Positions 1 through 64,000 of a stretch of 64,000 nucleotides of DNA are shown one piece after another. Origin of the DNA: Bacteroidota bacterium (GTDB taxonomy: Bacteria > Bacteroidota > Bacteroidia > Chitinophagales > BACL12). The DNA is taken from assembly GCA_031372705.1 (NCBI GenBank), contig JANMLV010000034.1:16948-80947 (forward strand). Direction: 5' to 3'. Under the pieces are notes generated by a model. That model was not told where the DNA came from. It saw only the letters and a list, made by a program, of their open reading frames with translations, and ran no database searches. The translations under genes and the position numbers were made by a program. The first letter of the stretch is position 1, and every line of letters begins with the position of its first letter.

Positions 1-177
1 TAGCGCTTGTTCTATGCTTACTACGGCAACATCTTGACCGTTAAATTTAACAAACTTGCCAACTGACCGATCTGAGGCAACCGGAATCAAAGTTGTTATA
101 GGAAAGTTCCGCTCTTCGAGTACGCGGCGCATCGTTTGTCCTACTAAACCGGTAGCGCCAACAACAGCTATAATCAT
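1..177 (-). CDS. asd: aspartate-semialdehyde dehydrogenase, N-terminal fragment (gene continues past left edge)
   Basis: Minus-strand translation from ATG at 177 gives MIIAVVGATGLVGQTMRRVLEERNFPITTLIPVASDRSVGKFVKFNGQDVAVVSIEQAL. It has a GATGxVG Rossmann start and a layout typical of Asd. It is absent from the ORF track because it is truncated. Confidence 0.8.
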   Translation of the reverse strand, partial: MIIAVVGATGLVGQTMRRVLEERNFPITTLIPVASDRSVGKFVKFNGQDVAVVSIEQAL

Positions 178-486
178 AACTAAAAAATATTTTTACAAAG
201 GTAATTGGTAAAAACGACTATAATTTTGAAATGGCCGCTAAAATAGTTTCAAATGACTTGGAGGCAAGAGTCTCCCGAAGTTAATTCTTTGTAAATTTTC
301 CAACCTAAATGTGCGAGCAATTTATACACCAAATTTTACAAAATGTTAAATAATTGACCAATAATCTGCATCGCATCAAGCTTTTTACTAAATGTTATTA
401 ATAGATATTGTTTTCGGTAAGAGTGGCAATAAGCGTAAAGGGATACTTTTTCCCATAAAATCCGTATTTTTCCACCACTTTAAAGC

Positions 487-3087
487 ATGAAGAACATACT
501 TACAATTATTGCAATAATCTTGTGTATTACCGCAAGCTATGGCCAGTTTATAGAAAATTTCGACGACGGTGATTTTGCCGGATGGTCAGGAATGGACACC
601 GACTATGTAGTAAACGCTTCAACACAGCTGCAACTTAATGGTGATTGTGCTATTGGCGGAACCGCATATCTAACCTATCCCGCTGCAACACTTGACGCCG
701 CCACCTGGACTTTTTTTGTTGATTTGGATTTTGATCCGTCAAGCGCCAATCATTCACGTGTATTCTTGCAAAGCAATTCGCCAAATTTGTTGGGCGATGT
801 ATATGGATATTTTGTACGTATTGGTGAAGATGGAACAACAGATAAAGTTGAACTTTGGAGAAGCAATGGCGCAACAGCCAGCATCGTAATTGAAGGTATT
901 TCCGATATGGCCTTATCTCCAACAGTTGGTGTAAAAGTAATAAGAACAGCCGAAGCAGAATGGCAATTATATGTTGACCCTACCGGTGGAACCGATTATG
1001 TTTTAGAAGGAACTAACATTGACGATACTTACAACGGAGGGAATTATTTTGGTTTTTGGTCAAAATATTCTTCAACCCGTTGCGATAAATTTTACTATGA
1101 TAATATCACAATCGACCCTATTTATATTGATAATGCAGCTCCCGAAGTTTTATTGCTTGATATTATATCAACAACTCAAATTGAAATAACATTTAATGAA
1201 ATTGTTGAACAAACTTCGGCAGAAACAGCAAGTAATTATGCTGTTGATGGCGGAATTGGAAATCCAATTGATGCCACTCGCGGGGTAACAGATTTTTCTA
1301 AAGTACTACTTACATTTTTAACAGATTTTTCGGAAGGCGTTACGCTAACACTTTCAATTAATGGTGTTGCCGATTTGGCAGGAAATACCACTGTAGATCT
1401 TAATACAGAATTTTCTATTTATACCACACAACTTTATGATATTGTAATTAATGAAATTTTTGCAGACATAGAACCTCAACTTGCATTACCACTTGGTGAA
1501 TATGTTGAACTGTATAATAATTCACCGGTAGATATTGATTTAACCAATTTTATAATGGCAGATGCCTCTACCGAAAGCGATGGTTTTCCAACCTATGTAT
1601 TACCCGCCGGCGGATATGTTATTTTGGTTGATGATGGTGTTATAGATTTGTTTGCAGCTTATCCAAATGTAATTGGTGTTGCTACATTTCCATCTCTGAA
1701 TAATGATGGCGACGACTTGAAATTAATTAGCCCGGAAGGTAATATAATTCATACTGCATTTTATACTTTAGATTGGTACAACAATGCAGTAAAAGAAGAT
1801 GGCGGCTGGAGCCTTGAAATGATTGACCCCAATAACCCTTGTCAGGAAAGCCAAAACTGGACTGCATCTAACAACACCAATGGTGGAACACCCGGTGTTG
1901 TAAATTCGGTATTCGCATCTAATCCCGATGAAACGCCACCTGCGTTAACTGATGTTTATCCGTTATCAATAGATACCCTTATTGTCTATTTCGATGAAAA
2001 AATTAAATTGGAAAATGTATTAATTACAGATTTTACAATTATATCAAACATAGGTGAAGTTATTACACCAATTACATTATTAATTGATGATTCGAATCCT
2101 TTTATTATTGGTTTGGTTTTGTCAACTTCTCTTACAACCGGTACTATTTATACTTTAACAGTAACCAATATTAGCGATTGCAGCGGTAATGAAATTAATT
2201 TATTTAATTCAGCACAATTTGGTTTACCGGAACCGGCTTTATTAAATGACGTAGTAATAAATGAAATACTTTTTAATGCGGTAACCGATGGATTTGATTT
2301 TGTAGAAATTTACAACAGGTCTGCAAAAATTATTGACTTATCTACTTTGATTATTGCGGAGATGGATTTATTTGATACGTTAAATGTTATTGAGTATGGT
2401 TCAGTTAGCACATCGGGCCGATTATTATTTCCGGGAAATTATTTATGCCTTTCGGCAAATTCATTGCAAGTTAGCGAGCAATATTTTGCAATTGATACAG
2501 GTAATTTTATTGACGTTAATGATATGCCGAGTTTTAACGATAATGAAGGTATTGTTACATTGCTTGACCAAACATTAAATGAAATTGACAGATTGCATTT
2601 TTATGACGATTGGCAATATGCGTTATTGAGCGATGACGATGGTGTTTCATTAGAGCGCGTAAATTTTAATTTTCAAACGCAGGATGAAAACAATTGGAAT
2701 AGCGCTGCCGCGGATGTTCATTTTGGCACTCCGGGTTATCAGAATTCCGTTTTTGGCGCAATATCCAACAACGGCTCAATAGGTTTGGAATACGCAACGT
2801 TTTCACCTGATGGCGATGGATTTAACGATTTACTTGTAGTAACTTATGCAACAGCTTCGGAAGGCTTTACCGGAAGTTTTAAAATATTTAATGCACAAGG
2901 GAAACTTGTTAAACTACTAAGCAATAACACAACCCTTAGTCGCGAAGGTTTTTTAACCTGGGATGGTTTAAATGAGGAAAATGAGCAAATAGCTTCAGGA
3001 ATCTATATTGTTTATGCCGAGCTTTTCGATTTGAATGGCAACGTCAGCAAGTTTAAGATTAAATGCACGCTGGTGAGAAAGCAATAA
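487..3087 (+). CDS. secreted multidomain surface protein: ConA-like N-domain, Ig-like domain, two lamin-tail (LTD) domains, gliding-type (T9SS type B) C-terminal domain
   Basis: Signal peptide MKNILTIIAIILCITASYG. Two LTD-like segments (VINEIFADIEP...YVELYNNSPVDIDLTNF and VVINEILFNAVTDGFDFVEIYNRSAKIIDLSTL). C-terminal FSPDGDGFNDLLVV motif of the CHU_C/gliding C-terminal domain. Confidence 0.7.
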   Translation: MKNILTIIAIILCITASYGQFIENFDDGDFAGWSGMDTDYVVNASTQLQLNGDCAIGGTAYLTYPAATLDAATWTFFVDLDFDPSSANHSRVFLQSNSPNLLGDVYGYFVRIGEDGTTDKVELWRSNGATASIVIEGISDMALSPTVGVKVIRTAEAEWQLYVDPTGGTDYVLEGTNIDDTYNGGNYFGFWSKYSSTRCDKFYYDNITIDPIYIDNAAPEVLLLDIISTTQIEITFNEIVEQTSAETASNYAVDGGIGNPIDATRGVTDFSKVLLTFLTDFSEGVTLTLSINGVADLAGNTTVDLNTEFSIYTTQLYDIVINEIFADIEPQLALPLGEYVELYNNSPVDIDLTNFIMADASTESDGFPTYVLPAGGYVILVDDGVIDLFAAYPNVIGVATFPSLNNDGDDLKLISPEGNIIHTAFYTLDWYNNAVKEDGGWSLEMIDPNNPCQESQNWTASNNTNGGTPGVVNSVFASNPDETPPALTDVYPLSIDTLIVYFDEKIKLENVLITDFTIISNIGEVITPITLLIDDSNPFIIGLVLSTSLTTGTIYTLTVTNISDCSGNEINLFNSAQFGLPEPALLNDVVINEILFNAVTDGFDFVEIYNRSAKIIDLSTLIIAEMDLFDTLNVIEYGSVSTSGRLLFPGNYLCLSANSLQVSEQYFAIDTGNFIDVNDMPSFNDNEGIVTLLDQTLNEIDRLHFYDDWQYALLSDDDGVSLERVNFNFQTQDENNWNSAAADVHFGTPGYQNSVFGAISNNGSIGLEYATFSPDGDGFNDLLVVTYATASEGFTGSFKIFNAQGKLVKLLSNNTTLSREGFLTWDGLNEENEQIASGIYIVYAELFDLNGNVSKFKIKCTLVRKQ

Positions 3088-3120
3088 TGAGCATTACACG
3101 CCTTATATTATGCTCATTTT
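3086..3120 (+). terminator. putative rho-independent terminator
   Basis: Stem AATGAGCAT (3086-3094) pairs with ATGCTCATT (3110-3118), with a 15-nt loop and a short T-run. It overlaps the stop codon of the 866-aa gene. Confidence 0.45.
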
Positions 3121-3365
3121 AAGAGAACTTGGGCAATTCCGGCACCTCTGAGTACATTAATCTGCGCTACCACCGCTAAAAGACATTACGGATTTTCGCA
3201 AAAAAACGAGCGTTTTGTGCGTTTTTGACGCGATTATTGCAAATTTAAGATGTTGCCACGCCCGGTTTACCATTATATACTAATACTTAATGATTCAACT
3301 GGGGTAAAACCGTTTCCTTGAGGTTGACTGTTATTCAATCTTTGCAGCAACAAAAGAAACTAACT

Positions 3366-3974
3366 ATGAGAAATTTAATTTTAGTTGTATTGATTTTCGT
3401 TTTTACCATTGAAGCGAAGTCACAACTAACAACTAACGAGGTAACAGCAGCAAAACCATTTAATCGGTCGTTTGCGATTCAGCCGTTTTCACCTATAACA
3501 GGCTCTTTAAAATTAAACTACAGTCAGGTTGTAGTTAAAAATTTGACATTAGATTTCGGAATAGGTATCGTTGGTCCGAACACGGGGAATGTAAGCACAA
3601 ACAGCAGCGGAATGACAGCGAAATCGGGATTAAAAATGTATTTTTCACCTGATTATTATACCGACGACATGAAAAAGTTTAGCGACTTTCAAGGGGCTTA
3701 CTTTGAACCGGAATTGGCGGTAAGCGTATTCAATTACAACTATCTTTATGAATCTACAAGTAAACAAATCGTTAGTTCCGCTATTTTACTTAATTTTGGA
3801 AAACAACGGGTAGTTGGCAACCGGTTTTTAATTGATACATGGGCTGGTTTTGGTTATTGCTTTGGTGGTAATGAAGATTATGATGAACCGGCTAATAGAT
3901 ATGAATTCGTTGCATTACAAGAGCTTGGATTGGCATTTACTTCAGGCTTTGCCATTGGATTCTTAACTAAATAA
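3366..3974 (+). CDS. hypothetical secreted protein, possibly small outer-membrane beta-barrel
   Basis: ATG at 3366 gives a signal-like MRNLILVVLIFVFTIEAKSQ. Alternating aromatic/Gly-rich beta-strand pattern. The ORF-track start at 3318 is TTG. Confidence 0.4.
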   Translation: MRNLILVVLIFVFTIEAKSQLTTNEVTAAKPFNRSFAIQPFSPITGSLKLNYSQVVVKNLTLDFGIGIVGPNTGNVSTNSSGMTAKSGLKMYFSPDYYTDDMKKFSDFQGAYFEPELAVSVFNYNYLYESTSKQIVSSAILLNFGKQRVVGNRFLIDTWAGFGYCFGGNEDYDEPANRYEFVALQELGLAFTSGFAIGFLTK

Positions 3975-4130
3975 TTAAATTTGTAACTCGTTTTATTATT
4001 CATATAAGTTTAATGTATAAATTTTATGATGGTTAACACACTAAGAATTGCAGAGCAAAATGCCAATTAATAATTGTTAGCAATGTTTACCCATTTGTAA
4101 GAAAATTATTAAACACACAAATTGAAATTG

Positions 4131-5099
4131 ATGAAAGTTTTAGTAACAGGAGCGGACGGTTTGTTGGGTAGTAATTTGGTGCGCAATCTACTATCAAAAG
4201 ATTTTGAAGTGCGCGTTTTAGTTCATCCCTCCTCAAGATCAAAAACACTTAATGGTTTAAATGTAAATAAATTCATAGGAGATATTCTAGAAATAGATTC
4301 TCTGCAACCCGCGTTAAAAAACTGCGACGTTGTTTTTCATGCGGCTGCAAGCACAAGTGTTTGGCCGGCGCGCTCAAAAAAAATCAGAGCAATTAATATT
4401 GAAGGAACGCGCAACATGGTAGACGCTTCAATTGCTAATAATGTTAGCAGATTTATTTATATTGGATCAGCAAGTGCAGTTAGGAATGTAGTAAACTCAG
4501 ACAATTCAGAAAGCTATAATAAATTTGATTTGGATTATATTGATTCTAAGCAAAGGGCAATGGAATTAGTTATGGATGCATCTGCTAAAGGACAATTAAA
4601 TGCAACAACAATTTTACCCACATTTATGATTGGCGCTTATGATTCTCAACCGTCATCAGGCAAATTGATACTTTCGGTTGCAAAAGGCAATCTGAAGTTT
4701 TATAGCAATGGTGGCAAAAACTTTGTTCACGTTAAGGATGTGGCAGAGGCCGCAACAAATGCCATTGAGTTGGGGGAGAACGGAAAATATTATATTGCCG
4801 GCAACGAAAACTTATCTTATCATGATTTTTTTATAAAAGTATCTAAGATTGTAGGAGTTGGTGAGCCTTGGTTTAGTTTGCCGAATTGGGTAGTAAAATC
4901 GGCAGGTGCAATTGGCAGTGTATATGGAAATCTCACCCAAAGACCTCCGGCACTTAGTTACCCAATGGCTTGTATTGGATGTGAGAACCATTATTATAAC
5001 AGCAGCGACGCTGTTACAGAGTTAAAAATGTCGAAAACACCAATAGATGTTGCAATATCCGATTGCTACCAATGGTTCAAGAGCGAGGGGTATTGTTAA
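4131..5099 (+). CDS. NAD-dependent epimerase/dehydratase family protein (dihydroflavonol-reductase-like)
   Basis: N-terminal VLVTGADGLLGSNLVRNLL Rossmann motif. YxxxK-type extended SDR layout (YIDSK). ATG at 4131; the track start at 4122 is TTG. Confidence 0.75.
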   Translation: MKVLVTGADGLLGSNLVRNLLSKDFEVRVLVHPSSRSKTLNGLNVNKFIGDILEIDSLQPALKNCDVVFHAAASTSVWPARSKKIRAINIEGTRNMVDASIANNVSRFIYIGSASAVRNVVNSDNSESYNKFDLDYIDSKQRAMELVMDASAKGQLNATTILPTFMIGAYDSQPSSGKLILSVAKGNLKFYSNGGKNFVHVKDVAEAATNAIELGENGKYYIAGNENLSYHDFFIKVSKIVGVGEPWFSLPNWVVKSAGAIGSVYGNLTQRPPALSYPMACIGCENHYYNSSDAVTELKMSKTPIDVAISDCYQWFKSEGYC

Positions 5100-5119
5100 T
5101 TTGATTAATTTTCGGCGCA

Positions 5120-5917
5120 ATGTGGAAGGATAAAGTTGTAATAATTACCGGCTCAAGTATTGGAATAGGCTTTGAACTGGCCAAAGAAATTGCAAACAAA
5201 GGGGCTATAGTAATTTTAAATAGTAGCAACCCGCAACGATTGGAAAAGGCAAATACTAAGTTATCTGCATTGGGCTTCACAACAACGGCAATTGCTTGCG
5301 ATGTTACCAGTTACGCTTCTTGCTTAAGCCTCGTAGAAAAAACCATTAATTCGTACGGTAAAATTGATGTAGTTATTAATAATGCCGGAATTTCATCAGA
5401 GGGTTCAATCAGTGAATCACATCACGAAGTGTTTAAGCGAGTAATTGACGTAAATCTAATTGGCGCTTTTAATATGACTAAAGCCACATTGCCTTATTTA
5501 AAAAAGCAAGGTGGGAATATTTTATTTATTGGCAGTGTAGCAGGAATTCATGGGCTAGGAAATTATGCAGCATACAGCAGCTCAAAAATGGCACTAACAG
5601 GGCTTGCCGAATCATTAAAGATTGAGTTGCATAATACCAATGTGCATGTTGGAATTGCTTACCTAGGCTTTATTGAAAACAGTAAGGAAAAAACAATATT
5701 GAGTGCAAACAACGAAAGAATACCGCAACCGGAAAGGAAAAATGTAAGCAAGATGTCGCCGGAAAAAATTTCGAAAAAACTCATCCTGATGATTGAAAAA
5801 AATACTTTTAAAAGATTTTTTTCACCAATTGGAAAGGTTGCTTTCGTATTGAACAGAATTGCACCGGGATTGCTTCGCCTTGTCTTAACGAGAATTCATC
5901 AACGCCAAAATTTTTAG
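5120..5917 (+). CDS. short-chain dehydrogenase/reductase (classical SDR)
   Basis: TGSSIGIG cofactor motif, NNAG, and catalytic YAAYSSSK (YxxxK). Confidence 0.85.
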   Translation: MWKDKVVIITGSSIGIGFELAKEIANKGAIVILNSSNPQRLEKANTKLSALGFTTTAIACDVTSYASCLSLVEKTINSYGKIDVVINNAGISSEGSISESHHEVFKRVIDVNLIGAFNMTKATLPYLKKQGGNILFIGSVAGIHGLGNYAAYSSSKMALTGLAESLKIELHNTNVHVGIAYLGFIENSKEKTILSANNERIPQPERKNVSKMSPEKISKKLILMIEKNTFKRFFSPIGKVAFVLNRIAPGLLRLVLTRIHQRQNF

Positions 5918-6274
5918 TCCTTAGGATTATTCAACGCAAAGCGTTCTTGAGTAATGGAAAACGATATTTACTGCCTTAACGGAATATGCTTTTAATTCTG
6001 ATTGCCGGGGATTTAATGAAAGTTTCGTCTTTCGTTAATTAATTCATCTGAAAACGGCTAAAGTCCCGTCAATTTTCTCTAGTGTTTTAATCCTTTTACC
6101 AGTGCTAATTGCGCAAAGATAGCGCCTTGCTGCTCTCTCCGGTTGCCGGGAATTAGTCTTCAACGTATCCGGTTTACAGCATAAAAAAACACTTTATACC
6201 AGTCTAAAGTCAACTTCTTAGGTCGTAGAGAGAAAATATTTCCGAAAATATTTGGTAATCTTCAATAAGAGGAA

Positions 6275-6282
6275 TATATTTG
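6275..6282 (+). promoter_or_regulatory. putative -7 promoter box for marR-like gene
   Basis: TATATTTG matches the Bacteroidota primary-sigma -7 consensus TAnnTTTG. It lies 30 nt upstream of ATG 6312. Confidence 0.45.
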
Positions 6283-6294
6283 CAACATCAATGG

Positions 6295-6306
6295 TTGATA
6301 TATCAA
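6295..6306. promoter_or_regulatory. palindromic operator candidate TTGATATATCAA (copy 1)
   Basis: Perfect 12-bp palindrome between the -7 box and ATG 6312. The same 14-mer TTGATATATCAATT recurs at 6757-6770. Confidence 0.5.
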
Positions 6307-6311
6307 TTAAA

Positions 6312-6740
6312 ATGGATTCTTTATACAACGTCACATTATTCCAAATAGATAAAACCAGCAAGGTTGCCAAGGTGTATTCTCAAAGAGAATTTGATAAGCT
6401 TGGCATAGACATCACAGTTGAACAATGGATTTTGTTAAAAATTATTGATGAGCACGAGGAAATTTCACAACGAGAACTAGCCGACTTGTCCTTGAGAGAT
6501 CCGGCTTCAATCACCAGAACACTGGATTTATTGCAAAAAAAAGGATATATAGAAAGAATTGCAATTGAGGGAAATAGAAGACAATATCATTTAATGCTCA
6601 CAAAGTCTGGTAGTAAATTTGTTGGGAAACTTTTACCGGTAATTGAAGCACTAAGAAAAAGAAGTACGAAAGGATTAACAGATCATGAAGTAGCAACCCT
6701 ACATATACTTTTAAAGAAAGTGCAGAATAACATGGAATAA
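6312..6740 (+). CDS. MarR family transcriptional regulator
   Basis: Winged-helix MarR pattern (ISQRELADLSLRDPASITRTLDLLQKKGYIER...RRQYHLMLTKSG). The track start at 6252 is TTG and would place the promoter box and palindrome inside the CDS, so ATG 6312 (or 6291) is preferred. Confidence 0.85.
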   Translation: MDSLYNVTLFQIDKTSKVAKVYSQREFDKLGIDITVEQWILLKIIDEHEEISQRELADLSLRDPASITRTLDLLQKKGYIERIAIEGNRRQYHLMLTKSGSKFVGKLLPVIEALRKRSTKGLTDHEVATLHILLKKVQNNME

Positions 6741-6754
6741 TTTTTTTAACAATA

Positions 6755-6770
6755 AATTGATATATCAATT
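6755..6770. promoter_or_regulatory. palindromic operator candidate AATTGATATATCAATT (copy 2) plus extra half-site
   Basis: Perfect 16-bp palindrome followed by ATTGATATA (6771-6779), located 17 nt upstream of ATG 6787. Confidence 0.5.
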
Positions 6771-6786
6771 ATTGATATAAACGAAT

Positions 6787-7353
6787 ATGATAACTATATT
6801 TCTAATAATGATTTGGCAGGGATGTTATTTGGTAGGCTTAACAGAACTTCCAATTACGGCGCAAGACATCAAATTAAACAATTCAATTAAATACTTAAGC
6901 GTGACCGAAGATTCAACGTATAAGAAAATTGAAAAAAACAATATGGTAGTGAGTTGGTACTTTACTATAGATAGTTGTTTTTTTGAAATGTCTGCTCCTA
7001 ATACAGGATGGGTAGCAATAGGATTTAATGAGTATGATGATATTACGGGAACTTACCTGGTAATGGGCGCAGTAAACAAAGCCACAACGGTTGTCGTTGA
7101 ATATTTGACCTCCGGTCCGGGAAATTATGCTCCCTTATCCGAACTGGGAATTGCAAATGCAGTTGATAATGTTAGTGGATTAGAAACTTCTTCAAACAGT
7201 ACTATTGCATTTAGTCTGCCAAGGAAACCATACACAAAATATCAAAAAAATATTGAACCCGGAAAAACGTATTACCTCATTATGGCCTACTCGGAGGAAG
7301 ACGATTTTAAACATCATTCAATGATGCGCACCATGCAGAAAATTATTTTATAA
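6787..7353 (+). CDS. DOMON-like (putative heme/ligand-binding beta-sandwich) exported protein
   Basis: Hydrophobic N-terminus. GWVAIGFNE...YLVMG...IAFSLPR...YYLIMAYSEEDDFKHHS pattern resembles DOMON/EBDH-like domains. Confidence 0.5.
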   Translation: MITIFLIMIWQGCYLVGLTELPITAQDIKLNNSIKYLSVTEDSTYKKIEKNNMVVSWYFTIDSCFFEMSAPNTGWVAIGFNEYDDITGTYLVMGAVNKATTVVVEYLTSGPGNYAPLSELGIANAVDNVSGLETSSNSTIAFSLPRKPYTKYQKNIEPGKTYYLIMAYSEEDDFKHHSMMRTMQKIIL

Positions 7354-7370
7354 AACTAAAAACAAACAAA

Positions 7371-7793
7371 ATGAAACAATTAATGACAACAATTTTATTG
7401 ACACTTACCATTGGCACAGCACTGGCACAAAAAAGTGAAGAAGCTAAAATTAAAGAATTGGTAACCACTTTTGTTAAAGCAGGTGACACTTATGATGTGG
7501 TGACATTAGATAGCATATTAGACGACAATTACAGCATTGTTATGAATCGCTTATTTGGGAGCAAAACCGTGTCGGTAATGAACAAGACAGATTACATCGC
7601 GAATATCGCATCAAAAACTTTTGGGGGAGATAAAAGGAGGTTAGAATTTGAAACTATTACAATTAATAACAATACTGCAAGTGTTAAAGTTAAACTGATT
7701 GGCGATAAGGCTAAAGTTGTTTCTATTTTACTACTGGTTCAAAATGAAACCGGTGAATGGTTTTTAGTTGGCGATATACCAACATTTATTTAA
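7371..7793 (+). CDS. NTF2-like / SnoaL-like (putative lumazine-binding type) secreted protein
   Basis: Signal peptide MKQLMTTILLTLTIGTALAQ. About 120-aa cone-like alpha+beta pattern ending in ETGEWFLVGD. Confidence 0.45.
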   Translation: MKQLMTTILLTLTIGTALAQKSEEAKIKELVTTFVKAGDTYDVVTLDSILDDNYSIVMNRLFGSKTVSVMNKTDYIANIASKTFGGDKRRLEFETITINNNTASVKVKLIGDKAKVVSILLLVQNETGEWFLVGDIPTFI

Positions 7794-7861
7794 TTCATAA
7801 TCCACTGCTGCATTAATAAGAAAAGCACATCTATTGATGCGCTTTTCTTATTAACCTAAAT

Positions 7862-10800
7862 TTACTTTACCACTACCCGCACACCTTCGCTATGGCTTGT
7901 AAACTCAGGCGCATACATACATTGAATAGTAGTAATACCATTGCTAAAATTACCACTATGTGAAATGCGTAAAGGATATTCAAACACGTACGTTCCTTTT
8001 CGTAAGTAAGAAATAAAGAAGTTTGTTGCTGCATCACCTGTTGCTTCATAGTATCCTAATCCATCTTGATACTTATATCCACTTAAAACATTTACCGGTT
8101 CAAATCCGGCGGCGCGCATGTCTTTTATATGCACATATTCCATATCGCGGTCAACGCGAATTTCAATGCGCACTTTAACTAAATCGCCAACTTGCAAGGA
8201 TGTGTTTTTATCAATCGGTTTAATTACAGGACCTGTTGCCGTGTTTTGCTGAAGGAATAGCTGTTTATTAATTTGTAAGTTATTATTACTTGCAGTTACT
8301 TTATCAATATCTTCAAAATACTGCCAATACATTGCACCATAACTCAATGAATTAGTGGATGAAGGTTTTACATTTATTTTTCCGAAATCGGGTTGAATAG
8401 CATTGCCCAACCAATTTGTTTTAAAATAACCCGTACCGGCTTCTACACTTTCGGGCTTAACCAATAAATTACCAACTGTAATAGTTGCAATTTCTTTGTT
8501 GCTCAACAAATCGGTTCCGCGAAGCAACAGTGCATAGCATGCTTCTGCAGTTGCTCGTGTTGTTTTCCAATCGGTTGTTTGTTTTTGACGCAATAACCAA
8601 ACTTTTAAATCTTCAACGGCAACTTCATCTTTAGCCACTTCGCCAAATACTTCAATCATTAATGCTTGAGTTTCTATAGGTGCTTGATGCCAATAATATC
8701 CTGCTGTATTCGCTTTCCAATACATGCCCATTTCATCAGAACGCAAGCTAAATTCTTTTAGCGATTTTGTAATTGCAAGGGCTGTTTTACTTTCGTTGTT
8801 GCGTTGCATAATTAATGCAATCATTCCCTTTTCATACAAGCTGTAACTTGTCCAGAATTTTTTAACCTGACCTAAATAATATTTTCTAGCTTCTTCTTGT
8901 GCGCCGCTTAAGCCAACGCGGGTGTTTAAAAAGTAACTCGAAGCATACAAATATTGGATAGTGATATTACCGGGTATATATGTTGCTTTATCAATTTTAT
9001 ATTTCTCCAGGTTTTCATAATCTTCCAACATTCTGTTATTGCAATAAGTAAGCGCTCTATCTAACATCCTGTTTAATTGCGCATCGGTAGCTGCATTAGT
9101 TACGCCAAGTTGTTGTAAATGTGCTAAGCCGGTAACAATATATTGAGTTATATATCGGTCGTCTTCATACCCTTTAAACCAAGGCCATCCCCCATTAGGC
9201 AATTGCATTTTTTCTAATTTATTAAAGGCTGCTTTCAACTCATTGTCCATTCGATTCATATCGAATAGTAATGCAACTCGTTTTTTCCGTTCTGTTTCAT
9301 TTTGTGCTTGCAACACCCATGGTGTTTCCTCTAATAGTAATTGCTTTAATTCTTGATTTTTTTCGAGGTTAGATGTTAATGATGTTGCATTGCTTTTCCA
9401 TGATTCGAAAACGCGTTTAATTTCAGGATCGGAATTCGCAATGTGATAAGCAATACTGTTAGCATAATAACGGCTGAATACTTGTTCTGCACATTCGTAA
9501 GGATATTCCATCATATATGGTAAGGCCTGAACAGCATACCATGCAGGATTACTTGTATATTCTAAAGTAAGGCTTTGATTTCTTATAGATTCAGATCTGC
9601 CGGAGGTTAATAATCGATCGAATGAAAAATCTTTTGATTTATTACCGCGAACCCATAATGGTAAAGCTTCCGTTACTAAAATGCGATTACTTAAAATTGG
9701 CAAAGCATTTTCTTCACCATCAGTAAATGTGCCGGATGCTGCCTTTACTTTATAAATGATAGCATCATAACCTTCCGGGATTTTTATTTTCCAACTAACA
9801 GGAGCACTGCCTTTAGCATTAGCAGTAAAATTGACAGTGGCATTTTTATTTGCAAAAGCCACATCAACAGGCTGCATGGTGAGTGCATCAAATAACTCCA
9901 GTGATGCTTTTCCATTTAGGGTATTTTCTGTGAGATTGCTCACTTTAGCGGTAAATACAATTTCATCTCCCTCGCGCAAAAACCTTGGCGCATTTGGTTG
10001 AATCATTAATTCTTTTTGCGTAATTACCTTGTCAAACAGTTGTGCTGTTTGCATTTCTTTTGTATGCGCATAAGCCATGAAGTTCCAAGTTGTTAATGCT
10101 TCGGGCATAGTAAACGTAAATGCAATTGCGCCGTTCGAATCGGTTTCTAAATGAGGGTAGAAGAAAGCCGTTTCGTTCAAGTTAGTACGAGTTGTTACTT
10201 GTGTTAAACTTGGATTCGGCAGTGCTATATTTAATATTGGTTCAGCGGCAGGAGCGCTGGCTTTCAATTCATTTCCCATGAAACCATTAGATTCTTCCTT
10301 TGATTTTTTATCGAAAAGTGTATCGGACGATTTGTTTGCCGCAATACCTTTCACCATCATAAATTCACTTTGTATCCCGGAGCTGAATTCCCTATTACTA
10401 TCGTATAAATAATATCCTCCCCAATATAAACCAAACCAGTTTAACTCATTATAGGTAAAGCCGGAATAATTTCCATGATACCACCAACTGTTGTCGGTGT
10501 AAATAAAATTATTACCATTTTGAAATGTAGCACCTGTCCAATATTTATAGTTGTAGTAATTAGGCCAATTAATTCCCGGCCAATAGTGACTTTTAAATGC
10601 ATCGAGTGAGGCGTCGTACATGTTTGCCAATAATTCAGCAGCAACCTTTTCACCATTATCTCCTGTGATTTTTATGTTCCATGTTTCAGTTGCTCCGGGT
10701 TGTAATTTATCGCGATGCGTTTCTAATGAAATGTTCAATTGTTTATTATTCCACGGTACATCGATAAAATATTGCTGATTATAAAATCTGCCATCCTTAA

Positions 10801-13800
10801 TAAAACATATTTGAGCAGATATGCCGCCTCTATCGGCTTCTGTTACAGGAATTTCAATATCCATCATAGAAGTGTTGGCTCCGCGATTCATGTTTTCGGG
10901 AAGTTCAATCCATTTTCTGGCACTGCTGCCATCGGCCCTTGAAATTTGTAATAAAGCAATTACATTTTTTGCACTACTGCCAATATTTATTACGGCACTT
11001 TCACCCGGTTTACGACTATTATTTTCGGAAGTAGAAAAACTATATTTGGGAGCAATGGCATAATTGCCTTCATTTAAAATATCAAAATACTTAACCACCT
11101 TAATAACTGCACCACTTTTATCTATTGTTTCAATTTCAATTTTGTAAGTGCCTTGTTTTAATGCTGTGGTATTTATTACTAAAGAATCGCTCTTTTCGGT
11201 ACTCCAGGTGGTTTTTAATACGCTTCCCAATACCGGCCAAGTGTACATATTTTTTTCATCAGCATATAAATCGTTCGGAAATAATTTATAATATACTTCT
11301 TTACTTATAGTATGCACATCGGGTTGTTGCCATGTTCTATCGCGGAATAATTTTTTAGGTGCATCAATGGCGTAAATTGTTGCTTTACCCTTAGCGGTTA
11401 AAGGAGTGCCATTTAAATTGGATGTAGTTAATTTTATTATCGTGTTTTTACCGGTAGTTGTTGTTGCAGGGACATCTGCAAATAAATTAATAGATGTAAA
11501 TCCAACAGTTGCAGCGGCTTGAGTACTTCTGGTTTCGCCTGAAACATCTGTTACATCAACATAAACGGTATATGAAAATTGTGGCAGTAATTTTTTATCA
11601 GCAGTTAAGTCAGCAATTGCTTTAAATATTACTTCAAATTTTCCCTCGCCATCGGTAGTTGCTATGCCGTTTGTTATTTCCATATCAGGAGCATAAGGCA
11701 TTGGTTTTCTCCACCAATTATAATCACTGTAGTAATATGGATAAAATGTATTGCGTACTACGCGATAGGCAACTTGCGCATTATCAATATTTGCTCCGGC
11801 GTACGATAATGCTTTACCTGTAACTGTAATGCTATCACCCAAAACAAAATTACCTATAACTGGGTCGGTGCTAACTGAAAAGGTTGGACGTTTATATTCT
11901 TCAACAGAGATATATGTTGAACCACTTTCGCTTTGGATGCGCATTTGACCGGTTAACACACCGGCCGGCGCTGCAAATGTGCCGTTAAATGAACCATATT
12001 CGTTTGTGGTAACATCAAGCGACGCAATTTTTTGACTATTAACATCATAAAAAGTAACAGTAGATTTTTTATTTGCCATTACATTTTGTGATTTGCCATT
12101 GCCGGCGCTTTCAACCATTATTCCTTTAAAATAAATAGTTTGTCCGGGGCGATAAATTGACCTATCAGTAAAGAAGTAAGTAGTTACCGCTGCGCGATCG
12201 GCATATTTTTCTTGTTTTGAGATATAATAATTATCAAAGGCTCTTAAAAAATCGTCGCCCTTTGTAATATTAAATGTGAAGTAATAATAATCTTTAATTA
12301 ATGGGTCGCTAACAGAAAACAAACCGTTGTCATCTGTTTTGTATGATTTTAATGCATTGTATTTATAAACGCGTTTATCGTAATCATATTCTTTTCTAAA
12401 TGTTTGTATACTTGCGCCTTTAACCGGTTTGCCCGAGGTGCGGTCGAGTACATAAAAATCTTTGTTCATATTATTATAGTAATCGGAACCGGTGGCGATG
12501 TACGATAAATTAGAAACACAAAGCTCTTGTGCAATTAATTTATTTCCGTTCATGGTAAAGGCGCTATTTTCGCTTGCAACGATATAATAACTGCCAATAG
12601 GAAGTCCATCAATTTTTATTTCTGTAAAATGAGTTTGATAATCGCCATCAACCGGCAATTGCTGGTTCCATGATTTTACTATGGGATATTTTTGAAGCGC
12701 AGTAAATTTTTCATCATAACCCAATACTTCAATTTGGTCCATTTGTTCTGGTGTAACTTTTACAATTCGCAGAAATAGGGTATCGATGTTGCGAAAACTT
12801 ACACCGGCTCTGAAAGGTTTTTCAGGTATAGTAACGGCTTCGGCTGTTAATGATATTTCTTTTTGTATAATAGATTGTTTAAGCGCGGCACAATTTTTCG
12901 CACCTAAACTTTTCGGAAATTTATTAATGGCAGCGTCACAAATTGCTACTGCTGTTTTGTATTCCCATTTGTAATCATCGCTAGCAAGTGGAGCATAATT
13001 TGAGCCAAGTACATAATGTTGTTGGGCTATTAAATAACTAACTTGAGTTGAACTGCTATCGTTGGCATATAATTTTTCTTCAGCAATTAGTGCATCTAGG
13101 TATAAACTATCTTTATTAGCCAAAACTGTATTGTTTTTTGCAAATGCAAGTCGTTTAATATCAACATCAATTAAAGCAGCCGGATAAGGGTCATATAAAT
13201 GTGCACGTGTAAGGTCTTGCAATATTCTAAGAGCCAGTAACTTTTTTGCATCAACATCAGGGCTGCTAAATTCAAAACCGGCGAAGGCTTTGTTGCTGCC
13301 GAAAACAACGGGATTGTCGATTGTAAATGCATATGCAGGTTCGGTAATATAAGCTTCATCGTTCATTAAAAAATCTAATGTGCGATGTGCAAGAAAGTCG
13401 AAAACGGTTGGGCGCATTAATTGACCATATGCATCGCCTTTCGTTAATATGGTGCTGTATTTATTAATTTTTACATTTTTAAGTTCTTCGCGATTGGCAA
13501 TTGATGCAACATATAGTTCATATGTTTTACGATGCAACATGCTTACGTCCCAGGTGCTGATATCATTATTTTCAAACTCGGCTGTTGGTGTGCGGTTTGC
13601 AAATTTCCAGCGATTATTTTGATAATATTCCCAGTAAATTTCTGCAAGCATATTTTGAAAAATGCTTTTTGTAACGCCGGAAGCGCTCTCCACTTCGAGA
13701 CCAAACATGTTTATGGCTTTTATTTGCGCATCTTCCTGAACCATGTTAATGTATTTGGCCTTATAGATAACGGACTTTATAAGCTGTTCGTCGTTCTTGT

Positions 13801-14011
13801 CATTTTTTGAATAATTGTAAATGACTTCAACAGCATTTAAAGCTGATTCCGGTAATCCTTGTTGCTCGAGTGAGTCAACTATTTTCCATTCGGCCTCATA
13901 GCCGTTCCACGATTCTTTTTGAGTGTTAATCATAGTTTGTATTGAAATTGCTGCAATTACGGCTCCTGCAATTATCATTATTGCAACGAGCATGATACTT
14001 TTCTGCTTCAT
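7862..14011 (-). CDS. alpha-2-macroglobulin family protein (bacterial A2M, thioester-containing)
   Basis: 2049 aa. N-terminal hydrophobic anchor, long run of MG-type beta-sandwich sequence, MEYPYECAEQV thioester CxEQ motif and a C-terminal receptor-binding-like domain. Confidence 0.85.
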   Translation of the reverse strand: MKQKSIMLVAIMIIAGAVIAAISIQTMINTQKESWNGYEAEWKIVDSLEQQGLPESALNAVEVIYNYSKNDKNDEQLIKSVIYKAKYINMVQEDAQIKAINMFGLEVESASGVTKSIFQNMLAEIYWEYYQNNRWKFANRTPTAEFENNDISTWDVSMLHRKTYELYVASIANREELKNVKINKYSTILTKGDAYGQLMRPTVFDFLAHRTLDFLMNDEAYITEPAYAFTIDNPVVFGSNKAFAGFEFSSPDVDAKKLLALRILQDLTRAHLYDPYPAALIDVDIKRLAFAKNNTVLANKDSLYLDALIAEEKLYANDSSSTQVSYLIAQQHYVLGSNYAPLASDDYKWEYKTAVAICDAAINKFPKSLGAKNCAALKQSIIQKEISLTAEAVTIPEKPFRAGVSFRNIDTLFLRIVKVTPEQMDQIEVLGYDEKFTALQKYPIVKSWNQQLPVDGDYQTHFTEIKIDGLPIGSYYIVASENSAFTMNGNKLIAQELCVSNLSYIATGSDYYNNMNKDFYVLDRTSGKPVKGASIQTFRKEYDYDKRVYKYNALKSYKTDDNGLFSVSDPLIKDYYYFTFNITKGDDFLRAFDNYYISKQEKYADRAAVTTYFFTDRSIYRPGQTIYFKGIMVESAGNGKSQNVMANKKSTVTFYDVNSQKIASLDVTTNEYGSFNGTFAAPAGVLTGQMRIQSESGSTYISVEEYKRPTFSVSTDPVIGNFVLGDSITVTGKALSYAGANIDNAQVAYRVVRNTFYPYYYSDYNWWRKPMPYAPDMEITNGIATTDGEGKFEVIFKAIADLTADKKLLPQFSYTVYVDVTDVSGETRSTQAAATVGFTSINLFADVPATTTTGKNTIIKLTTSNLNGTPLTAKGKATIYAIDAPKKLFRDRTWQQPDVHTISKEVYYKLFPNDLYADEKNMYTWPVLGSVLKTTWSTEKSDSLVINTTALKQGTYKIEIETIDKSGAVIKVVKYFDILNEGNYAIAPKYSFSTSENNSRKPGESAVINIGSSAKNVIALLQISRADGSSARKWIELPENMNRGANTSMMDIEIPVTEADRGGISAQICFIKDGRFYNQQYFIDVPWNNKQLNISLETHRDKLQPGATETWNIKITGDNGEKVAAELLANMYDASLDAFKSHYWPGINWPNYYNYKYWTGATFQNGNNFIYTDNSWWYHGNYSGFTYNELNWFGLYWGGYYLYDSNREFSSGIQSEFMMVKGIAANKSSDTLFDKKSKEESNGFMGNELKASAPAAEPILNIALPNPSLTQVTTRTNLNETAFFYPHLETDSNGAIAFTFTMPEALTTWNFMAYAHTKEMQTAQLFDKVITQKELMIQPNAPRFLREGDEIVFTAKVSNLTENTLNGKASLELFDALTMQPVDVAFANKNATVNFTANAKGSAPVSWKIKIPEGYDAIIYKVKAASGTFTDGEENALPILSNRILVTEALPLWVRGNKSKDFSFDRLLTSGRSESIRNQSLTLEYTSNPAWYAVQALPYMMEYPYECAEQVFSRYYANSIAYHIANSDPEIKRVFESWKSNATSLTSNLEKNQELKQLLLEETPWVLQAQNETERKKRVALLFDMNRMDNELKAAFNKLEKMQLPNGGWPWFKGYEDDRYITQYIVTGLAHLQQLGVTNAATDAQLNRMLDRALTYCNNRMLEDYENLEKYKIDKATYIPGNITIQYLYASSYFLNTRVGLSGAQEEARKYYLGQVKKFWTSYSLYEKGMIALIMQRNNESKTALAITKSLKEFSLRSDEMGMYWKANTAGYYWHQAPIETQALMIEVFGEVAKDEVAVEDLKVWLLRQKQTTDWKTTRATAEACYALLLRGTDLLSNKEIATITVGNLLVKPESVEAGTGYFKTNWLGNAIQPDFGKINVKPSSTNSLSYGAMYWQYFEDIDKVTASNNNLQINKQLFLQQNTATGPVIKPIDKNTSLQVGDLVKVRIEIRVDRDMEYVHIKDMRAAGFEPVNVLSGYKYQDGLGYYEATGDAATNFFISYLRKGTYVFEYPLRISHSGNFSNGITTIQCMYAPEFTSHSEGVRVVVK
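9482..9493 (-). other. thioester motif CAEQ of the A2M protein
   Basis: Minus-strand codons TGT GCA GAA CAA, in frame with the ORF (residue 1507 is Cys). Confidence 0.8.
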
Positions 14012-14106
14012 ATTCAGGGTTGTTTTGTTCTAAGTTAATGTTAATTCTAATATTAAATTACTATTGAGATTCAGTATTCGCTCAAATTGCATAAAAACAC
14101 AGCATT

Positions 14107-14679
14107 TTACTTCGCAATACTTCGTTTTAAATACAGCATCAAAACCACATCTATCCAGAAGTGTGCTGCCATAGCAGCATAAATGCCTATTTTTTGCAAT
14201 AAATAGCCGAAACCGGCGCTAACTATTAGCAAAACCGTGCCATAAATAAATAACGGTCGGTTTTTGGGATTAAGGTATCCGTGTAAAGCAATGAAAATGA
14301 TTGCGGTAGGCCAAATGCCAATCCAGGGTTGAATTGCGCCTCTAAAGAATAGCTCTTCTCCAATGCCGGCGCAAAATGATAAGTAGAAGATATCAAACGT
14401 TGAAACATCAAATTTTTGCAGCAAATCTCCAAAAAAACTGCGTGTGGCGTCAAGCATTTTTCTTTGAAGCAAAACAGTTAGTGGAAACAGGGTTACTAAT
14501 GCATATCCGGAACCAATAAGGAATTGTTTTCCAAAAGCAGCAAATGAAACAATAAGATATTTTGATATAAGCTGATGGTGAAAAAAATAAATTAGCACAA
14601 GCCCAATGCCTCCAATACCAATAAGTGTAACTAATCCTGCAATTAGGACATGTTTTTTCGAGGCCTTTAGCGAGTCCAT
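14107..14679 (-). CDS. CPBP family intramembrane glutamic endopeptidase (CAAX protease/Abi-like)
   Basis: Multi-TM protein with GIGEELFFRG (EExxxR motif), FIALHG and a downstream H-containing motif (AAHFWID). Confidence 0.8.
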   Translation of the reverse strand: MDSLKASKKHVLIAGLVTLIGIGGIGLVLIYFFHHQLISKYLIVSFAAFGKQFLIGSGYALVTLFPLTVLLQRKMLDATRSFFGDLLQKFDVSTFDIFYLSFCAGIGEELFFRGAIQPWIGIWPTAIIFIALHGYLNPKNRPLFIYGTVLLIVSAGFGYLLQKIGIYAAMAAHFWIDVVLMLYLKRSIAK

Positions 14680-15668
14680 TTTATGGTGGAGTTACTCACT
14701 TGTTTTGAAGTAGTTATATGTCCTTCATAAGAATCGGTGAGGCTCATACCCTGTGTAATTTTCATAAGAATTGGCCAACCTGTTTTTTCCTCCACTTCAC
14801 CGGTGCCTTTTATATATGCTGTAAAATTAATATTTGCCATTTGCGATAATAATTCTGCGGGAATTTGACTTTTGTCGATTTCAATAACAGTATTAAAATT
14901 GATATAGGCAACCCCATCTCTTCTGTCGGCTAGCGTATAGCTGTTTTTTAACTTAATTGGCACGCCTTGCAGCTGCGAAGCTGTTGTATAGTCCCACATT
15001 TCACCAATTTTTACAGCAGTATCCGGATAAGTAATAAAGTAGTTTTCCAAGTTGTCGGTAGGAGTACCTATTTGAGCAGCAATGTATTGATCAGGAATGT
15101 CTTGGCCAATAACAGCTTTAACTTTTTTGATAATAGCATCATAACCTTGAACATCGGTGCCTTCGCCGGAAGTGTTCATAATAATAGTAAGCGGGCTATT
15201 AACTAAACAATCTTCAACCTTTCTGCCCATGTCGGCCTGAGGGTCGGTTAGTGGTTTGCCATATTTGTAAACGATTGTGGAGGTATCGGTTTTAATAGTT
15301 TCACCGGCATCGGTCAAAATAAATTCCATTTTGAAGCTGTTGTTTTCACGACTTAAAATGCGCAAATTTACTTTGGCATATTTGTTCGACTTTAAAGTCA
15401 TTTTAACACTATCTTGTGCTTCATTAATCGTATAATTACTCGTATTTTCAATATTGTATGTTTTACCAATTTCGGGTTGAAAACGGAGCAATATTTCTTC
15501 ATTGGCGACAGGATTGTCTAAGTTTATGGTAACAGCAGTATCGTTTTGCGCAAGCGTATCGCTGTCGTTTAAAGTCTTATCTTTATCATCGGAAACATTT
15601 TTTTTACATCCAAAAAAAACGGTTCCTGAAATTAAAATAACGAGTAGTAAAATTTTATTTTTAAGCAT
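14667..15668 (-). CDS. hypothetical lipoprotein
   Basis: Lipobox-like LVILISGTVFFGCKK. No recognisable domain. Its 3' end overlaps the CPBP start by 13 nt. Confidence 0.5.
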   Translation of the reverse strand: MLKNKILLLVILISGTVFFGCKKNVSDDKDKTLNDSDTLAQNDTAVTINLDNPVANEEILLRFQPEIGKTYNIENTSNYTINEAQDSVKMTLKSNKYAKVNLRILSRENNSFKMEFILTDAGETIKTDTSTIVYKYGKPLTDPQADMGRKVEDCLVNSPLTIIMNTSGEGTDVQGYDAIIKKVKAVIGQDIPDQYIAAQIGTPTDNLENYFITYPDTAVKIGEMWDYTTASQLQGVPIKLKNSYTLADRRDGVAYINFNTVIEIDKSQIPAELLSQMANINFTAYIKGTGEVEEKTGWPILMKITQGMSLTDSYEGHITTSKQVSNSTIKWTR

Positions 15669-15766
15669 TTGTGGTTATTACATTTGTTGTTCAGCGCATG
15701 ACTGATTTGTCAGCCTGTTTTCAACGAAAAACGGTGTACCGACGATGCAAAATTACGTGAATTACC

Positions 15767-18700
15767 ATGCAAATTTCAACCAACCATAAAAAATCGTTCG
15801 AAGCAGCGTATCAAACACTTAATGACCAACAGCGGTCAGCAGTAGATAATATAGAAGGCCCTGTGCTGGTAGTGGCCGGTCCGGGTACCGGGAAAACACA
15901 AATTTTAGCCGTGCGCATCGGGAAAATATTAATGGAAACCGATACCATGCCTGAGAACATCTTGTGTTTAACTTATACAGATGCAGGTACTATAGCCATG
16001 CGCAAGCGATTGCTCGATTTTATTGGTCCTGATGCTTATCGGGTGCATATTTATACATTTCATGCTTTTTGTAATGATGTAATTCAGGCCAATCTCGACT
16101 ATTTTGGAAAGCGCGAGCTGGAGCCGATATCGGAGCTGGAAAATGTGAATTTAATTGAAGCAATTTTACAAGAATTACCGGTTGACCATCCTTTGAAAAA
16201 ACTGCGTGGCGATAACAGTTATGAAGTTGGGCGATTAAATAATTTCTTCAAAATGATGAAGGATGAAGATTGGGATGAAGCAAAAATAAATAATGCTATA
16301 GATGCTTATATCAATGATTTACCTAATAGAGAAGAATATATTTATAAGCGTGCAAATTCAAAAACAGGCGTTAAAGTTGGTGATGTAAAAGTTAAAGATG
16401 TTCAGGCCGAAATAGATAAAATGGAAAAAACGCGTGCTGCGGCAAATTTGTATCCAATTTACGTGGAACGCATGCGCGCAATTGGCCGGTATGATTATAG
16501 CGATATGATTTTGTGGGTAATTAGAGCTTTCCGCGACCCGTCGCCGGCAGGAGAAAATATGCTGCGTAATTATCAAGAACGCTATTTATATTTTTTAGTA
16601 GATGAGTTTCAAGATACCAATGGAGCACAAAATGAGATACTAAATTTACTTATAAGTTTTTGGGATGTGCCTAACGTTTTTGCGGTAGGCGACGACGACC
16701 AAAGTATTTATGAATTTCAAGGGGCAAGGGTAAAAAACATTATGGATTTTTACCAATCGTATCAACACGATATTAATGTTGTGGTGTTAACTGAAAATTA
16801 TCGCTCACACCAAGCTATTTTGGATGCATCCAGAATAATGATTGAGCAAAATCAGGAGCGACTCATCAATAAATTAGATGGATTAAGTAAGGTGTTATCG
16901 GCATCGCATCCCGGGCGACAATTAATTACAGAGCCTTTAATTGTTGAATACCAAAATCCGGCTCAAGAGCATGCAGGCGTGTTGCTCGAAATTGAGCAAT
17001 TGTTAGCAAAGGGAGTGCCGGCAGAAGAAATAGCCGTGCTATATCACAAACATGCACAGGCAGAAGATTTAATTAATGTATTTGAAAAAAGAGGCCTTCC
17101 CTATCAGGTTAAAAGAAAAATTAACATTTTGGAAATACCATTGGTTAACCAAATGATTAATTTGTTGAAATATATTAATGATGAAAGCAGAAAGGCGCAT
17201 AGCGGAGAATATATTTTATTTGAGATAATGCATTATCCGTTTTTCGGAATTCATCCACATGATATTGCAGCAATATCGGCATGGATTAGTTCTAAGCGCG
17301 ACAGAACTATTACCTGGCGTTCTGTACTTTCGGATAACGCGGTTTTAAGCACAATAAAATTGCGCAGCTACGATGCAATAATAAAATTTGAAAAAAGCAT
17401 TACAACATGGTTGCGCGAGTCATTTAATTTAACGCTACAAATGTTATTTGAAAAAGTGCTGAATGAAAGCGGTATGCTGCAACACTTGTTAAAGGGAGAA
17501 AACAGAGTGTTTAACTTAGAAGTAATTACTACTCTGTTTGACCATATTAAATCAGAAGGACTTCGTTTGCCAAGACTCAATATGTATCAATATTTAGATA
17601 CATTAGAACAAATGGAACTACATGGAATTAAAATAGAAATTCAAAAATCAATTTCAAAAAAAGGGGGTGTTAATTTTATTACCACTCACTCAAGTAAAGG
17701 GTTAGAATTTGAACATGTTTTTTTAATTGGTTGTAATAGTGATAAATGGGAAAAGGCAAGAGGTAATAGTCAAAAATTTGCATTGCCCGATACATTAACT
17801 TTTACTGAAGGCAGCAATAAAATTGAAGGGCAGCGACGATTATTTTATGTTGCTATGACGAGGGCGAAACAACATCTTGTAATATCATATGCATCGGCTT
17901 CTAATGAAGGAAAGGTTTCTGAACCTTCGTCGTTTATTGCAGAATTAAAAGATGGAACCGGATTAGTGCAACATATCAAATCAATTCCGGAGGAAGTTCT
18001 CAGTGAATATAAAATTACTGCATTAACGGAATCGCCAAAGGTGCAGATTGCATTATTCGACAAAGATTATATTGCACAACGTGTTGAACATTTTGTTATG
18101 AGTGCTTCGGCGTTGAACAATTACCTTGATTGTCCGATTAAATATTATTTCGAGCGGATTGTTGGCGTTCCTGCTGCAAAAAACGACAGCATGTCGTTTG
18201 GAACCGCGGTGCATTATGCTTTGCGCAGAATGTTTGAACGCATGAAAGAATCAGACAAACAATTGTTCCCCACAATTGATATTGTATTACATGATTTCCA
18301 ATATGATATGCGCAGAAATGAAGACTCGTTTACGGAGAAACAATTTCAAAATAGAATGGATTTAGGTAAACAGGTGCTAACAACATATTATGATAAATAT
18401 ATTAATCACTTTAATAAAGTGGTAGTAACCGAGTATCCGATTCGCAATGTGATAATGGAAAATGTGCCGCTTACAGGTGTATTTGATAAGGTAGAGTTTT
18501 GGGGTAAAGATGTAAATGTTGTTGATTATAAAACGGGGAATTCAGATAGAAGCAAAGAGAAATTATACCCACCAAATGAAAAACATGCTGATGGCGGAGA
18601 TTATTGGCGACAAATAATGTTTTATAAAATTTTACTTGACAACCAAAAACTCAAGCCTTGGAAAATGATTAGTGGAGAAATTGATTTCTTAGAAAAAAAC

Positions 18701-18874
18701 GAGAAAGGCGAATTAGTAAAGTATCGTTTTGAAATAATTCAATCAGAGGTGGATATAGTAAAAGCGCAAATTAAAGATGTTTACCAACGCATTAAAAATT
18801 TAGAATTTACAACAGGCTGTGGCAAAGCGGAGTGTAAATGGTGTAATTTTGTAATAGAGCTTGAACAGCAATAA
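15767..18874 (+). CDS. UvrD/PcrA-type superfamily 1 helicase fused to C-terminal PD-(D/E)XK nuclease domain with Cys cluster
   Basis: Walker A AGPGTGKTQ, DEFQDTN, TENYRS and TTHSSKGLEFEHVF helicase motifs. C-terminal region has LDCPIKYYF ... VDYKTG ... GCGKAECKWCNF (C-Xn-Cx4Cx2C). Confidence 0.85.
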   Translation: MQISTNHKKSFEAAYQTLNDQQRSAVDNIEGPVLVVAGPGTGKTQILAVRIGKILMETDTMPENILCLTYTDAGTIAMRKRLLDFIGPDAYRVHIYTFHAFCNDVIQANLDYFGKRELEPISELENVNLIEAILQELPVDHPLKKLRGDNSYEVGRLNNFFKMMKDEDWDEAKINNAIDAYINDLPNREEYIYKRANSKTGVKVGDVKVKDVQAEIDKMEKTRAAANLYPIYVERMRAIGRYDYSDMILWVIRAFRDPSPAGENMLRNYQERYLYFLVDEFQDTNGAQNEILNLLISFWDVPNVFAVGDDDQSIYEFQGARVKNIMDFYQSYQHDINVVVLTENYRSHQAILDASRIMIEQNQERLINKLDGLSKVLSASHPGRQLITEPLIVEYQNPAQEHAGVLLEIEQLLAKGVPAEEIAVLYHKHAQAEDLINVFEKRGLPYQVKRKINILEIPLVNQMINLLKYINDESRKAHSGEYILFEIMHYPFFGIHPHDIAAISAWISSKRDRTITWRSVLSDNAVLSTIKLRSYDAIIKFEKSITTWLRESFNLTLQMLFEKVLNESGMLQHLLKGENRVFNLEVITTLFDHIKSEGLRLPRLNMYQYLDTLEQMELHGIKIEIQKSISKKGGVNFITTHSSKGLEFEHVFLIGCNSDKWEKARGNSQKFALPDTLTFTEGSNKIEGQRRLFYVAMTRAKQHLVISYASASNEGKVSEPSSFIAELKDGTGLVQHIKSIPEEVLSEYKITALTESPKVQIALFDKDYIAQRVEHFVMSASALNNYLDCPIKYYFERIVGVPAAKNDSMSFGTAVHYALRRMFERMKESDKQLFPTIDIVLHDFQYDMRRNEDSFTEKQFQNRMDLGKQVLTTYYDKYINHFNKVVVTEYPIRNVIMENVPLTGVFDKVEFWGKDVNVVDYKTGNSDRSKEKLYPPNEKHADGGDYWRQIMFYKILLDNQKLKPWKMISGEIDFLEKNEKGELVKYRFEIIQSEVDIVKAQIKDVYQRIKNLEFTTGCGKAECKWCNFVIELEQQ

Positions 18875-18896
18875 GAAATAAAGAATTTTATAAATA

Positions 18897-19511
18897 ATGA
18901 TGAAACAAAATTATACCGTGCATCCATGGCATGGAATTAGTCCGGGAGTAAATGCGCCTGAATCCGTTACTGCTTTTATTGAAATAGTACCAACCGATAC
19001 GGTTAAATATGAAATTGATAAATCCAGCGGGTTTTTAAAAGTGGATAGGCCGCAAAAATATTCCAACGTGTTACCTTGTTTGTATGGATTTATTCCTCAA
19101 ACATATTGTGGTCAAAAAATTGGCGATTATTGTTCTGAAAAAACCGGTAGGAAAGGAATTTATGGCGATGGCGACCCATTAGATATTTGTGTATTTACGG
19201 AAAGAAATATTACCCATGGAAATATTATTGTTCCTGCAATTCCAATTGGTGGTTTTAGAATGATTGATGGTGGACAAGCCGATGATAAAATAATTGCAGT
19301 AATGTATCACGATGAAATATATTCGGGTTGGGACGATATTGATCATCTCCCACTTTCGTTGGTAGAAAGGTTAAAACATTATTTTCTTACCTATAAGGCT
19401 ATGCCCGGAGCGCCTAACAAAGCTGAGATAACACATCTTTATAATAAACAAGAAGCACAGGAAATAATAAAGGCTTCGATGGAGGATTACTTTAATTTAA
19501 TTAAAGAGTAA
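18897..19511 (+). CDS. ppa: inorganic pyrophosphatase, family I
   Basis: EIVPTDTVKYEID, DGDPLDICV and DDKIIAV motifs characteristic of soluble family I PPase. Confidence 0.85.
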   Translation: MMKQNYTVHPWHGISPGVNAPESVTAFIEIVPTDTVKYEIDKSSGFLKVDRPQKYSNVLPCLYGFIPQTYCGQKIGDYCSEKTGRKGIYGDGDPLDICVFTERNITHGNIIVPAIPIGGFRMIDGGQADDKIIAVMYHDEIYSGWDDIDHLPLSLVERLKHYFLTYKAMPGAPNKAEITHLYNKQEAQEIIKASMEDYFNLIKE

Positions 19512-19514
19512 ATA

Positions 19515-19715
19515 ATGTACCAATGTGCTGATGTGCAAATGTACCGATGTGCAAATTAAACAGCCGGAGCAGCCAATGTGCAAATGTACCGATGTGCAAA
19601 TGTGCAGATGAAACAGCCGAGCAGCCAATGTGCCAATGTACCGATGTGCAAATGTGCAGATGGAACAGCCAAAGGCAATGTGCTGATGTGCAAATTGCAG
19701 GGTTGATGCAAATTT
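19515..19715. repeat. intergenic nested tandem repeat (about 52-bp unit x 3.8, built from about 16-bp GATGTGCAAATGTACC-like subunits)
   Basis: The anchor CCAATGTGC occurs at 19520, 19573 and 19625, with a truncated CAATGTGC at 19676. The region is visibly GC-richer than its flanks and lies between the convergent ppa and DinB-family genes. Confidence 0.85.
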
Positions 19716-19779
19716 ACTTTACAACTTTGTTACTTACTTTCTCCGAGTGATAGGAACGTGTAATTAATTGCTTGGATAT

Positions 19780-20328
19780 TTATGCTTGGCGACTGTTGTT
19801 TAATGCAAGGTTAATGTGAGCTAAATGATGTTCGCAGTGCCAAGCGTATAGAGCGGTATTAGTATAAAGAGAAATTTCTTTACCACTAGCAGGGTGTATA
19901 AATGTTTTGTTAAAATCGTTAGCACTCATTGATTTTAATAGAGCTACCCAACGAGCGTGAACACCTTCAATAATTATTATTGATGAATGAATATTGAAAT
20001 TTTTGCTGTCGTTTAAGTTTGCCCATTCTGCTTCTTTATATACTTTAACAGTCGGTTTTTCTTCTGTGAGCGCTAATTTCAATCGTATTATACTGTTCAT
20101 ATGGCTGTCGGCACAGTGGTGAACCACTTGGCGGATAGTCCAACCATCGGGACGATACGGAGTATTTAATTCGCTATCGGATAAATTTGCCGTAGCTGCT
20201 TTTATTTTTTCCGGAAATAATTCAATCGTTTTTATAAAATCGGCTAATTGATTTTCTGAAATTTCTTCAGGGGCAGTAAATTTTCCTATTGGGTATTGAA
20301 GATTTTGCATATCTATTGATTTAATCAT
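19780..20328 (-). CDS. DinB/YfiT-like putative metal-dependent hydrolase or thiol transferase
   Basis: Four-helix DinB_2 pattern with a His triad (VVHHCADSHMN ... WHCEHHLAHI). Confidence 0.75.
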   Translation of the reverse strand: MIKSIDMQNLQYPIGKFTAPEEISENQLADFIKTIELFPEKIKAATANLSDSELNTPYRPDGWTIRQVVHHCADSHMNSIIRLKLALTEEKPTVKVYKEAEWANLNDSKNFNIHSSIIIIEGVHARWVALLKSMSANDFNKTFIHPASGKEISLYTNTALYAWHCEHHLAHINLALNNSRQA

Positions 20329-20440
20329 TTACTACAAATCTCAGCTTTATTTAGTTCAATGAATTTTTTTCGAAGTGTTACCCAAAATTTTAATCAATGC
20401 GTATCTTAGTGTCTTCAGTAAACCATTATTTAGCGACTTT

Positions 20441-22246
20441 ATGCCGGAAAAAACTAGTTTATATGCACCGTTGTTAGTTGAAACAGCTTGGGAGGTGTGC
20501 AATCAGGTGGGTGGAATTTATACCGTTGTAAGGAGTAAGGCTCCTGAAATAGTTGATAAATGGACAGGCAACTATTGCATGGTAGGTCCATTACTGCAAG
20601 CAAAATTGCCGGCGGAATTTGAAGAGGTTTTTGACTTTGATGACGATTTCGGACAGGCGGTTTTAGAAATGAGAAAGCAAGGTTATGAAGTGCATTACGG
20701 ACGTTGGTTAACCGATGGAAAACCAAAGGTAGTGTTGATTTCCCCGATGCAGGTTTACGACAAAGTGAAGGAAATTAGAACATCCCTGCTGCACGATCAT
20801 AAAATAAATATTTTTAATCCTGATGACCTTTTGCAGCAAGTAATAGCATTTGGTTATTTAGTTACTCAATTTTTTGTTACGCTTGAGTCGCAGCAAAAGG
20901 GTAATCCGATTATTGCGCACTTTCATGAGTGGATGACCGGCATGCCTATTGGTGCAATAAAGAAAGATAATTTGCGGATTAAAACGGTATTTACCACACA
21001 TGCAACTTTATTAGGCAGGTATATTGCGGGTAGCGACGATAATTTTTATCGCAATTTGAGCAATTACGATTGGCTGCAAATGGCACAAAAATTTTATATC
21101 GAACCACAAACCCGCCTAGAGCGGTTAGCGGCCAACGATTGTGATGTGTTTACAACTGTTAGTGAAATTACCGGTAAAGAATGCGAATTTTTATTAGGCA
21201 GAAAACCGGATATGATATTACCGAATGGTATTAGTTTACCAAGGTTTTTGGCTACACATGAGTTGCAAAACTTGCACGGGCAGTTTCGCAACAAGATTGA
21301 TGAATTTGTGATGTCGCACTTTTTTCATTCTTACACATTCGATTTAGATAAAACGGTTTATTTCTTCACTTCGGGAAGATATGAATACCATAACAAAGGA
21401 TATGATGTTACGCTTGAAGCACTTAAGCGATTGAACGACAGAATGAAAAAGGAAAACACCGATAAAACGGTTGTTATGTTTTTTATTACAAAAAGACCGT
21501 TCGATACCATTAATCCACTTGTATTGCAGTCGCGTGCAGCAATGGATGATATTCAGGGAACATGCGAAGAGATGTTAAAACAGATTAGAGAAAAACTGTT
21601 TAAAGCTGCAGCGTCAAATGTAGACCCTAATGTTCCTGAGTTAAATAATTTTATCGATGATTATTGGAAGTTCCGTTATCGCAAACAAATTCAAAGTTGG
21701 AAAAGTGATTTTTGGCCAATTGTTGTTACGCATAATTTAAAAGATGATGCCGGCGATGAAATTTTAAATTATTTGCGCAGTCACGATTTAATTAACAAAC
21801 CGGGCGATAAAGTAAAAATGGTTTATCATCCTGATTTTGTTGCTGCAACCTCTCCATTATTTGGAATGGAATATCCTCAATTTGTAAGGGGATGTCACCT
21901 GGGTGTTTTTCCAAGTTATTATGAGCCTTGGGGATACACGCCATTAGAGTGCGTAGCGCGGGGAGTTCCGGCGGTAACCAGCGACTTGAGTGGATTTGGA
22001 AATTATTGTCAAACCAAATTTAGAAATCTCGACGAAAAAGGAATTTACATTGTTAAGCGCAAAACAAAAACCTTTGATGAGAGCGCAGATGAATTATGTG
22101 AAATGATGTACAATTTTGTTCAACTCAGTCGCCGCGAACGCATCATACTTAGAAATACGGTAGAAAGCTATGCAGAAAATTTCGACTGGAGCAATCTAGC
22201 TGCTAATTACGAAAAAGCTTATAAACTTGTACTTCAGGGAAAGTGA
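20441..22246 (+). CDS. glycogen synthase, GT3 (eukaryote-like) family
   Basis: VETAWEVCNQVGGIYTVVRSKA closely parallels the animal/fungal GYS N-terminus (EVAWEVANKVGGIYTV). C-terminal ...GVFPSYYEPWGYTPLE. ATG at 20441; the track start at 20375 is GTG. Confidence 0.85.
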   Translation: MPEKTSLYAPLLVETAWEVCNQVGGIYTVVRSKAPEIVDKWTGNYCMVGPLLQAKLPAEFEEVFDFDDDFGQAVLEMRKQGYEVHYGRWLTDGKPKVVLISPMQVYDKVKEIRTSLLHDHKINIFNPDDLLQQVIAFGYLVTQFFVTLESQQKGNPIIAHFHEWMTGMPIGAIKKDNLRIKTVFTTHATLLGRYIAGSDDNFYRNLSNYDWLQMAQKFYIEPQTRLERLAANDCDVFTTVSEITGKECEFLLGRKPDMILPNGISLPRFLATHELQNLHGQFRNKIDEFVMSHFFHSYTFDLDKTVYFFTSGRYEYHNKGYDVTLEALKRLNDRMKKENTDKTVVMFFITKRPFDTINPLVLQSRAAMDDIQGTCEEMLKQIREKLFKAAASNVDPNVPELNNFIDDYWKFRYRKQIQSWKSDFWPIVVTHNLKDDAGDEILNYLRSHDLINKPGDKVKMVYHPDFVAATSPLFGMEYPQFVRGCHLGVFPSYYEPWGYTPLECVARGVPAVTSDLSGFGNYCQTKFRNLDEKGIYIVKRKTKTFDESADELCEMMYNFVQLSRRERIILRNTVESYAENFDWSNLAANYEKAYKLVLQGK

Positions 22247-22310
22247 AACGATGGTAGTTGAAAAAGAAAAGCGTTTTCAACAAATTTGAAATCAGTTCAT
22301 AAAAAATAAA

Positions 22311-22341
22311 AAGCCCCGTTACAATTAGAAACGGGGCTTTT
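22311..22341. terminator. bidirectional rho-independent terminator
   Basis: AAGCCCCGTT (22311-22320) pairs with AACGGGGCTT (22330-22339). An A-run lies upstream and a T-run downstream. It sits between convergent genes. Confidence 0.7.
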
Positions 22342-22356
22342 ATAATAATGTAGTAA

Positions 22357-23121
22357 TTACAATTTAACGATATTACCTGAAGTTACTGCATCACCGGCTA
22401 CAACGCGGTAGATATAGTTACCTGCAGGAATTGCAGTTACATCTACATTGTAAGAGTGGATACCTGCAGCTTCGTTGCTGTTGTTAATTGTTAATACTTC
22501 CTGACCCATTAAGTTAACGATGCTTATAGCAACTTCGCTAGCATTTTGTAAGCTAAAGCTGATAGTAGCGTTAGTTGTTACAGGGTTTGGAGATACTGCA
22601 ATAGCAGAAATAGGATTTACATTCTCAACGCCTAAAACGATAGGGTCGCTGCCATCACATCTGAAACAAGCATCCCAGCAGTATTGTAACATTACATCTG
22701 CATCAGGAATTAATAATGAACGGTTGATGTTTCCACCGCCATCATCAGTACCGCAACCATCAGTTGCAATTGTAGTAGCTGCATCTGTTCCTTCGTTAGT
22801 TCCCCAGTCGTTGTTAACGAATTTGTAAGGCTGGGTCATACCAATTGAAGGTGTAGGATAAGTAACAGTGATAGCCCAAACGTTGCTACCCATGTCAGTT
22901 AAAGCGCATGTAGGATCTGATGGAGTCCAAGCGGCCATTGCAGCAGCTCCGTTCATTGCACCTGTAGCAGCGAAATCGCCACCAACTCTGATTCCACCTG
23001 CACCCAAAGTGTTGCCTGCAGCTAGATAGTTTGTAATGTCTACCATATAGGTAACATTTACCTGAGCATTAACTGCACCAGCTACAAACAAAATTGAAAG
23101 TAAAGAGTAAATTTTTCTCAT
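22357..23121 (-). CDS. T9SS-sorted secreted protein with carbohydrate-binding-module-like N-domain
   Basis: Signal peptide MRKIYSLLSILFVAGAVNAQ. YKFVNNDWGTNEG motif region with a paired-Cys tail. C-terminal SPNPVTTNATISFSL...YIYRVV sorting domain. Confidence 0.6.
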   Translation of the reverse strand: MRKIYSLLSILFVAGAVNAQVNVTYMVDITNYLAAGNTLGAGGIRVGGDFAATGAMNGAAAMAAWTPSDPTCALTDMGSNVWAITVTYPTPSIGMTQPYKFVNNDWGTNEGTDAATTIATDGCGTDDGGGNINRSLLIPDADVMLQYCWDACFRCDGSDPIVLGVENVNPISAIAVSPNPVTTNATISFSLQNASEVAISIVNLMGQEVLTINNSNEAAGIHSYNVDVTAIPAGNYIYRVVAGDAVTSGNIVKL

Positions 23122-23238
23122 AACTAATTAGTTTTTTAAGCTTAAAAATAAAATTTCAGCCTAAAGTTAAAGATTATTTCATTAAAACGGGCTGATTTTT
23201 TAACAAGATTATCTTAAATGAATTCAATTATATACATT

Positions 23239-24513
23239 CTATCGCTCAGCTATTTTATCTAAAATATAATTCCCGATTGCATAGCCGTGACTTGAACCAT
23301 TTTCTAATGCTGCTCGGAAATGAATGCCCGCATATAAGCGGCTGATACTCGCTTCGTTAGCTGCAGCATTGAATGAATTAAATATGCGTGCAGGCAAATT
23401 ATTGGCAGTTAAAATTGAATCGGTAAACACCAAATTGTCACCTAAACAATGAGTAAGGATTGTTGCACATGCGGCAGAAATTGTACTATGCCCTGAGCTG
23501 TATTCAGGAAACGCCGGTGTTGCTATATATGGTTGCCAGGCAGGATTAATATATTTTTTAATATAGGTTTCGGGCCTCAATAAATTTGTTGCGTATTTAA
23601 TATGCCAACAAGCAATAAAAGCATCAGCCATTGATATAGATGCAAGCGCATAAACGTAGGCCGCTTTTATGGCAGGTGTTTCCTTCTCCATCATTGCGGC
23701 GCTTGCTATGCTTAGCCAATGCCCTGCAGGAGATATCTTTTTCTTTCCAAGCTGTAGGTGGCCCACATAAGTAACGGAATAGGGATTATCATCCCAAAAA
23801 TCGGCAATTGCTTTTTGTTCGATGGTTAAATTATTGCTAACATAATATACTTCTAATGCTTGTTTATAAAATAACGCATTGGAATCGGTACTAAATGTTG
23901 GTGCTGGGAAAATGTTTTTGCTTGTTGTTTCGTCGATTACAAATGAGCGTAATTCGCCCCAATATGGTTCAACCGCATCTTCATAATCGGGACCGGTTGG
24001 CTGCCAGGCATATGGTTCATTAATTAAGGAATAGCGGGCTTTTGAACGCGTGTTATTATAATTATCAAATTGCGACCATTTAATAATGCTGTCACTTACC
24101 GCATGCGCAAAATCAATAGTTGAATTAAGGTTTTTTTTATTGTTAGTTTGACAATACTTAAGATAAGATTCTATTTTTTCATTTAAAATTTGTTCACTGT
24201 AAACAAAATGTTGAGCAGTATAATAGCAAGCAAGAATTCCGGCAACATCAAAATCAATTTTATTTAATTTTTTCACCACCGGAATAGTTGGCATTTCATT
24301 TAATTTGCCGTGTAAGGAATTATATTTGTTATATCCTTGTTCCATGGCTTCATAGGCCGCAATTGCCGAGTAGGCATAAATCCTGGACGCAGCAGGTGCT
24401 GAAAACACATCGTGAACAATTACATCAGTAACATCATTAAAAGCATCATGTATAGTAGTTTGGGCATTGAGCTTTATTGTAAGCAACAGTAATATAGCTA
24501 GTAAATATTTCAA
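23239..24513 (-). CDS. PAP2 superfamily / vanadium-dependent haloperoxidase-like secreted protein
   Basis: Signal peptide. PEYSSGHSTISAA and SRLYAGIHFRAA motifs (acid phosphatase/V-haloperoxidase signature). Confidence 0.7.
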   Translation of the reverse strand: MKYLLAILLLLTIKLNAQTTIHDAFNDVTDVIVHDVFSAPAASRIYAYSAIAAYEAMEQGYNKYNSLHGKLNEMPTIPVVKKLNKIDFDVAGILACYYTAQHFVYSEQILNEKIESYLKYCQTNNKKNLNSTIDFAHAVSDSIIKWSQFDNYNNTRSKARYSLINEPYAWQPTGPDYEDAVEPYWGELRSFVIDETTSKNIFPAPTFSTDSNALFYKQALEVYYVSNNLTIEQKAIADFWDDNPYSVTYVGHLQLGKKKISPAGHWLSIASAAMMEKETPAIKAAYVYALASISMADAFIACWHIKYATNLLRPETYIKKYINPAWQPYIATPAFPEYSSGHSTISAACATILTHCLGDNLVFTDSILTANNLPARIFNSFNAAANEASISRLYAGIHFRAALENGSSHGYAIGNYILDKIAER

Positions 24514-24581
24514 GCTACAATAATAATCATATTACAATTAAAATGAATAATAATTAAGTGCCGAATTACATATTGTTTGTA

Positions 24582-25490
24582 TTATTCTACCAGGCCAATT
24601 GTTGCTAAGGTAAAGGGTGTACCAATCATTCTAACGTTGGCAGGAATTTTTCCTATTGTTCCGGAAATTATAACTTTTATTCCTTCTTTTTTAAACGCCT
24701 CAGGCAATAAAACCGGTAAATATCGGGTAATGCCATTGTTGCCGTTATCTACTTCAATAATATAGGTATCTGCAATTAATTTAATTACGCCTTTTGTTTC
24801 AGGTAAATAACCCACTGAGTCGAATGGAAATAAATCTTTTACGGCATCTTGTAATAAGTTTTCATCAAAAGGTGTAGTAGATTCAGCTGTTATTTCTTTT
24901 ATTTTAATTGGAGTCCCCATCATGCGCACATTGGGGTCGTGTTTAAGTATAGTAGCACTAAATGTAATTTCAGTATTCGCAATTTTAAAATCATCAGGTA
25001 AAAAATCGGGGATGTACCTTTTAGTTTCGTTATTAGCTGTTTGCTCAATAAGATAAACATCGCCAATCAAAATTATTTTTGCCTTACAATTTACCAAAGA
25101 TCCTATCGAGTCTGAATTCGATTTTGAAACAACCGTTGTTTCCTCGCTAATTGCCTCGCCGGCGCCCGGATTGGGTTTTGTGCGATAAAGTATTCTAATC
25201 ATACTTAATTTAAGTGGTGTTCCGGCAAGTTTTACATTCATAGGAATTCGACCTAACGCACCCTCAAACACGATGTCTTGATTATTTACGCAATATTTTT
25301 CCGGCAGATTTACAGGTAGGTAATATTCAGTGAAACCCCCTTTGTCAACTTTAATTACCCAGGTATCGTTTTTAATTACAACGGTGCCAATTTCCATGCT
25401 TTTAACGCCAATGGAGTCGAAATCTATTGTTTGTGCTGAAACGCCAAAAACGCAAACCAATGCTAAGAAAAGTGTAATTAAATTTTTCAT
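24582..25490 (-). CDS. hypothetical secreted protein made of three copies of an unassigned roughly 95-aa domain
   Basis: ATG at 25490 gives a signal peptide MKNLITLFLALVCVFGVSAQ. Each of the three repeats ends in IP.NV+..GTP(L/I/F). Confidence 0.55.
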   Translation of the reverse strand: MKNLITLFLALVCVFGVSAQTIDFDSIGVKSMEIGTVVIKNDTWVIKVDKGGFTEYYLPVNLPEKYCVNNQDIVFEGALGRIPMNVKLAGTPLKLSMIRILYRTKPNPGAGEAISEETTVVSKSNSDSIGSLVNCKAKIILIGDVYLIEQTANNETKRYIPDFLPDDFKIANTEITFSATILKHDPNVRMMGTPIKIKEITAESTTPFDENLLQDAVKDLFPFDSVGYLPETKGVIKLIADTYIIEVDNGNNGITRYLPVLLPEAFKKEGIKVIISGTIGKIPANVRMIGTPFTLATIGLVE

Positions 25491-25587
25491 AAGATAGATT
25501 GTGGCTAAAATTATACCAAATTGCGCAATTCTTGACATTTGCAACCCATTTATCAAACGGCTATCTTTATTATAGCCGGTTAATAAA

Positions 25588-26928
25588 TCAATAATTAAAC
25601 GTCTTAATCGCTTTTGATTTTAAAGCAGTAAATCCAACAATCAACAGTGTAACTGTTCCTCCAAAAACAACAGAAGGCACGGTGCCCATAAGTCTTGCTG
25701 CCGTGCCGCTTTCAAAGGCTCCCAGTTCGTTGCTGCTCCCAATAAACATGGTGTTTACTGCAGCAACCCGACCGCGCATTTCATCAGGAGTAAGTAATTG
25801 AATGATATTACTTCTTATAACTACACTAACACTATCAAAAGCACCATTTAAAAAAAGTAATACCATCGATAAATAAAAATTAGTAGAAAGCCCGAATAAA
25901 ATGATGGTAACACCGAATCCGGCAACCGCCCAAAGGAGCGTATAGCCTATGCGACCTGGTATTTTTTTCCAAGAAATATAACTTATGGTTATCACGGCAC
26001 CTAATGATGGCATGGCACGCAAAATACCTAATCCTTGTGGGCCGCATTCTAAAATATCTTCAGCAAAAACAGGTAACAATGCAACGGCACCACCGAATAA
26101 AACTGAAAACATATCTAGGCTGAGTGCGGTAAGAATTACTTTGTTTTGAAATACAAAACGAATGCCTTGTTTTAATCTTTCAATTACCGGTTCGGTGTTG
26201 TTTAACTGCACCGGCGGTTTAGAAGCAACTCTTGTAAATAAAATAATGCCTGTTACAATGCAAAATAAAACGATAATCATTGAGATGGTCATACCCAGTC
26301 CTGCGTAAATAAATCCGCCTAACGCGGGACCAATAATTGCGCTCATTTGCCAAACCGTTGAATTCATAGTGGAGGCTTTTATGAGTTGTTCGTTTTGGGA
26401 TGATTTGTCTTCAGTTTTTTGTTCGGCAATATCTTCAATTGCATCTAAAGCCGTATCGGGAAGGGGGTTTTTTTGAATTGTAGCATCGTTTGTTAGTACA
26501 ATTTGTGGAATAATGGAAGTTGCAGTGGGGCCGTAAAAACCTCGCGCCAAGCCGGTGGTAAAAATAAAGGCATACATTAGCATAACTGTTACACTGTCGC
26601 TATTAATACTGCGCATATATTCGGTGGTGAAAATGGTAAGCCCGAGCGAAGAAATGAACATTCCGACTAATGAGGCCAAAAGCAAATTCCGCTTGTTGCT
26701 GATATCGGCTAAGTGACCGGCATAAAGTGCAATGCTAATTGCCGGAATAGCTTCTGCAAGGCCTATTAAACCTAATGAAAACGGGTCTTTTGTTATGGAA
26801 TAAATTTCCCAACCTGCTACAACATACTGAATAAGAAACGCAAACGTAATAAACACACGCATGCTTAAGAAGTAGCGGAACTCGAGGTTGCGAATAGGAG
26901 TTTGGTAGTTCACAAATAAATATAACAC
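25588..26928 (-). CDS. MFS transporter
   Basis: About 12 predicted hydrophobic helices with a central hydrophilic loop. The start codon is uncertain (GTG at 26928; first ATG is 66 nt downstream). Confidence 0.7.
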   Translation of the reverse strand: MLYLFVNYQTPIRNLEFRYFLSMRVFITFAFLIQYVVAGWEIYSITKDPFSLGLIGLAEAIPAISIALYAGHLADISNKRNLLLASLVGMFISSLGLTIFTTEYMRSINSDSVTVMLMYAFIFTTGLARGFYGPTATSIIPQIVLTNDATIQKNPLPDTALDAIEDIAEQKTEDKSSQNEQLIKASTMNSTVWQMSAIIGPALGGFIYAGLGMTISMIIVLFCIVTGIILFTRVASKPPVQLNNTEPVIERLKQGIRFVFQNKVILTALSLDMFSVLFGGAVALLPVFAEDILECGPQGLGILRAMPSLGAVITISYISWKKIPGRIGYTLLWAVAGFGVTIILFGLSTNFYLSMVLLFLNGAFDSVSVVIRSNIIQLLTPDEMRGRVAAVNTMFIGSSNELGAFESGTAARLMGTVPSVVFGGTVTLLIVGFTALKSKAIKTFNY

Positions 26929-27009
26929 AAAAGTAACGTGCTATTGTCGAACACTGTAATTTTGTTACTGTTTTTATTGGGAAGGCAAATTTACCAAACT
27001 ACACATGCC

Positions 27010-27471
27010 ATGGAAATAAATCAACAAAAACTGAAAGCTATTCAGCGCTTCGCTTTAATGATGTTATTTATGTTATTAATTCTTGGGTCCGGATTTATTT
27101 GGGGTGAATTTGTGAATGCTAGTAAACTTAATCAAAGCGAATCGGAAGCTAATTTGAATTGTGGTGTATATTATATTATTAGTTATAAAACAGGAGAAAC
27201 AATTGAAGGCAGAACCGTTTTTCAATCTAAATGCCAAAGATGTCATTTAATTGAAAGAAAAATGACAGGCCCCGCATTAATGAATGTTAAGGATAGATGG
27301 TCCGATACGACAAATTTATATAGTTGGATAAAAAATTCACAAGCATTTTTGGCAACCGGAGATAGATATGCAAACGAATTGTATAAAGAATATAATTCTT
27401 TAATGCCCGCTTTTCCCGAATTAAGTGATTCAACAATTTCAGCGTTGCTATATTATATTGATCCCGAATAA
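27010..27471 (+). CDS. membrane-anchored c-type cytochrome
   Basis: CQRCH heme-binding CxxCH motif, downstream Met ligand region (LMPAF) and an N-terminal TM anchor. ATG at 27010; the track start at 26938 is GTG. Confidence 0.7.
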   Translation: MEINQQKLKAIQRFALMMLFMLLILGSGFIWGEFVNASKLNQSESEANLNCGVYYIISYKTGETIEGRTVFQSKCQRCHLIERKMTGPALMNVKDRWSDTTNLYSWIKNSQAFLATGDRYANELYKEYNSLMPAFPELSDSTISALLYYIDPE

Positions 27472-27798
27472 TTATTTTAATTTCTCGTTGTCGAGATGTC
27501 TTGTTTTGTCACGGTTGTTTTTTTTATCGAGATTTAGCTGTAGTGCATCTGTTAAGTTTATTCCGGTTTGATTAGCAATGCAAATTAATACAAAAAGAAC
27601 ATCTGCCAATTCATCAGATAATTGTTTATCCTTATCACTTTCTTTAAAAGATTGTTCGCCATATTTTCTGGCAATAATTCTGGCCACTTCCCCGACTTCC
27701 TCGGTAAGCATAGCCATATTGGTGAGTTCGTTAAAATAACGCACGCCGGTAGTTGTTATCCAGCGATCAACTGTGTCTTGAGCTTCCTGAATTGTCAT
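27472..27798 (-). CDS. MazG-like nucleotide pyrophosphohydrolase
   Basis: LTEEVGEVARII and ELADVLFVLICIA (EExxE ... ExxD MazG helices), 108 aa. Confidence 0.8.
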   Translation of the reverse strand: MTIQEAQDTVDRWITTTGVRYFNELTNMAMLTEEVGEVARIIARKYGEQSFKESDKDKQLSDELADVLFVLICIANQTGINLTDALQLNLDKKNNRDKTRHLDNEKLK

Positions 27799-27845
27799 AC
27801 TGCAAATGTATTAATAATGCAGTTGAACATGACATAAACAATTAA

Positions 27846-30170
27846 TTATTTATTTCCAATTATCAGAACTTTTGTAACAACAGTTTGTGAGCCGTCTTCA
27901 TTTGAACTATATACCATATAAACACCTGTTTTTGCCCTGTTACCATCGTAGCCATTTCCGTCCCAAACAGCTTGGCCACCTAGTGCAGTGGTTTTATAAA
28001 TTATCCTTCCTGCCATGTCGGTTATGCGTACTTCGGCATTTTCGGTTAATCCGTTTATGGCTATCGTTCCGATATAATCTTCGCGAACGGGGTTAGGAAA
28101 AACATTAACAGTGCTTATTTCTTCAACACCTTCGGTTGCGGTGTATCGGAATGAAATTATGCCCTTATCGGTACCAAAATAAACATCTCCGGTAACGGGG
28201 TCAATTTCAATATTAATAACGGCATTAGAAATTAAAGGTGAATTATCGGTATTAAAATAAATTAATTGTTCGGTACCGTCTTCGCTAATTAAAAATGCAC
28301 CGCTGTTTGTTCCAACCCATTTTCTATTTGCGCCGTCAACGGCAATTGTATTAACGATATCGTTACGCAACAATTGTTCGTAGTATCCTCCAAGATTAAC
28401 CAATGGTTGTGTTGCATCGCCGGCTGTTGTTCCGGAAAACACTTCCGACGGATTGTAAAATATGGTAATACCTTCGCTTGTACCAACCCAAACTTCATTT
28501 TGTTTATCAACGGCAATGCAATTAATATAACTGGTGTGTAAATTTCCGTTGCCTGCTCCTGCAGCAAGTACTTTAATTAAATCGTCGCTTTCATCATCAA
28601 TGGTTCCATTATCGTTGAATACTAAAATGCCATTTCCGCGAACTAATTGGAACCATTTTGTTTGCAGTTGGTCAATTGCAATTTGTGCAACTTGATTTTC
28701 AATATCTGCAGGCATACCGGGGTTAAAACTTTTCCAAGTTCCATCCGATTTTTTAACGGCTACACAATTTGTTGCACCGAAATTTGATATCCATAAATTA
28801 TTATTAACATCTAAAGCAAGACCTCCAACTCTATAAGAATTAATATCTGCAGGTACTACATTTAAATATCCTTGTTTAAATAATTGAATGGTGTTTGTAT
28901 TTCTGTTCATTTCTAATAATCCTCCGCCAAATGAGCCAAACCATGCGGTGTTGCTTATTGGATCAACTTCAACAGTTATAATATCGAAAGTAGAATCTAA
29001 TATTGGAAAAGCATATTTTGATATATTATTCCATGAAAAATAATCATAAATAAAAATGCCGTCTTGATTGTAATTATAACTCCATGCTGCGGTAATTTCA
29101 CCGGGTGCAACATAAAGCGTATTGCCAATACTTTTCATGTCGAATACTTTATCAGAAGCGGGGCCATTTGGAATAAAGAAATTGAAATTGCCATCATATT
29201 TAACAATTCCGGTATAGGCATCAGCTATCCATAATGTTCCTGCTGCATCGGCATCACTTTGGGTAATATATGAAAAGTGTGTATCTGAAACTAATTCAGT
29301 TACATTGCCATCTAAATCAATTTTTACGACACGACAAGAATCGGCCGGAATTGCAGCGCCCAATACCTGTGTAATCAGCAAATAATTATTTGTTGTGCGC
29401 ACTTCTTTTGTTGTCCATACAGGTTCAAAAAAATACGCTTCCCAGCTTGTGCCATTAAATTGATATAATGTTTCTGCAATTTGTGTGTAAAGTATATTAT
29501 TAAATACGCAAATAAAATTGGCATCTCCTTCGGGTAAGCCATTTAATCCACTAATTAATTCCCATTTGCCAAAGTCCTGTAAATTTGGTTCAGACAGTTC
29601 ACCACGATAAATACCATTAACAGTTGCGGCATAAAAAGCATTGTCAAACACGGTAGTTTGGTTCACTTTCATGGTTGCTTCATTGGTGTCGGTAAAAAAA
29701 CACGTAGCGGGGCTCTCGCGTTTCTCGGTATCGAATAAAACTACACCAAAACCGCAACTTAGAATTACGGTATCGCCTACAAATGTGGCATTGTAAATGT
29801 TTTTATCGCCATTAATATTGCTTGTTTTGATAAAGGGATAATTAAAAATTTCATTTCCAAACAAAAAATCTAAATTGCTATTAGTATAAGCTATAACTAA
29901 AGTTTGGTTTACCTCATTATAATTAATATTGCGAATACCGATATCAGAAAACCCCGCAGCCGTGCTGAGCTTGTCGTATGAGTTGTCGTCCTTATTAAAG
30001 GCAAAAACGGAATTTGCATTTGCTGCATAAACTTTGTTTCCTGCATCGGCAACTAAAGCAACGCCCCCATAAGGCAGGTGTGATGTCCATTGTCCGATTG
30101 CCACATTTTGGCTGTGCGCGGTTAAAACAGACAGTAAACAGGTAAAAATTGAAAAAAATTGCTTCATCAT
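27846..30170 (-). CDS. porZ: two-propeller T9SS protein, PorZ-like
   Basis: 774 aa with a signal peptide. N-terminal WTSHLPY motif, repeated two-component-regulator-propeller-type blades and a C-terminal VFPNPV... sorting domain. Size and architecture match PorZ. Confidence 0.55.
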   Translation of the reverse strand: MMKQFFSIFTCLLSVLTAHSQNVAIGQWTSHLPYGGVALVADAGNKVYAANANSVFAFNKDDNSYDKLSTAAGFSDIGIRNINYNEVNQTLVIAYTNSNLDFLFGNEIFNYPFIKTSNINGDKNIYNATFVGDTVILSCGFGVVLFDTEKRESPATCFFTDTNEATMKVNQTTVFDNAFYAATVNGIYRGELSEPNLQDFGKWELISGLNGLPEGDANFICVFNNILYTQIAETLYQFNGTSWEAYFFEPVWTTKEVRTTNNYLLITQVLGAAIPADSCRVVKIDLDGNVTELVSDTHFSYITQSDADAAGTLWIADAYTGIVKYDGNFNFFIPNGPASDKVFDMKSIGNTLYVAPGEITAAWSYNYNQDGIFIYDYFSWNNISKYAFPILDSTFDIITVEVDPISNTAWFGSFGGGLLEMNRNTNTIQLFKQGYLNVVPADINSYRVGGLALDVNNNLWISNFGATNCVAVKKSDGTWKSFNPGMPADIENQVAQIAIDQLQTKWFQLVRGNGILVFNDNGTIDDESDDLIKVLAAGAGNGNLHTSYINCIAVDKQNEVWVGTSEGITIFYNPSEVFSGTTAGDATQPLVNLGGYYEQLLRNDIVNTIAVDGANRKWVGTNSGAFLISEDGTEQLIYFNTDNSPLISNAVINIEIDPVTGDVYFGTDKGIISFRYTATEGVEEISTVNVFPNPVREDYIGTIAINGLTENAEVRITDMAGRIIYKTTALGGQAVWDGNGYDGNRAKTGVYMVYSSNEDGSQTVVTKVLIIGNK

Positions 30171-30293
30171 GGCGGGACAAATTTCCGAAATAGAACGGTA
30201 TAACGCATCAAAGCGGCAAATATTTCATTAAAAACAGTCATTATTCGGTCAATTAAGGTCTTTAATTGCTTATCTTTGCCGTCCTTTTTGACT

Positions 30294-32804
30294 ATGATTT
30301 GGAGGGCACTTGGTAGGATAATTTTACGCAATCGCTGGGCATTTTTGGCCGGATGGTTGGTAATTACGGCTTTCATGACCTACCAGACCACAAAGGTGAA
30401 GCTCAGTTATGAGTTTTATAAGACAGTTCCGGAGAACAATAAAGCCTATAAAGATTACGAAGATTTTAAGGGGATTTTTGGCGAAGAGGGCAATGTTTTG
30501 TTTCTCGGCGTACAAACTGACCAATTTTTCGAGTTAGATTTTTTCAATGATTGGTGTGAAATGGAGGAGTCTATCCGCAATACACCTGATATTGAAAGCA
30601 CCTTATCTGTTCCAACTACCTACAACCTGGTTAAAAACACTGCTGAAAAGCGTTTTGATATTCAATCGCTGGTGGTGGACCATCCTAAGACACAGGCTGA
30701 ACTTGATTCGATAAAGCACGACTTTTTAAGGCTACCATTTTACAACAACCGCATTTATAGTCTCGATTCTAATACTTTCGTGATGTTGATTGCAATCGAC
30801 CGAGAAGTATTGAATTCTGCCAGAAGGATTTCAATGATTAACGAAATCAAGGCAAAAACAGAAGCTTTTGGTGCAGAATATAATACAGATATCAAATATT
30901 CGGGGCTGCCATATATAAGATATTATCAGCTTTCAACCATTACCCGTGAGGTAAAATTGTTTCTTATTTTAGCGGTACTCATCACCATTATTGTTTTATA
31001 TATTTTGTTTAGAAGCTGGGATGCCGTTGTGTTTCCATTGTTAATTATTGGATCCGGAGTGGTTATTTCAACCGGTTTTATGGCAATGTTGGGATACGAA
31101 TTCACCGTTTTAACCAGCTTGGTTCCGAGCTTGCTCATTGTTATGGGTATTCCTAATTGTGTGTATTTACTCAATAAGTATCATCAGGAAGTTCGCCGAA
31201 ACGGGAATAAAATTAAATCACTAAGCCTTACTATCGAGAAACTTGGTTTTGCCACATTCATTACAAACATGACCAAAGCGGTTGGTTTTGTGGTTTTCTG
31301 TTTTACCAATGTGCGCATTTTGGAGGAGTTTGGTTTAATTGCAACAATCGGTGTTTTAGCAACTTTTATTATTTCATTGGTTGGTATTCCTGTGGTTTAT
31401 AGTTTTTTACCACCTCCTAAAGCTAAACAAACAGATTATTTAGAGAGCAAGCAGCTCAAGTTTATTCTAACTAAATTAGAATCTTGGACGAGCAATCACA
31501 GAAAGCAAATATTTATTTCAGCAATAATTATTATAATCGTTTCCGGTTTTGGTGCTGCCAGATTAGAATCAAAAGGTTACATTCTGGATGAGGTGAAACA
31601 AACCACCGAAGTTTACCAGGACATGAAATTTTTTGAGCGCGTATTTCATGGTGTAATGCCTTTTGAAGTAATGGTTACCAAGAAACAAGTGGTAACGTTT
31701 GTGCAAGATACAATTGTAAACGAATCGCTTGAAATTATTGAAGCAGATACTATTATACATTATGACACTTTAGTAGTAAAACGACCGGATACTTCAGGCA
31801 CTAATGTGATGGGAATGGCTACCATAAAAAAAATCGGCCAACTGCAAGATACGTTAGCCACTTATCCTCAATTATCCACTTCACTTTCGGTATTGGATGG
31901 ATTAAAATTTGCACGACAAGCATATTACAATGGTAGCCCGCGCTACTATGCGTTACCCGATTTTAATACCTTAACCAGCAACGACCTTAAAGTAATTGAT
32001 TACCTTGAAAACTCAGGCCAGAAAGGGGTTTTGGAGAATAGGTTTGTTGATTCAAAAGGGGAAATTGCGCGCATTAGCGTTCAGGTTGCCGACATTGGAA
32101 GCGATAGTATGCCGAAATTAATAGCGGATTTGCAGCCAAAAATTGATGCTATATTCGACAAAGAAAATTATGATGTTAAAATAACAGGAACAAGTATTGT
32201 TGCATTGTCGGGATATCAATATTTAATTGATGGTTTATTTGAAAGTTTATTAATTGCATTAATTGTTATTTCATTGATATTATTATATCAATTCCGCAGC
32301 TTACGCATGCTTGCCATTTCGTTTTTACCAAATTTAATTCCGCTGTTTATTACAGGTGCCATAATGGGCTTTATGAATATTGCTATTAAGCCGTCAACGG
32401 TTTTAATTTTTAGTATTGCTTATGGTATGTGTGTCGACTTTACCTGCTATTTTATTGCTAAATATAAACACGATTTAATTCGCAACAGTTTTAATATTCC
32501 AAAAACAGTAATGAGCAGTTTACAAGAAGCAGGTGTGAGTATGATTTACACCTCATTGATTTTGTTCTGTGGGTTTTTCATTTTTGTATTCAGTAAGTTT
32601 GGTGGTACGGTGAACATGGGATTGTTAACTTCAATCACCTTGTTAGTTGCCTTGTTTAACAACTTGTTATTATTGCCGGCGCTTATTTTGTTATTTGAAA
32701 AAGGGTTGAACAAATCAAATAGCAAGCTGAAGGCTCGTGCCAATGTAAAGGCTCAACGACCATTTACCGACTTAATTAACAACAACGAAAAGGACAGTAA
32801 GTAA
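30294..32804 (+). CDS. RND superfamily / MMPL-type exporter
   Basis: Two 6-TM bundles, each preceded by a large extracytoplasmic loop, about 836 aa. ATG at 30294; the track start is TTG. Confidence 0.7.
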   Translation: MIWRALGRIILRNRWAFLAGWLVITAFMTYQTTKVKLSYEFYKTVPENNKAYKDYEDFKGIFGEEGNVLFLGVQTDQFFELDFFNDWCEMEESIRNTPDIESTLSVPTTYNLVKNTAEKRFDIQSLVVDHPKTQAELDSIKHDFLRLPFYNNRIYSLDSNTFVMLIAIDREVLNSARRISMINEIKAKTEAFGAEYNTDIKYSGLPYIRYYQLSTITREVKLFLILAVLITIIVLYILFRSWDAVVFPLLIIGSGVVISTGFMAMLGYEFTVLTSLVPSLLIVMGIPNCVYLLNKYHQEVRRNGNKIKSLSLTIEKLGFATFITNMTKAVGFVVFCFTNVRILEEFGLIATIGVLATFIISLVGIPVVYSFLPPPKAKQTDYLESKQLKFILTKLESWTSNHRKQIFISAIIIIIVSGFGAARLESKGYILDEVKQTTEVYQDMKFFERVFHGVMPFEVMVTKKQVVTFVQDTIVNESLEIIEADTIIHYDTLVVKRPDTSGTNVMGMATIKKIGQLQDTLATYPQLSTSLSVLDGLKFARQAYYNGSPRYYALPDFNTLTSNDLKVIDYLENSGQKGVLENRFVDSKGEIARISVQVADIGSDSMPKLIADLQPKIDAIFDKENYDVKITGTSIVALSGYQYLIDGLFESLLIALIVISLILLYQFRSLRMLAISFLPNLIPLFITGAIMGFMNIAIKPSTVLIFSIAYGMCVDFTCYFIAKYKHDLIRNSFNIPKTVMSSLQEAGVSMIYTSLILFCGFFIFVFSKFGGTVNMGLLTSITLLVALFNNLLLLPALILLFEKGLNKSNSKLKARANVKAQRPFTDLINNNEKDSK

Positions 32805-32913
32805 TTCTTGCTGCATTATGGTTAAATATGGCGGTTTATCGCCATCTTCCCTCATTTTATCGAATACCGTGCTTAAAACCGACTTAAGCATCCTTCCTTT
32901 GCCCCGAATCTAT

Positions 32914-32921
32914 TAAATTTG
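32914..32921 (+). promoter_or_regulatory. putative -7 promoter box for ileS operon
   Basis: TAAATTTG matches TAnnTTTG, 44 nt upstream of the ileS ATG. Confidence 0.4.
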
Positions 32922-32964
32922 CACGCTTAATCATCAGGCATTAATAGTTGATGATTATTTATAT

Positions 32965-35900
32965 ATGTCTAACAATAAATATCCTGAATTTAAACAACTC
33001 AATCTGCCCGTATTCGAGAAGGAAATACTGCAGTATTGGAAAGATAATGATGTATTCCGCAAAAGTGTTGCAGAACGCAGCACAGAGCGGCCATTTGTAT
33101 TTTACGAAGGCCCTCCAAGTGCCAACGGTACTCCCGGCATTCACCACGTATTGTCGCGTGCATTAAAAGACTTGTTTTGCAGATATAAAACCATGCAAGG
33201 GTTTCGTGTTGAACGTAAAAGCGGTTGGGATACGCATGGTTTGCCGGTGGAGCTTAGCGTTGAAAAACTATTAGGCATTACAAAGGAGGACATTGGCAAA
33301 AAAATCAGCGTTGAAGAATATAATGAGCGTTGCAAGAGTCAGGTAATGCAATTTAAAAATCAATGGGAGGAGCTAACCGACATTATGGGCTATTGGGTGG
33401 ATATGGAAAAACCGTATATCACTTATGATAAAAATTATATTGAATCGCTTTGGTATATTTTGAAGCAGCTATATGATAAAAATTTGCTGTATAAAGGATA
33501 TACCATTCAGCCATATTCACCGGCGGCAGGTACCGGTTTAAGTTCACATGAATTAAATCAGCCCGGAACATACAAATCATTAAAAGATACCACCATTGTT
33601 GCACAATTTAAAGTGATTAAAGATGATCACGTTGTGCATCCAAAATTATTTGCAGGTCACGACGACGTGTTTTTTCTTGCATGGACAACCACACCTTGGA
33701 CTCTGCCAAGTAACTGCGCGTTAGCTGTAGGAAAAGAAATTACCTATCAGCAAATTGAAACGTTTAATCAATACACCGGTAAACACATTTCGGTGATATT
33801 GGCACAAGATAGAGTTGCGGCTTATTTTAAGGAAGAAAATAAAACGCATTTACTTGATGCCGAAAATAAATTGAGTTGGAAAATTGTTTCGGAGTTTAAA
33901 GGTAAAGATTTAACAGGTATTAAATACGAACAATTATTACCTTACCGGCAACCTGAAACCGGCGATGCATTTAAAGTAATAATTGGTGATTTTGTTACAA
34001 CAGAAGATGGAACAGGTATTGTTCACATTGCACCAAGTTTTGGAGCAGATGACTTTCGGGTAGCTAAACAAAATAATATTGGTACATTAACATTAGTTGA
34101 TAGGGAAGGAAAATTTGTTGATGGCGTTGGTCCATTTAGTGGCATGTTTGTTAAAAATTACAAGGATGATGAAAAGTGGGAAAACCCCGACGTATTAATT
34201 GCCATTCAATTAAAGGAACAGAATCGCGCATTTAAAGTTGAAAAATACGAACACAATTATCCGCATTGCTGGAGAACAGATAAACCGATTATTTATTATC
34301 CTTTAGACAGTTGGTTTATTAAAACAACGGCTGCAAAAGAACGTTTAATTGCACTAAATAAAACCATTAACTGGAAGCCACAAAGCACCGGAGAAGGGCG
34401 TTTCGGCCAGTGGTTAGAAAACTTAGTTGACTGGAATTTATCGCGTTCCCGCTATTGGGGTACGCCATTGCCAATTTGGAGAACAGCAGATGGAACAGAA
34501 GAAATTTGTATTGGTTCGTTTGAGCAATTGCAGGAAGAGATAGTTAAAGCAAAAGATTTAAATCTGCATTTGCCGGCCGATTATGATGCACGTGTTGCTT
34601 TAGATCCGCATCGCCCATATGTAGATGCAATTGTTTTGCGCAGCGCTTCGGGAAAACCGATGCAACGCGAGGCCGATTTAATTGATGTTTGGTTTGATTC
34701 AGGAGCAATGCCATTTGCACAATTGCATTTCCCATTCGAAAATAAGGAACAATTTAAAAACAACTTCCCTGCAGATTTAATTGCAGAAGGTGTTGATCAA
34801 ACAAGAGGTTGGTTTTTTACTTTACATGTTATAGCAACATTAATGAATGATAGCGTTGCTTATAAAAATGTAATTAGCAATGGATTGGTTTTAGATAAAA
34901 ATGGAAATAAAATGTCGAAGCGTTTAGGCAACGGCGTTGATCCATTTAAAACAATTTATGCCTATGGAGCAGACGCCACTCGTTGGTATATGCTAACGAA
35001 TGCACAGCCATGGGATAATTTAAAATTCGACAACGAAGGCATCATTGAAGTGCAGCGAAAATTTTTCGGTACACTTTACAATACCTATTCATTTTTTGCA
35101 TTGTATGCGAATATCGACGACTTTGATTTTTCGCAGCAGGAAATACCAATGGAGCAGCGTTCAGAATTGGACCGTTGGGTAATTTCTTTATTAAACTCGC
35201 TCATTAAAGAATGTGAAACTAGTTTCAATGATTATGAGCCCACTCGAGCCGGTCGCGCAATTCAAGATTTTGTAAATGATCATTTAAGTAACTGGTATGT
35301 TCGTTTAAGTCGCCGACGTTTTTGGAAAAGTGACGACAGTAACGACAAGTCTGCTGCTTATCAAACATTGTATACTTGCTTGCAAACCATTGCACAATTA
35401 ATGGCACCAATTGCACCATTTATGGGCGAGTGGTTATATCGTAATTTAAATCAGGTTACCGGAAAAATTGCTGCAGATTCGGTTCATTTGTCATTATTTC
35501 CAAATTATAATAATGCATTAATTGACCATGAATTAGAAGAAAGCATGCAATTGGCTCAAGAAATTTCATCTACAGTATTATCGCTAAGAAAGAAAGAGAA
35601 TATAAAAGTGCGTCAACCGCTTTCTAAAATAATGATTCCTGTGTTAAACCAATCAATCGTGAAACAAATTGAGCATGTTAGCGATTTGATTCGTTCTGAG
35701 GTTAATATCAAAGCAATTGAGTTTATTTCGGAAGACAGTGGGGTAATCACCAAGAAAATTAAACCAAACTTTAAGGCATTAGGACCTAAGTTGGGTGCCG
35801 ATATGAAGACAATTGCTTCAAAAATTACTGCATTTACCCAACAAGAAATTGCAGAATTGGAGCAAAAAGGTAGTTTTACCATTACAGAATCCAATAAAAA

Positions 35901-36273
35901 TTTCGAGATTGCGTTAGAGGATGTTGAAATTGGAAGTGAAGATATTCCCGGCTGGTTAGTGGCCAATGCGGGTCATGTTACAGTAGCGTTAGATGTAACA
36001 ATAACCCCTGAATTGCAGGCCGAAGGTCATGCCAGAGAGTTTGTTAGTCAGCTCCAGCGTATGCGCAAAGACATGCTTTTAGAAATTACCGATCGCATTT
36101 CAGTTGTGTATGTAACAAATTCTGAGGAACTTTCGGCAGCCTTGGTGAATTATAAACATTATATTTGCGCCGAAATTTTGGCAGATTCAATCACCCAAGA
36201 TAATACCCTTAAAGCAACCGAAGAAATTTCAATTAACGACCTTCAAATAAAGGTTCTAATTCAAAAAAATTAG
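32965..36273 (+). CDS. ileS: isoleucine--tRNA ligase (type 2)
   Basis: PSANGTPGIHHV (HIGH) and KMSKRLGN (KMSKS) motifs, 1102 aa, class I editing synthetase layout. Confidence 0.95.
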   Translation: MSNNKYPEFKQLNLPVFEKEILQYWKDNDVFRKSVAERSTERPFVFYEGPPSANGTPGIHHVLSRALKDLFCRYKTMQGFRVERKSGWDTHGLPVELSVEKLLGITKEDIGKKISVEEYNERCKSQVMQFKNQWEELTDIMGYWVDMEKPYITYDKNYIESLWYILKQLYDKNLLYKGYTIQPYSPAAGTGLSSHELNQPGTYKSLKDTTIVAQFKVIKDDHVVHPKLFAGHDDVFFLAWTTTPWTLPSNCALAVGKEITYQQIETFNQYTGKHISVILAQDRVAAYFKEENKTHLLDAENKLSWKIVSEFKGKDLTGIKYEQLLPYRQPETGDAFKVIIGDFVTTEDGTGIVHIAPSFGADDFRVAKQNNIGTLTLVDREGKFVDGVGPFSGMFVKNYKDDEKWENPDVLIAIQLKEQNRAFKVEKYEHNYPHCWRTDKPIIYYPLDSWFIKTTAAKERLIALNKTINWKPQSTGEGRFGQWLENLVDWNLSRSRYWGTPLPIWRTADGTEEICIGSFEQLQEEIVKAKDLNLHLPADYDARVALDPHRPYVDAIVLRSASGKPMQREADLIDVWFDSGAMPFAQLHFPFENKEQFKNNFPADLIAEGVDQTRGWFFTLHVIATLMNDSVAYKNVISNGLVLDKNGNKMSKRLGNGVDPFKTIYAYGADATRWYMLTNAQPWDNLKFDNEGIIEVQRKFFGTLYNTYSFFALYANIDDFDFSQQEIPMEQRSELDRWVISLLNSLIKECETSFNDYEPTRAGRAIQDFVNDHLSNWYVRLSRRRFWKSDDSNDKSAAYQTLYTCLQTIAQLMAPIAPFMGEWLYRNLNQVTGKIAADSVHLSLFPNYNNALIDHELEESMQLAQEISSTVLSLRKKENIKVRQPLSKIMIPVLNQSIVKQIEHVSDLIRSEVNIKAIEFISEDSGVITKKIKPNFKALGPKLGADMKTIASKITAFTQQEIAELEQKGSFTITESNKNFEIALEDVEIGSEDIPGWLVANAGHVTVALDVTITPELQAEGHAREFVSQLQRMRKDMLLEITDRISVVYVTNSEELSAALVNYKHYICAEILADSITQDNTLKATEEISINDLQIKVLIQKN

Positions 36274-36277
36274 CATC

Positions 36278-36745
36278 ATGGCAAAAAAACCAGCTAAAAA
36301 GGTGGTAAAAGCAGCAAAGCCAAAGGCAAAAGTTGCACCCCAAAAGAAAGCAGTAGCAAAGGCACCGGCCAAAAAGGCAGCAAAAAAAGTGGTAGCTAAA
36401 GCATCGCCCAAAGCGCCTAAGAAGGCTGTTGCAAAAAAGGCAACTCCTGTAAAACCTGCAAAAAAGGCTGCGGCAAAACCTGCTCCTAAGCCGGCAAAAA
36501 AAGTTGTAGTAAAAAAGGCGGCACCGGTAAAACCGGTAAAAAAAGCGGCAAAACCTGTTGCCAAAGCGGTACCTGTTAAAAAAGTTGCTAAAGCACCGGT
36601 TGTAAAAAAACCGGTTATAGAACCAATTGTTAAGAAAGCGGTGAACGCACCGGAAGTAAAAAACGTTACCAAAGCGGAAGTAAAAGAAAAAGTAGTGAAA
36701 AAGGCAGTAACAAAACCGGGGACTTCAAAACCGTCGAAAAGAATA
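36278..36745 (+). repeat. coding low-complexity Lys/Ala/Pro/Val repeat region
   Basis: Reiterated AAA/AAG-GCx codon tracts. They also generate the spurious antisense ORF at 36256-36672. Confidence 0.85.
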
Positions 36746-37195
36746 ATGGCTCCACTTCCAAAGTTGGAACCTAGAAGAATATTAAAACCACAGGCACCGA
36801 AACCTGTTATTCAAATAAATACGGATAAAAGAAGCCGTTACAATGATGACGAATTAGCGGAATTTAGGGAGCTGATTGTCGGTAAATTAGAAACATCGCG
36901 CAGCGAACTTAAATATTTGCAAGAACAAATAAGTAGGAGCAGCGAAATGGGCGACGATTCTGATGCCCGTTTTAAAGGGTTAGAGGATGGCACTTCAACT
37001 TCTGAACGCGAATATTTGAGCCAAATGGCATCACGTCAAATTCAATATATCGGACATCTTGAAAAAGCATTAATCCGTATTGAAAACAAAACGTATGGTA
37101 TTTGTCGCGAAACCGGAAAATTAATTTCTAAAGAGCGTTTACGCGCAGTGCCACATGCTACGTTGAGTATTGAAGCTAAAACAGGCAAAGGGTAA
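36278..37195 (+). CDS. DksA/TraR-family protein with roughly 180-aa histone-H1-like Lys/Ala/Pro-rich N-terminal extension
   Basis: Residues 1-155 are KKAxAKPxxK-type low complexity. The C-terminus (RYNDDELAEFRELI ... YGICRETGKLISKERLRAVPHATLSIEAK) is the Bacteroidota single-Cys DksA/TraR form usually found between ileS and lspA. Confidence 0.75.
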   Translation: MAKKPAKKVVKAAKPKAKVAPQKKAVAKAPAKKAAKKVVAKASPKAPKKAVAKKATPVKPAKKAAAKPAPKPAKKVVVKKAAPVKPVKKAAKPVAKAVPVKKVAKAPVVKKPVIEPIVKKAVNAPEVKNVTKAEVKEKVVKKAVTKPGTSKPSKRIMAPLPKLEPRRILKPQAPKPVIQINTDKRSRYNDDELAEFRELIVGKLETSRSELKYLQEQISRSSEMGDDSDARFKGLEDGTSTSEREYLSQMASRQIQYIGHLEKALIRIENKTYGICRETGKLISKERLRAVPHATLSIEAKTGKG

Positions 37196-37198
37196 TAA

Positions 37199-37882
37199 GT
37201 GAAAAGATCCTACCTTGCAATTGCAATAATATTTTTTGTTTTACTGATAGATCAGGTAATAAAGTTTTGGATTAAAACCACCTATCCATTGGGAGGTGGT
37301 TTTGATATTTTAGGTTTGGAGTGGGCAAAAATTCATTTCGTTGAAAATGAAGGTATGGCATTTGGTATGGAACTCGGCGGTAATTACGGAAAATTAATAC
37401 TTTCTGTTTTTAGGTTAATTGCCGTATTCTTTATTGGCTATTATTTATATACACTAATTAAAACAAAAACTTCCTGGGGATTAATTGCAAGCATAGCTTT
37501 AGTTTTTGCCGGCGCAATGGGCAATATTATTGATAGTGTTTTTTATGGTGTAATTTTTTCTGAATCTACATTTTCTCAAATTGCGCAATATATGCCGGCT
37601 GAAGGAGGATATACAACCATATTACATGGGCATGTTGTCGACATGTTTTATTTTCCAATGTCACAAGGGCGATATCCGGAATGGATGCCATTAATTGGAG
37701 GAAAATTTTATTTATTTTTTAGGCCTGTTTTTAATGTTGCAGATGCAGCAATAAGCATTGGTGTGATTTCAATTTTATTATTTCAGCGCAGCATATTTGT
37801 TCAGCCGGCTGATGAACAAAAAACAAATTCTTCAACTATTACAATTACAGACGACGATAATATTAACGAGCATAAATCGTAG
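37199..37882 (+). CDS. lspA: signal peptidase II (lipoprotein signal peptidase)
   Basis: GNIIDS and FNVADAAISIG motifs and 4 TM segments. GTG start 4 nt after the dksA-like stop. Confidence 0.85.
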   Translation: MKRSYLAIAIIFFVLLIDQVIKFWIKTTYPLGGGFDILGLEWAKIHFVENEGMAFGMELGGNYGKLILSVFRLIAVFFIGYYLYTLIKTKTSWGLIASIALVFAGAMGNIIDSVFYGVIFSESTFSQIAQYMPAEGGYTTILHGHVVDMFYFPMSQGRYPEWMPLIGGKFYLFFRPVFNVADAAISIGVISILLFQRSIFVQPADEQKTNSSTITITDDDNINEHKS

Positions 37883-37943
37883 GCCCAAATAAATTTATCG
37901 GCTACGATATACTTTTTCCTTGAGGTTAATTTTAAATAATCAG

Positions 37944-38894
37944 ATGAATAATATCGAATCTTTACAGCAGTTTTACCAGCAGGAAATCGTACCGGGGTTA
38001 AGCACCCTCGAAGCCATGCGTAAAGCTCAATTGCGCAGGGTTCGGTTTATGTGGATTGCAACCGTAATTTCACTGTTTCTTGGTTTTATTACTATGATGC
38101 CGCCACTTATTCTTGTGTTTTTGTTGATATCATTATTATTATATTTTTATTTTTTTGGTGTAAAACGCAATCGCCCCGATTTTAAATCTGAATATAAAAA
38201 AGTGGTAATTGGTAAACTTACGCAGTTTATTACACCTGAATTAGTTTTTACACCAAACTTATTTATTCCGCAATCAAAATATAATTCCAGCAAAATATTT
38301 TTATCTAATCCCGACATTTATAAAGGAGAAGATCTGGTTGCCGGCAAAATTGATAAAACACAAGTAGAATTTTGTGAATTACATACACAAGACAGGCAAA
38401 CAGATCACAAAGGGAGAACCACTTATGTCACCATTTTTAAAGGGTTGTTTTTTATAGCAGATTTCAACAAGCACTTTACAGGTCAAACCTATGTGCTCAG
38501 CGATTTCGGAGAAAGATTTCTTGGTGCCTTTGGAAAAATGATGCAAGGTTTAAGTATAGGAAGACCCGAAGTTGTAAGAATGGAAAACCCGATTTTTGAA
38601 AAACAATTTGTAGTTTACAGTTCTGATGAAACAGAGGCAAGATATATTTTATCAACGGCAATGATGGAAAGAATTCTTGCATTTAAAGAAAAAACAAAGG
38701 CAAATATTCAATTATCGTTTGCTGATAATAATATTTATATGGCAGTTCCGCTAAAAAAGAATTTCTTTGAACCTTCAATTAGACGTTCTGTAATGAATTT
38801 TGATGATGTTAAAGATTATTACGAGCAATTACTTTTTTGTGTGGCAATTGTAGATGAGTTGCAATTAAATACTCGAATTTGGTCGAAGCAATAA
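37944..38894 (+). CDS. DUF3137-like membrane protein
   Basis: N-terminal helix plus two TM segments, then IFKGLFFIADFNKHFTGQTYVL-type core. ATG at 37944. Confidence 0.5.
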   Translation: MNNIESLQQFYQQEIVPGLSTLEAMRKAQLRRVRFMWIATVISLFLGFITMMPPLILVFLLISLLLYFYFFGVKRNRPDFKSEYKKVVIGKLTQFITPELVFTPNLFIPQSKYNSSKIFLSNPDIYKGEDLVAGKIDKTQVEFCELHTQDRQTDHKGRTTYVTIFKGLFFIADFNKHFTGQTYVLSDFGERFLGAFGKMMQGLSIGRPEVVRMENPIFEKQFVVYSSDETEARYILSTAMMERILAFKEKTKANIQLSFADNNIYMAVPLKKNFFEPSIRRSVMNFDDVKDYYEQLLFCVAIVDELQLNTRIWSKQ

Positions 38895-38922
38895 AATTAA
38901 TTAACGGCACTTGTAGTTTAAA

Positions 38923-39810
38923 TTATTGTTGCTTAAGGTGGTAAACGTGAAAAGTAATTCTCCAACTGTTGTTCTCCAATCCCGTACTCAATTCTATTTC
39001 AACTACCATGTCGGCAAACTGTGCTTCTTCAAAGCCGGGGTTTGTATTTAAAGTAAGCCAGCTGGTTGTAAAACTGCTATAAACCGGTCCCGTAAAATTG
39101 TAGGTGTCAGAAATGGTATTGCAACACGTTAATTTAATTGAGTTGAAAGCGTTGACTAATTCATCATATTTTTTTCTTGCTTCAAGCGAGTCGGTCCCAA
39201 CAAATAGCATTGAATAATATACGGCTTTGCGCTCAGCTGTGGCGGTATAAATACGAGCATAACCTGCATTTTTTGCCATTATAGTGCTATGCCAGCCACT
39301 TGAGCGATTAATAAGTTCAGGCCTGGCAATTCCTTTATAGTTGTCGAAATTATTAGGAAAATCCATTACTATTTTGGCTGCCATTTGCGTAAACGAGAGC
39401 TCAGGTGCAGTCTTTCGCGTATTTTGCTCGGCTAAGGAGTCTGCTTCAAGGTACGATTGCCAAAATTTTTCATCGGCATTTAGGTTATTAGTTTTACCCA
39501 GGGCTGTTGAATCAGCACCTTTATAAATATTATCTTCAAAAACACCAGAAATTACCTCTCCGGTAGCTGTGTAAAAGGAGCCTGTGCCGTGCAGACCATT
39601 AAATTTAAATCCTCCCACATAAAAAGCCCCGGTCGCCCAGTCGTATCTGCCATAACCATCTCGGGCACCCGCTACCCAATTTCCGGTGTAATAATCACCA
39701 TTTTCTAACCTAAAAACGCCATATCCATCATTGCAATCGCCAACTATGCATTGACCAAACATCGAGTAGGTAGTCAAACTAAATATGCTAATTAATATTA
39801 TGTTCTTCAT
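38923..39810 (-). CDS. MORN-repeat secreted protein
   Basis: Signal peptide. YYTGNWVAGARDGYGRYDWATGAFYVGGFKFNGLHGTGSFY gives consecutive MORN (YxGxWxxgxxxGxG) repeats. Confidence 0.7.
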   Translation of the reverse strand: MKNIILISIFSLTTYSMFGQCIVGDCNDGYGVFRLENGDYYTGNWVAGARDGYGRYDWATGAFYVGGFKFNGLHGTGSFYTATGEVISGVFEDNIYKGADSTALGKTNNLNADEKFWQSYLEADSLAEQNTRKTAPELSFTQMAAKIVMDFPNNFDNYKGIARPELINRSSGWHSTIMAKNAGYARIYTATAERKAVYYSMLFVGTDSLEARKKYDELVNAFNSIKLTCCNTISDTYNFTGPVYSSFTTSWLTLNTNPGFEEAQFADMVVEIELSTGLENNSWRITFHVYHLKQQ

Positions 39811-39836
39811 TATTGATACAGCCTTATAACGACAAT

Positions 39837-40352
39837 TTATTTATGGTTATGTTTCTTATTAGGTCTATCTTTTTCACTTTTTGAAGTAAAATTGCCTGAA
39901 AGTATACTGATATTGCCATTTACCTCAAGCATGCTTAAATCTACATCAGCAATACTTTTAACGCCGTGTTCCCTTACAGCAGTAACCAGTTCATCAGTTG
40001 AAATCCGCGCCCTACGCAGATTTAAGTCATTTACTTTGCCTTTGTAAATTAAAACAACCGGATTTCCTTCTAAAAACTTTTTGGCGTTTGAAGAATAGGT
40101 TTCCAGCATTTTTAACAAAAAATTGATTCCAAACAAAACCATAGCAGCAACTATCCCGCCAAGAAGTGTTGTGTCGGGCCCCAGCATAGCATTTTGAACA
40201 GCATTGCTTATTAGTAATATCAATACGAAGTCTACAACACTCAATTGAGCAATTTCGCGCTTACCCATTAAGCGAAGTCCAAATAGTACAATAATATATA
40301 TTACGCCAACCCGCAGCACAATCTCAAGTAAATTATTCACGTCGATGTTCAT
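39837..40352 (-). CDS. DUF421 (YetF-like) membrane protein
   Basis: Three N-terminal TM helices followed by a soluble domain (NPVVLIYKGKVNDLNLRRARISTDELVTAVREHG). ATG at 40352. Confidence 0.7.
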   Translation of the reverse strand: MNIDVNNLLEIVLRVGVIYIIVLFGLRLMGKREIAQLSVVDFVLILLISNAVQNAMLGPDTTLLGGIVAAMVLFGINFLLKMLETYSSNAKKFLEGNPVVLIYKGKVNDLNLRRARISTDELVTAVREHGVKSIADVDLSMLEVNGNISILSGNFTSKSEKDRPNKKHNHK

Positions 40353-40442
40353 GGTTAAACCTTTTGAAGCGAAAGGTATAAATAAAATCTGTTGTTGCCT
40401 GAACAAGCAAATGGGCAATAGCGGTAATTACCCGTTACATGT

Positions 40443-40772
40443 GAGCAGATTATCTATTTAGGGTAACCCCAATTAAATCAATAGCAACGCCTGTAATAAA
40501 GGCTAAAAGTGGCATTCGTAACCCTGAATAAGAAAATCAGCACAGATGGATATATCCTAAGTGTTTTGAGCAGATTTTCTATTCAGGGTAACCCCAATTA
40601 AATCAATAGTTAAGCCTATAGTAGAGACTAAAAGTGGCATTCGTGACCCTGAATAAGAAAATCAGCAGAAGAAGATATATCCCAAGAATTTTGAGCAGAT
40701 TTTCTATTCAGGGTAACCCCAATTAAATCAATGGTGCAGTCGTGGACTCCTTTCTATTGATTAAATTGGGGT
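40443..40772. repeat. intergenic array of hairpin-forming repeats, 125-bp period
   Basis: Block A (40 bp) occurs at 40443, 40568 and 40693. Block B (38 bp) occurs at 40505 and 40629. A and B share a 20-bp inverted repeat. There is a terminal 17-bp imperfect hairpin (40716-40732 pairing with 40756-40772). Confidence 0.9.
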
Positions 40773-40821
40773 AAACCCATAACTTTATCTTAAATTTACC
40801 CGTTCAACCTATTCAAATATT

Positions 40822-42846
40822 ATGCTGAGGAATATCACTATTTGTTTTGTGTTTGCATTGCTGGCTTTTTCTGCCGGCGCACAGGAATCACTTTTGTGGA
40901 AAGTTGTTAGTCCGGACGGCAAATTCACATCATTTGTTTTGGCATCAACCGAGCTGCCGGGGATAGAAAATTATGATATTGCAACAGGAGCATCGCAAGT
41001 CATGAATAATGTGAATACTGTTGCATTTTTTAATGTTCCGGATCCAACAGAAATTCAAAACATTCCGGTATTTATGAAAAATTCCGGCGATAATACATTA
41101 AAAGGTTATTACAAAAGAGAAGATAGAATTCGTTTTGAATTAATGGTAACTGAAAAGTTAAACGCAAGTGTAGAAAATTATTACACATTTAAACCGTTAT
41201 ATCTTTTGCAATTATTAAAAGAAAAAGATCACGGCGCGGGTGTCGATTTTCAGCAAACTATTTTACAAGACATTGCTTTGCAACAAACTAAACCAACGTT
41301 GAGCATGTTAACTATTCGTCAAATTGCCGGCGTAATGGATGAAATGGATTTTAATACGCAAGCAACTGTTTTAAGTAGTTATATAAATGGAATTCAAACA
41401 TATATAGATGCAGATGCGGAAAAATTTAATGCATATGTGCAACAATCAACTTCCGAATATGCCAAAGTAGTTAATTCGGCGGAGCAGTCCGCATACATTT
41501 ATATTATGATTAATAACGTGAATGAATTGTTGTTAAAAAAAGTAGATGCACTTAGCACACAGCAATCTGTTTTATATATTTTAGATGCAGATTTGGTTGC
41601 AGGTGAAGCAGGCTTATTGAAAAAATTAAAAAACAAAGGCTATGCAGTGTCTCCCGAACCATTTAACTTAAAATTATATAGTGGTGATAATAAACCAACA
41701 ATTGGTAATAATAATAGTAACACTGCAAATATTTCTAACACCATACCGGATGATTTTCCTGAACTTTATGTAATGCCAACCATGAGTGGCTATTTAGATC
41801 CGGAGAGTATTAAGGTTGTAAATATAAAAGCAACAGGCGGTATTGAAACTAATTATAAAGCATACGAAGATTCGTTTGGTGATTTTTTTGATATGGCAGC
41901 TGCAGATACTTTATTTTTAGAAGGCTGGTATGATTTAAAAGGAACAGATGCCAATTTTAAAGTTAAAGTCCCATTAAAAAGTGAGTGGATTAAAACAGAA
42001 ACACCTTGGAGTGATGGCGGTGTAATTAAAACATTTAATTATTCGAATAATCACGCAAAATCAGATTTATTTTATTCGGTTGGCTATACTGTTTATCCGC
42101 CTACCTTTTCACAAAAAAACAAAAACGATTTTTTCGAGCAGTTTATAAAAAGTACGCAAGATCAAATAAGCGGAAAAATTATTGCACAGCGTATCATTTC
42201 CAACCCAAGCTTTACAGGGCGAGAGTTTACAGCCGTTGTGGGGGATTCGTTTTTTGTGCGTTCACAGTTCCTGTTACAAGATAATGTGTTGTATCAATTG
42301 TTAGCAGGCGGACCGGGAAACAACCCGTTTGAAGTTTATGCAGAAGCGTTTTTAAATTCGTTTTCTACTGCATCAAATGTTTTGGTTAACTGGCATTTTT
42401 TCGAGCAACCATCATTCAATTGTTATTTGCCTACTCCGCCATCAAAACAAAATAAAACTTATACATTGCCTTCCGGCCCTTTAACTGTTCAAACATTTAC
42501 TGCAAGTGATTATAAAGAGTTAATTGATTATTCGTTAATAGTTAGCACTTATCCTCCGGGGCATAAATTTGGTAATAAGAATGCATTTTTTGAGGACTTA
42601 ATTGCAAGTGCCGAAAAGCAATATATAGGAAAAGCTTATAAAATTGAGAAAGTAGAAAACAATAAGGTTGAAGGCCGATATATTGAAATGCTTTTGATGA
42701 ATAAAAAAACATATCGCATTTATATTTATTTTGACGGCAATAGTGTTTATCAATTTGTAGCCGGCGGCGATGCACAGGTATTGGTATCGAATAACGTAAA
42801 TCGATTTATTCAATCTATACATTTCTTAAACGCAGAAGAAGATTAA
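40822..42846 (+). CDS. secreted protein with TraB/GumN-like N-domain and duplicated C-terminal domain
   Basis: Signal peptide. The LLWKVVSPDGKFTSFVLAS start resembles the GumN family. Two C-terminal domains of about 130 aa each end in VLYQLLAGG and VYQFVAGG. Confidence 0.5.
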   Translation: MLRNITICFVFALLAFSAGAQESLLWKVVSPDGKFTSFVLASTELPGIENYDIATGASQVMNNVNTVAFFNVPDPTEIQNIPVFMKNSGDNTLKGYYKREDRIRFELMVTEKLNASVENYYTFKPLYLLQLLKEKDHGAGVDFQQTILQDIALQQTKPTLSMLTIRQIAGVMDEMDFNTQATVLSSYINGIQTYIDADAEKFNAYVQQSTSEYAKVVNSAEQSAYIYIMINNVNELLLKKVDALSTQQSVLYILDADLVAGEAGLLKKLKNKGYAVSPEPFNLKLYSGDNKPTIGNNNSNTANISNTIPDDFPELYVMPTMSGYLDPESIKVVNIKATGGIETNYKAYEDSFGDFFDMAAADTLFLEGWYDLKGTDANFKVKVPLKSEWIKTETPWSDGGVIKTFNYSNNHAKSDLFYSVGYTVYPPTFSQKNKNDFFEQFIKSTQDQISGKIIAQRIISNPSFTGREFTAVVGDSFFVRSQFLLQDNVLYQLLAGGPGNNPFEVYAEAFLNSFSTASNVLVNWHFFEQPSFNCYLPTPPSKQNKTYTLPSGPLTVQTFTASDYKELIDYSLIVSTYPPGHKFGNKNAFFEDLIASAEKQYIGKAYKIEKVENNKVEGRYIEMLLMNKKTYRIYIYFDGNSVYQFVAGGDAQVLVSNNVNRFIQSIHFLNAEED

Positions 42847-42851
42847 ATAAT

Positions 42852-43580
42852 TTATAATTTAACGAAGCCTGTGCCATCAAAAATAGGCACAACATCAAAC
42901 TGCGGATTACTCATGCAGAATTTAATGTCGTTTTCAATTCCTAAACGTTGTAATCTTTTAAAGTGAGTAGCTTGCTTTACAGTGCGCAACATATTTTCGC
43001 GAACGTAGCGATATAATAATTTGGCACTTAGCGTTGAGTCGTCAATTATTCTAAATTCATCCGACAATTCCCGAACAATTGCACCTGCAAAAAGTGCATC
43101 ATCCATTACGTAGTGATCTTTCCATCCTGCACAAAATAAAATTGTATTTCTATTTTCTTTTCTAATCCAATCAAAAATTGCATCTTGATTAACAAAGCTG
43201 CCGGCAACAATATTTCTGGCGCTTTTACTCATTAAAACGCATCGAGTGCCGTTGGTTGTGGTATGAATTATTTCTTTACCCCTAACTTCTTCACTCATAA
43301 ATTCATATGGCGAATTACCAAAATGAAAATGAGGTATTTTAATTCCGTCGCGTTCGCCGGCAACCAAATAACCTTTTTCGAGCCATGTATTTGCTTCTTC
43401 AATAGTTTCTACAGGAATCATTTTCTTTACACCATGGTGCAAAGCGGAGGCAATTGTTGATGTAGCACGAATGATATCTATCACTACAACATTTTTATCT
43501 TTGGCATCATGTTGATTCCAAAGTGCGGGTGTGAGGCAAACCTCTAAAATTGGTCTTTTATCGTCTTGTGTGTTGGTCAT
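42852..43580 (-). CDS. comB: 2-phosphosulfolactate phosphatase family protein
   Basis: VVVIDIIRATSTI, GERDG, FGNSP, TTTNGT and FCAGW...DDALFAG motifs of the ComB family. Confidence 0.8.
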   Translation of the reverse strand: MTNTQDDKRPILEVCLTPALWNQHDAKDKNVVVIDIIRATSTIASALHHGVKKMIPVETIEEANTWLEKGYLVAGERDGIKIPHFHFGNSPYEFMSEEVRGKEIIHTTTNGTRCVLMSKSARNIVAGSFVNQDAIFDWIRKENRNTILFCAGWKDHYVMDDALFAGAIVRELSDEFRIIDDSTLSAKLLYRYVRENMLRTVKQATHFKRLQRLGIENDIKFCMSNPQFDVVPIFDGTGFVKL

Positions 43581-43613
43581 AATGAAAGCTTTAACATTGT
43601 AGGTAAGGTTCAG

Positions 43614-44705
43614 TTATTTGTTCCAGAACGGTATCTTAACCACTTTGGCTTTCACGGGTTTTTGGCGAATATCTATAAAAATTTCGGAATCAACAGCAGC
43701 ATTTGCATTTGTTATGTAGCCAAGGCCAATTGCTTTGTTTAAACTTGGGCTTTGTGTACCCGAGGTCACTTTTCCGATAACGGCCCCCGATGCATCTAAA
43801 ATTGGATAATCGTGACGCGGAATACCACGGTCAATCATTTCAAATCCAACCAATTTGCGCGTTAATCCGGCTTCTTTACCGGCAACTATTTTGTCTTTTC
43901 CTATAAACTCATTGTTCGTAGCTTTAAGTTTGGTAATCCAACCTAAGCCGGCCTCAAGTGGAGATGTAGTATCATCTATATCATTTCCATATAAACAAAA
44001 GCCCATTTCTAAACGCAAAGTATCGCGTGCGGCAAGTCCAATTGGTTTTATACCATACGCTGCTCCTGCTTCAAATACTTTATGCCAAATAGTAAGTGCG
44101 TGTTCTTTTGGGAAATATATTTCAAATCCACCGGCACCGGTATATCCTGTTGCTGAAATAATAACATTGCCAACGCCCGCAAATGTATGTTTTGCAAAAG
44201 TATAGTAGGCAATTGCGCTCAAATCAATATCTGTAAGATTTTGGAGGGCCTCCATCGCTTTAGGTCCTTGAACGGCCAACAGGCAAGTGTTGTCGGAAAT
44301 ATTGTGCATTTCTACATTTTCAGTATTATGTTTAACAATATGATTCCAATCTTTATCAATATTTCCGGCATTTACCACCAACATATAATTGCCATCCTCG
44401 AGGTGATAAACCAATAAATCGTCAACAATTCCGCCATTTTCATTTGGCATACAACTGTATTGAGCCTTTCCGGAAGTTAGAGCATAAACATCATTAGTTG
44501 TTACTTTTTGAATTAAAGCAGCGGCATTAGGGCCTTTCAGAATAAACTCGCCCATGTGGCTAACATCAAATACGCCAACACCATTTCTTACATTATGGTG
44601 TTCCTCAACTTGACCCGAGTAAACTATAGGCATTTCATAACCGGCAAATTCGGCCATTTTGGCTCCTAAATCCTTATGTAATTGTGTTAACGCTGTTTGT
44701 TTCAT
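43614..44705 (-). CDS. gcvT: glycine cleavage system aminomethyltransferase T
   Basis: [21 protein letters not shown]...[11 protein letters not shown] and a full-length GcvT layout, 363 aa. Confidence 0.92.
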
Positions 44706-44857
44706 ATGCTGTCTTTTAAATTATTTGCCCAAATTGGTATTAAGCAGGCGCAAAGATAAGGCTTTCAACCAATTGGGGGCGGCTTTTTAGGTTTTTCATA
44801 AACAGCAAACTCGATACAATTTTTGAAGTGGTTTACCTAGTGTCTATTTTTACCGAT

Positions 44858-44865
44858 TACCTTTG
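44858..44865 (+). promoter_or_regulatory. putative -7 promoter box abutting lpxD start
   Basis: TACCTTTG matches TAnnTTTG only 5 nt before ATG 44870. This implies a very short or absent leader. Confidence 0.35.
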
Positions 44866-44869
44866 CAAC

Positions 44870-45817
44870 ATGAAATTGAAGAATCCTATTTCGTTAAAAG
44901 ATTGCGCAGCATTTGTTGGTGGAACATTTGCAGGTGATGGCGAAGCTCAGATTACAGGAATTAATGAAATTCATAAAGTGACTGCAGGCGATATTACTTT
45001 TGTAGATTTTCATAAATATTACGACAAAGCGTTGAAATCTGCAGCAACATTCGTAATTATTAATAAAGAAGTATCCTGCCCCGAAGGCAAAGGTTTAATA
45101 TTTAGTGATGATCCATTTCGCGATTATGTGAAACTAGTAAAACACTTTGCACCATTTACACCTTCATTAAAAAACATTGCTGATAGTGCAGTAGTTGGCG
45201 AAGGAACAGTAATTTTTCCGGGTGTGTATTTAGGTAATAATGTTATAGTAGGTAAAAATTGTATTATTCATCCTAATGTAGTTATTTACGACAATGCAAT
45301 TATAGGCGACACTGTTATTATTCATGCAAATTCGGTATTGGGCGCAGATGCATTTTATTTTAAAAAGCGAGTTGCACATTTCGATAAAATGGAAAGTTGC
45401 GGTCGCGTAATTATTCACGACGGCGTAGAAATTGGTGCATGTTGCACAATAGATAAAGGTGTAAGTGGCGATACCATAATTGGCGAACAAACTAAATTGG
45501 ATAATCATATTCATATAGGACACGGTGTAGAAATTGGTAAAATGTGTTTATTTGCCGGTCAGGTTGGCATTGGTGGTAAAACAATTATTGGCGACCATGT
45601 AATTGCATGGGGTCAAGTTGGTATTTCAAAAACATTGCATATTGGCAACAACGTTACCATACTGGCTCAAAGCGGTGTGGGAAAAGACCTGGAAGATGGA
45701 AAAACATATTTTGGTTCACCTGCAAGTGAGGCCCGACAAAAAATGAAACAAATGGCAGCAGCCAATAATATGTTGGAAATTTGGGAAACAATGCGCAAAA
45801 AAAACGGGGAAAATTAA
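44870..45817 (+). CDS. lpxD: UDP-3-O-acylglucosamine N-acyltransferase
   Basis: N-terminal MKLKNPISLKDCAAFVGG followed by a long left-handed beta-helix of hexapeptide repeats. ATG at 44870; the track start at 44828 is GTG. Confidence 0.85.
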   Translation: MKLKNPISLKDCAAFVGGTFAGDGEAQITGINEIHKVTAGDITFVDFHKYYDKALKSAATFVIINKEVSCPEGKGLIFSDDPFRDYVKLVKHFAPFTPSLKNIADSAVVGEGTVIFPGVYLGNNVIVGKNCIIHPNVVIYDNAIIGDTVIIHANSVLGADAFYFKKRVAHFDKMESCGRVIIHDGVEIGACCTIDKGVSGDTIIGEQTKLDNHIHIGHGVEIGKMCLFAGQVGIGGKTIIGDHVIAWGQVGISKTLHIGNNVTILAQSGVGKDLEDGKTYFGSPASEARQKMKQMAAANNMLEIWETMRKKNGEN

Positions 45818-45818
45818 C

Positions 45819-46211
45819 ATGCGAAAAAATATTTCTTCCGGAGCCAAATGGGAAGATATTGTTGGATATTCACGCGCAGTAGTTATTAATAATACTGTTG
45901 AAATTACCGGCACCGTTGCTGTTGATGAAAATAATAATTTAGTTGGTGGCAACTCTGCTTATGAACAAACTAAATTTATTATTCAAAAAATTGAAACTGT
46001 TTTAATACAATGCGGTGCTACATTAAACGATGTAGTGCGCACACGTATTTTTGTTACAGATATTTCGAGATGGGAAGAATATGGAAAAGCGCACGGCGAA
46101 TTTTTCAGGGAAATAAAACCATGCACAACAATGGTAGAAGTGAGTAAATTAATTGCGCCGGAATATTTAGTAGAAGTAGAAGCTACTGCAATTATGCACC
46201 ACGATAAATAA
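45819..46211 (+). CDS. RidA/YjgF family protein
   Basis: 130 aa with YSRAVVINNTVEITG...RTRIFVTD...VEVEATA, the typical RidA fold signature. Confidence 0.75.
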   Translation: MRKNISSGAKWEDIVGYSRAVVINNTVEITGTVAVDENNNLVGGNSAYEQTKFIIQKIETVLIQCGATLNDVVRTRIFVTDISRWEEYGKAHGEFFREIKPCTTMVEVSKLIAPEYLVEVEATAIMHHDK

Positions 46212-46216
46212 TAAGT

Positions 46217-46822
46217 TTATACTTCAAATAAATTTGCTTGATTTTCAGGTAATAATCTGAATGTAATACGATGGTAGTTGGTAATTCCATGCGTTGCAAT
46301 TGCCCTTCTGTGTTCCTTTGTAGGATATCCTTTGTTTTGATTCCAACTGTATTCAGGGTGTTCGGCATGTAATTGTTGCATAATGGCATCGCGATGTGTT
46401 TTGGCTAATACCGAAGCTGCAGCAATACTCATAAATTTTGCATCACCTTTAATAATACATTGATGCGGAATGCGCGGATATTTATAAAAGCGATTCCCAT
46501 CTATTAACAATAATCCGGGTTTCTTTTTCATTTGATCTATTGCTTTGTGCATAGATTTAAAACTAGCCTTTAAGATGTTTATCTTATCAATTTCATGATT
46601 ATCGCAGATGCCTATTTTCCAATCAATGGCTTCTTTTTTAATGATAGGCTCCAGCAATTCGCGTTCTTTTTCAGTTAATTGTTTTGAGTCATTAAGCAAA
46701 GGGTGGAAAAAATCTTTGGGCAGAATTACAGCAGACGCAACAACCGGTCCTGCAAGACAACCCCTTCCGGCTTCGTCGCAGCCGGCTTCGATTAAATCTT
46801 CTTGAAAAAAGGGTTGTAACAT
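46217..46822 (-). CDS. rnhB: ribonuclease HII
   Basis: GCDEAGRGCLAGPVV catalytic DEAGRG motif and SIAAASVLAK. ATG at 46822; the track start is TTG. Confidence 0.9.
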   Translation of the reverse strand: MLQPFFQEDLIEAGCDEAGRGCLAGPVVASAVILPKDFFHPLLNDSKQLTEKERELLEPIIKKEAIDWKIGICDNHEIDKINILKASFKSMHKAIDQMKKKPGLLLIDGNRFYKYPRIPHQCIIKGDAKFMSIAAASVLAKTHRDAIMQQLHAEHPEYSWNQNKGYPTKEHRRAIATHGITNYHRITFRLLPENQANLFEV

Positions 46823-47118
46823 ATCATACAAATATAGAAATTTATGCAAATCCCCGAAAGTCAAATATTTGTGTGAAAATAATGTTGCTCTTCGCTTTAA
46901 TCCTTGTGAGTCACTTGCTTAAATATTAACCAAATATTATTTTACTGCAATTGAGCATTAACAAAATCATACAGGTTAATTAAGTCAAAGCTAAAATTAA
47001 GGTATACTACTTGTAACATTTTGCAATAGTTGCCCGTTTAGCATTTGATTGATTCAATTTGGCATATTGATTGTCAGTACTACTTAATTGTTTACTTTTA
47101 CACTAAACTGAAAATACA

Positions 47119-48009
47119 TTGGAAACGATACTATCAACTACAGCATTAAAAAAGCAATACGGTCCCATAAAAGCCGTTAACGGACTCGACCTCCGTGTAG
47201 AAAAGGGAGCGGTTTATGGCATTTTGGGTCCGAACGGAAGTGGTAAAACCACTACATTAGGCATGCTTTTAGGCATTACCCATCCAACATCGGGCGCTTA
47301 CTCCTGGTTTAACAATGGTGCACATGATATTAATCGCAAGCGCATTGGTGCTTTGTTGGAGCAACCTAACTTTTACCCCTATTTAAGTGGAGAACAAAAT
47401 TTAAAAGTTGTTGCCAAGATAAAGGGTGTCGATGAAAAAACTATCGATGCCGTTTTAGAATCGGTTAATTTGTTGGATCGCAAGAAAAGTCAAGCACGCA
47501 CTTACTCGTTAGGCATGCGCCAACGCCTTGCCTTGGCAAGCGCCTTGCTTGGCAACCCGGATGTATTGGTGTTAGACGAGCCAACAAATGGCTTGGATCC
47601 ACAAGGAATTGCCGAAGTGCGCGAATTCATTACCCGACAGTCGGCAAGCGGAAGAACAATTATTTTAGCTAGTCATATTTTAGATGAAGTTGAAAAGGTT
47701 TGTACACACGTTAGTGTAATTAAAAAGGGAACCTTGCTTGCAGAAGGAAGTGTTGCCGATTTAATTAAAGGTGAAACACAAATTGAAATAGCTGCCGATA
47801 ATAACGAAATAGTATTACAGGCCTTGCAATCCTTTACAGGAATTCGCAAAGCAAGTGCTGAAAATAATATTATTGTTTTAAATGTTGATGACATGTTTGA
47901 TGCTGCTGCATTAAATAAATATTTAAGCGATAAGCAAATTTATTTGCAACACCTAAATACACGCAAAAAACGCCTTGAAGAACAATTTTTAGAATTAACT
48001 GCCGAATAA
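47119..48009 (+). CDS. ABC transporter ATP-binding protein (ABC-2 type exporter)
   Basis: Walker A GPNGSGKTT, signature YSLGMRQR and Walker B VLVLDEPTNGLD. Apparent TTG start. Confidence 0.85.
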   Translation: METILSTTALKKQYGPIKAVNGLDLRVEKGAVYGILGPNGSGKTTTLGMLLGITHPTSGAYSWFNNGAHDINRKRIGALLEQPNFYPYLSGEQNLKVVAKIKGVDEKTIDAVLESVNLLDRKKSQARTYSLGMRQRLALASALLGNPDVLVLDEPTNGLDPQGIAEVREFITRQSASGRTIILASHILDEVEKVCTHVSVIKKGTLLAEGSVADLIKGETQIEIAADNNEIVLQALQSFTGIRKASAENNIIVLNVDDMFDAAALNKYLSDKQIYLQHLNTRKKRLEEQFLELTAE

Positions 48010-48015
48010 CCCTAT

Positions 48016-48801
48016 ATGATACGTTTGCTCAAAATTGAATTACTTAAATTAGTGCCTTACCGCACATTTAAAATATTATTTGCAATTTATATTTTACTCA
48101 TGACCCTTGCCTTGTTGGTTGGTAAAAATCTTGCAGGCGGTGGCGAAGAGGGATTAACATCTGCAAATGTTTTAGGCTTTCCGAACATTTGGAATTACTA
48201 TACTTTGTATGCCTGTTATTTTAATATCATTCTTGCAATTTTGGTAATATTTGTTACATGTAACGAATTTACTTATCGCACGTTGCGACAAAATATAATT
48301 GATGGATTAACAAGGCAGGAAACGGTTATTGCTAAAATAACGTTGATTGTTTTGTTAAGTATAATTTCAACATTTATATTAATGCTTAGCGGTTTAATTG
48401 CGGGAAATATTTATTCATTACCCGAAGATAAAGACCAAATGTTTGCGCATTCAGGATACATATTTGCTTATTTTATTCAATCACTTGGAATGATGTCGAT
48501 GGGATATTTTTTCGGCACCCTATTTAAAAGAACAGGTTTGGCCGTAATTATTTTTCTTATCTTTTTATTTCCAATAGATGTAATATTAAGAGAAGGAATT
48601 TTCCCTGACGGATTTGGCGATTATATGCCGGTTGCCACCTACTTTTTAAAGATGGTACCGTTTCCGGTAGATCACTTAATGAGTGGCGGATTAGAATCAA
48701 CGTCTTCAGCCCCAACAGCGCTATCATTAGTTGTAGGTGCCGTTTATGCAGTTGTCTTTTGTCTATTGGGATGGCTTATTACTAAGAAACGCGATTTGTA
48801 A
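48016..48801 (+). CDS. ABC-2 type transporter permease
   Basis: Six hydrophobic segments, immediately downstream of the ATPase. Confidence 0.7.
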   Translation: MIRLLKIELLKLVPYRTFKILFAIYILLMTLALLVGKNLAGGGEEGLTSANVLGFPNIWNYYTLYACYFNIILAILVIFVTCNEFTYRTLRQNIIDGLTRQETVIAKITLIVLLSIISTFILMLSGLIAGNIYSLPEDKDQMFAHSGYIFAYFIQSLGMMSMGYFFGTLFKRTGLAVIIFLIFLFPIDVILREGIFPDGFGDYMPVATYFLKMVPFPVDHLMSGGLESTSSAPTALSLVVGAVYAVVFCLLGWLITKKRDL

Positions 48802-48895
48802 AATTATAGCTTAGCGATTAGCGAGGCATATTGCAACCCTTTAAAACGTTGAAATATGCCTTGTTTTTTTATGAAAGGTTTTATCTTGAATTTTA

Positions 48896-50350
48896 TTACC
48901 GGTTTCCCGAATCTACTAATTCCAGCGCATTCATAAGCCATTGTTTATTTGCAACCAAAGTTGTTTCCATAATGTCTACTCGTAAATGGGCGAGTTGTTT
49001 ATTCCATTTTTCTACATTGGTAACACCCTTGTCGATGCGCAGCTTATATAATTTGATAGTGTTGTTAAATAAGCTTTTGTATAGCAACCGCTGATTTTTA
49101 CTCAGTAGTTTATCGCGCAGCAAATATATTTTCACTGTATCACGCAGCGATAATATAGCATCATATTCATGGTGGTCGTAATAAATTTTTAGGAGAATGC
49201 TTTTCGCATCGAGGTAATAATTGGGATCAGTAAAATGTACTTTATTTAATAGTTGCATTGCACGATTAAAATCGTGTTTTTCATAGTAGAGCACAGCCAA
49301 ATTATATTGATAAGCGTTATCACGACCATCGTCGGCCAATTGCTCGTAGTAGTCGTGTATAAATTGTTCGGTCCATTCAAATTCTTTTAGGCGGACACCA
49401 GCGGTAACAATATTTTTATAAGTCCATTCCGAAATGTGCTGACCTTCGTGCAATAAATTTAACGGCAACATAAAACGTGAAATGGCTAACCATTCTTTCA
49501 GGAATTCATTGCGACCTTCGTTAATTCTTTTAACGCAATAATTTTGAACATAAGCAACAATGTCTTTTGCTTCTTGTTCCGGAAATTCACGAATATGGGC
49601 GAATAGTTTTTCTCGAAAGCCAATGTACCAAGCATCGTTGTGCTGGTCTTTAAGCCACAATAATATCGGGTAATAAATACTAATAGTTGGTTGTTCACCG
49701 TATTCAGCAAGATTATTTTCCAGGAAATCTATAAATCGATGAAATTTATACGCATCATATTGTAAAGCCAAAATATTTGATCTGCTAAGTAATTCGCACC
49801 AAATACGCAACTGATTGTTTAGATAATAAATGTCTAATGTTTGTTGCCCTTTAAGTAAATAACTGTTGTCGCCCTTCCTTGATCTTTGAAAATAATATTG
49901 ATCTGCCAATTGATGTAATTTAAATCCGGCAATGGCATCCTTGTTTTTTAATAATGTTTTCTGTTTAATTATTTTTCCGGCGTTATCTAGAATTGAAGTT
50001 TCCAATAGATTTTCAATCATCATAACATCCTGTTGCTCACTGTTCTCTTCAAATTTTTGCCAAGCAAGAAATTTTTCAAGCAATTGATATAAATCGCTCA
50101 ACAAATTATTGAGTTGCAGTTCGTTGTATTTTACTCCCCCGAATATTTTATTGTGCACAGCCTGCTTATCCCAGGCTTTTTCAGTTGCGTTTTCGGTCAA
50201 TTCCCCTTTGAAGTTTATTGAAATTGCCGCCATTAAAAGCGTAATTTTTCCCCTGGTATTATGGAAAGGACTGTTTACAAACAACTCAAATCGCTCCTGT
50301 TCCTTAGTAGAAAGAGCGGTGTAAATGGCTATTACTTTTGGAAACGCCAT
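48896..50350 (-). CDS. hypothetical all-alpha (TPR-like) cytoplasmic protein
   Basis: 484 aa with no signal peptide. Helical-repeat character (YYEKHDFNRAMQLLNKV, YYDHHEYDAILSL). No family recognised. Confidence 0.4.
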   Translation of the reverse strand: MAFPKVIAIYTALSTKEQERFELFVNSPFHNTRGKITLLMAAISINFKGELTENATEKAWDKQAVHNKIFGGVKYNELQLNNLLSDLYQLLEKFLAWQKFEENSEQQDVMMIENLLETSILDNAGKIIKQKTLLKNKDAIAGFKLHQLADQYYFQRSRKGDNSYLLKGQQTLDIYYLNNQLRIWCELLSRSNILALQYDAYKFHRFIDFLENNLAEYGEQPTISIYYPILLWLKDQHNDAWYIGFREKLFAHIREFPEQEAKDIVAYVQNYCVKRINEGRNEFLKEWLAISRFMLPLNLLHEGQHISEWTYKNIVTAGVRLKEFEWTEQFIHDYYEQLADDGRDNAYQYNLAVLYYEKHDFNRAMQLLNKVHFTDPNYYLDAKSILLKIYYDHHEYDAILSLRDTVKIYLLRDKLLSKNQRLLYKSLFNNTIKLYKLRIDKGVTNVEKWNKQLAHLRVDIMETTLVANKQWLMNALELVDSGNR

Positions 50351-50509
50351 CCTATAAAAGTGCCTCTTTTATAAACATAAAATATTGATAATGAATTAGT
50401 TATTAAAAGTATTATACTTCTTTCACGCTATAAAAGTAACAATTTTGTATTTCTTACCAACAAATTTATCCGTCACTTTTGCATTAATGAATTCCAAAAA
50501 GGTAACTTT

Positions 50510-52705
50510 ATGAATGTGAATAAATTAATACTCTTTAGTTTACTGGTAGCATCAACTACAGTTGTAATGGCTCAGGACCCTTGGGTTTATGCCAAAGAGG
50601 CTACAGACGTTTGGCCCGGTGCAGATGCAAAAGCTGCATTAGTGTTGGATGACGGTATATTAACTGTTGGAGAAATGGGCTTGCTCGACATCATGGAAGG
50701 CGAGGTGTTAATGGTTAAAACCGACATGAGTGGAGCTGTGCTTTGGGAACAATCGCACGATAAACCGGGCGCATTGGAAGTTGTAAACCGAATTACAGCT
50801 GTACCTTCAGATGGTGGCTTTTTGGTTGCAACCATGTTGATTGACGGATACAGGCCTTGGTTTTTTAAAACCGACGCTGAAGGTAATATGCTATGGGAAA
50901 GTGCTGCTTGGTCCGATTTATTAGGTGAGAACACCGCTTCACAAACACTTGCTTATCAATTACCAACCGGCGATATTGCCTGCGTTGTTGCAAATGACGT
51001 TTTTCGTCAGATAAATATTTATACAGTTGATAATTCAACAGGGGATTTAATTTCTACTACCACACATACATTTGAAGATATTATTGGCATGTCACTTTTT
51101 TCTGCCAGCACATCAGATATTGTAAATACTGCAGACGGCGGATTTCTTTTTGCAAGCAGATTTGGCGTAACTGATTCATTTGCCAATATGTTAATTGAAA
51201 TTGATGAAACGTTAGCTTTAGCAAGTACATCAAATATAGGCTTGGCAACAGATAATTTTTTCTCTGCCCAAATAGCATTAAGAGCCGATGGCAGTTTAAT
51301 TATTACCGGCGCTAAAAATGTTGGATTTTTTGGTGATGTATTTCAAGCATCGATTGCCATTTTTGGAACGGATTATAATTTTATAAATTATGCCTCACCA
51401 ATCGGCGATTTATTTAATTCAACGCTTGGCGAAATTGCGCAAACACCATCCGGCAATTATAAATTAATTAGATATAATTATGATGGCGTTTCGTTTGACC
51501 CGGCAACCGGCGATTATTTGGAAATAGTAAGCATGAATGCCGCATTTGTTGAAACCGATTCCGCCATAATTAATTATGCACCATATAATTTACTTACGTT
51601 TATTACAGCCGTTTCCGACGAACAATATATAACCGGAGGAATGGCATGGGTTATTGGTGAGCCAAATTATTATTTAGTTGTTGCTTCAGGAGCCGGTGGT
51701 GCATTGCCTGCATGTATTTTTAATTGTGTTTGGCCCGGCGATGCCGATAACAGTGGAGTTGCCGATATGGACGATATTTTGGCAATTGGCTTGGGATACG
51801 GTAATACCGGTGACGTGCGCGACGATATGAGCATCGATTGGTATGCGCATTTCACCAATGAATGGGCAACGGCTTTACCATCGGGCGTAAATAATAAGTA
51901 CACCGATTGCAACGGCGACGGAATAATTAATGAAGCTGACACTACAGCAGTTAGTAATAATTTTTCGTTGGAGCACGCTGTTTATTCATTAAAAACAGCA
52001 GCAGGAGAAGTGCCATTAATTTTTGCACCGATTGCACCATTGGTAATTGGAGAAAATGCAGTGCCAATTTTATTGGGAAACGAAACAGATTTTGTCGATG
52101 CACTTTACGGCTTGCGATTTACAGCATTTGCCGAAGGCGAAAGTATTGATGCAACAACGGTGAAAGTTAAATTCAACGATTCATTTATTGGAGATGCATT
52201 AGATTTATTATCACTCTCTAAAACAATAAATGATATACCTGCTGCAGCAGGAGCAGTTGCAAAAACAGATCATGTTAATGCAACCGGTTACGGCGAAATT
52301 GGAACCTTAAATTTTGTTGTAATAGATAATATTGCAGGAAAGGTAGAAGGCTCGCCGGTGAGTTTGCGTTTTGAAAATATAAGAGCGATAGATGTAAACG
52401 AAAATGAAATCAGCATTGCACCAAGTGATTTATCGCTTGAATCGCCAACTGAAATAGTTAATAGTAATTCAACATCAATTCATCTTTATCCAAATCCGGT
52501 AACAACCAACGAAATTTTTATTGTTTCAGAAAATGCAATTGAATCGATTGAGCTGTTTAATATGTATGGAGAATCGGTTTACAGCAGAGGTAATATCTCC
52601 ACAACAAAAATTACGTTACCCGATTTGGCAAACGGCCAGTATATGATAAATGTTCAAACAGCCATTGGAAGTGAGGCAATTATGATAAGTGTTTTGGGCC
52701 ATTAA
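50510..52705 (+). CDS. T9SS-sorted surface protein: propeller-like N-region, dockerin-like Ca-loop pair, cohesin-like domain, CTD (paralog 1)
   Basis: Signal peptide. Repeated xDGGF motifs. CIFNCVWPGDADNSGVADMDD ... DCNGDGIINEADTTAV (nt 51712-51965). Cohesin-like VPILLGNE...LYGLRFTAF...IGTLNFVVIDN. C-terminal LYPNPVTTNE... Confidence 0.6.
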   Translation: MNVNKLILFSLLVASTTVVMAQDPWVYAKEATDVWPGADAKAALVLDDGILTVGEMGLLDIMEGEVLMVKTDMSGAVLWEQSHDKPGALEVVNRITAVPSDGGFLVATMLIDGYRPWFFKTDAEGNMLWESAAWSDLLGENTASQTLAYQLPTGDIACVVANDVFRQINIYTVDNSTGDLISTTTHTFEDIIGMSLFSASTSDIVNTADGGFLFASRFGVTDSFANMLIEIDETLALASTSNIGLATDNFFSAQIALRADGSLIITGAKNVGFFGDVFQASIAIFGTDYNFINYASPIGDLFNSTLGEIAQTPSGNYKLIRYNYDGVSFDPATGDYLEIVSMNAAFVETDSAIINYAPYNLLTFITAVSDEQYITGGMAWVIGEPNYYLVVASGAGGALPACIFNCVWPGDADNSGVADMDDILAIGLGYGNTGDVRDDMSIDWYAHFTNEWATALPSGVNNKYTDCNGDGIINEADTTAVSNNFSLEHAVYSLKTAAGEVPLIFAPIAPLVIGENAVPILLGNETDFVDALYGLRFTAFAEGESIDATTVKVKFNDSFIGDALDLLSLSKTINDIPAAAGAVAKTDHVNATGYGEIGTLNFVVIDNIAGKVEGSPVSLRFENIRAIDVNENEISIAPSDLSLESPTEIVNSNSTSIHLYPNPVTTNEIFIVSENAIESIELFNMYGESVYSRGNISTTKITLPDLANGQYMINVQTAIGSEAIMISVLGH

Positions 52706-52750
52706 TTTGGGATAGAATTTAATCAAAAATCTATAAATGGAAAATAATTC

Positions 52751-52793
52751 ACATCTTAATATGTTGATATTCAGCATATTAAGATGTTTTTTT
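52751..52793 (+). terminator. rho-independent terminator after paralog 1
   Basis: Perfect 13-bp stem ACATCTTAATATG (52751-52763) pairing with CATATTAAGATGT (52775-52787), followed by a T-run. Confidence 0.75.
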
Positions 52794-52897
52794 GTTTATT
52801 TTTACGCTATATGAGCGTTTTTATGTTCTTTTAATTAGCTTTGGGGTGGTAGATATTTGTATCCGTAAAATTGTCTCAGATACTAAACCAAGAGATT

Positions 52898-55087
52898 ATG
52901 AAAAAACTATTTACTCCTTTAGCCGTATTCCTCGCGGCTTTTACTATTACAACAAGTGCATTTGCGCAAAGTTGGGGTTTTGCCACAGTAGGAAACTGGG
53001 CATATGATGTTGAACAAGGTCCCGATGGGGATTATTGGGCTGCCGGTTATGGTGGAAACTTGGCTGATTGGTCGGATGTTTCTTCTAGTTATATTGTAAA
53101 ATTAGATGCAAATGGTGAAAAAATATGGGGTGGAGCTCCGGCAGGATTGCCATGGATTTATGCATATGCAACCAGCGTTTTGCCAACTGAAGATGGTGGT
53201 GCAGCAGTTTATGTAGCTGCTGAAGGTTTTTCACCTGAAATGTATAAGGTAGATGCAGATGGCGCTTTAGAATGGCTTTCTGACTCATGGGATGGCGATG
53301 CTTTCTTTTATGGCGGACAGGCTGTGCAATTAACAGATGGTAGATTTGTAATTGGTGGATTAACTGATTTTCAACATTCATTTTATGAAGTTGATGAGGC
53401 AGGTAATTTATTGTCTACATGGCAAGTTGCACCTGATACAGGAGCTGCTTGGTTATGGAGTTATTTTGATTACAAAGAGACAGGAATTACTGCAACCGCT
53501 GATGGTGGATTTGCATATTCTACTGGTAATGCAGGAAATAAAATAGTATATAAATACAATAGTGCGCTAGAACTTGAATGGTCATCATATTTACCATGGG
53601 GAATTTCATGGGAATATGGCTATCAAAATGGTTTAAAAACTACTTCAGATGGAGGTTTATTACTTTCAGGCTCGGGAGCAACTGACTTAGGTGTATATAA
53701 TGGAACTGTAAGGAAATTGGCTGCTGACGGAACGCTAGAGTGGTTTCAAGCGCTTAATCATGGTTCTGCTTGGGAAGAAGGTGCTTGGGGCGTTGAACTG
53801 GGCGGTGGTAATTTTATAGTGTTCACTCAAGATGGTGGTGAAAGCAGTGTATACGGTTGGGTGCTTGATGCCACAACAGGTGCAGAAATTGACGCTGTTT
53901 TTATTCCCGTAATGGGTGCTATTGGGGGATTCTCTGAAACAGGAATGGAAGTTTTTGATGTTGAATCAACTTCCGATGGTGGGTATTTAATTGCCGGTCG
54001 CCAATGGTTAGAAGATTTTGATCAACGTTTTACAGTAATTAAATCAAATGCTGATGGCACTTTTGATGATTGTATTTTCAATTGTGTTTGGCCCGGTGAT
54101 GCAAACAATGATGGTTATGCAGATGGAAGCGATTTGTTTGAAATAGGTATTAATTATGGCGCAACAGGAACACCACGTGCCGATATGACAATCGACTGGG
54201 ACGGTAAATTAGCGCAAGCTTGGATGGAACCGGATTCCGTTTATTGGTATATAATTAATGATTTAAAATGGACAGATTGTGATGGTAACGGAACAATTAA
54301 CGATGAGGATACCACAGCAGTAATTAATAATTTAGGACTTGATCATCCTTTAAACACACTTCGTTTAGAAGGTGGTGAAGCACCATTATATTTTGCACCT
54401 GGTGCAGATATGCTTAGCATTGGTTTAAATGAAATTCCTATCATGTTGGGTGATGAAATTACAGGTGTTGAAGATATTTATGGTTTAACATTTACAATAA
54501 ATGTTGATGCAGATGTAATTGATGCTGCAAGCTTAAAAATAAATTTTGATGATTCATGGATAGGTAACGTTGGTGAAACATTGCGTTTGAGTAAAACATT
54601 TGGTGATACCAAACAAGTTGTTGGAACCATAGTTAGAAAAGATCGCGAAAACATTTCAGGTGATGGACAAATTGGTACATTAAGTATTGTAGTAGTAGAC
54701 AATATTTCCGGAAAAACAGATGCTGAAGAAGTTGAAATAAGCTTCAGTGGTGTTACTGCAATTAAAATAGACAGAGAAGTAATTCCGGTTGCGGCTGAAA
54801 CACTTACAATTTCTGCAGAGGAAAATACTTATGTTGAAAATTCAGCAATTGAAGCAATAACAGTATATCCTAATCCTGCAAATGAAGTTATTTATGTTGA
54901 CAATACAACAGGTGAACAAATTGTAAGTATATCCATTACCGATATTACAGGAAAGTTGATATATGAAAATAATAATCCTTCCGAATTAAACAATGTTATT
55001 GATATCAGCACATTGTCGCCGGGTAATTATATTATGGAAATTAACAACGGGAAGTCTGTAGTTTCCCAATCAATTTCAGTTCAGTAG
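52898..55087 (+). CDS. T9SS-sorted surface protein with the same architecture (paralog 2)
   Basis: ATG at 52898 gives a signal peptide MKKLFTPLAVFLAAFTITTSAFAQ. CIFNCVWPGDANNDGYADGSD ... DCDGNGTINDEDTTAV (nt 54069-54340). Cohesin-like IPIMLGDE...IYGLTFTI...IGTLSIVVVDN. C-terminal VYPNPANEV... Confidence 0.6.
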   Translation: MKKLFTPLAVFLAAFTITTSAFAQSWGFATVGNWAYDVEQGPDGDYWAAGYGGNLADWSDVSSSYIVKLDANGEKIWGGAPAGLPWIYAYATSVLPTEDGGAAVYVAAEGFSPEMYKVDADGALEWLSDSWDGDAFFYGGQAVQLTDGRFVIGGLTDFQHSFYEVDEAGNLLSTWQVAPDTGAAWLWSYFDYKETGITATADGGFAYSTGNAGNKIVYKYNSALELEWSSYLPWGISWEYGYQNGLKTTSDGGLLLSGSGATDLGVYNGTVRKLAADGTLEWFQALNHGSAWEEGAWGVELGGGNFIVFTQDGGESSVYGWVLDATTGAEIDAVFIPVMGAIGGFSETGMEVFDVESTSDGGYLIAGRQWLEDFDQRFTVIKSNADGTFDDCIFNCVWPGDANNDGYADGSDLFEIGINYGATGTPRADMTIDWDGKLAQAWMEPDSVYWYIINDLKWTDCDGNGTINDEDTTAVINNLGLDHPLNTLRLEGGEAPLYFAPGADMLSIGLNEIPIMLGDEITGVEDIYGLTFTINVDADVIDAASLKINFDDSWIGNVGETLRLSKTFGDTKQVVGTIVRKDRENISGDGQIGTLSIVVVDNISGKTDAEEVEISFSGVTAIKIDREVIPVAAETLTISAEENTYVENSAIEAITVYPNPANEVIYVDNTTGEQIVSISITDITGKLIYENNNPSELNNVIDISTLSPGNYIMEINNGKSVVSQSISVQ

Positions 55088-55110
55088 TGGGATTGAATGC
55101 TTAGTCACAG

Positions 55111-55142
55111 AAACCGCGTCAGCTCCTCGACGCGGTTTTTTT
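55111..55142 (+). terminator. rho-independent terminator after paralog 2
   Basis: AAACCGCGTC (55111-55120), loop AGCTCCTC, GACGCGGTTT (55129-55138), then a T-run to 55142. Confidence 0.8.
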
Positions 55143-55396
55143 GTGGGAAAAAGTGAAATATAACAATTATTTTTTAATGATTTTTCCGCAATAATTCCGT
55201 TAAAAGGCCTGTTTTTTATAGTGTAAAAGTCTGTAAATCAATTAGTTATATCATTTTAGCATCTAAAAGTGGTCAAATAAATCGATTTTTCTGTCTTATG
55301 AATGTTTTATAGATATGTAGAATTTTATACCTGTAAGTAATGAGTCTACTTATAAGTGTTTAGTTAATTCTTCTTAGTTCTCATATTAGAGTCGCG

Positions 55397-55428
55397 AACC
55401 GCATCAGCTCCTCGATGCGGTTTTTTTT
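55397..55428 (+). terminator. orphan terminator-like hairpin, a diverged copy of 55111-55142
   Basis: AACCGCATC, identical loop AGCTCCTC, GATGCGGTT, then T8. No ORF of 60 aa or more lies between the two hairpins. Confidence 0.6.
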
Positions 55429-55549
55429 ATGTACATATTTGATAGCTAAACTAACACGTGCCAATTTATAATAGTGATTTGGCATTCAAAATGAGTTTGA
55501 TTTTTATAATCAAAAATACCTGACAACTTTATTGCTTATTTTTATCGTT

Positions 55550-56011
55550 ATGACAGAATTATTTTCTTTTAAAAGTACCTTGCATCAACAATTATTAAAT
55601 GGCATAAATGAGAAAATAGCATCATTCGAAACTGCTTTGGAGGCACTTCGAGAAAGTATAAGTAATGAAACCAAAAGTACAGCCGGTGATAAATATGAAA
55701 CAGCCAGAGCAATGTTACATATCGAACAAGAAAATGTGGGACGCCAACTTGCAAATGCACATAAACAGCGAAATGAATTGTTGGCGATTGAACAAGTAGG
55801 AAGTACTGCCAGGGTTATTCCGGGCAGTTTGGTGCGCACTAATAATGGTTTTTTTTATATTTCTATCGGACATGGAAAAATGATGATAGCAAATAATGTA
55901 TTTATTGCGCTCTCTGCAATTTCGCCATTGGGAAAAGTGCTGTTAGGTTCCGCAATAAATGAAGTAGTAACTTTTAATGCAATTCAATATTTAATTATAG
56001 AAATAGCATAA
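55550..56011 (+). CDS. GreA/GreB-like C-terminal-domain protein with coiled-coil N-terminus
   Basis: AGDKYETARAMLHIEQENVGRQL coiled-coil region followed by a small beta domain (VIPGSLVRTNNGFFYIS...SPLGKVLLG). ATG at 55550. Confidence 0.5.
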   Translation: MTELFSFKSTLHQQLLNGINEKIASFETALEALRESISNETKSTAGDKYETARAMLHIEQENVGRQLANAHKQRNELLAIEQVGSTARVIPGSLVRTNNGFFYISIGHGKMMIANNVFIALSAISPLGKVLLGSAINEVVTFNAIQYLIIEIA

Positions 56012-56014
56012 AAA

Positions 56015-56040
56015 AAACCGCAGTAAGGTTACTGCGGTTT
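56015..56040. terminator. bidirectional terminator hairpin
   Basis: AAACCGCAGTA, loop AGGT, TACTGCGGTTT, preceded by A8. It lies between convergent genes. Confidence 0.7.
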
Positions 56041-56055
56041 ATGTGTTGTAATAAT

Positions 56056-57303
56056 TTAAATTTTTGAAAGCGATCGTTCAATATCATAAATTAAATCTTC
56101 ATAGTATTCTACCCCTACGCTAATTCTAACTAGTTTTTCAGAAATACCAAGTTTGTCTTTTTCCGTTTGAGAAACATCAGCGTGCGTCATAGTTGCAGGA
56201 TGTTCTGCCAGCGATTCGGTGCTGCCAAGCGAAACAGCTAATTTAATAAGCTGCAAATTATTTAAGAATAAAAACGCTTCCTTTTCACCACCAACAACAT
56301 CGAAACTTAACATAGCTCCCGGCGAAAGATATTGGTTTCGGTAAATAGCGTACTGCCCACTTCCTTCCTCAATAAATCCGAGATAATAAACCTTTTCAAC
56401 TTTAGGATGCTCCCTTAAAAATTCTGCAACTTTAATTGCGTTTTGTGCTTGAAGTTCCATTCTTGGTTTTAGTGTTTCTAAACTGCGCAATAATAACCAG
56501 CCCGTCCAAGGACTCATCATATTACCCATAAAAGTGCGCATGGTTTTAATACGTGTCATTAATTGATTATTACCAAGAACAGCGCCGGCAATTACATCGC
56601 TGTGCCCACCAATGTATTTAGTTGCTGAATATATCACCAAATCGGCACCATGTTTTAATGGATGACTCCAAAGGGGTCCCATATACGTATTATCAACTGC
56701 TACATAAACCGGTTTTTCAGGTGCAGTAAATTTATCGGCAATGCGCTTACACATTTTAATATCGATAAGTGCATTGGTGGGATTAGCAGGTGTTTCAATA
56801 TAAATCAGCCCAAGATTTTTAGCACCTTTTGCGCGAATTATATTTTCGATATCTGCTTCACTATCGCCCGCATCAAACGATGCACTTTCGATACCCCATT
56901 GAGGAAGTACATGCTTTATAAAATGGTCGGTTCCACCGTATAGTGGAGAGCTAAATAACACAAATGAACCCGGCTTTAAAAATTCTAATAAAACTGTCGA
57001 AATAGCACTCATTCCGCTCGAAAAAACGGCACATGCTTCAGCGCCATCCCATAATGTAAGCCTGTTTTCAAGTACTTCAAGGTCGGGATTGTTTAAACGA
57101 GAGTAAATTAATCCTTGTTCTTCACCCGGTAATTGTTCGCTCAAGCCGTAAGCCACTTGGAAAAAACGTTTTCCGGCTTCTGCATTTTTAAAAACGAACG
57201 TTGATGTTTGAAATATCGGGCATTTTATAGCGCCTTCGCTAAGTTCCGGCTTATAGCCAAAGCTCATCATTAAGCTTTCCGGACGAAATTGATGATTTTC
57301 CAT
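56056..57303 (-). CDS. Cys/Met-metabolism PLP-dependent enzyme (cystathionine gamma-synthase / methionine gamma-lyase family)
   Basis: YSATKYIGGHSDVIAG PLP-lysine motif, NPTN and DNTY motifs, 415 aa. Confidence 0.8.
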   Translation of the reverse strand: MENHQFRPESLMMSFGYKPELSEGAIKCPIFQTSTFVFKNAEAGKRFFQVAYGLSEQLPGEEQGLIYSRLNNPDLEVLENRLTLWDGAEACAVFSSGMSAISTVLLEFLKPGSFVLFSSPLYGGTDHFIKHVLPQWGIESASFDAGDSEADIENIIRAKGAKNLGLIYIETPANPTNALIDIKMCKRIADKFTAPEKPVYVAVDNTYMGPLWSHPLKHGADLVIYSATKYIGGHSDVIAGAVLGNNQLMTRIKTMRTFMGNMMSPWTGWLLLRSLETLKPRMELQAQNAIKVAEFLREHPKVEKVYYLGFIEEGSGQYAIYRNQYLSPGAMLSFDVVGGEKEAFLFLNNLQLIKLAVSLGSTESLAEHPATMTHADVSQTEKDKLGISEKLVRISVGVEYYEDLIYDIERSLSKI

Positions 57304-57378
57304 TTTAGATGTTTGCGCAAAAGTAGAATTATTAATTGGCGCATGCAGTGATTTTTGTTACAAGATTGAAAATAAAAA

Positions 57379-57407
57379 AGCGAAAGCAATTTAAAACTGC
57401 TTTCGCT
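57379..57407 (-). terminator. rho-independent terminator of the caspase cassette
   Basis: AGCGAAAGCA (57379-57388) pairs with TGCTTTCGCT (57398-57407). The adjacent plus-strand A-run gives a T-run after the hairpin on the minus strand. Confidence 0.7.
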
Positions 57408-57431
57408 AACCAAATATGTTTTGTGAAATTA

Positions 57432-58118
57432 TTATTTACATTTTTTTACATTCAAACTTAACTCATCGCTAAATGGATTTGGTCCGTTTGTTTTGTGTGT
57501 GGCATCAACACAAAGACCTTTATTAATGGCTGCAAGACAAATTGCAACTAATGCACCGGTTGTGGCAAGTGCAATTACACCAATAACAATTGCAACGGTA
57601 ACGGCAATCGTGATGGTTACCGGTTCTCTGTCTTTATACTCAACTCCTTTAGCGAATGACTTGTAACGTGCTTGCACATCTTTGTCTTTTCGGTTGCGCA
57701 ATAAATTGCCGATACGAGCAGCCTCTGCCCCACGAATAACCAAACGGAAGCGAACGCCCTGTTCCAAAGCCTCGAATGCTCTTCGGTCCCAATTTGGAGA
57801 ACCAACTGCAATTGCAATTTCATTTGTTGTTCCTTCAATTGCAGCAAATGCGCGAATTTGGTAATCCACTTTTCCAAAAGCCATATAATTCCATTTAATT
57901 TTAAATGTAACACGACCTTTATCGCCGGGTTTAGGCGCTTGGATTACTGTTGCACCGGCAAGAAAACTGTGATTGTCGAATGCAAAGCGACTGAATTTTT
58001 TACCGGCAGGAATACGCACTGTGTAAGTGTCAATACCGTTTTTCCAAGTAGGAATTGGACCAAATCCATCTGTATCAGCATGGGTTTTGGCTTTGTTTAA
58101 AATTGTTGTTTCTGACAT
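57432..58118 (-). CDS. hypothetical tail-anchored membrane protein (caspase-associated), no recognised family
   Basis: 228 aa with no signal peptide. Beta-rich N-domain (about residues 1-100), helical segment, Lys/Arg-rich linker LLRNRKDKDVQARYKSFAKGVEYKDREP, a 32-residue hydrophobic stretch VTITIAVTVAIVIGVIALATTGALVAICLAAI (nt 57525-57620), and a 30-aa tail with 2 Cys. Confidence 0.6.
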   Translation of the reverse strand: MSETTILNKAKTHADTDGFGPIPTWKNGIDTYTVRIPAGKKFSRFAFDNHSFLAGATVIQAPKPGDKGRVTFKIKWNYMAFGKVDYQIRAFAAIEGTTNEIAIAVGSPNWDRRAFEALEQGVRFRLVIRGAEAARIGNLLRNRKDKDVQARYKSFAKGVEYKDREPVTITIAVTVAIVIGVIALATTGALVAICLAAINKGLCVDATHKTNGPNPFSDELSLNVKKCK

Positions 58119-58153
58119 GTTTTTGATTTTTTAATTGTGATTTAATTTGTGAA

Positions 58154-59083
58154 TTATTTTTTAGTAATTAATTTTTGCTGAGGGATATGTTTTTTTACCA
58201 CATTTGTTTTTGCTTTACGTTTTGCTTTTGTAGGTTTTCTTTGAGGTGAAATTGTTTTAGCAGATAAAAACGCACCTTTAAGAACTTTGATATTACCTTC
58301 CGATTGCGGAACTTGCGGAAAACCTTCTTTTAATAATCGACGACGCACTTCAATAACAATTTGTTGTAAACTCTTGCGATGTGTTTTTTCACTATTTAAT
58401 GTTTGTAATAAATGGTAAGTTAGTGCTCCGTTGTATCTACCATTAAAATATGCGTCGGCAGAAGTTTGATGTGAAGCGCAGCCACTTATTAATCCTACAT
58501 TAATATTTGAAACCGGTTTTGAAAATGCACGTGCATTGATGTGAGCAGCATTTGCAGTTTCTACTCTCCAGTTAATATCTGCAGGTGGAATTAAAAATCT
58601 TGCGCTGTTATTTGGCTCTTTTGCGACAAAACTTCTATTTTTTAATTGTCGCGTTAAGCCGCCTGAATGACAACTGTCTGAAACCCAAATAAAGGTTACA
58701 CCTTCAGGCACTTGACGAAATAAATTATTAAACTCGTTATCTGTTATAAAAGTGCTTACATCGTCCCAATTAAAATCAAATGGCACAACCGCTTCATCCA
58801 TTCCATCCACTTCGCCAATTTCGTCACGCGTAGCCAATTGTGTTCCGTGTCCGCTGTATTGGAAAAACAACCTATCGCCTTTTCTTGCGCCGGTAATTAA
58901 CCATTTTAAACGTTCCAAAATGTTGCGTTTAGTTGCACGTTCATCTACAAGTAATCTTATTTCTTGTTTTGAAAATGCACAGTGTTCCACTAAGTGCTTC
59001 GCCATGTCGGTGATGTCGTTAATGCATCCGTTTAAAGGAGCATCGGCATATTTATTTATACCAACTAATAATGCTTTGTTCAT
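58154..59083 (-). CDS. peptidase C14 caspase-family protein (orthocaspase/metacaspase-like), cytosolic
   Basis: ALLVGINKY, catalytic His in FFQYSGHGTQ (codon 58847-58849) and catalytic Cys in VSDSCHSGG (codon 58670-58672). p10-like SGCASHQTSADA...GALTYHL and a basic C-terminal tail. ATG at 59083; the track extension to 59173 would include the upstream terminator hairpin. Confidence 0.85.
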   Translation of the reverse strand: MNKALLVGINKYADAPLNGCINDITDMAKHLVEHCAFSKQEIRLLVDERATKRNILERLKWLITGARKGDRLFFQYSGHGTQLATRDEIGEVDGMDEAVVPFDFNWDDVSTFITDNEFNNLFRQVPEGVTFIWVSDSCHSGGLTRQLKNRSFVAKEPNNSARFLIPPADINWRVETANAAHINARAFSKPVSNINVGLISGCASHQTSADAYFNGRYNGALTYHLLQTLNSEKTHRKSLQQIVIEVRRRLLKEGFPQVPQSEGNIKVLKGAFLSAKTISPQRKPTKAKRKAKTNVVKKHIPQQKLITKK

Positions 59084-59173
59084 GTTTGTATTTTTTAATT
59101 GTTTAATTAATAACACAAAAATGTGGCAATAATAAAATTCGTGCAATAACCAATTATGGTGAATGCCAAGCAT

Positions 59174-59209
59174 AAAAAAAACCGAAACTTAATCGGTTTC
59201 GGTTTTTTT
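59174..59209 (-). terminator. rho-independent terminator after the response-regulator gene
   Basis: A8, CCGAAAC (59182-59188), loop TTAATCG, GTTTCGG (59196-59202), T-run. On the minus strand this reads as a hairpin plus U-run, 17 nt after the RR stop. Confidence 0.75.
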
Positions 59210-59225
59210 ATAAAGTGAAATAATT

Positions 59226-59867
59226 TTAAGTGAGTTTGTTTTTCAAAGCCTTTGCAACCGCTTCCGTCATTGAGTTTACATGTAATTTCTTGTAAATCTT
59301 TTTAATATGGGTGTGCACAGTGTCGTAGCCAATTTGTAATTCATCGGCTATCATTTTATAGCTGGAACCTTTCACTAAATAAGCAAGTACATCTTTTTCT
59401 CTGGGACTTAAATTAAAATCATCAGCCGTTTCAAATTTATTTTGCTTTTGAAATAATTCTAACACGCGTTTTGCAATTGATGGCGACATAGGCGCGCCAC
59501 CCAGCGATACTTCTTTTACGGCTTCAATTAGCTGGTCTAACGACTTATTTTTGAGTAAATAGCCCGATGCTCCGGCACAAATGGCATCAAATATTTTTTG
59601 GTCATCGTCAAACACGGTAAGCATTAAAATAGGAAGATCGGTGTTTGTTTTTCTAATTCTTTTAACGGCTTCAATGCCATTTATTCCGGGTAAATCAATA
59701 TCCATTAATACGACATTTGGCTGGTGTAATTCAACCAACTCTACTACCTGTGTATTATCAGGGTAAGCGCCACAGAACTCAAAGCCGCGCGTTGCATTAA
59801 ACAAAATGGAAAGTGATTCCCGAATCCTTATATTATCGTCGAATAATAAAACTTTAATGTTATTCAT
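59226..59867 (-). CDS. LuxR/NarL-family response regulator
   Basis: Receiver domain (LLFDDN..., VVLMDIDLPGINGIEA) plus a C-terminal LuxR HTH (LSPREKDVLAYLVKGSSYKMIADELQIGYDTVHTHIKKIY). Confidence 0.9.
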   Translation of the reverse strand: MNNIKVLLFDDNIRIRESLSILFNATRGFEFCGAYPDNTQVVELVELHQPNVVLMDIDLPGINGIEAVKRIRKTNTDLPILMLTVFDDDQKIFDAICAGASGYLLKNKSLDQLIEAVKEVSLGGAPMSPSIAKRVLELFQKQNKFETADDFNLSPREKDVLAYLVKGSSYKMIADELQIGYDTVHTHIKKIYKKLHVNSMTEAVAKALKNKLT

Positions 59868-59920
59868 ATTTGTAAAGGTCAGCTATTTTAATTTTTAAAT
59901 GAATCGCCAATCTTGGGTAA

Positions 59921-61750
59921 TTAAATTGACATGTTTACTGAAATTTTGGTTCCTTTACCCAAAACACTTTCAACAAGCAACACGGCATTAATTTCTTTTG
60001 CTCTGCGTTGTAAATTTATTAAGCCATTACCATTTATGCTTTGCTTTTTACCGACTTCAAATCCCTTGCCATTATCCATTAATGTGATATTTAATAACCC
60101 ATCATTATAATTTGCATTAAAAGTAACTTGCGAAGCTTCTGCATATTTAAACGCATTATAAATACTTTCTTTAAAAATGAGGTAAATGTTTTTCCGCTGC
60201 TCCATATTTAAACTAATTGCATTTGCTTGAGGGTCAATTACCGATTGATATACTGTATTTGAAGCTTGTTGCAATTCCGAAGCATAATTTTGAATGCGCA
60301 AGAACATTTTTTCTGAGCTGTCGTTATCGGGTTTAATTGCCCAAACAATATCGCTCATGTTTTCAACGGCTTCACCGCTTACTTCTTCAATTTTTGCCAA
60401 TAGTAGATTTACTTTATCGGCGTCGTTTTCTTTTTGCAATTTGGTAACGAGTTGACTAAAATAGGAAATGCTGCCCAGTGTAGAACCAATATCATCATGC
60501 AAATCAGAACTTATGCGCGACCTGTCGGATACTAATTGCTGTTCAAATTCCAATTTCTTTTTTAACTGACGACGATTAAACAACAAGAGCAAAATTGCCA
60601 AAAGCAAAATTGCGCCAACAATTATTCCGGTGTTGGTTAGTTTTTGTCGTTTTATGATTTGCTCTTTCTTTTCAGTTTCGTATACTGTTTGCAACTCGCT
60701 AATTTTTGCTTCCTTTTCTTGGTTAAAAACTGAATCGCGATAGGCAATATGCAATTGCATCATTATTTCTGCTGAGTCAAATTTACTTTGGTAACTAAAT
60801 ATATTGGAGAGGTATAAATAATTATCTTCAACTACTTCCAGTCGGTTCGCCTTCAATAATAATTCGTTACTTCTATTAAAATTTGTTGCAGCTTTATAGG
60901 GATTCCCTGTTTTGAAATAAAGTATACCTATATTGCTTAAACAAACCCCTAGTTCCGGTAACTCGTTTACTTCGAATATTTGTTTTGCTAATTCGAAATA
61001 AAAAAGAGCGCTATCAAAAATATTCAAATTGTTATAGGCGTTTCCTAAATTATTGTATATGTTCCCAATATTATCTTGTGCGGCATCTTCGGGAATAGAT
61101 TTTACAATTTGTTGCAAATAATTTATTGCCTTTCTTGGTTCATTAATATCGATGTATAAGGAACTTAAGTTTGCCGTCGATTGCAATAAATTAAGCGTAT
61201 CGCCGGCTTTTTGGGCGATATCAAAGCTTATAGTGTAATACTTTAATGCTGCTGTGGTGTTTTCGTTTTTTTGATAGGCTATTGCTAGTTGTCCGTTGTA
61301 TTTCGACAATAACGAACTGTTATTCAATTTTTCGGCTATACGTATTGACTCCAAATGATAATATATTGCAGAATCAAATTGTGCAGCATTATGAAATGCA
61401 CTTCCAATATTAGAATAAACACCTGCAATTTGTTCTTGATTGTTTAATTGCTTGCGAAAATATAGGCTTTGCTGGTAAAGTTTAACGGCGGCTTCAAAAT
61501 TACCTTTGTTTTTTTCTAGCAAGCCCAAACGAGTATATCCATCGCCGAGACCTTTTGTGTAATTAATTTCCTTTGCGAGCGCTATTGCTTTATCGGCTAG
61601 TATTTTGGCTGAATCGGGGTTGGTCTTTCGAAAATTAAAGCTTTGCGTATTTAGCTTGTTAATGTAGGCAGTGTCTATGTTATTGCCAAATGCATTCGCA
61701 AGGCAAAGCACAAAAAAGGAAGCCAACGTAATTAAATATTTCAATTGCAT
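59921..61750 (-). CDS. TPR-repeat sensor histidine kinase (HisKA_3/NarX-type)
   Basis: Signal peptide, about 350 aa of TPR repeats, one TM (GIIVGAILLLAILLLLF), a coiled coil, an H-box SSDLHDDIGSTLGSI and an ATPase G-box NGNGLINLQRRA...GKGTKISV. ATG at 61750. Confidence 0.85.
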   Translation of the reverse strand: MQLKYLITLASFFVLCLANAFGNNIDTAYINKLNTQSFNFRKTNPDSAKILADKAIALAKEINYTKGLGDGYTRLGLLEKNKGNFEAAVKLYQQSLYFRKQLNNQEQIAGVYSNIGSAFHNAAQFDSAIYYHLESIRIAEKLNNSSLLSKYNGQLAIAYQKNENTTAALKYYTISFDIAQKAGDTLNLLQSTANLSSLYIDINEPRKAINYLQQIVKSIPEDAAQDNIGNIYNNLGNAYNNLNIFDSALFYFELAKQIFEVNELPELGVCLSNIGILYFKTGNPYKAATNFNRSNELLLKANRLEVVEDNYLYLSNIFSYQSKFDSAEIMMQLHIAYRDSVFNQEKEAKISELQTVYETEKKEQIIKRQKLTNTGIIVGAILLLAILLLLFNRRQLKKKLEFEQQLVSDRSRISSDLHDDIGSTLGSISYFSQLVTKLQKENDADKVNLLLAKIEEVSGEAVENMSDIVWAIKPDNDSSEKMFLRIQNYASELQQASNTVYQSVIDPQANAISLNMEQRKNIYLIFKESIYNAFKYAEASQVTFNANYNDGLLNITLMDNGKGFEVGKKQSINGNGLINLQRRAKEINAVLLVESVLGKGTKISVNMSI

Positions 61751-61779
61751 TGGCTTCAAATTTAGTATGTATTGTTTAA

Positions 61780-62409
61780 TTAATTATCATCAGATGAATC
61801 CGCATCTGTTTGGGAGGTAGTGCCTGAACCTTTTCTCGTTAGGTTTGGCTTCCGAATATGTACTTCAATAAATTCAAAAGTAGAAGGATCGTAATCTTCA
61901 AGATTAAAGCTTCGCTCTGATGAACCCTGAGTTGTATTAGTCAAATTATAATACAATATCAATTTATGTTCAGTTGGTAATTCCTCAATAGTAACCGGCT
62001 GATTGGTAATGTTTAAATTCACTTTAAAAAACACGTTTACACCTGTTACCGGTGAGGACTTTATCCAGCAGAATGGCCGAGAATTATCATCTTCAGCAAA
62101 AAAGTGGTTAAGGTTTTGATTTAACCGCACTGTTACACTGCCTTGAATTGCATTACCATTAAATATTCGAATTGAGATTTTAGACTTATTGGAACTATAA
62201 TAGAATTTATATGGCTTGCCTTCTGCGGGAGTGGTGGCGTCGGCAGCAAGGGTATAGCAAATAATTTGTGTAGTAGGGTCATTAGAATCCGGTGTTTCTG
62301 TTTCGTTTTTTAAAACAGCTTTATTTGTTTCAATCATGCCTCTGACCCAGAACCAACATGTTTTAGTATTATAATCAATAAATATATATGGTTTATTTGC
62401 TTCTAACAT
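61780..62409 (-). CDS. hypothetical beta-rich cytoplasmic protein, no recognised family
   Basis: 209 aa with no signal peptide or TM. Acidic Ser/Asp tail GSGTTSQTDADSSDDN. Starts 11 nt after the S8 peptidase stop. Confidence 0.5.
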   Translation of the reverse strand: MLEANKPYIFIDYNTKTCWFWVRGMIETNKAVLKNETETPDSNDPTTQIICYTLAADATTPAEGKPYKFYYSSNKSKISIRIFNGNAIQGSVTVRLNQNLNHFFAEDDNSRPFCWIKSSPVTGVNVFFKVNLNITNQPVTIEELPTEHKLILYYNLTNTTQGSSERSFNLEDYDPSTFEFIEVHIRKPNLTRKGSGTTSQTDADSSDDN

Positions 62410-62420
62410 GTTTTAGTTGT

Positions 62421-63530
62421 TTAAATTGACGTGGAAAAATATTGTTTATTAACTCTTGATCTATTGCGCGTTGTAATTGATTCTGTTTGTAATTGCACAT
62501 TATCCATTAATAGCGAATTGAAATCTTCAGAAGTTGTTTGTAGAATATCTGATTTGTTTTCATAAATTATAGCACAAATTCCGGCTAGCATTGCGGCTGC
62601 TTGACTGCTGCCTGATAACACGGTGTAATCATTTGGACTATTTATGCCGGTCGACAAAGTATTTTCACCATAAACGGCAAATTGCTCTTTTACTTTAATT
62701 GCCGAATCATTAAAAATTCTTTGTGTGAAAAGTGAAAGATTACCTAGTTTGTCTTTTGAAACAGCAACAATAACATGCTTCAAATATGCAGGATATGCAA
62801 GGCCTGTTTCCGGAAATTTATCACTTTCTCCCTTAAAATATTTAAATCCATTTCCACCCGAACATATTACAGGAATTTTTTGGAGCCACAAAAAATTAAT
62901 CAACTTTTGTAAACGGTGATGGGCTGTGCATTGCGGGCGTTTAATGTTATCTAATGCATTATAGGCAATCAATACAATGTTTACCTTTTTTTGTTTATCA
63001 GATTCCGGCATTGTGGCATTGTATTTTATTATTTGCTCTAGGCCATCAGCAATTTTCCACCAAGTTGTGTATCCCTCTTTTTCATCGGTTACTTTTATAC
63101 TGACAATTTTTGCATCCGGTGCAACACCTCTAATTGCCGCTTGTTTTGTTTCTGTCTTATCTTTAGTAAAGTATGTTGCCTCCCCTTTCGATGCGCAAAT
63201 AATTCCGGCAAGATGTGTACCATGTCCATGAAAATCCATAGTTGAATTTGTATCTGTTAAGCCTGCATAATTCATTGAATGAATAACTTTGTCAGCTAAT
63301 AATACTTGTGTTTCATTTACACCCGTATCCAATAGTCCAATTACAGCTCCTTTTCCGGTTGCTATTGTCCCGTTTTTTACAGTTACATAATCCTTTGCAG
63401 TTTTTAATTCTTCAACATACTGTATCTCATCAGCTTCCAGTTTTAACAATGATATTGGTCTTGGATGAACAGAGAAAGCAGTTTGCTTCCGATCAAATGC
63501 TTCTATTTCTTCAAAAATAAAACTTCCCAT
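62421..63530 (-). CDS. S8 family (subtilisin-like) serine peptidase, no signal peptide
   Basis: Catalytic triad motifs GLLDTGVN (Asp), HGHGTHLAGI (His) and LSGSSQAAAMLAGI (Ser codon 62604-62606). ATG at 63530; the track start at 63578 is TTG. Confidence 0.8.
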   Translation of the reverse strand: MGSFIFEEIEAFDRKQTAFSVHPRPISLLKLEADEIQYVEELKTAKDYVTVKNGTIATGKGAVIGLLDTGVNETQVLLADKVIHSMNYAGLTDTNSTMDFHGHGTHLAGIICASKGEATYFTKDKTETKQAAIRGVAPDAKIVSIKVTDEKEGYTTWWKIADGLEQIIKYNATMPESDKQKKVNIVLIAYNALDNIKRPQCTAHHRLQKLINFLWLQKIPVICSGGNGFKYFKGESDKFPETGLAYPAYLKHVIVAVSKDKLGNLSLFTQRIFNDSAIKVKEQFAVYGENTLSTGINSPNDYTVLSGSSQAAAMLAGICAIIYENKSDILQTTSEDFNSLLMDNVQLQTESITTRNRSRVNKQYFSTSI

Positions 63531-63602
63531 AGATGTGTATTTACGCCACAAATCTAAAGGAATAAAATAAACAACCAAATAACCAATTCTGGGGATGCCG
63601 AT

Positions 63603-64000
63603 TTATTCTGCGCCGGTGTCTGTGTTTCCATTTACATTGCCATGCACAGAAATCATTCGCCAACCTTCGGGCAATGGACATTGTTTTTTGCTTTTAGTGC
63701 CTGCAATGCGGAGTTGTAGTGCGTTGTTATGCAAATTAACGGTTCCATCTGTATGCCCTCCATTGGCAACAGCCAATGCTTTAGTGATTTGCCAATTGCC
63801 GCTTGCACTAGAAAAAGTTTTTATTACTTTATTGCATTCGTCATCGGCTTCACCCATATTGGTGAATAAATTAATGTATTCTTTTTGCCATGAAGGCATA
63901 TAAGGCACTCCATAGTATTTATTTTTTTTATCAGGACAAGGTTCTGTACCACAGCAAGGCTCGTTGCAAATGGCACCGTATGCATCATTAATGTGAATCC
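63603..64000 (-). CDS. hypothetical Cys-rich protein, C-terminal fragment (gene continues past right edge)
   Basis: The minus-strand frame stays open from 64000 to the stop at 63603: ...IHINDAYGAICNEPCCGTEPCPDKKNKYYGVPYMPSWQKEY...GNVNGNTDTGAE. The track's GTG start at 63908 is probably internal. Confidence 0.5.
   Translation of the reverse strand, partial: IHINDAYGAICNEPCCGTEPCPDKKNKYYGVPYMPSWQKEYINLFTNMGEADDECNKVIKTFSSASGNWQITKALAVANGGHTDGTVNLHNNALQLRIAGTKSKKQCPLPEGWRMISVHGNVNGNTDTGAE

Follow-up and report, generated by a model that had tools for sequence, protein, structure and literature searches.

Classical secreted subtilisins carry a signal peptide and an I9 pro-domain. The intracellular subtilisins (ISPs), studied so far mainly in Firmicutes, have neither; in these enzymes a pro-peptide motif, [LVI][IFLV]P[YFH] at residues 6-9, blocks the active site (PMC6220982). 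A separate all-beta protein, IPI, is reported to inhibit Isp1 of Bacillus subtilis; its gene does not lie beside any subtilisin gene, and it is debated whether IPI is an inhibitor or a competing substrate (PMC3901451). In Myxococcus xanthus, the subtilase PopC is periplasmic and secreted without a signal peptide, and its inhibitory partner PopD forms a complex with it that blocks secretion (PMC6434023).

Other systems join an enzyme to a dedicated protein product in a different way. The agrBDCA and comQXPA loci encode a processing enzyme, a precursor, a histidine kinase and a response regulator, in that order. ComP is a kinase of the HisKA_3 type and ComA is a LuxR-type regulator. TPR arrays are peptide-binding folds. 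In most bacterial gasdermins an N-terminal Cys (palmitoylation) is conserved. The agr locus stimulates its own transcription by positive feedback (PMC8895600), and bacterial gasdermins are switched on when an adjacent protease removes a C-terminal peptide (bioRxiv 10.1101/2021.06.07.447441).

Here, we describe a new protease-plus-partner module in the window, which is the whole 64,000-nucleotide stretch of Bacteroidota DNA that was analysed. The promoter-proximal half of a four-gene unit, found in Chitinophagales alone, invariably encodes an S8 subtilase and an orphan protein of 209 aa, designated X. The reading that we favour, tentatively, is that S8 is an ISP-like subtilase of the cytoplasm and has X as its dedicated latency partner or substrate.

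The S8 gene (62421-63530, minus strand) encodes 369 aa from its ATG and ends with a TAA stop at 62421-62423. The protein matches Pfam PF00082 (E 2.7e-27, 96.3 bits against a cut-off of 21.8) and belongs to subfamily S8A, with the Asp (DTG), His (HGTH) and Ser (G-x-S-x-A) motifs in the expected order and the oxyanion Asn present. An earlier note on this DNA had credited S8 with all three catalytic motifs, and indeed D68, H103 and S309, together with the oxyanion residue N227, are unchanged in all 14 members of the S8 clade (alignment A3). The Ser motif reads GSSQAA, compared with the usual GTSMAxP.

The same note had described S8 as lacking a signal peptide and an obvious pro-domain and, on these grounds, as probably intracellular. 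The lack of a signal peptide is confirmed by N-terminal hydropathy, whose maximum is at most 1.6 in 14 of 14 clade members, compared with 2.6-2.95 on the same measure for three exported proteins of the S8 locus. An alternative start, the TTG at 63578, adds neither a secretion signal nor a hydrophobic segment; it is also unlikely to be used, because it lies 5' of the putative -7 box (63549-63556) described below. The claim about the pro-domain stands in part: a Pfam search found no I9 (PF05922) match to S8 at E <=0.1, but S8 does have a conserved N-terminal extension of about 55 aa (EIxxF..TAFxxHPKPI), which could itself do the autoinhibition. The step from a missing signal peptide to an intracellular enzyme is unsafe, because PopC reaches the periplasm and the medium without one; cytoplasmic action is not proven in this way.

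The nearest solved relatives of S8 are the intracellular subtilisins 7y6m, 7xr8 and 2x8j, along with thermitase (PDB matches). The similarity to the ISP structures is weak, with E values of 8.6e-11 to 7e-7, level with thermitase. The ISP motif is found at approximately residues 6-9 in none of the 14 S8s; the sole match to it anywhere in these proteins is VFPF at residue 39 of P0011. A PopC/PopD-like control of export would have S8 leave the cytoplasm non-classically and act outside it; X would be the partner that retains or inhibits S8 in the cytoplasm until export is licensed and X is destroyed. PopC and PopD set the precedent, the sensor of the module faces the periplasm, and other cargo of the putative regulon is secreted (T9SS proteins at L022 and L024). 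That the nearest solved relatives are cytoplasmic enzymes argues against such export, as does the lack of any exporter, including a TonB-dependent transporter, linked to the module in the loci read, and we regard it as quite unlikely.

The X gene (61780-62409, minus strand) follows S8 on the same strand; as the earlier note had placed them, 11 nt (acaactaaaac) separate the S8 stop from the ATG of X at 62409. Members of the X family are folded proteins of 200-228 aa. A word search of 5.8 billion proteins yielded 5 matches, and a profile search of 1.84 billion proteins 25 representatives. The description of X as free of recognisable motifs, rich in beta strands and ending in an acidic Ser/Asp tail is correct on each count. 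There is no match in Pfam, NCBIfam, PADLOC or PHROGs, nor in a PDB-profile search, and a Pfam search with 22 family members gave no match either (best E 0.014, to an unrelated DUF). An AF2 model (pLDDT 91.9, pTM 0.88) has 13 strands, which are unusually long, and no helix, and the tail is the segment of highest conservation in the family. Foldseek found no match to this model in BFVD or in PDB, where the best E was 0.09 with TM <=0.25. Given a confident model without a match in either structure library, X is a candidate new fold.

Several identities for X were rejected. Membership of the known inhibitor and pro-peptide families (I9 and BsuPI/IPI, PF12690) finds no Pfam, PDB-profile or Foldseek match, and a phage origin finds no PHROG match and no structural match in BFVD. 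X is not related to Y, the partner of the caspase discussed below (hhalign probability 0.4 %). A RiPP precursor is out of keeping with a confidently folded protein, and its conserved 'core' would be invariant.

The two ends of X carry short conserved motifs. Residues 4-8 read A-N-K-P-Y (62386-62400, minus strand) in a family pattern x-[KR]-P-[YFH]; [KR]-P-[YFH] occurs in all 22 members, and in 21 the Pro lies at residue 5-8. Residues 192-209, RKGSGTTSQTDADSSDDN (61783-61836, minus strand), follow the family pattern KG-x-GTT-x-Q-x-(D/E)AD-SS... In the AF2 model, residues 192-199 of the tail are a strand with a pLDDT of ~94, while the final 9 residues average ~75. This strand and the greater part of the N-terminus belong to the packed fold, modelled at high pLDDT, so that both ends may have a structural rather than a docking role. 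The N-terminal hydropathy of the 22 X proteins is mostly below 2 and reaches 2.4, with the peak at residue 14 or later in 20 of 22.

Synteny was read in ~19 contig groups from MAGs or metagenomes, all of Chitinophagales. Every readable contig with X has the same gene order, namely S8, one or two copies of X, the TPR/HisKA_3 kinase and the LuxR regulator. Wherever a locus includes the upstream flank, X comes directly 3' of a member of this S8 clade, and in the loci examined X was never seen without this clade. The S8-X gap is 9-33 nt, the kinase gene is immediately 3' of X in all loci, and no terminator lies between S8, X and the kinase. At L014 and L021 there are two copies of X and a single S8, as would be expected of a substrate or product more than of a stoichiometric inhibitor.

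The outer neighbours vary by locus and include mfd with an MBL-like lipoprotein, cysS, dnaN, T9SS adhesins or a radical-SAM cluster. The upstream genes were rejected as parts of the module, the MBL-like lipoprotein and DUF3108 genes being missing at L011, L014 and L022-L024. A B12-radical-SAM/glycosyltransferase/methyltransferase cluster adjoins S8 at L023, L024 and L025 and lies 4 kb off at L011; it is missing from the window lineage, L014 and L022. We treat its proximity to S8 as ancestral synteny. Three loci recovered by tail-pattern scans (L018, from Polyangiales, L028 and L029) are chance matches that encode no X. An Rfam scan returned nothing.

Downstream of X lies a gene for a sensor histidine kinase of 609 aa (59921-61750, minus strand; Pfam TPR_12, HisKA_3 and HATPase_c). 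The layout comprises a signal peptide or anchor, a periplasmic TPR array, one TM helix, HisKA_3 and HATPase_c. It is followed by a gene for a response regulator of 213 aa (59226-59867, minus strand), with a REC domain (Response_reg 3.9e-24) and a LuxR/GerE HTH (GerE 5.3e-17), which is presumed to be the operator-binding protein. A terminator-like hairpin with a T-run (59178-59200, minus strand) comes after the regulator gene.

Beyond this hairpin the window encodes a second protease with an orphan partner. The first gene is that of a caspase-family (C14) peptidase (58154-59083, minus strand; Pfam Peptidase_C14 1.1e-31), for which the likely ATG is at 59083, and the homologue at L008 begins at the equivalent MDKALLVG. 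Its partner, Y, is a protein of 228 aa with a C-terminal TM helix (57432-58118, minus strand) and no family match; only 3 clusters of Y exist among 5.8 billion proteins. A strong terminator (57379-57407) follows Y. The caspase pair is present in the window, L005, L008 and L030, and is missing in L003, L020 and L031. The earlier note had presented S8-X as another pair of this kind close by. The proximity is real, the caspase pair lying 2.6-4.3 kb downstream on the same strand, but S8-X is not a two-gene unit; it is half of a four-gene operon.

The link between the two protease pairs is probably regulatory, through a shared operator with the consensus ATCACC-N6-GGTGAT, an 18-bp palindrome. Copy 1 (63579-63596; minus-strand sequence ATCCCCAGAATTGGTTAT) is 5' of S8 and has a PWM score of 21.3, where the background is ~1.9 matches scoring >=11 per shuffled 64-kb window. 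A Bacteroidetes-type -7 element, TAGATTTG (63549-63556, minus strand), matches TAnnTTTG and marks a putative promoter, P_S8; it starts 22 nt after the operator, a spacing that is equal in 9 other loci. Overall, the operator is found 5' of S8 in 11/11 loci, with TAnnTTTG 21-23 nt on in 10/11. Copy 2 (59903-59920; PWM 15.2) directly adjoins the stop codon of the kinase gene, 35 nt ahead of the start of the regulator gene, at a putative promoter P_RR. This box 5' of the regulator gene, which was not part of the PWM training, occurs in 10/11 loci, and in each of them TTTG or TTTA stands at offset 26. Copy 3 (59146-59163; PWM 16.9) lies 62 nt before the likely caspase start. An operator precedes the caspase gene in 3/3 loci (window, L005 and L008), with TTTG at approximately offset 26 in L005 and L008, and the operator is also 5' of other downstream cargo at L022, L023 and L024. 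A sigma-70 promoter scan found 33 sites against 25.7 expected, with a model that is not informative for Bacteroidota.

The same operator before S8, the regulator and the caspase suggests that both protease pairs belong to one regulon, of which the caspase pair would be optional cargo. From the co-localisation of gene and boxes, we infer that a dimer of the regulator occupies the palindrome and switches on these promoters. If so, S8, X, the kinase and the regulator would be co-produced in a positive feedback loop, and the four-gene operon is, judging from its sequence, apparently self-regulating. One palindrome and three putative promoters in 4.5 kb would thus link a periplasmic TPR sensor to two different, presumably cytoplasmic proteases, an S8 peptidase and a caspase, each with an orphan partner.

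Two protease-plus-orphan pairs in one putative regulon bring to mind a protease-activated effector of the gasdermin type. S8 would cut off the tail of X and switch on a latent toxic or pore-forming protein, and, with caspase-Y added, a joint kinase-triggered cell-death or anti-phage programme would result. The PADLOC model 'subtilase' matches S8 (1.4e-15) and the model 'caspase' matches the caspase (8e-21), the strands of the all-beta X are unusually long and its C-terminal peptide is conserved, and the fast divergence of S8 and X described below is typical of conflict genes. However, no gasdermin or pore-former in PDB resembles X in the Foldseek search, a Cys within the first 10 residues is found in 0/22 X proteins, and no hydrophobic or amphipathic segment was seen in X; X was accordingly rejected as a member of the gasdermin family. 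Moreover, protease and substrate would share one promoter with no extra trigger evident, the module is inherited vertically in one order beside housekeeping genes rather than in a mobile defence island, and whole-gene dN/dS is low. An effector role is therefore unlikely.

S8 and X are a divergence hot spot, with identities of 40-48 % compared with 74-92 % in their neighbours. Between the window and L008, identity is 40 % for S8 and 46 % for X, while it is 80 % for MBL, 74 % for the kinase, 92 % for the regulator and 89 % for Mfd. Within the kinase, identity is 70 % in the TPR domain, 80 % in the cytoplasmic part and 98 % in a stretch of ~80 residues around HisKA_3. In a close pair with unsaturated dS, dN/dS is 0.13 for S8 and 0.11 for X; both are real genes under purifying selection, and gene-wide positive selection was rejected (dN/dS 0.1-0.3). 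NJ trees of S8, X, the kinase and the regulator are congruent. The window lineage is monophyletic in all four, so that the hot spot looks like within-lineage divergence, and horizontal replacement as the source of S8-X was rejected. The divergence cannot be dated, because dS is saturated for the informative pairs.

These rates bear on whether S8 and X interact at all. What the loci display is co-transcription and synteny, and the kinase system might simply have both proteins as outputs under common control or as accessory regulators, with X acting, for example, as a CpxP- or KipI-like kinase modulator. The co-occurrence of the invariant X tail with the highly conserved HisKA_3 stretch would suit such a role. 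Nevertheless, the close spacing and strict S8-then-X order persist across lineages at 21-45 % identity, S8 and X show parallel excess divergence, and X does not occur without this S8 clade, all of which makes independence of the two very unlikely.

The gradient of divergence, from S8 and X through the TPR domain and the cytoplasmic kinase to the regulator, is also like that of pherotype loci. This raises the idea of a signal-generation cassette with the logic of agrBDCA/comQXPA, in which S8 processes X to a product, for example the freed acidic C-terminal peptide, that the periplasmic TPR sensor recognises as its ligand, giving an autoinducing loop with the caspase pair or surface proteins as outputs. 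The gene order and the pairing of a HisKA_3 kinase with a LuxR-type regulator, as in ComP/ComA, agree with this, as do the operators before the operon and before the regulator gene, which imply positive feedback, the peptide-binding nature of TPR arrays and the duplication of X at some loci, as often seen with precursors. Yet X is a folded 23-kDa protein and not a short pro-peptide, S8 and X lack signal peptides and the module lacks a transporter, the outer membrane would be a further barrier to an acidic 16-mer, and the candidate signal is invariant whereas pherotype signals vary. We hold such a cassette to be unlikely. A broader version by analogy is a protein-based autoinducer circuit in a Gram-negative phylum, where X or an S8-cut product, released unconventionally or by kin lysis, would be read by the TPR kinase and amplified through the operator, switching on lineage-specific cargo, for example a caspase with its membrane partner. 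It is rather improbable; if true, filamentous Chitinophagales would have a cell-death-type output under the control of a cell-cell or danger signal.

We return to the latency partner or substrate as the preferred, if tentative, explanation. Under this explanation, a triggered periplasmic TPR sensor would lead to S8 and X being made alongside extra kinase and regulator. S8 would be an ISP-like subtilase acting in the cytoplasm and X its dedicated protein partner, which would dock on S8 from the same transcript and either keep the protease latent or direct it. It is tempting to speculate that the free N-terminal x-K-P-Y of X is used like the active-site-blocking L-I-P-Y of intracellular subtilisins, but in trans; the resemblance to the ISP pro-peptide motif covers three or four residues only. 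The invariant KGxGTT..DAD tail might be used too. X might be a 'temporary inhibitor' that is cleaved in the end, as subtilisin pro-peptides are, and a co-evolving interface would then account for S8 and X diverging together faster than their neighbours.

If X is indeed a trans-acting latency factor or an obligate substrate, it would represent a new way of keeping a broad-specificity cytoplasmic subtilase harmless, and would extend the intracellular subtilisins to Bacteroidota. The immediate impact is modest, because the module is rare and occurs only in Chitinophagales that are uncultured. The operator and promoter architecture provides a handle that can be tested without culturing the source organism.

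How, then, does the module compare with the described systems? It shares with agrBDCA and comQXPA the order of processing enzyme, precursor, histidine kinase and response regulator, a probable autoregulation, and a divergence that falls mainly on the two leading genes and the sensor half of the kinase. It differs from them in that the candidate precursor is a folded protein of 209 aa, S8 is soluble without a TM segment and without a membrane or export function, the conserved part of X is the putative signal end rather than the leader, and the host is Gram-negative with an outer membrane. Bacterial gasdermin operons similarly place a cytoplasmic protease beside a beta-rich protein of ~200-270 aa with a short C-terminal peptide, and a caspase-family protease is in the neighbourhood here too. 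Unlike in those operons, X has neither the gasdermin fold (Foldseek) nor the N-terminal Cys, the protease gene comes first rather than second, neither protease has a repeat or NACHT sensor domain, and the module is tied to a two-component system.

Among subtilase partners, IPI, the reported inhibitor of an intracellular subtilisin, resembles X in being a small all-beta protein. It differs in that X has no Pfam BsuPI or structural match and always adjoins a subtilase gene. PopC-PopD, compared by architecture alone, likewise combines a signal-peptide-less subtilase with a dedicated partner, and PopC is also part of a signalling pathway (PMC6434023). PopC, at 50.8 kDa, has an N-terminal part without recognisable domains, which S8 does not share, and its control relies on the stringent response and PopD degradation, whereas S8-X has a linked kinase-regulator pair.

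Classical secreted subtilisins are set apart from S8 by both of their N-terminal elements. The ISPs of Bacillus and Planococcus share with S8 an S8A-type catalytic domain and the lack of a signal peptide and of I9, while S8 bears its own, different 55-aa extension (HPKPI), has a Bacteroidota host and is embedded in a two-component operon. The second position of the motif is hydrophobic in ISPs and basic (Lys/Arg) in X. In the ISPs the Pro-centred motif is located on the N-terminus of the protease itself (residues 6-9), whereas here it is found on a separate protein, X (residues 4-8).

The S8 gene, which like X and all other relevant genes lies on the minus strand, runs from an ATG at 63530 to a stop at 62421 and encodes a 369-aa peptidase (Pfam Peptidase_S8, 96 bits; cut-off 21.8). 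A gap of 11 nt (acaactaaaac) separates its TAA stop from the ATG of the 209-aa ORF X (62409-61780), the spacing given in the earlier note. Both are real genes under purifying selection, with dN/dS values of 0.13 for S8 and 0.11 for X in one close pair with unsaturated dS. The catalytic residues, previously described as intact, are unchanged in an alignment of 14 members of the clade (Asp68, His103 and Ser309, with the oxyanion Asn227), and by sequence S8 appears catalytically competent. It is a divergent member of family S8A, and its closest solved structures are the intracellular serine proteases 7y6m, 7xr8, 6f9m and 2x8j/2wv7, plus thermitase (E 1e-10 to 1e-7).

The lack of a signal peptide, first noticed in this one S8, extends to 14 of 14: the 11-residue hydropathy maximum over the first 60 residues is at most 1.6. 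No hydrophobic stretch is gained with a longer S8 from the TTG at 63578, a start that lies upstream of the promoter element TAnnTTTG. X has no signal peptide either; on the same measure most of the 22 X proteins stay below 2 and none exceeds 2.4, and in 20 the peak begins no earlier than residue 14, inside the beta-strand region. This compares with 2.6-2.95 for the kinase, the upstream lipoprotein and the DUF3108 protein of the same locus. The claim that S8 has no pro-domain stands only for the I9 type, which is absent; a conserved N-terminal extension of about 55 residues is present (EIxxF....TAFxxHPKPI in closer members, the Pro alone being invariant). Neither S8 nor X carries an export signal. 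That the two form an export-control pair like PopC/PopD, the subtilase and partner of Myxococcus xanthus (cf. PMC6434023), is considered quite improbable.

X is a genuine orphan that belongs to no known family, as was suspected from the sequence. It has no match in Pfam, NCBIfam, PADLOC or PHROGs, none of the 22 members matches Pfam, and the X profile retrieves nothing from the PDB. Its relatives number 5 in a word-seeded search over 5.8 billion proteins and 25 (E <=1e-3) in a full HMM scan over 1.84 billion representatives; most of the 25 are 200-228 aa long, the remainder being short fragments or weak matches to long repeat proteins. The AF2 model reached pLDDT 66 from a 5-sequence alignment, and pLDDT 91.9 with pTM 0.88 from 22 sequences. 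The beta-rich character proposed earlier is borne out by this model, which is free of helices, has 13 strands, some of them very long (149-169), and may represent a new fold. At the N-terminus, every one of the 22 carries x-[KR]-P-[YFH], and in 21 its Pro falls at residue 5-8. The C-terminal tail, KG-x-GTT-x-Q-x-(D/E)-AD-SS, is the most conserved segment of the alignment; in the model its first half forms a strand (pLDDT about 94).

Contigs carrying X or clade S8 genes were gathered by exact-protein look-up, and further X loci by scanning a degenerate DNA pattern of the X tail over GTDB genomes and JGI metagenomes, with HMM annotation of the matches. Synteny holds across genomes, since an S8-clade gene directly precedes every X gene with readable flanks. 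The supposed two-gene pair is, at all of these loci, part of a larger unit: downstream of X come a kinase of about 610-650 aa (signal peptide/TPR/TM/HisKA_3/HATPase) and, after it, a REC-LuxR regulator (213-216 aa). The S8-X association is real, better than chance and larger than first described. The four-gene order is retained down to 29-37 % S8 and 21-30 % X identity, and two loci (L014 and L021) have two X copies. In the window, no terminator-like hairpin lies between S8, X and the kinase gene; one follows the regulator gene (59200-59178, minus strand).

The outer neighbours are mfd, a DUF3108 gene and an MBL-like lipoprotein gene in the window lineage, cysS with an exo/endo-phosphatase gene in L011, cysS with dnaN in L014, T9SS adhesins in L022, and a B12-radical-SAM, glycosyltransferase and methyltransferase cluster in L023-L025. 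This last cluster adjoins S8 divergently (L023 1-6948, L024 1-6825, L025 1-3675; also present in L011 at 1204-3758, 4 kb away) and is absent from the window lineage; it encodes two or three B12-binding radical-SAM enzymes, a GT1 glycosyltransferase, a PrmA/MTS-like methyltransferase and a 317-aa unknown, and could reflect ancestral synteny or a functional link, e.g., modification chemistry. The lipoprotein gene upstream of S8 (63603-64000, continuing beyond the window end; full gene at 4530-5411 of L001, 293 aa, lipobox LLSC) is not part of the conserved module. Its product has an HYHNDH motif (HxHxDH, metallo-beta-lactamase-like), a Cys-rich CNEPCCGTEPC and no Pfam match on record. In one Chitinophagales MAG (L019 6656-7941), the S8 ORF spans 172 aa and X is split into two, of 121 and 127 aa; these apparently broken genes could result from pseudogenisation or assembly frameshifts. 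Every source genome with a name is a MAG of Chitinophagales or of unclassified Bacteroidota, and the module is rare and confined to uncultured Chitinophagales.

The module has an identifiable operator. Aligning by eye the upstream DNA of 11 loci uncovered an 18-bp palindrome before S8, ATCACC-N6-GGTGAT (63579-63596 in the window), which stands 21-23 nt upstream of TAnnTTTG in 10 of them, with a near match, TAACATTG, in L024. TAnnTTTG is the Bacteroidetes -7 promoter consensus. A PWM trained on these pre-S8 sites and then run over the remaining sequence recovered sites outside the training set. Firstly, a box lies directly past the kinase stop, upstream of the regulator gene (59903-59920 in the window), in 10 of 11 loci, each time with TTTG or TTTA at exactly offset 26. 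Secondly, the caspase start is preceded at 51-62 nt by a box (59146-59163 in the window) in all three readable loci (the window, L005 and L008). Thirdly, boxes precede variable genes past the regulator, for a giant T9SS adhesin (L022), a 353-aa unknown (L023) and a Por_Secre_tail protein (L024). The three window promoter boxes score 15-21, and shuffled window copies give about 1.9 matches at the threshold used.

The box is centred near -43, in place of a -33 element, which is where an activator site sits. The obvious candidate for binding and activation is the module's own dimeric LuxR-type regulator; with boxes shared in this way, the module would form an autoregulated circuit that always yields S8, X and the kinase and, in the window, adds the caspase-Y pair as its variable output. 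The regulator gene starts exactly 35 nt past the operator and about 5 nt past the TTTA/TTTG -7-like element (window 59867-59920, and equivalents in L003, L005, L008 and L020), so its mRNA would be leaderless or nearly so in the window lineage. A weak, coding-constrained operator-like site lies within the lipoprotein gene (63849-63866). Another, GTAACCAATATTAGCGAT (2161-2178, PWM 16.6), is far from the module, has no TTTG at offset 26 and is probably a chance match.

The caspase gene (C14 peptidase, 58154-59083, minus strand) and gene Y (57432-58118, minus strand; an orphan with a C-terminal TM helix) form an optional insert, with its own operator copy, between the regulator gene and a metC-like gene. 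The window, L005, L008 and L030 carry this insert, and L003, L020 and L031 lack it; a terminator-like hairpin follows gene Y (57407-57379, minus strand). Annotation puts the start of a 339-aa caspase at 59173, ahead of the operator, and translation therefore probably begins at the ATG at 59083. Y falls in only 3 clusters among 5.8 billion proteins; considered as a relative of X, it proved unrelated. The four-gene module and its operator also explain why the caspase pair sits close to S8-X. On gasdermin logic, X would be a protease-activated effector in a death programme run jointly with caspase-Y; the gasdermin fold is not matched by X in Foldseek, the N-terminal Cys is absent, and this scenario is unlikely.

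S8 and X diverge together. Between the window lineage and its close relatives L008 and L020, identity is 89 % for Mfd, 91-92 % for the MetC-like protein, 92-93 % for the regulator and 80 % for the upstream lipoprotein, against 40-42 % for S8 and 46-48 % for X. The kinase is 74 % identical overall (TPR part 70 %, cytoplasmic part 80 %), with 98 % over about 80 residues around HisKA_3. Within the window lineage, S8 proteins resemble one another no more closely than they do those of the most distant modules (37-45 % identity). Congruent NJ trees for all four proteins give no sign of import of S8/X from outside, and dN/dS is low throughout despite the hot spot. In the comparison of L008 with L020, dS climbs along the locus (S8 0.17, X and kinase 0.40, regulator gene 0.86), which hints at recent recombination importing or homogenising the S8 end. 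The hot spot is compatible alike with a co-evolving S8-X interface, pherotype-like diversification or conflict-driven change. Co-regulation alone, with no direct S8-X interaction, would account for a shared operon; set beside the co-divergence, it appears very doubtful.

By eye, the N-termini of the kinase (59921-61750 in the window) and its L011 and L014 homologues resemble lipoprotein or Sec signal peptides (FFSC in L011, ...LSAYSC in L014), which would place the TPR array in the periplasm, possibly lipid-anchored, an unusual sensor arrangement. On firing, this sensor would lead the regulator to switch on the promoters before S8 and the regulator gene (P_S8 and P_RR) and those of the cargo, and S8 and X would then act on one another in the cytoplasm. 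In the favoured, though tentative, reading, X would keep an ISP-like subtilase latent as its dedicated partner or temporary inhibitor, would ultimately become its substrate, and would dock through the K-P-Y N-terminus, the tail or both. What chiefly tells against this is that X is duplicated in some loci and that both motifs form part of the predicted fold. X matches neither of the inhibitor/pro-peptide families I9 and BsuPI.

In ISPs, latency is imposed by an N-terminal pro-peptide that lays [LVI][IFLV]P[YFH], at residues 6-9, across the active site, its Pro displacing the scissile bond beyond reach of the catalytic Ser (PMC6220982; PMC3901451). S8 would be ISP-like in its working, yet none of the 14 module S8s has this defining cis motif at its own N-terminus, whereas every X has a look-alike at an equivalent distance from its N-terminus. 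This resemblance is the most specific mechanistic lead found. In gene order and HisKA_3/LuxR pairing the module recalls comQXPA and agrBDCA, but it has no short precursor or membrane-export features, and a signal-generation cassette of that type is improbable. A protease and cognate partner under two-component control is a kind of system already known; the combination built around an orphan, possibly new-fold X is previously undescribed.
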